From the IMG/VR virus record IMGVR_UViG_2778261087_000010: DNA of 10,082 bases; one strand, given 5' to 3'. How positions within the stretch are numbered: the first letter of the stretch is position 1; the number at the start of each line of letters is the position of its first letter. Source of the stretch: a virus. Its lineage: Duplodnaviria; Heunggongvirae; Uroviricota; Caudoviricetes. Both the position numbers and the translations under genes were made by a program. The notes under the pieces are model-generated. The model was not told where the DNA came from, did not search any database, and saw nothing but the letters and a program-made list of their open reading frames with translations. This document shows, one piece after another, positions 1-10,082 of the stretch.

Positions 1-432
1 TCACTCTCCTTTGATGCGAATGTTTACAGCCTGACAAGCCTCTTCGAGAACCCAGTCAACAGCGTCTTTCCATGCTCCGGTTTCGGCTGGCGGATTCTCA
101 CTCTTTACCAGTTCATAGAAACGCACTGCGTTTACCAGTCCTCTTGGTACTGCTGGCGCTGGCGGCTCTCGATACATAGGGATAACACGTCGCGGGTCCG
201 CGTATTTATCTGGCGGACACTGAAATATCTCACCGAAACCATACTGCTTGACATCACGCAGTTCCTCATCATCAGTCCATGCAACAGGTTTCGCTTCCAG
301 CGATGTGAGTGCGATTTTCAGTGCGATTAACATATTGTGATCGTTTTCATCAAGGCCAAACGGGATGTCTTCACGACACGATTCAAGGTCTGCAATTTTG
401 CGTTGTAACCATTTTTTGGGGATAGTTGCCAT
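1..432 (-). CDS. Hypothetical protein (143 aa), last gene of the parM-parR gene train
   Basis: Complete ORF: ATG at 430-432 (minus), stop TGA at 1-3. Strong SD-like AGGAGAGGAG 5' of the start in the 19-bp gap after the parR-like stop. No motif I recognise. Confidence 0.55.
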   Translation of the reverse strand: MATIPKKWLQRKIADLESCREDIPFGLDENDHNMLIALKIALTSLEAKPVAWTDDEELRDVKQYGFGEIFQCPPDKYADPRRVIPMYREPPAPAVPRGLVNAVRFYELVKSENPPAETGAWKDAVDWVLEEACQAVNIRIKGE

Positions 433-451
433 AGATGCTCCTCTCCTGTTT

Positions 452-766
452 TCACTCTGGGAAAAATGACTGAATGTTCTTTCTTATCTCGCTAGTGCTG
501 TGATTGCTTCCGGTGGCAGGTGCGCTGGCATATTTACTCTGAATATTATTCTTGGCTGGCGCAGCTCCTTCTTCCGGCCATTCGGCCAACCAATAGGCAA
601 ATGCAGGATCGCGTTTTATGAGTGCCAGCCCGGCCAGAAAGGCCGCGCGTTGCGCGCGGCTGCGTTCAGAGGCTGGCAGGCTGTCGAGGTAATTACACGC
701 CTCCCGTTCACTATTGACGGCGACTGGCTTCAGATAGAAACTTATCCGTCTGGTTGGTGTCGTCAT
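452..766 (-). CDS. parR: ParR/StbB-like ribbon-helix-helix centromere-binding protein (104 aa)
   Basis: Internal ATG at 764-766 preceded by AGGAG; the parM stop TAA (771-773) lies inside this RBS. Translation (RRISFYLKP...EREACNYLDSLPASERSRAQRAAFLAGLALIKRDP) matches, from memory, plasmid R1 ParR (RTIAFKLNP...LDSIPQGERSRLNRAALTAGLALYRQDP). The 149-aa ORF in the track (452-901) would overlap parM by 130 nt and is rejected. Confidence 0.75.
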   Translation of the reverse strand: MTTPTRRISFYLKPVAVNSEREACNYLDSLPASERSRAQRAAFLAGLALIKRDPAFAYWLAEWPEEGAAPAKNNIQSKYASAPATGSNHSTSEIRKNIQSFFPE

Positions 767-770
767 TGGT

Positions 771-1730
771 TTACTCCTTGTCCATTGCGTACAGCCCATT
801 AACCAGAGCAAACTGTGGCACCCCGTCCGCGATGAAAGTCGCATTAACTCCGCAGGCTTCGCGGATAGCGGGTGCCACAATCTCCGCCCCACCACCGACA
901 ACCATCACCCGCCCGTAACCCGAAAAACCCGCCAGCGCGCGGATCACGCGTTGTTTCAGTGTTTCTTCCTTTTCACGAATAACCGCCATCAGGCTGGCGT
1001 AATGCGCGTCATTGTGGATGTGCTGGCGCAGCCAGGCTTCATCATGGCGATGTTCGATAATGGTATTGGCGATGTGGTGACTGGTGCGCATACCGTTAGT
1101 GGCCATCACCGACAGTACGGCATCGGCCATCAGAGAAACGCCTACGTGTGGATCGCAAAACACCTGGCTGATACCTGCCAGTTGCCCCTGAACCTTTGCC
1201 ACATCCAGCGTGGTTCCGCCCAAATCCACAATCAGCAGGGATTCAAACGGACTCATGTCAGCCAGTGCCTTAAAGCCAGCCGGAATGGATTCAGGCATAA
1301 CCCGTACGTTACGGATAGTGAATGCTTCGCCGTTCTGGTACTCCACCGGGCGCATAACGTTCGCTTTTTTGCGGTTGATGTTGGTCATGTCCGGCTGTGC
1401 GTTTGTGTCGAAATACTCGCTCAGTGGCAGGGTGACAACCACATCCACCTCCTGTGGCGTGATGCCTGATTTGACCAGCGCGTGATGAATGGCAATGACA
1501 TTCACATCGCTGTACTGGTATTGCGTGTCGGTCGTCTGGACAAAGCGATCGCTGACCGGATCAAAACCATAGCGCACGCCATCAAGCATGTAGTTTGCGG
1601 GCTGCGTGCCACCGAACGGCGCAGACCATTCCGACTTGAAGCTGTTCGGGCTGATGGCGTTGCGGCGTTCGCCGTTCTCAGTCCATGCCAGCTTGATGTT
1701 GGTGGAGCCGTCATCGATACAAATTTTCAT
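771..1730 (-). CDS. parM: ParM/StbA actin-like plasmid segregation ATPase (319 aa)
   Basis: N-terminus MKICIDDGSTNIKLAW plus blocks ISPNSFK, QYSDVNV.AIHHAL, RPVEYQNGEAFTIRNVRVMPESIPAG, LLIVDLGGTTLD and MVVGGGAE align by eye with R1 ParM. RBS AAGGAAAAG upstream of the ATG at 1728-1730. Confidence 0.9.
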   Translation of the reverse strand: MKICIDDGSTNIKLAWTENGERRNAISPNSFKSEWSAPFGGTQPANYMLDGVRYGFDPVSDRFVQTTDTQYQYSDVNVIAIHHALVKSGITPQEVDVVVTLPLSEYFDTNAQPDMTNINRKKANVMRPVEYQNGEAFTIRNVRVMPESIPAGFKALADMSPFESLLIVDLGGTTLDVAKVQGQLAGISQVFCDPHVGVSLMADAVLSVMATNGMRTSHHIANTIIEHRHDEAWLRQHIHNDAHYASLMAVIREKEETLKQRVIRALAGFSGYGRVMVVGGGAEIVAPAIREACGVNATFIADGVPQFALVNGLYAMDKE

Positions 1731-1759
1731 GTCGCTTTTCCTTATGTTGATTAATTAAT

Positions 1760-1870
1760 CGTTTACGGGATTCTGAAATCCCGTTTTTGCCTGTTTTATG
1801 CGCGCTTCATATATCGCGGCGCGTTTTTTGCTCATTTACGGGATTTGTGAATCCCGTTTCTGTCTGTTTT
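1760..1870. promoter_or_regulatory. Candidate parC-like centromere / parM promoter region with two direct copies of a hairpin repeat
   Basis: ACGGGATT-ctga-AATCCCGT at 1765-1784 and ACGGGATT-tgtg-AATCCCGT at 1838-1857, each in the context TTTACGGGATT...AATCCCGTTT followed by a T-run, 73 bp apart. The first lies between the gpA stop and parM start; the second overlaps the last ~20 codons of gpA. Confidence 0.4.
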
Positions 1871-4647
1871 TTGTTTCCACTGGTCAGGCCACCCCGCAGC
1901 AGGTCTGCTTTGCGGCGGGCGCGTTCAGTGGTTTCACTGATTCTCTGTGCGTGCTCTGCGTCGCGGATGGCGCGCAGCATGTCAGAAAGCACGGTAACGG
2001 GTGTTTTCATGGTGTTCTGGTCCTGCTGAAGTGTGGATGCCAGGCGTGCGGCGGCTTCGGGGTCTGATGCCCCCAGCTGTTCCAGATAGCTGGCGACCGG
2101 GTTATGGCGGATCTCCGTGCTGCTTACGCCGTGGTTACGGCTCAGGCGCTGCCAGAGCTGCGTGATCCGGCTGTCCGGGCGGGTATCCGGTTTGCGTACA
2201 ATTTCAAATCCCTGCGGTGCAATGATGCTGCCGTCAACGTACAGACTGCCGCCCCGTAACAGGTGCTGCATCTGCTGTTCACCAATATGCAGGCCGAGAG
2301 ATTCAGCAGACTCCCGCCATTCTTTAGCGAGTAATTCGTGGTTATCAGGCAAAGGCCGCTGCTGTTTGCGGCTCTGTGTCCAGCTCTGCATTTCATCACT
2401 GCTGTTTTTTGCCTGTTTGTCACGAAGCGAACGCATCAGCGCCCGGCGTTCGTGCCGTTTCAGTGAGCGCATCCATTCGTTCACTTCAACGCCGTCAGGG
2501 AGCTGCGGCCACGGTGCTGGCCGTTCTTCCGGCTGTTCTGTCCCGTTGTTGTCCGTTTCCTGTACACGGGGACAGTTATTGCCACGAGTCCAAGGGGCGG
2601 CAGGGCCGCCCTGAAGGTCAAAACCATTTTCGTGGGCGCTGCCTTCCTGTTCCGGTTTACGTCTTACCAGCTTCCAGTTATCCGGGTGCGTGCACACACG
2701 GGAGGATTCCCCGATGAGTGGTGACCAGATCCCGTAAATCTGTACACTCTGTTCGCCGTAATCGTTCAGCTCATCGGCGAGGTCGTAGGCGGTGCGAATC
2801 AGGTAGTCTTTGCGTGGAACAAGTACGCCGCCCTGTTTCTCTATGTAGGTGGCAAAACATCCGGCATCAGCGGCAGCGAGTACCGCATCCATTGCGTCAT
2901 CCTTCAGCCGTTGCGGGCCTTCCGGGTTGCGTGCCATCTGGCTGGCAAGGCGGCGGAGTTCACGCCACACCTGACGGGAGGGGATGCCAAAGAACTGGAA
3001 CTGGCGGACCCGGTGAAGGCGTGCCCAACCGATGGCGCGCTCCACGCTCTCGGCCATTGATTTTCCGGTTTCGTGGTCAACGCGTGGTTTGCCCGTTTTC
3101 GGGTCGATGCCATCCACGGCGCGGCTGTCCAGGTTTTTCCCGATGTAGGTCGCGATATAGCTGGTTGGTGTGCCTTTTGAGCCGTCGACATACTCCACTT
3201 TAAAGCGCGGAGTAATATCATTGCCCAGCTCGTGGCGGTCTTCCTGAATGGCAATATCGCGGGTGATGGCCACGATGCTGTCGATTTCTTCCGGATGAGC
3301 AAAGACCATCATATGCCAGTGCACGGTGCCGTCATGGTGAGGCTCCACCGTGCGGATGCCATACCAGCGCAGGCCGTCGCGGTTCAGTTTTTTGCGGACC
3401 GCCGCAAAAAACGTGTTAACCAGGTAATCGCTGGAGTCGCGCATGGTGGCCCCGTTCCATTTGGGGTTCGGATGACCGTTCTCCGTTGTTGCGTGGTATT
3501 TTGACGGGCAGGTGACAGTCAGAAACACCGCTCTGTCGCCACGGGCTTCGGCCAGAAGTTCCAGTCCCTTCATGGTGGCCATCATTTCTGCCTTACGGTG
3601 AACCGGGTTACTTACTCCCGCGTAATACACTGTCTCGAGATCAATCGTGAACCCGTCTTCGTTTTCCAGCATGAAACTTTTCAGGAAATCGCGTGTTTTC
3701 TCGCGCTGTGCGCGAAACTCGCTTAACGCGTCCTGGCTCAGATAGGGCGATGTTTTTCTGGAAACCAGACAGGCGGCGCGGAGTTGTTCTTCTCTCCACT
3801 CGCAACGTAACAGCCACAGTTTGCGTTTCCACCATTCCGCACAGGTCAGGCGAAGGATTGCGCCCGGCAGCAGCTCCGTGTCCGGTTCGTTCCTCCGGTC
3901 TTTATCTGTTGTCAGTGCGTCATAATGTGGAGGCATGATGTGCAGGTGTAACGCCATGCGGGCCAGCATCTGATACGCCTTCAGCGTTACATCCATGGTC
4001 AGTTCGCCATCGGTCGCGCCAAAGCCATCGCAGAGTTTTTCGAAGGTGCTGCTGAACATCGCCGCCGTCATGGTGGCCAGCGTCTGTATCTGGTGTTTGT
4101 TGAGCTGCGGCAGGTAAAGCAAATCGTCCAGGCGTTCGCGTCCGGCAAGGGAGCGATAACCCGGTGTCAGCCAGCGTCCGTCAGTGCGATCCAGACGTTC
4201 GAATATTTTGCGCAGGGTTCCGCGTGCATAGCGTTCCGCCTGCCAGCTCTTTTTGCCTTTCCGGCGATCAGCTTCCTGTTTTTTGCGCAGGAAGGAGAGG
4301 TGGCGACTCAGAGGTTCTCGCAGATAAACGGGAAGCGCCTTCAGTGTGGCAAAGGCACGGGCTACCGGGTCTTGTTCTGTTGCCCGGCGCTTACTGATGA
4401 TGCTCTGTGCCAGCTTTTCACGCTGTCCGGCTTCCTCAAGGGATGCCATGAGTTTTTTACCCATGGCGGATTGTGCGAAAAAGGCTTCTTCCTTCGCTTC
4501 CTGTTCTTCCTGTGCCCTTTTGTCCGCCTCAAGGTAGTAACGGATGGCGCGTTGCAGGTCGGTTTCAGTTTCCTGCCTGCGCTCCGTAAATCTGGCCGGA
4601 TCAATAGCTGGTCGTGGTTCATTCCAGCTCCATGCAAACGCACTCAT
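1807..4647 (-). CDS. Rolling-circle replication initiator, phage P2 gene A (GpA) family HUH endonuclease (946 aa)
   Basis: HUH motif in GTVHWHMMVFAHPE and paired catalytic tyrosines in TPTSYIATYIGKN (Y-x3-Y), the arrangement of the P2 A / phiX174 gpA family. Start taken as ATG 4645-4647, which overlaps the upstream ORF stop as ATGA; the GTG at 4672-4674 used by the track has no SD. Confidence 0.88.
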   Translation of the reverse strand: MSAFAWSWNEPRPAIDPARFTERRQETETDLQRAIRYYLEADKRAQEEQEAKEEAFFAQSAMGKKLMASLEEAGQREKLAQSIISKRRATEQDPVARAFATLKALPVYLREPLSRHLSFLRKKQEADRRKGKKSWQAERYARGTLRKIFERLDRTDGRWLTPGYRSLAGRERLDDLLYLPQLNKHQIQTLATMTAAMFSSTFEKLCDGFGATDGELTMDVTLKAYQMLARMALHLHIMPPHYDALTTDKDRRNEPDTELLPGAILRLTCAEWWKRKLWLLRCEWREEQLRAACLVSRKTSPYLSQDALSEFRAQREKTRDFLKSFMLENEDGFTIDLETVYYAGVSNPVHRKAEMMATMKGLELLAEARGDRAVFLTVTCPSKYHATTENGHPNPKWNGATMRDSSDYLVNTFFAAVRKKLNRDGLRWYGIRTVEPHHDGTVHWHMMVFAHPEEIDSIVAITRDIAIQEDRHELGNDITPRFKVEYVDGSKGTPTSYIATYIGKNLDSRAVDGIDPKTGKPRVDHETGKSMAESVERAIGWARLHRVRQFQFFGIPSRQVWRELRRLASQMARNPEGPQRLKDDAMDAVLAAADAGCFATYIEKQGGVLVPRKDYLIRTAYDLADELNDYGEQSVQIYGIWSPLIGESSRVCTHPDNWKLVRRKPEQEGSAHENGFDLQGGPAAPWTRGNNCPRVQETDNNGTEQPEERPAPWPQLPDGVEVNEWMRSLKRHERRALMRSLRDKQAKNSSDEMQSWTQSRKQQRPLPDNHELLAKEWRESAESLGLHIGEQQMQHLLRGGSLYVDGSIIAPQGFEIVRKPDTRPDSRITQLWQRLSRNHGVSSTEIRHNPVASYLEQLGASDPEAAARLASTLQQDQNTMKTPVTVLSDMLRAIRDAEHAQRISETTERARRKADLLRGGLTSGNKKQTETGFTNPVNEQKTRRDI

Positions 4648-5033
4648 GGCTGGTATCCCGTCACGCGCTGCCACTCCTGCGAGAAGAGGGCGGAAAGGCG
4701 GTTAAATTCAGCGGTGTATTCACTCAGCGAGGCACACCCGCCAGCAGTGCGATGCGCCAGCATTGCTGCAAATACGGAGGCCGGGGAGTCGTAATACGCC
4801 AGCAGTGATTCGCCGTGCGGTGTCAGGCAGTGCAACGCCAGTCCGTGTGGTGTGAAGTCCACGCGGTAGCAGTCGTCTACTGTGAAATAAAGGGTGTCTG
4901 CATTCTCCGGTTTTGTGGTGCGTGCTCTGTTGTCACGACCACGGATGTAGAGATCAAATAACCCCTGAAGAACGGGAGCCAGACGGGTGTCCTGTGTGCG
5001 CACCCATCTTGTGAAGTCATGAGTGTCAATCAT
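4644..5033 (-). CDS. Hypothetical protein (129 aa), translationally coupled to the replication initiator
   Basis: ORF with ATG at 5031-5033 and modest AGAGAA RBS; stop TGA 4644-4646 overlaps the gpA start. No recognised motif. Confidence 0.55.
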   Translation of the reverse strand: MIDTHDFTRWVRTQDTRLAPVLQGLFDLYIRGRDNRARTTKPENADTLYFTVDDCYRVDFTPHGLALHCLTPHGESLLAYYDSPASVFAAMLAHRTAGGCASLSEYTAEFNRLSALFSQEWQRVTGYQP

Positions 5034-5105
5034 GCTGCAATTCTCTTTACTACAGATGTGCGAAGGCCTCCCGCCGCAAGGTGCAGGAAAGGCCCGGAAC
5101 AGGAA

Positions 5106-5336
5106 TTAATGGAGTTTGTTTTGCTGCTGGATGAGCTGCTGAAGCTCGCGCAGATCATCCGCCAGATAGCTGAAAACAGCGGATGAATAGAGGTTTGAAA
5201 GTTCGCAGCTACGCTCATGCAGCATATTGATGTGCATGATTTTAGCGACGCGGAATGCGCGGGAAAGTCTGCGGTTGATTTCAGTCTGGATGTGACGACA
5301 CGCAGCGTATGCGCGGTGCTGTTTGCGGTTTGCCAT
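5106..5336 (-). CDS. Hypothetical small basic protein (76 aa)
   Basis: ATG 5334-5336 with good RBS AAAGAGG about 8 nt upstream; first gene after the terminator and the 19-bp palindrome. No zinc-finger Cys pattern, so not called Ogr-like. Confidence 0.5.
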   Translation of the reverse strand: MANRKQHRAYAACRHIQTEINRRLSRAFRVAKIMHINMLHERSCELSNLYSSAVFSYLADDLRELQQLIQQQNKLH

Positions 5337-5354
5337 GGTGTGGCCTCTTTGGTT

Positions 5355-5373
5355 GTAAGTTTTGAAAACTTAC
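5355..5373. promoter_or_regulatory. Perfect 19-bp palindrome (9-1-9), candidate operator upstream of the 5106-5336 gene
   Basis: GTAAGTTTT-G-AAAACTTAC read directly from the sequence, about 20 nt upstream of the RBS of the 76-aa ORF. It does not fit the LexA box pattern CTGT-N8-ACAG. Confidence 0.4.
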
Positions 5374-5514
5374 CATCCAGAGGTTCCAAGCTCGGGGTGG
5401 TGAGACGTACAGGGTTGGAACTACCGGCAACCAAAGAACCCGGCCCGACCGAAGTCGGCCCCATACGCCCCACCATAATTCGTGTGCGAAAAAGACGTGG
5501 CGATACGGTACGCA

Positions 5515-5536
5515 CAAAAAAACCGCTGGCGCGGTT
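5515..5536 (-). terminator. Candidate rho-independent terminator closing the upstream small-gene block
   Basis: Minus strand reads AACCGC-GCCA-GCGGTT followed by TTTTT (6-bp stem, 4-nt loop, T-run), about 120 nt after the stop of the 5659-5958 gene. Confidence 0.5.
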
Positions 5537-5658
5537 GTGCGCTTTGGTTGTCAGCGGGGTTCCAATCCCGGCACCCGTTTTATGAGGTGCAGCGGAAATG
5601 TAACCTGACTGATTGCGGCATGGCAAGCGGTTTTTTTGTGTGTGCATGCTCTGGTTTC

Positions 5659-5958
5659 TTACTGGTTCAGAAAAAAATCAAAAACCTTGTCAATGCGTTG
5701 CAGCAGCTCTTGCTGTATTGCTTCCGGCGTTTCCGGTTCACCAGGTGCCCCCAGCGTTGCGCAGAAATCAGCGATTTCATGATGGAGCGTCAGGCGAATG
5801 GCAGGAGCCGTGGTTCTGGCGTGCTCCAGCTCATCCAGCAATGCCAGCACAGCAGACGGCGAGAGCATTGCGCGAAATGCCAGTAATTTTTGAGGCGTTG
5901 CCATTCGTTGCAGGGCAAATGCCAGTTCGCGTAGCTTCTGGTGGTTGATGGTGCTCAT
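5659..5958 (-). CDS. Hypothetical protein (99 aa)
   Basis: ORF with ATG 5956-5958 overlapping the upstream stop (ATGA); stop TAA 5659-5661; followed by the terminator. No recognised motif. Confidence 0.55.
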   Translation of the reverse strand: MSTINHQKLRELAFALQRMATPQKLLAFRAMLSPSAVLALLDELEHARTTAPAIRLTLHHEIADFCATLGAPGEPETPEAIQQELLQRIDKVFDFFLNQ

Positions 5959-6221
5959 GTTCTGGCTTCCTTCAGTAGCTGGTTAAACATGTGAGTAAGT
6001 GGATTGCTACACCCGAACGGCATCGGGTTTACGTGGTAAGAAGCCTGGCCTCCAGTTTTGCGAGCGCGACCACCTGTGCTGCGGTTTGTTCTGATGACTA
6101 AGCCGCCGCGCCAAAGTTGGCGTAACTCAGCATTAATGGCTGTGGTTGGAGTATTCAGTGCTGCGGCGATCTCTCCGCCGCTACACCCCGGATGAGTAGC
6201 GATGTAGTCCAGAATGGTCAT
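5955..6221 (-). CDS. Hypothetical protein (88 aa), possible winged-helix DNA-binding protein
   Basis: ATG 6219-6221 overlaps the upstream stop (ATGA). N-terminal MTILDYIATHPGCSGGEIAAALNTPTTAINAELRQLWRGGLV looks like a helix-turn-helix plus wing; the functional call is weak. Confidence 0.5.
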   Translation of the reverse strand: MTILDYIATHPGCSGGEIAAALNTPTTAINAELRQLWRGGLVIRTNRSTGGRARKTGGQASYHVNPMPFGCSNPLTHMFNQLLKEART

Positions 6222-6421
6222 CTGCGTGGCTCCTGTACTTGTCGGATAAGATTCACCCGCGCCACGTTGGTGGCGCAGAAATAAGTGCCGTCAGTGAGGT
6301 AGATGTGGTGTGCATCCTTTTCCGAACGATGTTTGTCGATAGTGGTAATCAGGCGTTCGTCGACCTCGTATTCGCGCCCTCTGGAGGTAAAGCGAACGAC
6401 GGAAAAATGCTTAATTGCCAT
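6218..6421 (-). CDS. Hypothetical protein (67 aa)
   Basis: ATG 6419-6421 with RBS AAGGGGG 5 nt upstream; stop overlaps the next start (ATGA). Confidence 0.5.
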   Translation of the reverse strand: MAIKHFSVVRFTSRGREYEVDERLITTIDKHRSEKDAHHIYLTDGTYFCATNVARVNLIRQVQEPRR

Positions 6422-6444
6422 TGCGCCCCCTTTGTCCAGTACCC

Positions 6445-6861
6445 CTATGCGTTAAATACGGCACGTTGCGCGTCATCAATGAATACAGCTTGAGAGCGTT
6501 CTATCAGGCGGAGATTTGTCAGAAGCTCTGACTCTTTTGTGTGGTAAGGCGTTATCAGGTATTTGCCGTGCAGTTCGGCAATAATGGTGTATTGCAGCAT
6601 CATTGCTGAACCAAGAATATAAATGCAGCGTCCAATGCTGGACGGATTCATGGCTGCAACTGTTGACTGTGTTTTAAGAGTGTCGATTTCTTTGCTCTGT
6701 TCCTCAATAATTTTGGCTGCGTCAGCGGTGATTTTTGCAATGGTCAGTGCGTGAAGTGCTGCCATATGTTGGCTACGCTTCACGGCATCTTTAGCCATTT
6801 CATCTTCCGCTTCTGATATTTTTTTTAATGTGTCGATAATGCCTTCTTCTTTTGCGTTCAT
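6445..6861 (-). CDS. Hypothetical protein (138 aa), AT-rich cargo gene
   Basis: ATG 6859-6861 with GGAG about 8 nt upstream. Sampled 60-nt windows are ~38% GC here versus ~63% inside gpA. Predicted helical N-terminus and a hydrophobic stretch IGRCIYILGSAMMLQYTIIAEL. Confidence 0.55.
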   Translation of the reverse strand: MNAKEEGIIDTLKKISEAEDEMAKDAVKRSQHMAALHALTIAKITADAAKIIEEQSKEIDTLKTQSTVAAMNPSSIGRCIYILGSAMMLQYTIIAELHGKYLITPYHTKESELLTNLRLIERSQAVFIDDAQRAVFNA

Positions 6862-6953
6862 TTTATATCTCCGTTATTTACATGTGCGAATACCTCCGCG
6901 AATGCGGATAGTTTTCAGGTTTTCGGGTTTAATCTGGTGTTTTGTTTAAGCTG

Positions 6954-7067
6954 TTATTCGTCAGTGAAAAAGCGTTCAATCTTTTTTACTGAATGAATAA
7001 TTCGCATAATCCCAATGGCGCAGGCCACCGAAATAATCAGAACAAGCCATGAGATAAATATACTCAT
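6954..7067 (-). CDS. Small single-helix membrane peptide (37 aa), not in the supplied ORF track
   Basis: Hand translation of the minus strand gives MSIFISWLVLIISVACAIGIMRIIHSVKKIERFFTDE, stop TAA 6954-6956. Its ATG 7065-7067 overlaps the stop TGA 7064-7066 of the upstream gene (ATGA). Hydrophobic core with a charged tail. Confidence 0.4.
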   Translation of the reverse strand: MSIFISWLVLIISVACAIGIMRIIHSVKKIERFFTDE

Positions 7068-7306
7068 GCGATATTCCCCAGCTTATACGGTTCAATATGT
7101 TCCCCGCATTCTGCGGCACAGATCAGCTCGGAAAGTTCGTTAAGTGCATCCAGATCATCAGCGTAAAAAGCGACGTCATACAAACTCCGGATTGCCCTGG
7201 TCAATGAGTCACGGGCTGCACGTTCAGCATGAGCGCCTGATGCACTTAAGCGAAAATAAAATCGTTCAAGTGCTTTGTTAATGAGAGTTTTATATTCTTT
7301 GCCCAT
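7064..7306 (-). CDS. Hypothetical protein (80 aa)
   Basis: Internal ATG 7304-7306 (MGKEYKTLINKALERF...) with AAGGG upstream; the longer track ORF from 7357 would overlap the preceding gene. Confidence 0.5.
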   Translation of the reverse strand: MGKEYKTLINKALERFYFRLSASGAHAERAARDSLTRAIRSLYDVAFYADDLDALNELSELICAAECGEHIEPYKLGNIA

Positions 7307-7317
7307 CGCAGCGCCCT

Positions 7318-7605
7318 TTAATCTGCTTTCTGAATTCCAGCTTCTGAATCCATACAAATAATTTCGATATATGGTTCATCGCCATTAACCTGACGTGCCT
7401 TTTCAGCTTCGCTAATGATTTCTCGTACGGTCTGGTACGGAAGTTCCACAAGCAGTCGCGTGCCGTTCAGATAAACGTAAGTGGCTTCGTCGGCTCCGTT
7501 TTTACCCGCCGGAGTCACTCCGTCAATAGCGGATGCACGTAATAACAGTTCACCGCGAAAATCAATAAAACGGATAAATACACCTTGTGCATGGTCTTTG
7601 GTCAT
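7318..7605 (-). CDS. Hypothetical protein (95 aa)
   Basis: Internal ATG 7603-7605 (MTKDHAQGVFIRF...) preceded by AGGTG at 5-nt spacing; the track start at 7719 would overlap the upstream gene by ~100 nt. Confidence 0.5.
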   Translation of the reverse strand: MTKDHAQGVFIRFIDFRGELLLRASAIDGVTPAGKNGADEATYVYLNGTRLLVELPYQTVREIISEAEKARQVNGDEPYIEIICMDSEAGIQKAD

Positions 7606-7615
7606 AAAGCACCTG

Positions 7616-7954
7616 TTATAAATCAGCCTGTTTAATAAAACTTTGCCCGCGAAGCAGACGATCAACCGTGCGAAGTGCTTCGTATAATGTGAAATCCTGC
7701 CCGAACTGATTGTCGCCACAGCTCAATGCAAAAATGCGGTTTCCGGTAAACGGATTGCGTGGGCATTTGTGGATCACGATTCCAGCTTTCTCAATCAGCC
7801 AGGCGTGCTCGCCGATTTGTTTTACTGGGTAGCCATCCGGCGTTGCGTGTGTATCACTCAGGCTGTAGCGGATGTTGCTGCGTGATGCACTGGTAGTGAA
7901 ACGGTTAGCGTGGCGTTCTGTTCCGGTACGAAAATTACGGCGTTGCTTCAGCAT
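7616..7954 (-). CDS. Hypothetical protein (112 aa)
   Basis: ATG 7952-7954, GAGGTG upstream, 14-bp gap after the Cox-like gene stop; second gene of the leftward operon. Confidence 0.55.
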   Translation of the reverse strand: MLKQRRNFRTGTERHANRFTTSASRSNIRYSLSDTHATPDGYPVKQIGEHAWLIEKAGIVIHKCPRNPFTGNRIFALSCGDNQFGQDFTLYEALRTVDRLLRGQSFIKQADL

Positions 7955-7968
7955 AAAATGACACCTCG

Positions 7969-8247
7969 TTATTTTGTCATCTGCACGTATTTTTCTGCGC
8001 TCCTGATTGTTTTCAGGAAAAGAGCGAAGAGATTTACTGTGCGTCTTGAGTTCTTTTCATCCTGGTTGATGGGAATTGAACCTCTGTCAGCCTGTCTTTT
8101 CACTGTGTTAACAGCTTGGTTGGTACGTTTTGCGTAATCTTTCAGGCTTTCTTCAAGTACTGGTAACCCATGCTCATCGCGGTAGGGATAGAACGCTGCT
8201 AACCGCTCAAAGTCTGCCTGTTCGTGTGTGTTCAGGACTTTTGCCAT
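7969..8247 (-). CDS. Cox/Apl/excisionase-like small DNA-binding protein (92 aa), first gene of the leftward early operon
   Basis: Divergent from the repressor-like gene across the operator region, as cox/apl are in P2/186. Segment YAKRTNQAVNTVKRQADRGSIPI...RRTVNLFA resembles Xis/AlpA-type winged helices. Called on position and motif only. Confidence 0.5.
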   Translation of the reverse strand: MAKVLNTHEQADFERLAAFYPYRDEHGLPVLEESLKDYAKRTNQAVNTVKRQADRGSIPINQDEKNSRRTVNLFALFLKTIRSAEKYVQMTK

Positions 8248-8285
8248 GTGTGATAACCTGCGCTATCTGTGGTTGTTTGTGACTT

Positions 8286-8339
8286 GGTGTACTTATAAGT
8301 ACACCTTGTGCGCAAGCTTAGTGTACTTATAGGAACACT
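8286..8339. promoter_or_regulatory. Genetic-switch operator region: perfect 20-bp palindrome plus a degenerate second copy
   Basis: GGTGTACTTATAAGTACACC at 8286-8305; GTGTACTTATAGGAACAC within 8320-8339 shares the left half-site and overlaps the RBS of the repressor-like gene. Centres are about 34 bp apart, between the divergent starts at 8247 and 8344. Confidence 0.6.
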
Positions 8340-8343
8340 GTCA

Positions 8344-8652
8344 ATGCTTATCGGTGAAAAAATTAGAGTGATTCGTGAATCAGAGGATTTAACGCGCGAA
8401 GAATTTTGCGGCCTGATTGATGTGCCTATCGGCACTTTGCGTCGTTATGAAACGGGGCGGATTGAAAACATAGGGGGCGAAGTGCTTATCAAGATTGTTA
8501 ATCACCCTCGCTTTTTTAAGTACATGAATTGGCTTATGACGGGAAAAACAAATGAGGCTGCTGGGCAGATCAGTCCGTCTCTCTCCCCTGATGGGCCAAA
8601 AAGCACATCGCCTTCTCAAAAACCCCGCAAGACTGGCACACAGCCCGGCTAA
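8344..8652 (+). CDS. HTH (XRE-type) immunity repressor-like protein (102 aa), P2 C / 186 cI position
   Basis: ATG 8344-8346 with AGGAA 8 nt upstream. N-terminal helix-turn-helix signature EKIRVIRESEDLTREEFCGLIDVPIGTLRRYETG. Immediately upstream of and co-oriented with the integrase. The track GTG start at 8308 lies inside the operators and is rejected. Confidence 0.75.
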   Translation: MLIGEKIRVIRESEDLTREEFCGLIDVPIGTLRRYETGRIENIGGEVLIKIVNHPRFFKYMNWLMTGKTNEAAGQISPSLSPDGPKSTSPSQKPRKTGTQPG

Positions 8653-8701
8653 TCATGGAGCGCTGGGGGCATGGTGGTCTTGTAACGCTGGGGTTTCACG
8701 A

Positions 8702-9676
8702 ATGAGCATAAAATCAATTCCGGGAGGGTATCTTCTTGACATGCGCCCTGAGGGGCGTAAAGGCAAACGCATTCGCAAAAAATTTAAAACGAAATCGGAT
8801 GCAGTTTTATATGAGCGGTGGGTGCTGGCGCAACAGCATAACAATGAGTGGAAAGGAGACTCTATTGATCGCCGTCCTCTGTCAGTGCTTATTGACTTGT
8901 GGTGGAAATACCACGGCCAGCTAATGAAGTCAGGGCATAACACGCGCCTTAAATTGCTGCGCTTGAGTGAGGCAATGGATGACCCGTGCGTGCATAAACT
9001 TAATACAACAATGCTCACCGAGCTACGTGTGTCCAGGATAGAGCAGGGGATACAGCCCAGCACCATAAATCGAGAGATTGGGGCGTTAAGCGCGATGTTT
9101 ACCGCACTCATCTCATCCGGCCATTTTCTTAACGATAACCCCGTTCAAGGCCTTAAAGGAATGAAGGTTAACGAGCGCGAAATGGGATATCTGAGTAAGT
9201 CTGAATGTGTTCAGTTGCTGGATGCACTGGCTGAAAATCCCGATGAACGGCTGGCTGTCGAAATCCTTCTGTCGACCGGGGCGCGATGGGGCGAGGTAGC
9301 GGCACTGGAGCAGCGCCGTGTTCTTCATTGTCGAATCACTTTTTCAAAAACGAAGAACAGCAAAAACCGTACCGTTCCTATTTCTGAAAGCCTGTTTGAA
9401 AAGATCAAAATACGGGGCGGGAAACTGGTGTTTCCGACGCTGGATTATCCATTGGTTCGCGATGTCATCAAAACGGTCGCACCTGATGTTCCTGACGGCC
9501 AGGCTGTTCATGCGCTGCGCCACACCTTCGCCAGTCATTTCATGATGAACGGCGGCAATATTCTGACGCTCCAGAAAATTCTGGGGCACGCAAAGATTCA
9601 GACAACGATGATTTATGCCCATCTTGCGCCGGATTACTTGCAGGATGCGGTGAGATTTAATCCTATTGCTGGGTAA
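8702..9676 (+). CDS. int: Tyrosine recombinase / phage integrase (324 aa)
   Basis: C-terminal catalytic signature HALRHTFASHFMMNGGNILTLQKILGHAKIQTTMIYAHL (R...H-x-x-R...Y) and core-binding-like N-terminus; size near P2 Int. Start at ATG 8702 (MSIKSIPGGYLLD); the longer track ORF from 8552 overlaps the repressor gene. Confidence 0.9.
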   Translation: MSIKSIPGGYLLDMRPEGRKGKRIRKKFKTKSDAVLYERWVLAQQHNNEWKGDSIDRRPLSVLIDLWWKYHGQLMKSGHNTRLKLLRLSEAMDDPCVHKLNTTMLTELRVSRIEQGIQPSTINREIGALSAMFTALISSGHFLNDNPVQGLKGMKVNEREMGYLSKSECVQLLDALAENPDERLAVEILLSTGARWGEVAALEQRRVLHCRITFSKTKNSKNRTVPISESLFEKIKIRGGKLVFPTLDYPLVRDVIKTVAPDVPDGQAVHALRHTFASHFMMNGGNILTLQKILGHAKIQTTMIYAHLAPDYLQDAVRFNPIAG

Positions 9677-9686
9677 GGAGGATGTT

Positions 9687-10082
9687 GTGGAAAAAACAGT
9701 TAATAGCGATTTGCATTTAGGTCAGTACTGGAGAATAGACATTGTATGCGATCCAGAACTTCGAGATGAGGTTGAGCAATATTTTTCTCTACACGATGTT
9801 GGTTTTAGCAAAATTGAAGTTTTTTCCGTCGAAAATCCATATAAACTTGCTCTATTCTTTGATTTCGCGAAGAAGGGTGTGGAGGTTGCAAAAGCCATTA
9901 TGGGACTCTTAGACCGAAATGATATTGAAATAACGATGTATCGTGCTACGGACAGTAGCCCGCAGTCTGTAAAAAGCATCAAATTGCGTAAGTCTGAAGA
10001 CGTAGAGAAATGTAAAGATTTGCTTAGTACGTGTGTTGCAATTGGCGTTCAACGAAATAAGGAAAAAGAGGGGAGTGAATGA
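9687..10082 (+). CDS. Hypothetical protein (131 aa), AT-rich gene coupled to the integrase 3' end
   Basis: Integrase stop TAA 9674-9676 is followed directly by GGAGGA (9677-9682) and an in-frame GTG at 9687. Sampled window ~32% GC. Stop TGA is at the last three bases of the window. The start could instead be the TTG at 9666. Confidence 0.5.
   Translation: MEKTVNSDLHLGQYWRIDIVCDPELRDEVEQYFSLHDVGFSKIEVFSVENPYKLALFFDFAKKGVEVAKAIMGLLDRNDIEITMYRATDSSPQSVKSIKLRKSEDVEKCKDLLSTCVAIGVQRNKEKEGSE

Follow-up and report, generated by a model that had tools for sequence, protein, structure and literature searches.

P88-like phages carry the partition genes parM and parR as a near-fixed module tied to the P88-type gpA lineage. 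The two genes may well encode a working machine for DNA segregation, of type II (ParMRC-type), within the core early/replication module of these phages, a proposal that we derive from sequence comparison and regard as about evenly poised between right and wrong. We analysed a 10,082-nucleotide stretch of viral DNA (hereafter referred to as the window), in which the cassette had been noticed from the sequence alone. Both the presence of parMR and the idea of an episome are already published: episomal and integrative states were proposed for P88 (Pfeifer 2021), and a partition system was reported in about one quarter of P2-like phages (Rousset 2022). With PGAP and PHROGs also naming the genes, the suggestion in the sequence-only reading that active partition is unfamiliar in integrating P2-like prophages did not hold up.

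The cassette resides in a complete P88-like (Xuanwuvirus, Peduoviridae) P2-type prophage adjoining btuC in NZ_AP042478.1. The synteny of P2 is present, with the integrase and repressor genes on one strand and the gpA early operon on the other, followed by the portal, terminase, scaffold, capsid, lysis and tail genes. The cassette DNA is 92–97% identical to that of P88 and 13 other phage records, and ParM is 98.7–100% identical in most isolated phages, falling to 95% in the frameshifted record 503458. P88 is a mitomycin-inducible, plaque-forming phage. The original description of a phage-like integrative element was correct as to an integrating, P2-like element, but fell short in that the host belongs to a complete phage type (P88, Xuanwuvirus) that can be induced and forms plaques. 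A plasmid contig that adjoins phage-like genes is excluded, as the locus is chromosomal and lies inside a complete prophage.

The parM and parR genes directly follow the gene for the gpA rolling-circle replication endonuclease (positions 1807–4674, minus strand), whose residues 194–518 match Phage_GPA at 4.3e-131, confirming the placement of the cassette behind a P2 gene A-type replicase. Neither the window nor the annotation of the entire prophage contains a replicase other than gpA, no plasmid-type initiator is present, and parMR is probably co-transcribed with gpA. Variable cargo occupies the interval from parR to the portal gene; sequence exchange begins within the 3′ end of parR or beyond it, and the downstream cargo of the window differs from that of P88. 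The gpA–parM junction is intact in 1287 of the 1371 genomes having this gpA 3′ end (94%). Thus, the view of the cassette itself as variable cargo of the tin/old type, which it resembles in position only, is rejected, the variable part lying beyond parR.

The parM gene (771–1730, minus strand; start at 1730, end at 771) encodes a 319-residue protein that, from its sequence, is predicted to be the actin-like ATPase motor of a type II partition system. Pfam matches it to StbA_N at 2.9e-82 and to the C-terminal domain of ParM at 1.3e-68, and it aligns over its full length with the solved structure of R1 ParM (1mwk; E = 8.9e-93, residues 2–316). Identity to IncF StbA is 47% over the full length, the nucleotide-binding motifs DDGSTN, MPESIPAG, DLGGTTLD and GGGAE are all intact and identical to those of R1 ParM, and PHROGs assigns the protein to phrog_691, 'partition protein'. 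These matches bear out the proposed kinship of the 319- and 104-residue proteins with R1 ParM and ParR and exclude a non-ParM actin-fold family. The P88-type parM is under purifying selection: among nine copies sampled, dN/dS is 0.06 and none contains a stop codon.

The parR gene (452–766, minus strand; start at 766, end at 452) encodes the 104-residue adaptor. Its ATG lies 4 nt past the parM stop codon and is preceded by AAGGAG. The protein matches Plasmid_stab_B in Pfam (8.7e-25), belongs to phrog_2515 and, over residues 6–61, matches pB171 ParR in its N-terminal domain (2jd3; E = 0.005). Its own N-terminal ribbon-helix-helix (residues ~1–65) is followed by a linker that varies and by a C-terminal tail conserved as NI(Q/R)x(F/L)FPE, which aligns to the R1/IncF tail KNAMKLIN with one invariant Asn common to both. 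A helix segment, TTxxxxxxLxxxxP, is present in the ParRs of R1, Hafnia and Plesiomonas and absent from the P88 type. The window carries a minority parR allele with ~50% protein identity to P88 ParR; dS over the first 65 codons of this gene is ~0.75. The dS of parM is far lower, at 0.03–0.17. The first 14 ParR residues are identical in all seven E. coli and E. albertii copies compared, and homology between phages breaks within the 3′ half of the gene, at window positions ~570, 576, 621 and 714.

Upstream of parM lie two 20-bp palindromes, both of the form ACGGGATT-N4-AATCCCGT. The distal one (1838–1857), with the core GGG-N10-CCC, falls within the last gpA codons and is a putative, parC-like ParR-binding site; the proximal one (1765–1784) is the candidate second site, as ParR operator and centromere. 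A scan of a whole 34-kb phage genome found these two palindromic sites, both upstream of parM, and no others; the background frequency of GGG-N10-CCC is 0.2–0.5 per kb. The spacing between the two is 73 bp in the window and 72–73 bp over three lineages that have otherwise diverged. Relative to the parM ATG, the distal core lies at −125 in E. coli, −128 in Hafnia and −131 in Plesiomonas, and the proximal site is kept at −52, −55 and −59. The proximal core GGGATTT...AATCCC is invariant in ten copies from E. coli, E. albertii and Salmonella, with varying flanks and loop. The distal site is less strictly kept, reading GGGACT in some phages, and its variants showed no correlation with the parR allele across the copies compared. 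In the Serratia/Enterobacter branch, the repeat layout differs from the two-site arrangement.

The AA(A/T)CCC core of the half-site is similar to the iteron of IncF/R1, AACCCAAAAC. However, no R1-type iteron array was found upstream of parM, in a comparison in which the IncF sequence clearly shows its iterons, and with only two palindromes present we reject a centromere of ten 11-bp iterons. Of the proposed R1 arrangement, the order of upstream site, parM and parR thus stands, but the candidate centromere takes the form of two palindromes. Two other roles for the palindromes were rejected. As terminators they score on the plus strand only, antisense to every local gene. Considered as RNA hairpins, they have no compensatory changes in the core, and Hafnia and Plesiomonas keep only GGG/CCC, which fits protein binding and not RNA pairing.

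Past the proximal site and ahead of the ribosome-binding site of parM, the motif ATTAATCAA (1747–1755, minus strand) is an invariant island in the alignment of E. coli, Salmonella, Hafnia and Plesiomonas sequences and may be a weak promoter −10 element or another regulatory element. A consensus scan, itself a crude test, found no sigma-70 promoter for parMR. One weak candidate, TTCAGA-16-ATTAAT, was picked by eye only; a weak ParR-controlled promoter of this kind is conceivable and, if real, could allow parMR to be expressed in lysogens. A paper on EHEC and ciprofloxacin, with the supplements covered here, gives no entry for the parMR genes, and an O157 proteome paper was uninformative on their expression.

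Of 5426 complete E. coli genomes, 1303 carry the cassette, O157:H7 and ST131 lineages among them, so that about one quarter of the genomes have the module. It occupies 1441 chromosomal places and two on plasmid records, with up to three copies coexisting in a genome, and ~98% of carrier genomes have a near full-length copy. The same slot, in the order gpA, parM, parR, cargo and portal gene, occurs in P2-like prophages of Hafnia, Plesiomonas, Serratia and Enterobacter, whose ParM homologues are 54–63% identical. The ParMs of P2-like prophages form a single clade, separate from plasmid and ICE ParMs. A search of 50,697 phage records matched only Xuanwuvirus-type records and D6. The ParM scan of genome contigs returned only three near-identical loci, and the distant relatives come from the protein search.

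Together, these observations suggest a mechanism; what we infer in it is DNA binding, filament formation, when the genes are expressed and what the phage gains biologically. ParR dimers would bind the two GGG-N10-CCC sites through the N-terminal ribbon-helix-helix, the two palindromes serving as a minimal centromere and probably also as the operator. The C-terminal tail of ParR would capture the ends of ATP-driven ParM filaments, and the growing filaments would drive ParR-bound phage circles apart. Because parMR lies behind gpA without a recognisable promoter of its own, its products most likely appear once infection or induction has switched on the early operon, and its substrate would accordingly be the extrachromosomal phage circles that arise from gpA rolling-circle replication. 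By analogy with SrpMRC for SXT/R391 or AlpAC for CGP3, action on such circles is the most likely role: circles that are dispersed or segregated might replicate and be packaged efficiently, and might escape loss in cells that divide before integration or lysis. Since there are two sites against the ten iterons of R1, and the ParR lacks a helix segment, assembly of a ring-like segrosome may differ or fail. How partition would help in so short a lytic cycle is not self-evident.

A broader proposal is more tentative: that P2-like phages of Enterobacterales have long kept their own ParMRC clade and two-operator centromere, which would give them a regulated extrachromosomal phase, as a heritable episome or carrier state or as actin-organised replicating circles. 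The two roles suggested in the sequence-only reading, extrachromosomal persistence and co-option of the filament system, are thus far plausible ideas.

The strongest competing explanation, which we nevertheless consider improbable, is that ParM filaments organise DNA in the lytic cycle in the manner of AlpAC, positioning or spreading circles for replication and packaging with no role in inheritance. The location of parMR straight after gpA and the empty promoter scan agree with this explanation, as does AlpAC of CGP3 itself, which is induced early and tethers circular DNA, and without which replication is not efficient. P2-type phages, moreover, package from monomeric circles. However, R1 ParMRC and SrpMRC, the closest relatives studied by experiment, act in inheritance, and parMR is missing from most P2-like phages, P2 and 186 among them.

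Somewhat less probable still is a facultative phage-plasmid that would achieve lysogeny either by integration or as a stable autonomous plasmid maintained by ParMRC, the reading put forward by Pfeifer 2021 and Rousset 2022. In its favour, a plasmid prophage has been proven for another P2-like phage, KS14, the known phage-plasmid D6 uses a ParM with 48% identity, and pZ1323PEC0009-2, a complete P88-like genome of 34,461 bp with an intact attP-side junction, was closed as a circular 'plasmid'. The integrase type of pZ1323PEC0009-2, however, is chromosomal in all 308 genomes having that type, and this lone circular record could equally represent excised or induced phage DNA from the culture. In complete E. 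coli genomes the location is chromosomal in 1441 of 1443 places, which argues against a regular plasmid lifestyle. Further, the sole replicase, gpA, lies in a repressor-controlled early operon with lytic functions, a theta-type replicon like RepB of KS14 is absent, and a genome can hold up to three copies. A stable plasmid lifestyle of P88-like phages is not supported by this population-genomic evidence.

Quite unlikely is a competition device, in which ParR or the parC-like sites of the prophage would, through partition incompatibility or exclusion, destabilise incoming plasmids or related phages with the same sites, a defence-like role such as other genes between gpA and the portal gene have. 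The location between gpA and the portal gene is the P2 defence hotspot, and parR has diverged far more than parM (the dS values above), an allele turnover of a sort known from conflict systems. However, PADLOC found no match for ParM, ParR, gpA or the neighbouring cargo ORFs, so parMR is rejected as a known defence system, and the module is fixed rather than swapped. In addition, the DNA-reading residues of the ParR N terminus and the site cores are the same across alleles, the iterons of IncF parC are arranged quite differently, and incompatibility would need no intact, strongly constrained ATPase. Finally, an inert plasmid cassette captured by chance and unused by the phage, which the likeness to plasmid genes might suggest, is for practical purposes refuted by selection and synteny, namely the parM dN/dS of 0.06, the near full-length copies in ~98% of genomes and a slot kept over five genera down to 54% protein identity in a monophyletic phage clade, as well as by the conserved cis-sites.

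If the reading as an extrachromosomal phase is true, a quarter of E. coli P2-like prophages would live facultatively as plasmids or make use of a viral cytoskeleton. Prophage stability and lysogenisation, the spread of adjoining defence cargo and the status of 'plasmid' contigs that are phage genomes would then need to be rethought, and the locus would offer a naturally minimal, two-site type II centromere for mechanistic study.

A comparison with known systems places the phage module closest to ParMRC of R1/NR1 and IncF plasmids (the stbAB/parA locus), with which it shares the two protein families, the gene order and translational coupling. ParM is 47% identical from end to end and keeps every ATPase motif, the N-terminal domain of ParR is ~43% identical and its C-terminal tail motif is common to both, and in both systems the cis-sites lie upstream of parM and contain the AA(A/T)CCC core. 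By contrast, the phage system resides in an integrating phage, after a rolling-circle replicase; its cis-element consists of two 16–20-bp palindromes 73 bp apart, whereas that of R1/IncF has two sets of five direct 11-bp iterons around a strong promoter; its ParR is shorter, without one helix segment; and its ParM falls in a separate clade. The ParMR of P88 and other Xuanwuvirus phages is the same module with the same flanks, already annotated as ParM or partition protein.

SrpMRC of the SXT/R391 ICEs is likewise a type II partition locus on an integrating element with circular HUH rolling-circle replication, and it reduces loss of the excised SXT/R391 form. Four short direct or inverted repeats suffice as its centromere, srpC, to which the two-site element of the phage is comparable in size. 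However, SrpM and SrpR are only distant relatives of R1 ParM and ParR, whereas the phage proteins are close ones, and the SrpMRC host is an ICE with experimental data, whereas the phage system is known here from sequence. AlpAC/alpS of the Corynebacterium glutamicum prophage CGP3 also combines an actin-like filament protein and a DNA adaptor in an integrated prophage; the adaptor binds sites in its own upstream region and tethers circular phage DNA, and the system is induced early and required for efficient replication of circular CGP3 DNA. It differs in its actin-like family, in having the adaptor gene first and in its Gram-positive host. D6, a P1-like phage-plasmid, resembles the P88 type in its ParM-type partition, with a 48% identical ParM, and Burkholderia KS14, a P2-like phage proven to be a plasmid prophage, with RepB and ParA, resembles it in combining a P2-like virion module with plasmid maintenance. 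Both, however, have a plasmid lifestyle and plasmid replicons, whereas phages of the P88 type encode an integrase and gpA and are found integrated in virtually every genome.

Every gene in the leftmost 8 kb of the window is encoded on the minus strand; the exceptions to this orientation are a repressor of the HTH type and a tyrosine integrase (8308–9676, plus strand). The 955-residue gpA (1807–4674, minus strand) matches Phage_GPA, the family of P2 gene A replicases, over residues 194–518 (4.3e-131), and its gene is separated by a 76-bp gap from parM (1730–771, minus strand; 319 residues). parR (766–452, minus strand; 104 residues), with AAGGAG in front, starts four bases past the parM stop codon. 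The sequence-only reading had taken the two proteins for relatives of ParM and ParR beside a P2 gene A-type replicase, and profile searches with both proteins confirmed this. ParM matches both ParM domains in Pfam (2.9e-82 and 1.3e-68), aligns from end to end with the solved structure of R1 ParM (E=8.9e-93), is 47% identical to IncF StbA, and has phosphate-1, connect, phosphate-2 and adenosine motifs identical to those of its R1/IncF relatives. ParR matches Plasmid_stab_B (8.7e-25) and the N-terminal domain of pB171 ParR (2jd3; E=0.005). Given these domain, structure and identity matches, the parM–parR observation is correct, coordinates included, and far above chance. Beyond the Phage_GPA domain, gpA carries a C-terminal extension of ~430 residues (~519–955; window 1807–3120, minus strand) that has no Pfam match; gpA of related prophages spans 785–907 residues.

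The entire window matches E. coli chromosomes, with the best match 97.7% identical across 10 kb and 100% over the cassette. That genome carries a complete P2-type prophage adjoining btuC, of which the window is the left arm; its order is integrase and repressor, the early genes, gpA, parM, parR and a small set of cargo genes, followed by the genes for portal, terminase, scaffold, capsid, lysis and tail. The cassette DNA is 92–97% identical to that of P88 and 13 further Xuanwuvirus phage records, and P88 is a temperate phage that is induced by mitomycin and forms plaques. The host element is therefore a real phage, and more than the phage-like integrative element of the earlier description.

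Several records and loci of this group merit description. A complete 34,461-bp P88-like genome, pZ1323PEC0009-2 (NZ_CP148288.1), from a feline E. coli isolate, was deposited as a circular, non-mobilisable plasmid; its gene table lacks several expected genes (portal, tape measure), which suggests frameshifts. In phage 503458 (NC_049341.1, 3290–4641), several short coding sequences stand in place of each of parM, gpA and the portal gene, and the ParM tblastn match falls in four pieces; sequencing frameshifts, not genuine decay, are the most likely cause. A 98% identical ParM followed by a P88-type ParR is also encoded on a contig assigned to Vagococcus sp., a Firmicute (NZ_JBQPOM010000071.1); the assembly is probably mislabelled, or the contig an enterobacterial contaminant. 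In the window, two Rfam matches, to C4 antisense RNA (RF01695, 84 bits) and the Hfq-binding RNA isrK (RF01394, 70 bits), lie at 5393–5480 and 5516–5590 (minus strand) in an otherwise unannotated gap upstream of the gene for a 76-residue 'derepression protein' (5106–5336; Pfam Derepression). This arrangement resembles an RNA-controlled antirepressor switch of the P1/P7 immI or Gifsy type, here within a P2-like phage. Just past the integrase, at the prophage end beside btuC, an open reading frame of at least 131 codons (9666–10082, plus strand) with a low G+C content (about 0.43) and no family match could represent a moron positioned at the attachment-site end.

parMR DNA occurs in 1303 of 5426 complete E. 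coli genomes, at 1441 chromosomal places and 2 on plasmid records. A probe for the gpA/parM junction is fully covered in 1287 of the 1371 genomes having this gpA end, alignments between phages break within the 3′ half of parR, and the genes from parR to the portal gene vary phage by phage. Thus, parMR is all but fixed in this lineage as part of its replication region and is not the variable tin/old-type cargo first proposed, and the swappable hotspot starts downstream of it. The post-parR cargo of this variant (window 1–432, minus strand; L001 18030–19898) is where the phage is truly variable. It consists of a 143-residue protein of unknown function (phrog_660), a member of the XF1762 family that weakly matches a Mom-like profile (PF25680, 1.3e-4) and also matches phrog_1384, 'Mom-like DNA modification protein' (1.2e-41), and two further unknown proteins. 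PADLOC matched none of the cargo proteins, among which a defence or DNA-modification function may have gone unrecognised.

The same arrangement extends beyond E. coli. ParM homologues with 54–63% identity were traced to contigs of Hafnia, Plesiomonas, Serratia and Enterobacter, and in all four the gene has a Phage_GPA gene on one side and a P2-type portal/terminase block on the other, with a Plasmid_stab_B gene and variable cargo coming after it in that order. Three homologues with 49–50% identity, when traced, had plasmid or conjugative surroundings (Rep3, umuDC, Tra genes). When 105 homologues were placed in a neighbour-joining tree, all phage-context ParMs fell into one clade; the tree was built without bootstrap, so a clade of their own is suggested rather than proven. 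Among 50,697 phage records, ParM of this family is found only in Xuanwuvirus-type records and in the P1-like phage-plasmid D6.

parM is strongly constrained, whereas parR is mosaic. Across nine parM copies, none with a stop codon, mean dN is 0.007 and mean dS 0.109 (ratio 0.06). Over the first 65 codons of parR, the window and P88 alleles differ with a dS of about 0.75 (dN/dS 0.33), far above that of the adjacent parM (0.03–0.17). The ParR domain architecture is nevertheless kept. The first 14 residues, including the predicted DNA-reading strand, are likewise kept and are identical in seven copies from E. coli and E. albertii, and the C-terminal tail, NI(Q/R)x(F/L)FPE, is kept between alleles and aligns with the IncF/R1 ParR tail, sharing one invariant Asn. 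In R1, this tail is the part of ParR that contacts ParM. P88-type ParR is the shortest of its family and lacks a helix segment present in the others. Phage-to-phage breakpoints cluster at ~570, 576, 621 and 714, within parR (especially 452–720), and the 3′ half of the gene seems to act as a recombination anchor for exchange of the downstream cargo.

The R1 gene order proposed earlier included a centromere, and here a conserved two-site element does precede parM, but an iteron array of the kind formed by the AACCCAAAAAC repeats in IncF parC is absent. Two 20-bp palindromes, ACGGGATT-N4-AATCCCGT, lie at 1765–1784 and 1838–1857, both inside a 42-nt direct repeat with 73-bp spacing; the distal one lies within the final gpA codons, and no further such sites occur in the window or in one whole 34-kb phage genome. 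The proximal core is invariant across ten copies, with variable loop and flanks, and the distal palindrome tolerates one mismatch. Relative to the parM ATG, the GGG-N10-CCC pair lies at −125/−52 in E. coli, −128/−55 in Hafnia and −131/−59 in Plesiomonas; the latter two retain both sites in a region otherwise almost wholly diverged, against a background density of 0.2–0.5 per kb. A ATTAATCAA block beside the ribosome-binding site is also conserved, and the Serratia/Enterobacter branch instead has a 14–20-nt inverted repeat with a 26–28-nt spacer. Because the conserved feature is a GGG/CCC pair one helical turn apart and base pairing is not kept, the palindromes fit sites bound by a protein, ParR being the simplest candidate, rather than RNA hairpins. 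A consensus scan detected no sigma-70 promoter in front of parM, making read-through from gpA the simplest model for parMR expression; a weak regulated promoter ahead of parM is possible. Separately, a short GC stem (CGCGC...GCGCG; 1805–1826, minus strand) brackets the gpA stop codon (1807–1809) and may fold into a small hairpin, in RNA or DNA, between the gpA and parM genes. Phages 520873 and 503458 carry an apparently compensatory double change (CGTGC...GCACG), weak evidence since the stem is a self-complementary CG-rich sequence, and one further copy has a G-U-compatible change.

We propose that ParR would bind both palindromic sites, that its tail would capture ParM filaments, and that ATP-driven filament growth would separate ParR-bound phage circles. 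As parMR lies in the early replication operon of an element that is almost always integrated, the substrate would most likely be extrachromosomal circles after infection or induction. We give this general reading, segregation of extrachromosomal phage circles by ParMR, about an even chance. A strictly lytic organiser, a sub-case that sequence cannot separate from it, is unlikely by itself. A stable plasmid-prophage state has been suggested in print and would suit the 34,461-bp genome deposited as a circular plasmid, yet the chromosomal distribution and the lack of a plasmid replicon make it rather doubtful. A role in incompatibility or exclusion gains little support from the PADLOC comparison and is improbable, and selection and synteny exclude an inert hitchhiker almost entirely.

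RefSeq, PGAP and PHROGs already name both proteins as partition proteins, P88 was picked up in a phage-plasmid screen (Pfeifer et al. 2021), and the initial observation and its main interpretation are already in print (Pfeifer et al. 2021; Rousset et al.); parMR is thus a real, ordinary, already known feature of a common phage group. The literature searches turned up no functional study. Our analysis adds that parMR is a fixed module rather than cargo, that a phage-specific ParMR clade appears to span several enterobacterial genera, that a putative centromere-like element of two sites is conserved, and that constraint on parM accompanies mosaicism in parR.

Known systems offer parallels. D6 carries a ParM of the same family, and the P88-type cis-element differs from the iterons of IncF parC in having two palindromic sites; in SrpMRC of SXT/R391, a centromere of four repeats is functional. 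The payoff for the phage could equally be improved replication and packaging, as with AlpAC of CGP3, where the benefit is replication, or a guard against loss at division, as with SrpMRC, whose SXT/R391 elements share rolling-circle replication with this gpA-bearing phage.

Follow-up and report, generated by a model that had tools for sequence, protein, structure and literature searches.

Two copies of a 20-bp dyad lie at the junction of the replication gene gpA and the partition gene pair parM-parR of a P88-like prophage and, together with their A-rich flanks (approximately positions 1759-1875), they probably form the split centromere (parC) of a type II ParMRC cassette, to be bound by ParR. 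The window, that is the whole stretch of 10,082 nucleotides that was analysed, is part of a P88-like (Xuanwuvirus, P2-type) prophage of Escherichia coli in which the order gpA-parM-parR is found on the minus strand. The early genes all lie on this strand and comprise a cox-like gene with small ORFs, gpA, parM, parR and accessory ORFs. The three genes around the site are as follows:

parR, 452-766, minus strand: ribbon-helix-helix (RHH) centromere-binding adaptor of 104 aa (PF10784, Plasmid_stab_B, E=9e-25)
parM, 771-1730, minus strand: actin-like segregation ATPase (full-length Pfam StbA_N and ParM_N matches)
gpA, 1807-4647, minus strand: P2-type rolling-circle replication endonuclease (PF05840, Phage_GPA, E=4e-131; RefSeq annotation)

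The parMR pair sits after gene A, where P2 has orf91, tin and old. ParM matched R1 ParM (1MWK) with E=9e-93 and the ParR profile matched pB171 ParR/StbB (2JD3) over its full length (E=3.7e-16); judged by such profile matches, both are clear members of the R1/pB171 ParMR family. parM is under purifying selection, its variable sites showing a strong third-position bias (7/5/50 at the first, second and third codon positions, with 100 sites per position). Among E. coli prophages ParM is at least 98% identical and ParR 50-98% identical, with nearly all of the change in ParR falling in a hypervariable central linker (residues ~66-95). The conserved parts of ParR are the RHH N-terminus, with its RRISFYLKP strand, and a C-terminal KNIxxFFPE peptide.

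Searches with the 801 bases around the repeats matched 14 phage records at 97-99% identity, including Escherichia phage P88, Xuanwuvirus and Citrobacter phage phiSM, all of which are P2-like Peduoviridae. The same 801 bases were matched in 1,372 of 5,426 complete E. coli genomes, the best match being a prophage adjoining btuC in strain OkiPb01675, and 1,532 of the 1,534 places were chromosomal. The need for a centromere is not obvious, because nearly all copies of the phage are chromosomally integrated. One contig labelled as Vagococcus sp., a Firmicute (L084, NZ_JBQPOM010000071.1), also carries an E. coli-type prophage region with a ParM that is 98% identical, for which assembly contamination or mislabelling is the likely cause.

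The elements of the site are listed here:

palindrome, 1749-1760, no strand assigned: perfect 12-bp palindrome GATTAATTAATC, after dyad B and ahead of the ribosome-binding site of parM (ATTAAT core conserved across lineages)
candidate split centromere (parC) as a whole, 1759-1875, minus strand: three A-rich 17-mers, both dyads and a central palindrome (repeat families, AA/TT phasing, edge of homology in the mosaic relative L045)
dyad B, 1765-1784, no strand assigned: ACGGGATT-N4-AATCCCGT, intergenic; proposed ParR site, possibly an operator too (repeat statistics and conservation)
dyad A, 1838-1857, no strand assigned: ACGGGATT-N4-AATCCCGT with core CGGG-N10-CCCG, in the last gpA codons; proposed ParR site (repeat statistics and conservation)

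The pattern ACGGGATTNNNNAATCCCGT has exactly two matches in the window against an expected count of 0.01, and two matches were seen in none of 200 dinucleotide-preserving shuffles. The earlier note, which described this repeat as occurring twice, 73 bp apart, with conserved flanks and T-runs, was therefore correct on the point. Both copies fall within direct repeat units of 42 nt (1759-1800 and 1832-1873) that share 81% identity and start 73 bp apart. An A-rich 17-mer (sense strand approximately AAAACAGNCAAAAACG) is found three times (1782-1798, 1822-1838 and 1855-1871), preceding each dyad and also the GC-rich palindrome between them (about 1800-1823), which holds the gpA stop codon. Over positions 1740-1880 the AA/TT dinucleotides recur every 10.4 bp (p=0.006), and nowhere else in the 10-kb window is such phasing as strong. 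Next in strength at a 10-11-bp period comes the stretch at ~7981-8161, which lies upstream of the integrase gene at the map position of the P88 repressor/cox switch; this may be bent DNA to which Cox, IHF or Int binds.

The gap between the gpA stop (1807) and the parM ATG (1730) is 76 bp. On the sense strand the GGG of dyad B starts 52 nt upstream of the parM ATG and the dyad ends 35 nt upstream of it; the GGG of dyad A lies at 125 nt. The site thus immediately precedes parM in an intact parM-parR pair from the R1/pB171 family, and type II centromeres occupy the same position (review PMC5016525). A tandem array of 10-11-bp iterons was not found at the site, which holds just the two 20-bp dyads and the three A-rich 17-mers. 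This counts against parC, since there are only two strong sites (four half-sites) versus 4-10 tandem iterons in classical type II centromeres. In favour of parC, RHH proteins bind direct and inverted repeats equivalently (PMC5016525), and srpC, the type II centromere of SXT/R391, consists of direct and inverted 13-bp repeats that are bound in pairs (PMC4489591).

The distribution of the repeat was followed with a 44-nt query covering dyad B. Matches were found in 1,301 of the 5,426 complete E. coli genomes, at a median of 2 and a maximum of 6 places per genome, corresponding to two per prophage copy and none elsewhere; the remaining 4,125 genomes contained no match. In outline, short palindromes with conserved flanks recall REP elements, so that the repeats might be a dispersed host repeat (REP/BIME-like) or the neutral leftover of a duplication. 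Their restriction to prophage carriers, at two per prophage, and the conservation of dyad core and spacing across genera make this extremely unlikely, and a REP/BIME-like element was rejected in E. coli. The earlier note had named a genome-wide repetitive element as the outcome that would overturn its reading, and the repeat is not one. Amongst 67 P88-like haplotypes the GGG and CCC cores are invariant or nearly so and the dyad centres are polymorphic. Against parC, 23 of 84 P88-like loci have fewer than two strict GGG-N10-CCC matches, many copies having mismatches in one arm.

A protein search with ParM recovered relatives that are 54-63% identical, in Hafnia (L093), Plesiomonas (L095), Serratia (L096) and a locus whose ParM cluster is named from Enterobacter (L097). 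A contig scan with a single ParM sequence returned only relatives of at least 98% identity, and scans of viral contigs gave one extra locus with the Hafnia ParM and none with that of Plesiomonas. Every relative with a readable context (L093, L095, L096 and L097, plus the viral contig L099) lies downstream of gpA in a P2-like prophage, and the same parM-parR arrangement is kept in the Hafnia, Plesiomonas, Serratia and Enterobacter prophages. The association of gpA with parMR is therefore old and not the product of a recent insertion.

The ParM proteins of Hafnia and Plesiomonas are 62-63% identical to that of the window, and here GGG-N10-CCC again occurs twice, 73 and 72 bp apart respectively. 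The near sites are 55 nt (Hafnia) and 59 nt (Plesiomonas) from the parM ATG and the far sites 128-131 nt. Such a pair arose in none of 20,000 shuffles of the upstream region for either genus, and the remainder of the parM-upstream region can hardly be aligned with that of E. coli. Neither the 8-bp hairpin nor the T-runs survive in these two genera, and the 10 central bases are not self-complementary. It follows that what is conserved is a pair of inverted half-sites in duplex DNA, and not a hairpin; from the alignment of these sites, the conserved feature would be a double-stranded protein-binding dyad, neither a terminator nor an RNA hairpin. The AA/TT helical phasing was not significant in the Hafnia and Plesiomonas regions. 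The earlier note had placed the repeats where a parC would be expected and, as far as comparison of sequences can tell, they do behave as a cis site of parMR, lying upstream of parM with core and spacing kept at ~62% ParM identity.

The N-terminal strand of ParR, RR(I/V)SFYL(K/N)P, is common to the window, Hafnia and Plesiomonas lineages. In L096, L097 and L099 the strand reads RKISFYLKP and the site is rearranged, with A-tract-flanked half-sites CGGGAAC and GTTCCC placed ~60 bp apart inside a larger inverted repeat. Within Escherichia a search for co-variation between ParR and the site gave no signal, ParR being 50-98% identical but varying only in the linker; no such signal was possible, because the DNA-reading N-terminus of ParR is invariant.

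The shape of an intrinsic terminator, which the earlier note saw on the plus strand antisense to every gene, is real in the window. Each hairpin is worth approximately -10 to -11 kcal/mol on either strand, a T-rich run follows each copy on the plus strand, and both copies were flagged as terminator-like by the scan. Terminators here would stop antisense or late transcription into gpA. On the plus strand a T-run follows the stem in each copy, and also follows a third, GC stem located between the two; the plus-strand hairpins reach -10.2 to -10.4 kcal/mol (z about -3). However, such a role is very improbable. Both perfect 8-bp stems are kept in just 24 of the 84 P88-like loci, with neither kept in 26, and the sites of Hafnia and Plesiomonas lack the T-run, form weak hairpins (z -0.1 to -2.1) and give no terminator-like hit on either strand. 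No promoter-like site was found on the plus strand in 1400-2300, and the plus-strand terminase-portal operon is closed by a strong terminator of its own, followed ~1 kb further on by a bidirectional one. Moreover, the T-runs are the complement of the phased A-tracts and are already explained if the site is a centromere. A Rho-independent terminator would be expected downstream of a transcription unit and to be kept in relatives; here the shape is not conserved in the relatives, and no plus-strand transcript appears to reach it.

The hairpins could instead act in the sense-strand early mRNA, in its processing or stability or in the regulation of parM translation, an option that we regard as improbable. 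The sense-strand hairpins have energies of -10.7 and -11.0 kcal/mol (z -4.3 and -5.4), and the common variants of dyad B (A1 to G and C18 to T) would keep G-U pairs in the sense RNA. Dyad A variants (T7 to C, T8 to C, G19 to A and T20 to C), however, mostly break sense pairing, and the arm variants overall show no consistent strand-specific compensation. The stems of Hafnia and Plesiomonas are reduced to 3-4 bp with a 10-nt loop, and the region has no match in Rfam. The analysis of wobble and compensation in the arm variants was contradictory between the two copies and was dropped for either RNA model.

A parM promoter had also been expected at this place, and one of consensus type is not supported. 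A scan for the sigma-70 consensus found no promoter in or beside the site, and the best score of an approximate position weight matrix at the site (4.1) was below the shuffle mean (6.0). A conserved ATTAAT is found 17-19 nt downstream of the centre of dyad B, at the distance of a -10 element, and the corresponding place in Hafnia holds a modest candidate, TTCATT-18-TATATT. The 12-bp palindrome that contains this motif may serve as a weak -10 element or as a site for some other protein. Since no consensus promoter was found, the R1 layout with an autoregulated promoter in the middle is not established here, and transcription of parMR may simply come by read-through from the early operon.

With one repeat copy inside gpA, a role in replication was also considered, with the repeats belonging either to the gpA origin or to an accessory locus bound by gpA. 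The origin of P2 is likewise inside gene A, with the gpA nick at 29892 in the P2 record, and a second, distal binding locus is used by some rolling-circle initiators (PMC1851628). A homologue of the P2 nick region was found elsewhere in the window:

nick region, 2572-2609, minus strand: homologue of the P2 origin nick region, inside gpA and not part of the repeat (29 of 38 nt common with P2)

The two nick regions, GCGGCCCTGCCGCCCCTTGGACTCGTGGCAATAACTGT in the window and GCGGCATCGCCGCGCCTCGGAGTCCTGTCAATAACTGT in P2, share the letters GCGGC..GCCGC.CCT.GGA.TC.TG.CAATAACTGT. The homologue is ~730 bp upstream of dyad A, and the two gpA proteins are just 30% identical (over residues 98-806). The nick itself is predicted near 2591/2592, and the homologue is annotated in none of the records examined. 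A P2-type origin at the repeats was ruled out, the homologue of the nick site being at 2572-2609 and not at the repeats. In addition, the repeats adjoin parM, not gpA, when genes intervene, as they do in L045 and Hafnia L093 (one ORF each) and in L097 (two ORFs, ~1 kb), and P2, which lacks par genes, has nothing comparable after gene A. A place for the repeats in the replication apparatus is accordingly quite improbable.

Dyad A lies within the gpA ORF (4647 to 1807), where it encodes TETGFTNPVNEQKTRRDI followed by the stop, and the earlier note was right that the second copy encodes the last residues of the replicase. The end of the protein is as follows:

gpA C-terminal tail, 1807-1875, minus strand: KKQTETGFTNPVNEQKTRRDI followed by the stop, apparently translated from parC DNA (same tail on a different ORF in L045)

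Within the tail (1810-1875) the variable sites are spread over the codon positions as 10/6/10, with 22 sites per position; in the preceding 255 nt (1876-2130) the figures are 34/36/57, with 85 sites per position. In the mosaic relative L045, gpA is 80% identical up to residue ~858 and then ends after 22 unrelated residues. A separate ORF of 155 aa after gpA ends there in EKQTKTGFTNPVNEQKTRSDI and the stop, the same 20-residue tail as that of the window gpA, and the A-rich flank of dyad A is the exact point at which nucleotide homology to the window starts again. Because the tail has no codon-position bias and is also carried by the L045 ORF, it amounts to DNA of the par module that is translated incidentally. 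The gpA of Plesiomonas likewise extends into the upstream site of that lineage (ending in AGQQKPEIA), and in Hafnia a 167-aa ORF passes through the first site and stops inside the second. The L045 ORF (3457-3924) contains CxxC...CxxC motifs and is zinc-ribbon-like; it is unrelated to the Hafnia ORF in the same position, and a comparison of these extra ORFs between gpA and parM in L045 and Hafnia gave no sign of an ancestral 'orfX'.

The P2-homologous part of gpA ends ~140 codons before the stop and the origin homologue is intact; gpA therefore appears to read through into the candidate parC and not to be truncated by it. This bears on the proposal of the earlier note that the cassette, with its centromere, was inserted into the replicase 3′ end and created a new C-terminus. 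A new C-terminus is what has in effect resulted, the tail being par-module DNA. An insertion into the replicase, on the other hand, is not supported, given the position of the homology edge, the intact origin, and a linkage that is old and found in several genera. The ~85-residue C-terminal extension of gpA (residues ~860-925; 1876-2130, minus strand), which follows the part held in common with L045 and P2, has a weak third-position bias and differs between P88-like phages. Overall the gpA C-terminus appears from these comparisons to be mosaic and weakly constrained. In the phage collection, gpA homologues sharing the C-terminal 249 aa were found in P88-like phages only, all with parM, so that no example of the tail without a par cassette, the other outcome that would have told against the earlier reading, came from that collection.

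The site was compared with plasmid loci whose ParM proteins are 46-52% identical. In the R1-type locus 11-bp iterons form two clusters that flank TTGACA, and the IncL/M locus has 10-bp iterons, with 73 bp from the last iteron of the first cluster to the start of the second. AA/TT phasing of 10.4-10.5 bp is found in both plasmid parC regions, as it is at the phage site, and by this comparison the split two-block layout is common to the site and to the R1-type and IncL/M loci. The likeness to R1/NR1 (stbA-stbB) extends to the protein families, a site just upstream of parM, two blocks with a core of ~50 bp, and phased A-tracts; in our own reading, the R1 iteron core AAACCC also resembles the phage half-site AATCCC. 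However, R1 has 2 x 5 tandem 11-bp direct iterons and a clear core promoter, whereas the phage has two 20-bp dyads and no consensus promoter. The upstream block of the phage also overlaps a coding region, and its host is an integrating rolling-circle phage as opposed to a theta-replicating plasmid. Centromeres of pB171 are arrays of short direct repeats. The pB171 ParR (StbB, 2JD3) shares with the phage protein an N-terminal RHH, a linker and a C-terminal ParM-binding tail, but the phage ParR is shorter (104 aa) and its linker is hypervariable.

The closest functional parallels on integrating elements, as far as analogy goes, are srpMRC and AlpAC/alpS. The srpMRC system of SXT/R391 (PMC4489591) is a type II locus on an integrating element that undergoes rolling-circle replication when excised, and its centromere, upstream of the parM-like gene, consists of few direct and inverted repeats that are bound only as pairs. 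It differs in that SrpR is unrelated in sequence to ParR and the repeats are of 13 bp, and in that binding and plasmid stabilisation were demonstrated experimentally. In AlpAC/alpS of the Corynebacterium prophage CGP3 (PMC5539076), a prophage-encoded actin-like filament and a site-specific DNA adaptor serve viral DNA transport and replication; the relationship of its actin-like protein and adaptor is distant or absent, and it comes from a different host and type of phage. Pfeifer et al. 2021 noted that P88 has partition genes although it integrates, and that dual states are possible (PMC7969092). The par genes of P88 are thus already annotated; in the literature searched they were noted there but not studied, and no description of a P88 centromere was found.

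How the proposed parC would work can be sketched from what is described for R1, pB171, pSK41 and SXT (PMC5016525, PMC4489591). ParR dimers, or dimers of dimers, would bind the half-sites CGGGA and TCCCG of each dyad. The spacing of 73 bp is equivalent to ~7 helical turns, which would put both dyads on the same face of bent, A-tract-phased DNA, and they could cooperate, by pairing or by looping the 50-bp core, in a single ParR-parC complex that would cap ParM filaments, on the model of the split parC of plasmid R1. ParR would then capture the filament ends through its conserved C-terminal peptide, and any autoregulation of parMR by ParR would likewise be a prediction from these systems.

P2 replication yields monomeric circles. 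In the phage, ParM filaments would push apart the circular genomes, excised or not yet integrated, that are made by gpA rolling-circle replication, and so would segregate circles before integration, after excision or in lytic growth. The position of the upstream dyad before the first in-frame stop would mean that gpA, or another upstream ORF, is translated through it, giving an unconstrained tail of ~20 residues.

A wider and more tentative proposal is that P88-like P2-type phages, present in about one quarter of finished E. coli genomes, are facultative phage-plasmids in which ParMRC partitions the monomeric circles made by gpA via a two-dyad centromere. We consider this possible but doubtful. 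If true, it would imply episomal persistence (before integration, after excision or in a carrier state) or the positioning of genomes in lytic growth. In one finished E. coli assembly a complete P88-like genome of 34,461 bp is listed as a circular 'plasmid' of strain Z1323PEC0009 (L103, NZ_CP148288.1, 1-34461), with int, C, cox, gpA, parM, parR and the full set of structural genes; this may be either an episomal prophage or a captured replicative form.

For a partition specialist the presence of the site is unsurprising: a cis element was to be expected there, and what is unusual is its architecture and its overlap with the replicase ORF. Were the dyads only an operator, or functionless, the result would be routine. 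If ParR does bind them, a ParR of the R1/pB171 family can use a minimal centromere of two dyads without an iteron array, and the annotated replicase 'C-terminus' would be regulatory DNA translated incidentally, a point of consequence for annotation and for comparisons of gpA. It would also mean that P2-type integrating phages, like the SXT/R391 ICEs, invest in the segregation of their circular form, and the line between prophage and plasmid would be blurred further. The site offers a testable centromere for the partition system of one of the commonest E. coli prophage families, and with it the part played by ParMRC in an integrating prophage that is very common can be tested directly.

What the first reader, a model, noticed from the sequence alone, without database searches (positions are those of the whole stretch)
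6445..7605. AT-rich cargo block inside the early operon: four small genes including a coupled 37-aa membrane micro-ORF
GC drops sharply (sampled ~38% versus ~63% in gpA) across four tightly packed ORFs of 95, 80, 37 and 138 aa with no recognisable domains. The 37-aa peptide is a single predicted transmembrane helix whose start overlaps the preceding stop. That is the architecture expected of horizontally acquired modules in temperate phages, such as superinfection exclusion, abortive infection, toxin-antitoxin or anti-defence genes. The function here is unknown, and this is the best candidate in the window for an undescribed small system.
Basis: partly seen in the sequence, partly recalled or inferred. 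Interest (0 to 1): 0.6.

Follow-up and report, generated by a model that had tools for sequence, protein, structure and literature searches.

The report
Core early genes, one dispensable gene
This stretch is ordinary, uncharacterised early-operon DNA of a P88-like (P2-family) E. coli prophage: three of the four genes, including a real 37-residue membrane peptide, are fixed parts of that phage lineage, and only the 138-residue gene comes and goes.

Summary
The GC contrast is real but overstated: 43.8% against 57.1% in gpA, and the low GC continues through cox and the repressor gene.

The window is the early region of a P88-like (Xuanwuvirus) prophage. Matches to orf95, DUF4754 (orf80) and the 37-aa peptide occur in 1364 of 5426 complete E. 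coli genomes, about as many as the matching gpA (1374). So these three are lineage core, not cargo.

The micro-ORF is a genuine gene. It is intact and ATGA-coupled in 94 of 95 loci, with pN/pS of about 0.2-0.3. A coupled single-TM peptide also follows a 41%-identical DUF4754 in Citrobacter relatives.

Only orf138 is dispensable. It is a promoterless, RBS-to-RBS single-gene cassette in a small slot that is empty in 50 of 93 loci and sometimes holds other genes. Its family is also old: it sits at the same position in Citrobacter.

There are no matches to defence, toxin or RNA families, and no informative fold match. Function is unknown. The context points to early lytic-cycle roles, not a lysogen-expressed defence or toxin-antitoxin module.

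The parts
7318..7605 (-). orf95: acidic 95-aa early protein (phrog_3800). Lineage-core gene of P88-like phages.
7064..7306 (-). orf80: DUF4754 family protein, 80 aa. Very strongly conserved lineage-core early gene.
   Evidence: Pfam PF15946 E = 2.8e-54. pN/pS 0.07 over 43 distinct alleles. A 41%-identical orthologue sits at the same position in Citrobacter freundii.
6954..7067 (-). orf37: 37-aa single-pass membrane micro-protein. Its ATG overlaps the orf80 stop (ATGA). Predicted N-out/C-in, with a basic cytoplasmic tail.
   Evidence: Junction ATCGCATGAGTA. Intact in 94 of 95 loci with the same ATGA junction. Variable sites by codon position 11/6/21; pN/pS 0.32, or 0.19 for codons 1-32. KD19 maximum 2.68. 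A coupled 47-49-aa single-TM ORF follows DUF4754 in Citrobacter, with invariant S-W..S..I.I.R.
6895..6908 (-). Conserved 5-bp hairpin UCCGC-AUUC-GCGGA in the 92-nt spacer after orf37. Present whether or not orf138 follows.
   Evidence: 22 distinct variants, 99.1% of cells paired, 2 of 5 pairs with compensatory double changes, 0 of 500 shuffles reach the score. The G.U wobble variants pair only on the early-mRNA strand.
6445..6861 (-). orf138: dispensable 138-aa early gene (phrog_9338). N-terminal antiparallel helical hairpin plus small C-terminal beta domain.
   Evidence: phrog_9338 E = 1.5e-81. AF2 pLDDT 79.8, helices 3-28 and 32-64, strands 79-127. Present in about 820 of 1365 E. coli genomes that carry the block and in 36 of 93 loci. 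pN/pS 0.52, about 1.0 at residues 25-39. Only 25 cluster representatives among 1.84 billion proteins.
6428..6880 (-). Approximate limits of the presence/absence cassette: the orf138 RBS, the CDS and the 3' spacer up to the orf67 RBS.
   Evidence: The alignment of window, P88, P88_4B11, Shae_phiSM and 569R5 shows a clean indel running from one RBS to the next. Slot lengths cluster at about 89, 355, about 530 and 845 nt.
7616..7954 (-). Upstream neighbour in the same operon: DUF4761 protein, 112 aa.
   Evidence: Pfam PF15958 E = 1e-68. 10-nt gap to orf95. Same order in all relatives.
6218..6421 (-). Downstream neighbour and right edge of the slot: orf67 (phrog_3459).
   Evidence: Follows orf37 directly, after about 89 nt, in P88 and 50 of 93 loci.

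Best explanation
The interval 6445-7605 is not one cargo block. It is part of the rightward-to-leftward early operon of a P88-like (Xuanwuvirus, P2-family) prophage. On the minus strand the operon reads cox - DUF4761 - orf95 - DUF4754 - orf37 - [slot] - orf67 - wHTH - Ead-like - ... - gpA.

Shown:
- orf95, DUF4754 and the 37-aa peptide are fixed, lineage-specific early genes.
- The peptide is a genuine protein-coding gene whose start is coupled to the DUF4754 stop. It is a bitopic inner-membrane peptide with a short basic cytoplasmic tail.
- orf138 fills a small variable slot between orf37 and orf67. The slot is empty in about half of the relatives, and in a few it holds an unrelated 87-aa gene or a second, 110-aa gene.
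- The orf138 cassette runs from RBS to RBS and has no detectable promoter or terminator of its own.
- The orf138 family occupies the same slot in distant Citrobacter relatives, so the empty state is most simply a deletion.

Inferred, by analogy with the P2 Pe/C switch:
- All four genes are transcribed only when the repressor is lifted, that is on infection or induction. They therefore act early in lytic growth.
- My committed guess is that DUF4754 and its co-translated membrane peptide work together at the inner membrane, either to take over a host envelope or division function or to exclude superinfecting phage during lytic growth.
- I also guess that orf138 is a fast-evolving, dispensable early accessory protein that binds a host or competitor target through its helical hairpin (host takeover or counter-defence).
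- Neither function is demonstrated.
For: Identity of the element:
- 83-96% DNA identity to Xuanwuvirus phages (P88, P88_4B11, Shae_phiSM) and 98% to E. coli prophages inserted next to pdxB.

Core status of the three genes:
- Matches to the 6954-7605 stretch occur in 1364 genomes and gpA in 1374 genomes, out of 5426 complete E. coli genomes. 1353 of those matches cover at least 80% of the stretch.
- All three genes are present in nearly all of the 94 relatives examined.
- The order is the same with different immunity regions and in Citrobacter.

One operon:
- Gaps between successive genes are 14, 10, 11, -4, 92, 23, -4 and -4 nt.
- The scan finds no more minus-strand promoter- or terminator-like sites than shuffled sequence gives.

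The micro-ORF is real:
- (conservation, third-position bias, pN/pS 0.19-0.32).
- (syntenic coupled TM peptide at 24-27% identity).
- (hydrophobicity).
- (UniRef names it 'Prophage membrane protein'; the exact sequence is on 1000 or more contigs).

orf138 is dispensable:
-.
- Loci L070 and L089 have 98.9-99.3% identical flanks but differ in slot state.

The orf138 family is old in this slot:
-.

orf138 evolves fast:
- pN/pS 0.52 against 0.07 for DUF4754.

No match to known defence systems:
- PADLOC.
Against: - No expression data are available. The claim that the operon is silent in lysogens rests on analogy with P2 (established knowledge), not on a test here.
- The consensus promoter scan is crude. 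One weak minus-strand promoter-like site (7281-7253, 9 of 12 matches) lies inside orf80 and could in principle drive orf37 on its own.
- C-terminal frameshift (45 aa) and truncated (30 aa) variants of the peptide exist, so its last residues are not essential.
- The 80 IMG/VR loci were retrieved with DUF4754 as bait, so they cannot by themselves show that DUF4754 is core. The count against gpA covers this.
Confidence: 0.65

Rival explanations
1. One reading: all four ORFs form one horizontally acquired, AT-rich cargo module (superinfection exclusion, abortive infection, toxin-antitoxin or anti-defence) dropped into the early operon.
For: GC is 13 points below gpA and GC3 is 35-42% against 63%. 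All four proteins are ORFans restricted to a few enterobacterial genera. One of them is present in some relatives and absent in others.
Against: Three of the four are present in about 99% of prophages with the same gpA and in Citrobacter relatives at 41% protein identity. The low GC extends to cox and C. The block has no own promoter or terminator. No PADLOC hit. Presence/absence affects orf138 alone, with RBS-to-RBS edges.
Confidence: 0.05
2. DUF4754 and the 37-aa peptide are a toxin-antitoxin-like or abortive pair. The hydrophobic peptide is a membrane-depolarising toxin, like Hok, Ldr, TisB or Ibs, and DUF4754 is its protein partner.
For: The peptide is under 50 aa with one TM helix and a charged tail. 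It is strictly coupled to DUF4754 and co-conserved with it over a wide divergence.
Against: No antisense RNA family or convincing antisense promoter was found. The pair is not an autonomous unit: it is embedded mid-operon between other early genes. Neither protein matches PADLOC or NCBIfam toxin models. Its position in an operon expected to be repressed in lysogens does not suit an addiction module.
Confidence: 0.1
3. orf138 (and the other slot genes) are lysogenic-conversion morons expressed from the prophage to exclude or abort other phages.
For: The slot has at least four alternative contents and changes between near-identical flanks. orf138 evolves fast, with a dN/dS peak near 1 in the hairpin turn. 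Temperate phages often keep such genes at variable loci. Rousset et al. 2022 (PMC9122126) describe such a variable defence locus in P2-like phages.
Against: No promoter or terminator flanks the cassette. It is inserted RBS to RBS in the sense orientation of the early operon. The described P2-family defence hotspot lies between gpA and gpQ, not here. No PADLOC hits for any slot gene.
Confidence: 0.12
4. The micro-ORF matters only as a translated spacer, for example to keep ribosomes on the mRNA or to tune expression downstream. The peptide itself has no function.
For: Frameshifted 45-aa and truncated 30-aa variants occur in otherwise intact prophages. The peptide is followed by a conserved hairpin-containing spacer.
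Against: pN/pS is 0.19-0.24 over the TM segment, and amino-acid changes there are conservative (I/V/L/A). The TM-plus-basic-tail design and the S-W..R motif persist at 24-27% identity in Citrobacter.
Confidence: 0.08

Closest known systems
Early operon of Escherichia phage P88 (NC_026014) gp04-gp08 and other Xuanwuvirus phages
   Same: Same genes in the same order: DUF4761 (gp04), hypothetical protein (gp05 = orf95), DUF4754 (gp06), 37-aa 'membrane protein' (gp07), gp08 (= orf67). DNA identity is 90-96% over orf95, orf80 and orf37.
   Different: P88 itself lacks orf138: gp07 is followed by gp08 after 86 nt. The immunity region and the region upstream of gpA also differ.
Non-essential early-operon ORFs of P2 (orf78, orf80-83) and 186 (fil, dhr) - comparison from established knowledge of these phages
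   Same: Small genes of unknown or accessory function lying between the cox/apl switch gene and the replication gene A, co-transcribed from the early lytic promoter.
   Different: No sequence relationship was detected. tblastn of orf95, orf37 and orf138 against 50,697 phage records hits only Xuanwuvirus-type phages. No membrane micro-protein is described in the P2 or 186 early operons, to my knowledge.
Morons (Hendrix-type autonomous accessory cassettes in temperate phages)
   Same: orf138 is a single accessory gene present in some, and absent from other, otherwise near-identical phages.
   Different: It has no own promoter or terminator and no composition shift relative to its neighbours, and it lies in sense inside an operon. 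The other three genes are not accessory at all.
Type I toxin peptides (Hok, Ldr, TisB, Ibs) and other small single-pass membrane peptides
   Same: Under 50 aa, one TM helix, short charged tail.
   Different: No antisense RNA, no own transcription unit, translationally coupled to an upstream protein gene, no family match.
P2-family defence hotspot between gpA and gpQ (Rousset et al. 2022, PMC9122126)
   Same: A variable locus in P2-like prophages of E. coli.
   Different: A different place (downstream of gpA, next to cos) and far larger cargo, with own promoters. The slot here holds 0-2 small promoterless genes with no PADLOC hits.

Membership tests
Pfam DUF4754 (PF15946) | Full-length match to the family HMM above the gathering score | tested here: met
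   orf80: 181.7 bits against a cutoff of 27, E = 2.8e-54, positions 1-80 of 80.
Core early operon of P88-like (Xuanwuvirus) phages | Same gene order DUF4761 - orf95 - DUF4754 - 37-aa peptide - orf67 upstream of a P88-type gpA | tested here: met
   Annotated regions of P88, P88_4B11, Shae_phiSM, 569R5, PhiR44_2, Chuche, EC291, H10407, TW10722 and 98E11. 94 loci tabulated.
Core early operon of P88-like (Xuanwuvirus) phages | Present wherever the lineage's replication gene is present | tested here: met
   gpA fragment: 1374 genomes and 1538 places. orf95-orf37 stretch: 1364 genomes and 1518 places. orf138 fails this test: about 815-823 genomes.
Moron / autonomous accessory cassette | Own promoter and terminator flanking the gene | tested here: not met
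   Consensus scan: 3 promoter-like sites in 3.7 kb against 4.2 expected, none upstream of orf138. No minus-strand terminator-like site after orf138 or orf37. The scan is crude.
Moron / autonomous accessory cassette | Present in some close relatives and absent from others | tested here: met
   Met for orf138 only: 36 of 93 loci; L070 against L089 with 99% identical flanks. Not met for orf95, orf80 and orf37.
Moron / autonomous accessory cassette | Base composition distinct from flanking phage genes | tested here: not met
   orf138 43.9% GC against orf80 45.7%, orf95 44.8% and cox 44.4%. Only the downstream genes are richer, at 51-57%.
Type I toxin-antitoxin | Small hydrophobic membrane peptide | tested here: met
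   37 aa, KD19 maximum 2.68.
Type I toxin-antitoxin | Cis- or trans-encoded antisense RNA and an independent toxin mRNA | tested here: not met
   No Rfam match at E <= 1 in 6200-8320. No convincing plus-strand promoter. The peptide start is coupled to the orf80 stop within a polycistronic operon.
Known anti-phage defence systems (PADLOC-DB v2) | HMM match of at least one component | tested here: not met
   No meaningful match among the ten early-operon proteins scanned; the best for orf80 is E = 0.012 and 11.4 bits. None for the alternative slot genes either.
P2-family defence hotspot (Rousset et al. 2022) | Location between gpA and gpQ, next to cos | tested here: not met
   The finding lies upstream of gpA in the early operon. 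The hotspot definition was read in PMC9122126.
Superinfection-exclusion membrane proteins (T4 Imm/Sp, HK97 gp15, P22 SieA) | Sequence or fold relationship to a characterised member | tested here: not met
   No Pfam, PHROG-with-function, NCBIfam or PDB match for orf37 or its neighbours.
Superinfection-exclusion membrane proteins (T4 Imm/Sp, HK97 gp15, P22 SieA) | Blocks DNA entry of a second phage when expressed | not testable with these tools
   Needs plaque and DNA-injection assays.

The most novel reading that the evidence does not exclude
DUF4754 and its stop-start-coupled membrane micro-protein form a previously undescribed two-part early module, conserved from Escherichia to Citrobacter P88-like phages and resident in about a quarter of complete E. 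coli genomes. On this reading the module acts at the inner membrane on induction, for example by blocking a host envelope or division protein or the entry of a second phage. The dispensable, fast-evolving orf138 family next to it would be a new counter-defence or host-takeover protein.
Probability: 0.2. Interest if true: 0.55.

Novelty: new member of a known kind. Interest (0 to 1): 0.3.

Why it matters
P88-like prophages sit in about 25% of complete E. coli genomes (1364 of 5426), yet the literature searches found no paper on the function of these early genes. Three results are useful:

- The 37-aa membrane peptide is a true, selected gene that gene callers miss in Citrobacter.
- It is always coupled to DUF4754, which gives a concrete pair to test.
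- The 'cargo' idea applies to orf138 only, so experiments can be aimed correctly: at early lytic functions, not at lysogen-expressed defence.

Otherwise this is an ordinary block of uncharacterised early phage genes.

Tried and rejected
- **Remote homology.** Pfam, PHROGs, NCBIfam and PADLOC scans of all ten early-operon proteins gave only DUF or unknown-function families. PDB sequence searches with profiles of orf138 and DUF4754, and with orf95 alone, gave nothing below E = 0.01.
- **Exhaustive profile search.** The orf138 family profile against 1.84 billion representatives returned only 25 clusters, all of the same small family. One apparent fusion (P0325) looks like a chimera with an acetyltransferase N-terminus.
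- **Structure.**
  - AFDB50 was not available.
- **Paralogy ideas.** orf95 against orf67, and orf138 against its neighbours, were rejected: hhalign probability <= 0.2%. The 87-aa alternative slot gene as a hairpin-only relative of orf138 was also rejected: probability 1.9%.
- **Antisense RNA or type I toxin-antitoxin.** No Rfam hit. The one plus-strand promoter-like site (6813-6840) scores 9 of 12, and the total number of sites is below the shuffle expectation.
- **The hairpin at 6895-6908 as a plus-strand terminator.** The scan flags it. However, the G.U wobble variants pair only on the minus-strand RNA, and the surrounding spacer has no significant fold (z = -0.45 and -0.20).
- **Literature.** Nothing was found for DUF4754, DUF4761 or the RefSeq accessions. 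Only incidental mentions of Xuanwuvirus or P88 turned up.
Full report
**What is in the sequence**

On the minus strand the window carries a tightly packed gene train:

| Gene | Coordinates | Note |
|---|---|---|
| Cox-like gene | 7969-8247 | |
| DUF4761 protein | 7616-7954 | |
| orf95 | 7318-7605 | |
| orf80 | 7064-7306 | |
| orf37 | 6954-7067 | |
| orf138 | 6445-6861 | |
| orf67 | 6218-6421 | |
| MarR-type winged-helix gene | 5955-6221 | |
| Ead-like gene | 5659-5958 | |
| C4/isrK RNA region | about 5393-5590 | Rfam matches |
| orf129 | 4644-5033 | |
| P2-type gpA | 1807-4674 | 955 aa |

- The repressor and integrase genes lie on the plus strand at 8308-9676.
- The four ORFs of the finding are therefore real and lie at the stated coordinates.
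- The 37-codon ORF starts inside the orf80 stop (ATGA, 7064-7067).
- Gaps between successive genes are 14, 10, 11, -4, 92, 23, -4 and -4 nt.
- GC of the finding is 43.8% against 57.1% for gpA.
- The low-GC zone continues into cox (44.4%) and the repressor gene (47.0%).
- 'No recognisable domains' is not quite right. orf80 is Pfam DUF4754 (E = 2.8e-54). orf95, orf80 and orf138 each match a PHROG of unknown function.

**What element this is**

- The interval is 83-96% identical to phages of the genus Xuanwuvirus (P88, P88_4B11, Citrobacter phage Shae_phiSM and others). It is up to 98% identical to prophages in E. coli chromosomes.
- In phage P88 the homologues are gp05, gp06 (DUF4754) and gp07 (a 37-aa 'membrane protein'). 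They are flanked by gp04 (DUF4761) and gp08.
- RefSeq annotates the same four CDS in E. coli EC291.

**Core or cargo?**

- Megablast of the orf95-orf37 stretch finds 1364 of 5426 complete E. coli genomes (1518 places). 1353 of those matches cover at least 80% of the stretch.
- A 2-kb piece of the matching gpA finds 1374 genomes (1538 places).
- The three genes are thus found in about as many genomes as this type of replication gene.
- They are present in the same order in prophages with quite different immunity regions (ETEC H10407, TW10722, 98E11).
- They are present in nearly all of the 94 related loci I tabulated: 12 annotated records, 80 IMG/VR contigs and 2 genome contigs.
- orf138 is different. 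Only about 815-823 genomes cover it.
- Among 93 loci the slot between orf37 and orf67 has these states:

| Slot state | Loci | Detail |
|---|---|---|
| Empty | 50 | about 89 nt |
| orf138-family gene | 36 | |
| Unrelated 87-aa gene | 6 | phrog_21900 |
| Two genes | 1 | E. albertii |

- The indel is clean and runs from one ribosome-binding site to the next.
- Loci with 98.9-99.3% identical flanks can differ in slot state (L070 against L089).

**Deeper relatives**

I looked up the contigs that encode the most divergent orf95 and orf138 homologues.

- In Citrobacter freundii and Citrobacter sp. TSA-1 the order is again DUF4761 - orf95-like - DUF4754. Here DUF4754 is only 41% identical.
- Directly after it, again with a 4-nt ATGA overlap, comes an uncalled ORF of 47-49 aa. 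It has one hydrophobic helix and a charged tail.
- That ORF is 24-27% identical to orf37 and shares the invariant S-W..S..I.I.R.
- Next come an orf138-family gene (122 or 137 aa; 45% identity over the hairpin), a 111-aa gene also seen in E. albertii, and the orf67 homologue.
- So both the micro-ORF and the orf138 family are old residents of this operon. The empty slot in many E. coli prophages is most simply a deletion.

**Is the micro-ORF a gene?**

- In 95 loci the ATGA junction and a GGGGAA/GGGAAA Shine-Dalgarno-like motif 8 nt upstream are invariant.
- The frame is intact in 94 of 95 loci. The exception is a record with many other frameshifts.
- Among 40 distinct alleles the variable sites fall 11/6/21 by codon position. 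pN/pS is 0.32, falling to 0.19 for codons 1-32 and 0.24 for the TM segment.
- The other two frames contain stops.
- Amino-acid changes are conservative (I/V/L/A/F, H/N, R/Q).
- A homopolymer slip gives a 45-aa variant in 8 loci, and phage Chuche has a 30-aa form. Both keep the TM helix.
- The Kyte-Doolittle 19-residue maximum is 2.68. The positive residues (R22, K28, K29, R32) lie C-terminal, which predicts N-out/C-in.
- I consider the gene real. Translation itself was not tested.

**The proteins**

- **DUF4754** is under very strong constraint (pN/pS 0.07).
- **orf138** folds as a long antiparallel helical hairpin (residues 3-64), a disordered linker, and a small beta domain (79-127). Only generic helical matches were found.
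  - The family is tiny: 25 cluster representatives among 1.84 billion proteins. All are from Escherichia, Shigella, Salmonella or Citrobacter.
  - It evolves quickly: pN/pS is 0.52 overall and about 1.0 around the hairpin turn.
  - E. albertii alleles carry tandem LNLSDTG repeats in the linker.
- None of the proteins, and none of the alternative slot genes, matches PADLOC, NCBIfam toxin models or any PDB sequence.

**Signals**

- The consensus scan finds no more promoter-like or terminator-like sites than shuffled sequence gives. None brackets orf138.
- Rfam finds nothing in 6200-8320.
- The 92-nt spacer after orf37 is conserved whether or not orf138 follows.
- It contains a 5-bp hairpin (6895-6908) with two independent compensatory double changes. 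99.1% of cells are paired in 22 variants.
- The wobble variants pair only on the early-mRNA strand, so I read the hairpin as an mRNA element, not as the plus-strand terminator the scan suggests. Its role is unknown.

**How it most likely works**

Shown:
- One operon.
- Three lineage-core genes.
- A selected, coupled membrane peptide.
- One dispensable, promoterless gene in a small variable slot.

Inferred from what is established for P2 (Pe is repressed by C in lysogens and cox is the first early gene):
- The four genes are made only on infection or induction.
- That fits early lytic functions better than lysogen-expressed defence, exclusion or addiction.

My committed but unproven reading:
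- DUF4754 and its co-translated peptide act together at the inner membrane early in lytic growth.
- orf138 is a rapidly evolving accessory binder of a host or competitor target.
- I put about 0.65 on the overall account. That figure rests mostly on the anatomy and evolution. The specific functions deserve far less.

**Comparison and novelty**

- The closest known thing is simply the annotated early operon of phage P88 and its relatives.
- By position it resembles the non-essential early ORFs of P2 and 186, but no sequence relationship was detected.
- It is not the P2-family defence hotspot, which lies between gpA and gpQ.
- It fails the promoter/terminator and composition tests for a moron, and the antisense-RNA test for a type I toxin-antitoxin system.
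- The sequences are all already in public databases as hypothetical proteins. The literature searches found no paper that discusses them.
- I rate it a new member of a known kind, uncharacterised early accessory genes of a temperate phage, with modest interest.

Noticed in passing
window 5393-5480 (-), 5516-5590 (-), 5106-5336 (-): Rfam C4 antisense RNA (84.4 bits) and isrK (69.5 bits) lie upstream of a 76-aa 'Derepression protein' family ORF (PF25738, E = 1.5e-6). This looks like a P1/P7 immI-like, RNA-controlled antirepressor module inside a P2-type early operon.
   Followed up: partly
window 5030-5647 (-): An open 205-aa ORF passes the Pfam Phage_ASH gathering score (34 bits, E = 4.2e-8). 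It lies on the same strand as, and spans, the C4 and isrK RNA matches, and its sequence looks unlike a normal protein. RefSeq does not call it in EC291. Either the region is dual-coding, or the protein family is built on translated RNA genes.
   Followed up: partly
window 6895-6908 (-): Conserved 5-bp hairpin UCCGC-AUUC-GCGGA in the spacer after orf37, with compensatory changes at two pairs. The G.U variants pair only on the early-mRNA strand. Function unknown.
   Followed up: yes
window 452-766 (-) and 771-1730 (-): A ParM-like segregation ATPase and a partition protein (phrog_2515) lie directly downstream of gpA. This is a plasmid-type partition module in the region that Rousset et al. 2022 describe as the P2-family defence hotspot.
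   Followed up: no
window about 8277-8296: Perfect 20-bp palindrome GGTGTACTTATAAGTACACC between the repressor gene and cox. Probably the operator of the immunity switch.
   Followed up: no
L095 4541-4690; L098 3775-3918: The Citrobacter counterparts of the micro-ORF (47-49 aa, ATGA-coupled to DUF4754) are not called as genes in the public annotations of these contigs.
   Followed up: yes
between cox and DUF4761 in L002, L003, L004, L009 (absent in the window at 7955-7968): A second small variable slot. Many relatives carry a 68-aa ORF, and sometimes two 35-aa ORFs or a 140-160-aa ORF, between cox and DUF4761. The window has only 14 nt there.
   Followed up: no
L093 (NZ_JBQPOM010000071.1, labelled Vagococcus sp. 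WN89Y): A contig of a Gram-positive genome assembly carries this Escherichia-type prophage block at 97-98% protein identity. It is probably contamination or a mislabelled assembly.
   Followed up: no
window 9666-10082 (+): A 138-aa-plus ORF of low GC (39%) starts right at the end of the integrase gene and runs off the window. It was not examined: it could be prophage-end cargo or a host gene.
   Followed up: no

Follow-up and report, generated by a model that had tools for sequence, protein, structure and literature searches.

A 37-residue predicted membrane protein encoded behind DUF4754 in the early operon of P88-type prophages

The locus and its early operon

The window, as we call the stretch of 10,082 nucleotides analyzed here, corresponds to the early region of a P88-like prophage (genus Xuanwuvirus) of the P2 type. 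At 6954-7067 on the minus strand, stop codon included, the window carries a 37-codon ORF. Its coding strand begins ATG AGT ATA and ends GAC GAA TAA, and the encoded peptide is MSIFISWLVLIISVACAIGIMRIIHSVKKIERFFTDE. The first-pass annotation of this DNA had described the ORF as unannotated, which is true only for the list of ORFs that it worked from; RefSeq, P88, and UniRef records all carry the gene. In a 97.7%-identical E. coli locus, RefSeq (PGAP) annotates exactly this ORF as the CDS WP_000021654.1, a hypothetical protein. The same gene is gp07 of phage P88, a ‘membrane protein’ (YP_009113050.1), and the UniRef name for the peptide is ‘Prophage membrane protein’. The ORF is thus the small membrane protein gene of the P88 gp07 family.

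The peptide gene is the fifth cistron of the Cox-side early operon. On the minus strand, the operon consists of cox (7969-8247), the DUF4761 gene (7616-7954), the phrog_3800 gene (7318-7608), the DUF4754 gene (7064-7306), and the peptide gene, in that order. This assignment is based on the RefSeq annotation of the 97.7%-identical locus, the P88 genome, and the Pfam and PHROG matches of the neighboring genes. Downstream of the peptide gene on the same strand are the phrog_9338 gene (6445-6861), several small genes, and the gene for the gpA replication endonuclease (1807-4674). A ParM-like plasmid segregation gene (771-1730, minus strand) lies directly downstream of gpA. In related loci and in P88 a gene of a partition/stability family follows the ParM-type gene, hinting at an option of plasmid-like maintenance. 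The plus strand codes for a C-type helix-turn-helix (HTH) repressor (8308-8652) and the integrase (8552-9676). Just past the integrase gene begins an ORF of at least 138 aa with no obvious identity (9666-10082, plus strand), which runs off the end of the window; it could represent cargo at the attachment-site end or the flanking host gene.

The gap between the repressor gene and cox (8287-8344, minus strand) contains a perfect -35 element, TTGACA (8344-8339), a weak -10 element, TAAGCT (8320-8315), and two direct repeats of ATAAGTACAC on the operon strand (8330-8321 and 8296-8287). With a simple promoter scan, this gap stayed below threshold. By analogy with the annotated Pe promoter of P2, the gap is probably the early promoter with paired operators. 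Elsewhere in the window, Rfam gave gathering-level matches to the C4 antisense RNA (84 bits) and the Hfq-binding sRNA isrK (69.5 bits). The two adjoin each other (5393-5480 and 5516-5590, both minus strand), just upstream of a 76-aa ORF of the ‘derepression protein’ type (5106-5336, minus strand). The RNA pair and this ORF look like an antirepressor control module in a P2-like early region.

The peptide family and selection on its gene

To collect relatives we used as homology search query the frame of the peptide extended by three upstream codons. A family profile searched against 1.84 billion representative proteins at E≤0.001 gave only 18 matches, and the family is confined to enterobacteria. 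The profile search also uncovered another subfamily, whose members have 41 aa (for example MNILISWLILILAIICAVGTMRIINGIKTIESLFTGDKRHK) and are likewise common in E. coli prophages. The full-length 114-nt ORF of the window is found in 1320 of 5426 complete E. coli genomes (about 24%), O157:H7 strains included, and when rows were sampled from across the 1321 E. coli records that match, every one had an annotated CDS over the ORF. P88 gp07 and WP_000021654.1 are 97% identical to the window peptide, with the same length, position after DUF4754, and overlap, and without any material difference; their annotations assign no function. The peptide conforms to the family in its length (37-41 aa) and in the pattern M-[SN]-[IV]-[FL]-x-S-W … G19 … [RK]22 … I30-E31 … F34, and its gene, part of a P2-like early operon, directly follows DUF4754 and overlaps it by ATGA. 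The peptide is a member of the already annotated, functionally uncharacterized P88 gp07 family. The family has no match in Pfam (E up to 0.1), PHROG, NCBIfam (E up to 1), or PADLOC (E up to 1), and neither these collections nor the profile searches gave homology to any characterized protein. Literature searches covering the peptide, DUF4754, P88, and small membrane proteins from the early operons of P2-like phages returned nothing on this gene.

The window was compared with 113 related loci. Of these, 80 are on viral contigs and were reached via DUF4754, and 11 were ascertained via divergent DUF4754; the others come from annotated genomes and phages or have divergent DUF4754 or peptide variants. 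The peptide and DUF4754 genes overlap by the four nucleotides ATGA (7064-7067, minus strand), the ATG of the peptide gene (7067-7065) sharing bases with the TGA of DUF4754 (7066-7064) in the junction GCATGAGT. The first-pass annotation had singled out this start codon overlapping the upstream stop, and the comparison bears it out, with the ATGA junction kept in the window and in all 113 related loci (102 plus the 11 ascertained via divergent DUF4754), well in excess of what chance would give. A Shine-Dalgarno (SD)-like GGGGA (7075-7079, minus strand) lies 7 nt before the ATG, within the last DUF4754 codons, with an anti-SD duplex of -5.5 kcal/mol. Every lineage has an SD-like element 3-9 nt upstream of the ATG. 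The strongest are those of the 41-aa subfamily (GAGGAG/AGGAGG, -7.6 to -10.3 kcal/mol), which are retained despite divergence of the DUF4754 codons that carry them. The ATGA overlap and the conserved SD-like element suggest that translation of the peptide is coupled to that of DUF4754. A hairpin at the start codon in the window (CAUGAG/CUCAUG) was set aside as it is not retained in other lineages.

The 92-nt gap after the peptide gene (6862-6953) contains a 5-bp hairpin or palindrome, TCCGC-N4-GCGGA (6895-6908, on either strand), found once per locus about 31-46 nt past the peptide stop codon. It is present in 103 of 103 sequences, 75 matching this pattern and 28 having TCCGT-ATTA-ACGGA, with a compensatory change in the fifth pair. 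The loop varies while the stem, apart from the compensated form, is invariant across lineages with unrelated downstream genes. On the plus strand the hairpin is followed by a T-rich tract and is terminator-like for transcription antisense to the operon. Eight of the 11 loci ascertained via divergent DUF4754 lack the hairpin, as do the early regions of P2 and 186, and no Rfam family matches either the peptide region or the hairpin. In one lineage (L111:1878-1973; also L109-L116) a second tiny hydrophobic ORF of 31 aa, MKNVKAILTIATVWVIFQVSALIWLALKIWE, begins 12 nt past the peptide stop codon, in place of the missing hairpin.

We then asked how the gene has evolved. The first 80 viral loci were nearly identical, giving a weak early dN/dS result, and loci of the 41-aa subfamily were then added. 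Among the 28 pairs of eight representatives spanning both subfamilies, dN/dS was 0.10-0.40 in 24, with dS saturated in the remaining four. Pooled pN/pS was 0.37 in the frame of the ORF; the two remaining sense frames gave 0.96 and 2.22. Variable sites are distributed 25/13/34 over codon positions 1, 2, and 3 (p=0.0098). None of the 41 unique alleles has an in-frame stop codon, while each of the other five frames is stopped in 30-41 of the 41. The peptide also evolves more slowly than DUF4754 (dN about 0.1-0.4 versus about 0.3-1.0), a comparison that omits the closest pair and the pairs with L090, in which the ungapped DUF4754 alignment is out of register. A codon-level comparison had been proposed as a check in the first-pass annotation, and the dN/dS values, the pN/pS values, and the stop-free frame clearly favor a real coding gene.

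That annotation had also held that stops or frameshifts in this frame beside intact flanking genes would speak against the peptide. Among 103 sequences (the window and 102 loci), 98 have a 37- or 41-aa ORF, three a 45-aa allele, and two a disrupted copy. The two truly disrupted copies, L083 and L091, are in records whose neighboring genes are frameshifted too, so broken copies occur only beside frameshifted neighbors, and in the 45-aa alleles only the last 4-9 residues are replaced. Phage 503458, considered as a counter-example for its broken peptide ORF, was uninformative, with DUF4754 and gpA broken there too. Together with the frame-specific selection, this pattern argues that the gene is real. 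Judged from these sequences, the ORF at 6954-7067 is a bona fide coding gene, and purifying selection acts on it in this frame alone.

The 5′ two-thirds of the gene, coding for the helix described below, are the best-conserved nucleotide stretch of the region. This island of nucleotide conservation arises because L089 (3501-3626) and L090 (3501-3626) are in-frame chimeras, in which codons 1-24 match the 37-aa subfamily and the remaining codons the 41-aa subfamily. Recombination has thus had a breakpoint within a gene of 40 codons and left the frame unbroken. That the ORF encodes no functional protein, being open by chance or held by a constraint on the nucleic acid, draws on its very short length and on the nucleotide conservation of its 5′ two-thirds, but we consider it extremely improbable given the frame-specific selection, a frame free of stops despite saturated synonymous divergence, the conservative replacements between subfamilies 51-65% identical to the window peptide, the retained SD-like element, and the recombination that accounts for the island.

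The 3′ end of the gene has two sites of recurrent 1-nt deletion. One is an A6 homopolymer run (6982-6987, minus strand; codons 27-29), where deletion yields 45-aa alleles (variants …SVKRLNAFSL…). The second is a T5 run (6967-6971, minus strand; codons 32-34), which is T6 in many alleles (variants …IERFSLVNN…). The 45-aa alleles are fairly common, are found in many independent assemblies, and have a new hydrophilic C-terminus (for example …IERFSLVNNSTNKTPD). The A and T runs may be slippage-prone sites, or the deletions may partly be sequencing error. As alleles with replaced C-termini are fairly common, the extreme end of the tail may be dispensable.

The predicted helix and the DUF4754 protein

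Codons 3-21 of the gene (7005-7061, minus strand) encode a transmembrane helix, IFISWLVLIISVACAIGIM, predicted by Kyte-Doolittle hydropathy and AlphaFold. The 19-residue Kyte-Doolittle maximum of the peptide, 2.68 over residues 3-21, ranks first among all 120 window ORFs of 30 aa or more; when the window was shuffled 200 times, only 3 of the 24,413 resulting ORFs came up to it. AlphaFold, given a 19-sequence alignment, modeled one continuous helix over residues 2-35 (pLDDT 89.2). Codons 22-37 (6957-7004, minus strand) encode the tail RIIHSVKKIERFFTDE, predicted to be cytoplasmic and amphipathic from its hydrophobic moment (0.72 for residues 22-35) and its conserved positions. The tail has four K/R and three D/E residues, and all charged residues of the peptide are C-terminal of the hydrophobic stretch. 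The hydrophobic core and charged C-terminal tail noted in the first-pass annotation are thus confirmed, and its view of a small single-helix membrane protein whose gene is tightly joined to the upstream gene is supported, the helix being a prediction. The positive-inside rule, on which the topology prediction relies, places the N-terminus outside and the C-terminus in the cytoplasm, with only about two residues predicted to face the periplasm.

Positions conserved in both subfamilies are M1, F4, S6, W7, L10, I11, A17, G19, I20, R22, I24, I30, E31, and F34, of which I24, I30, E31, and F34 are in the tail. The tail motif K-x-I-E-x-[LF]-F-T-G-[DE] is common to the 37-aa and 41-aa subfamilies. At the remaining positions of the helix only swaps among I, L, V, M, and F are seen. 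Conservation of the polar and small residues S6, W7, A17, and G19 and of R22 and E31 points to a specific rather than a generic constraint on the sequence. The conserved positions are not significantly one-sided on the helix (p about 0.5). As they do not lie on one face, we make no claim of an interaction surface.

The upstream gene encodes an 80-aa protein, starts with the ATG at 7306, and matches DUF4754 (PF15946) with 181.7 bits (E=3e-54; gathering threshold 27 bits). In its AlphaFold model (pLDDT 89.3) the protein is a bundle of three helices followed by a disordered C-terminal tail. A fold search with this model gave no structural neighbor at E≤0.001. A BLAST hint of a relationship between DUF4754 and P2 gpB was rejected (hhalign probability 1.8%). 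DUF4754 proteins longer than 80 aa were considered as natural fusions with the peptide and were also rejected, all being frameshift products.

Candidate roles of the peptide

The reading we favor, at a probability of roughly 0.55, is that the gene encodes a bitopic inner-membrane micro-protein, an accessory factor of early lytic growth that would act through its helix on a target in the host membrane. Production of the peptide would be restricted to times at which the early promoter is active, namely lytic development or the period shortly after infection, and termination-reinitiation would tie its amount to that of DUF4754. It would insert with the N-terminus out and the C-terminus in, residues 3-21 spanning the bilayer. 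R22 would snorkel at the cytoplasmic interface and residues 22-35 would form an amphipathic helix on the inner leaflet. The transmembrane helix would then bind a protein or complex of the host inner membrane. As a micro-protein modulator, the peptide may influence division, envelope synthesis, or DNA entry, in the operon slot that phage 186 gives to fil and dhr. Its mode of action would be on a specific target, rather than that of a non-specific depolarizing toxin or a holin. Depolarizing type I toxins are also conserved small helices, and conservation alone thus does not discriminate between the readings.

A bolder form of this proposal, which is speculative and which we regard as improbable, is that the peptide inhibits one essential protein of the host inner membrane through its transmembrane helix and forms a two-gene module with DUF4754. 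It would then resemble a ‘protein antibiotic’ or a divisome mimic, with a target for example in the divisome or the lipid II pathway, and could pause division or envelope growth early in infection. If true, P2-like phages would have a new class of host-takeover effector, and the 37 residues would be a lead to a druggable membrane target.

The main alternative to a host target is that the peptide is the inner-membrane anchor or partner of DUF4754, the two subunits of a complex being made in fixed proportion through the ATGA junction. The organization of the genes is consistent with such a complex. DUF4754 is directly before the peptide gene in the window and in 113 of 113 loci, always with the 4-nt overlap, although the flanking genes are mosaic and shuffled around the pair. 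The DUF4754 model is that of a small, soluble bundle of helices whose tail is disordered, and the conserved cytoplasmic amphipathic tail of the peptide could dock such a partner. However, the histories of the two genes differ. L089 and L096 are 88% identical in the peptide and only 47% in DUF4754, and the L089/L090 chimeras indicate that recombination separates the partners freely. In L087 (3001-3330) and L088 (601-930) DUF4754 has a 1-nt deletion, giving a 109-aa read-through that crosses the peptide gene in another frame, yet the peptide ORF is intact; eight contigs represent this lineage. The discordant trees and the L087/L088 lineage weaken the case for an obligate complex of DUF4754 and the peptide, and we judge the anchor role doubtful, though it fares better than the roles considered next.

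Three such roles were raised in the first-pass annotation, which likened the peptide to exclusion factors, membrane-depolarizing toxins, and holin-like effectors. A superinfection-exclusion factor would block entry of phage DNA at the inner membrane, being produced at an early stage of infection or, through leaky expression, in the lysogen. Early-expressed membrane proteins of phages are often exclusion factors, and the position in the early operon and the predicted inner-membrane location fit this role. The presence of the module in 1320 of 5426 complete E. coli genomes also fits a selectable benefit. On the other hand, only about two residues would face the periplasm, and a crude consensus scan found no promoter of the gene’s own above chance level. 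Lysogens of P2-type phages keep the early operon repressed, and operator-like repeats are present here; lysogenic-conversion genes of P2-type phages are found elsewhere, under their own promoters, as with P2 tin. The T4 proteins Imm and Sp and other early superinfection-exclusion membrane proteins are expressed early and located in the inner membrane, as is proposed for the peptide. The peptide differs from them in being much smaller, with almost no predicted periplasmic exposure and no similarity to them, and it had no PADLOC match at E up to 1. We consider an exclusion function unlikely, though conceivable during lytic growth.

Less probable still is a toxin that depolarizes the membrane as part of a type I toxin-antitoxin or abortive-infection system. 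The known toxins of type I (Hok/Gef, Ldr, TisB, Fst) have about 30-50 aa, with a single hydrophobic helix and a charged tail, and the peptide is like Hok-, Ldr-, Fst-, and TisB-type toxins in all three respects. The conserved terminator-like hairpin on the antisense strand, 46 nt past the peptide stop codon, could also be taken to favor this role, but it does not overlap the ORF. Nor did a consensus scan find a promoter-like site antisense to the ORF, promoter counts being at chance level, and Rfam had no antitoxin RNA at the peptide region. Of the hallmarks of a type I toxin, the small hydrophobic ORF is present; an antisense or divergent regulatory RNA gene that has its own promoter and pairs with the toxin mRNA, a stand-alone locus with a promoter and a structured 5′ UTR, and a known toxin family were not found, the last in Pfam (E up to 0.1) and NCBIfam (E up to 1). 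Unlike those toxins, the peptide is encoded by an internal, overlapped cistron of a long polycistronic operon, and P88 has a true hok/gef gene elsewhere. The latter (34928-35068 in P88, our L105) is annotated as a host-killing gene of the hok/gef family, MokW-like, and lies near the other end, distinct from gp07.

A holin-like or lysis-timing effector draws on the single predicted transmembrane helix and the charged C-terminus of the peptide, but this role is very improbable. The gene belongs to the early operon, and the lysis genes of P88 (holin/antiholin gp30, endolysin gp31, and gp32) are in the late region, about 15 kb away. Neither Pfam nor PHROG gave a match to a holin family, and at 37 aa the peptide is shorter than characterized holins are known to be. 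The context of the gene, as an internal early cistron with no antisense promoter and no toxin family match in a phage type that in P88 has both a toxin gene and lysis genes elsewhere, thus makes the suggested toxin or holin-like role unlikely.

The finding is a sound rediscovery of a hypothetical gene that was annotated before. It is carried by about 24% of complete E. coli genomes and has no family model. Small phage membrane proteins are under-studied, and some have proved to be exclusion factors or to inhibit membrane machines of the host with precision. A strongly selected helix of 37 residues, always found with one partner gene, is a cheap and well-defined target for a functional test.

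The proposed target-specific factor of early lytic growth can be compared with the products of a similar position in phage 186. The fil and dhr genes of 186 are small (75 and 66 aa) and overlapping, and they end the first block of the early operon between a Cox/Apl-type gene and the replicase gene A. They are annotated as ‘cell division inhibitor’ (fil) and ‘inhibits host DNA replication’ (dhr). Fil and Dhr have no similarity to the peptide and no transmembrane segment, with Kyte-Doolittle maxima of 1.26 and 0.49 against 2.68, and small hydrophobic ORFs are absent from this part of the P2 and 186 early operons. The analogy with the fil/dhr slot is positional only.

As regards single-gene lysis peptides such as LysM, a lysis protein made early would be counterproductive in a phage that, like P88, has a holin-endolysin cassette. 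We also compared the peptide with the divisome micro-protein Blr, having verified the Blr sequence beforehand. There is a weak local resemblance between the peptide and the Blr helix (WLVLIISV against WIVLVVSV). The similarity was rejected, with an hhalign probability of 27% over 12 columns, a shuffle p of 0.02-0.09, and a post-hoc choice of the comparison. By kind, the peptide belongs with the small phage-encoded and bacterial single-pass membrane proteins. Among such proteins Blr, SidA, AcrZ, and MgrB, which modulate membrane proteins of the host, and the 37-aa LysM of phage M are helices of 30-50 aa that are active through helix-helix contacts in the bilayer.

Follow-up and report, generated by a model that had tools for sequence, protein, structure and literature searches.

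The DNA analysed here (10,082 nucleotides, the window) is the right-hand end (10 kb) of a P2-type prophage that is inserted between ihfA and btuC, within the terminator of ihfA, and near-identical matches to it occur in the chromosomes of 297 out of 5426 complete E. coli genomes. A Cox-like gene on its minus strand (7969-8247) is divergent from the plus-strand gene for a P2 C-type immunity repressor (8344..8652), which matches Pfam HTH_3 / HTH_31 and is a RefSeq helix-turn-helix protein in the homologous prophage. Then come, likewise on the plus strand, the gene for a tyrosine integrase of 324 aa (8702..9676, stop TAA at 9674-9676; Pfam Int_N 2e-28, Phage_integrase 2e-19; phrog_1 integrase) and a gene for a hypothetical protein (9687..10082), here called gene X and its product protein X. 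Repressor and integrase genes probably form the first and second cistrons, respectively, of a lysogenic operon.

In the homologous prophage of E. coli O104:H4 2011C-3493 (RefSeq), GPO scaffold, terminase and portal genes, two hypothetical genes, a ParR-like gene and ParM precede the gpA replication endonuclease, small early genes and a Cox-like DNA-binding protein; thereafter, on the opposite strand, follow the HTH repressor, the integrase, a 131-aa hypothetical protein and btuC, and at the far end ogr and a Hok/Gef gene adjoin ihfA. The P2-type assignment is based on the P2 order of gpA, portal, terminase, GPO scaffold, capsid and tail genes and ogr in this prophage (RefSeq), on a tyrosine integrase that lies 3' of a C-type repressor and divergent from a Cox-like gene (Pfam and gene order) and on arm-binding direct repeats (tgTGGaCa) that flank the att core on both sides. 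The window aligns to the O104:H4 prophage with identities of 96% (1-6426), 92% (6871-8280) and 99% (8530-10082), and between these flanks two short mosaic gaps (6427-6870 and 8281-8529) are unalignable. Since the second gap takes in the operator region together with the N-terminal part of the C repressor, the immunity type may differ, with a mosaic switch region.

P2 carries its lysogenic-conversion genes old, tin and fun(Z) - accessory and prophage-expressed - in exchangeable slots, namely the gpA-portal slot and the tail region. Where P2 has old/tin, the window has a ParM/ParR-like module instead: on its minus strand, within 1-1730, lie three genes (at 1-432, 452-766 and 771-1730), among them those for a ParM actin-like ATPase and a ParR-like 'plasmid partitioning/stability' protein as well as a 143-aa hypothetical gene (annotation of the homologous locus), and a plasmid-type segregation module in the gpA-portal (tin/old) hotspot is odd cargo for an integrating prophage. 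The O104:H4 copy shows extra cargo and damage (locus L002, 7208-10560, 16706-17278 and 23502-25382), comprising an IS5-family insertion, a DUF3800 gene and a gpD-like gene that is truncated; its tail-fibre slot holds a serine O-acetyltransferase, and a 626-aa DUF6645 protein lies between lysis and tail genes.

Gene X and its product

Gene X begins with GTG at 9687 and runs through 131 sense codons to a TGA (10080-10082) with which the window ends; the window edge thus does not truncate the gene, which is complete. Its Shine-Dalgarno sequence AAGGAGG (9675..9681, plus strand) is read directly from the DNA; it overlaps the integrase stop and leaves a 5-nt spacer to the GTG. A preliminary description of this DNA had rightly recognised an ORF of 131 aa that ends at the final base of the window, but the start it gave (9666) is a TTG, in frame, that lies within the tail of the integrase gene, whereas the start at 9687 is supported by the Shine-Dalgarno sequence, is annotated by RefSeq and corresponds to an ATG at the equivalent position in Salmonella. 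Similarly, the Shine-Dalgarno sequence that it placed immediately after the integrase stop does precede the ORF, whose GTG lies at 9687, yet overlaps the TAA rather than following it. The distance of 10 nt from integrase stop to gene X start is kept in the E. coli and Salmonella homologues, with GTG or ATG as start codon. Although the G+C content of the gene, first given as ~32%, measures 38.9% (GC3 33%), the contrast with the integrase (49.2%) and the remainder of the window (52.5%) is real. Pairwise dN/dS among E. coli and Salmonella homologues of 60-98% identity ranges from 0.08 to 0.32 (0.15-0.32 without the near-identical pair); gene X is therefore a genuine protein-coding gene under purifying selection.

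Protein X (131 aa, 14.9 kDa) is acidic with a pI of 5.3, and reading its sequence reveals no evident signal peptide or membrane segment. Neither Pfam nor NCBIfam holds a match to it, no PADLOC-DB v2 family matches even at E <= 10, and the only PHROGs family matched is phrog_14142, whose HMM covers the protein end to end (residues 1-128 of 128, E = 4e-70) but which has no functional annotation and says nothing on mechanism. A word-indexed search of 5.8 billion proteins returned 11 clusters, all from E. coli or Salmonella, and a profile search run exhaustively over 1.84 billion representatives gave 16 matches, 11 of them convincing. Profile and structure searches, from which the preliminary description had hoped for clues to this protein, thus led only to a family of unknown function and to no significant structural match: a PDB profile search found nothing below E = 0.27, and Foldseek comparison of the protein X model with PDB and BFVD gave nothing at E <= 0.001, with TM-scores below 0.45. 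The AF2 model itself is of moderate confidence (pLDDT 78, pTM 0.72) and shows an alpha/beta protein ordered beta-alpha-beta-beta-alpha-beta-beta-alpha-beta, a beta-alpha-beta sandwich. A resemblance to ACT, PII-like or CutA ferredoxin-like domains would probably be that of a very common fold only; protein X has neither sequence similarity to them nor their family motifs, and carries extra C-terminal elements. Its most conserved segment is IMGLL-NRNDIEI; no catalytic motif is apparent, the model lacks an HTH or winged-helix fold and no HTH Pfam family matches. Literature searches by accession, locus tag and PHROG id found no experiment or expression report on gene X.

Attachment site and prophage boundary

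Alignment of attB from E. coli C, an empty ihfA-btuC site with an intergenic region of 100 bp, with attL and attR gives the att core as GGCCGCTnnGCGGCCTTTTTTCTTT, which is the ihfA intrinsic terminator hairpin. The attachment site that the preliminary description expected downstream of the window is thus located, 107 nt past the gene X stop and with no partner gene before it; btuC starts 190 nt past the same stop in full-length relatives. The 18 bases straight after the gene X stop read TCCACAAAGTGACCACAT. One copy per arm of the motif TCCACN5GWCCACAT is present in each locus examined, directly 3' of the cargo stop on the gene X arm and, on the opposite arm, ~40 bp inward of the core, and none elsewhere in 59 kb or anywhere in the window. 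Read on the complementary strand, this motif consists of two direct repeats of tgTGGaCa, the arm-binding consensus of P2-type integrases (PMC3448106), and gene X sits between the integrase and these predicted arm-binding sites of attP.

Coordinates of the core are 14590-14613 in locus L001 and about 6137-6165 in L002, about 107 nt beyond the window end. After integration, ihfA (at attL) and the proposed C-int-X operon of the phage (at attR) each have a terminator again, and a phage whose integrase is of an IHF-using type inserts right behind ihfA itself. Scans for tRNA genes and Rfam families across the junction and the att region gave nothing above threshold; a sub-threshold Rfam match to STnc540, an enterobacterial sRNA (22.5 bits against a gathering score of 38), lies over the att core and the ihfA-btuC intergenic region (L001 14549-14672).

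All 5426 genomes match the DNA 3' of the ORF, the prophage-free ones only from 107 nt past the gene X stop, and hence the ORF lies inside the prophage. The original view that it belongs to the element rather than to the host flank was well founded: it falls within attL and attR, and in the 159 of 5426 E. coli genomes that have it, it adjoins a phage integrase in every match listed. Nor does it behave as a conserved host gene, being absent from genomes without the prophage. An att site or tRNA gene between integrase and gene X was considered and rejected, as repeat search and tRNA scan found none there. The further suggestion that the ORF opens a module which continues beyond the window had to be abandoned, because in full-length relatives a single gene is followed at once by the arm-binding repeats, 107 nt on by the att core and then by btuC. 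This result fixes where the prophage ends.

An exchangeable cassette slot behind the integrase

Alignments of six cassette types define an exchangeable cassette at 9664..10080 on the plus strand. On the left, homology extends through the integrase codons ...R-F-N-P, up to ...TTTAATCC (window 9663), and on the right it is back at GATCCACAAAG, where the last cargo gene has its stop codon. With the left breakpoint inside the integrase 3' end, the final integrase codons, the stop and the Shine-Dalgarno sequence belong to the cassette. Beyond the right breakpoint, an arm of 106 bp is 95-100% conserved among the six types.

This integrase 3' end is found at the ihfA site in 297 (about 300) of the 5426 complete E. 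coli genomes, 159 of which carry gene X; those without it lose similarity within the last few integrase codons. In its place we find a pair of genes for proteins of 120 and 145 aa (86 genomes), a 166-aa protein with a DUF1640/CCDC90 protein (23 genomes; further genomes have incomplete versions), a pair of 127 and 99 aa (17 genomes) or a 132-aa protein paired with a DUF1640 protein (14 genomes). These counts total about 299 and no empty slot was seen, so that all of about 300 E. coli copies have cargo between att and an integrase of this lineage. Breakpoints are identical in all types and the types are mutually exclusive; the variable content that comparison of related elements might show at this junction, as foreseen in the preliminary description, amounts to at least five unrelated cassettes behind the same integrase. 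The alternative first genes form a Cys-rich family (CxxC...CxxC) of about 130-166 aa, the second genes encode coiled-coil proteins, some DUF1640/CCDC90-like and/or with a C-terminal membrane anchor, and hhalign detects no relation between gene X and any of the alternative cassette genes, whose products have no convincing PADLOC match either.

Whatever the type, the start of the first cargo gene either lies 2-10 nt past the integrase stop or overlaps it, with a GGAG-type motif in or beside the integrase tail. Because it recurs in each cassette, coupling to the integrase appears to be a property of the slot, not of gene X. A slot with base-precise breakpoints and integrase coupling in every type would tie the expression of its cargo to the lysogenic operon. 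Its cassettes are probably swapped by homologous recombination in the conserved flanks, which are the integrase gene on one side and arm, att and host DNA on the other.

Close homologues of gene X (60-98% identity) occur in E. coli and Salmonella, always in the order repressor, integrase, X, btuC, and the carriers include well-studied pathogens, namely O104:H4 outbreak strains, O111 strains and EPEC E2348/69. Distant homologues (30-34% identity, same length) lie at the opposite prophage end beside ogr, where a host gene (fabF-like or raiA) is followed by a terminator, the same arm repeats, a hairpin and X, and then by ogr and gpD on the other strand. If the phage genome is drawn as a circle, X falls between integrase and ogr in either arrangement, with its orientation unchanged, and borders the arm sites on their outer side, to one side of the core or the other. 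In the distant subfamily the homologue is uncoupled from the integrase, so integrase coupling is not intrinsic to gene X function. The O104:H4 prophage has its Hok/Gef toxin gene (L002 6423-6563, minus strand) between the attL arm repeats and ogr, in a mirror-image slot which elsewhere is home to the distant X homologues; from this alternation both attP flanks appear to be cargo slots. A scan of one genome per species gave a single match, a truncated X in Symbiopectobacterium sp. (L007 5780-6252), which follows a hairpin resembling the ihfA terminator (AAAGGCCGCTTTCGCGGCCTTT) and adjoins ogr and gpD amid transposase genes. That copy is probably pseudogenised, and the locus has the look of a P2-like prophage in decay within the genome of a symbiont.

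Expression and possible role of protein X

That gene X is a prophage cargo cassette in the slot between integrase and att we regard as very probable. Its kind of feature is already known: the integrase-att interval of P2-like prophages has been reported as a minor defence hotspot that holds 3% of recognised P2 systems (PMC13586616), and PICI satellites have a comparable slot. That hotspot was delimited through defence systems already recognised (PMC13586616), whereas the cassettes described here, X included, match no known defence family. As with old, tin and fun(Z), we are dealing with an accessory gene of a P2-type prophage in an exchangeable slot, but gene X occupies a different slot, has no sequence similarity to them and its anti-phage activity is putative. 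The family is uncharacterised and structurally uninformative. As this type of feature has been described before, the gain would be incremental unless the function proves unusual.

As for expression, the Pc operon of P2 expresses repressor and integrase (PMC3936717). Between integrase and gene X there is no terminator-like site, no promoter-like site was found on the plus strand 5' of gene X, and the first plus-strand intrinsic terminator past the integrase is the att-core hairpin. Because the Shine-Dalgarno sequence overlaps the integrase stop, no terminator precedes X and the first one downstream is that of the att core, gene X is most likely the third cistron, after C repressor and integrase, of a lysogenic Pc operon, and its translation is probably coupled to that of the integrase. 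Judged by this arrangement, co-expression with the integrase is likely, and protein X would then accompany repressor and integrase, both in lysogens and while lysogeny is being established. Its place inside att suggests that gene X would be packaged in virions, though no sequenced phage isolate carries it: tblastn found no match for either subfamily among INPHARED phages, nor one for X among PLSDB plasmids.

What the protein does is, to our minds, best sought in conflict between phages. Taking the reading as a whole, we lean, with rather more confidence than doubt, towards gene X as a single-gene accessory cassette ('moron') in the integrase-att slot that is co-expressed with the lysogenic operon and may serve the lysogen in phage conflict. 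Protein X would aid the lysogen against other phages as a small soluble binding protein and not as an enzyme, since neither a catalytic motif nor a membrane segment nor a domain for nucleic-acid binding can be detected in it. We think of phage conflict because the integrase-att interval is a reported defence hotspot and because unknown genes at the defence loci of P4 satellites are reported to protect: of eight sets tested, six did so against multiple phages (PMC13586616). An anti-phage role proper (superinfection exclusion or defence), drawn as it is from such analogies, we put forward only tentatively and at somewhat less than an even chance, because neither sequence nor fold supports it directly.

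The coupling to the integrase, together with the fact that both X subfamilies abut P2-type arm repeats, on either side of att, might instead point to an accessory or regulatory factor of site-specific recombination that acts on integrase activity, excision or att occupancy. We consider this very improbable: in about 140 genomes the same integrase is found with unrelated cassettes, which replace X where integrase 3' ends are about 91-98% identical to that of the window and the arm is 95-100% conserved, so that gene X appears dispensable for the integrase and the two are not co-inherited. Moreover, the phage already has a Cox-type directionality factor, the protein X model has no HTH or winged-helix fold, and adjacency to att is equally well explained if the slot merely tolerates cargo. 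A counter-defence or host-takeover protein, used in infection or establishment rather than for the lysogen's protection, for example to inhibit a host enzyme or a protein of host restriction or defence, would fit a product that is small, acidic (pI 5.3), soluble and free of enzymatic motifs - traits typical of inhibitors - and an AT-rich gene that looks horizontally acquired. The location of gene X in the lysogenic rather than an early lytic operon, however, points to expression in lysogens, and no similarity to known viral proteins was found in BFVD; this option, too, strikes us as improbable. Next to no credence is left for host DNA or a chance frame in AT-rich DNA, even if 'hypothetical protein' is the only annotation the ORF has: neither the 5100+ prophage-free E. 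coli genomes nor the empty ihfA-btuC site contains it, and the ORF is enclosed by the att repeats, has homologues of equal length at 30-34% identity and shows dN/dS well below 1 across those at 60-98%, all of which refutes this reading.

A bolder version, in which gene X founds a new single-protein family for anti-phage defence or superinfection exclusion, with a hitherto unseen small alpha/beta fold and expression from the repressor-integrase operon, and in which the alternating two-gene cassettes (a Cys-rich protein with a membrane-anchored coiled-coil DUF1640 protein) are a second new system, is in our estimate unlikely; if it held true, both flanks of the P2 attachment site would be a dedicated and as yet unmined reservoir of immunity genes. 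As all cassettes of the slot are uncharacterised, gene X and the two-gene cassettes make cheap and well-defined candidates for phage-defence screens. The two-gene cassettes, present in about 140 E. coli genomes (for example L005 2582-3529, L004 2585-3260, L015 1683-2479 and L016 1683-2721), are a candidate new system in their own right.
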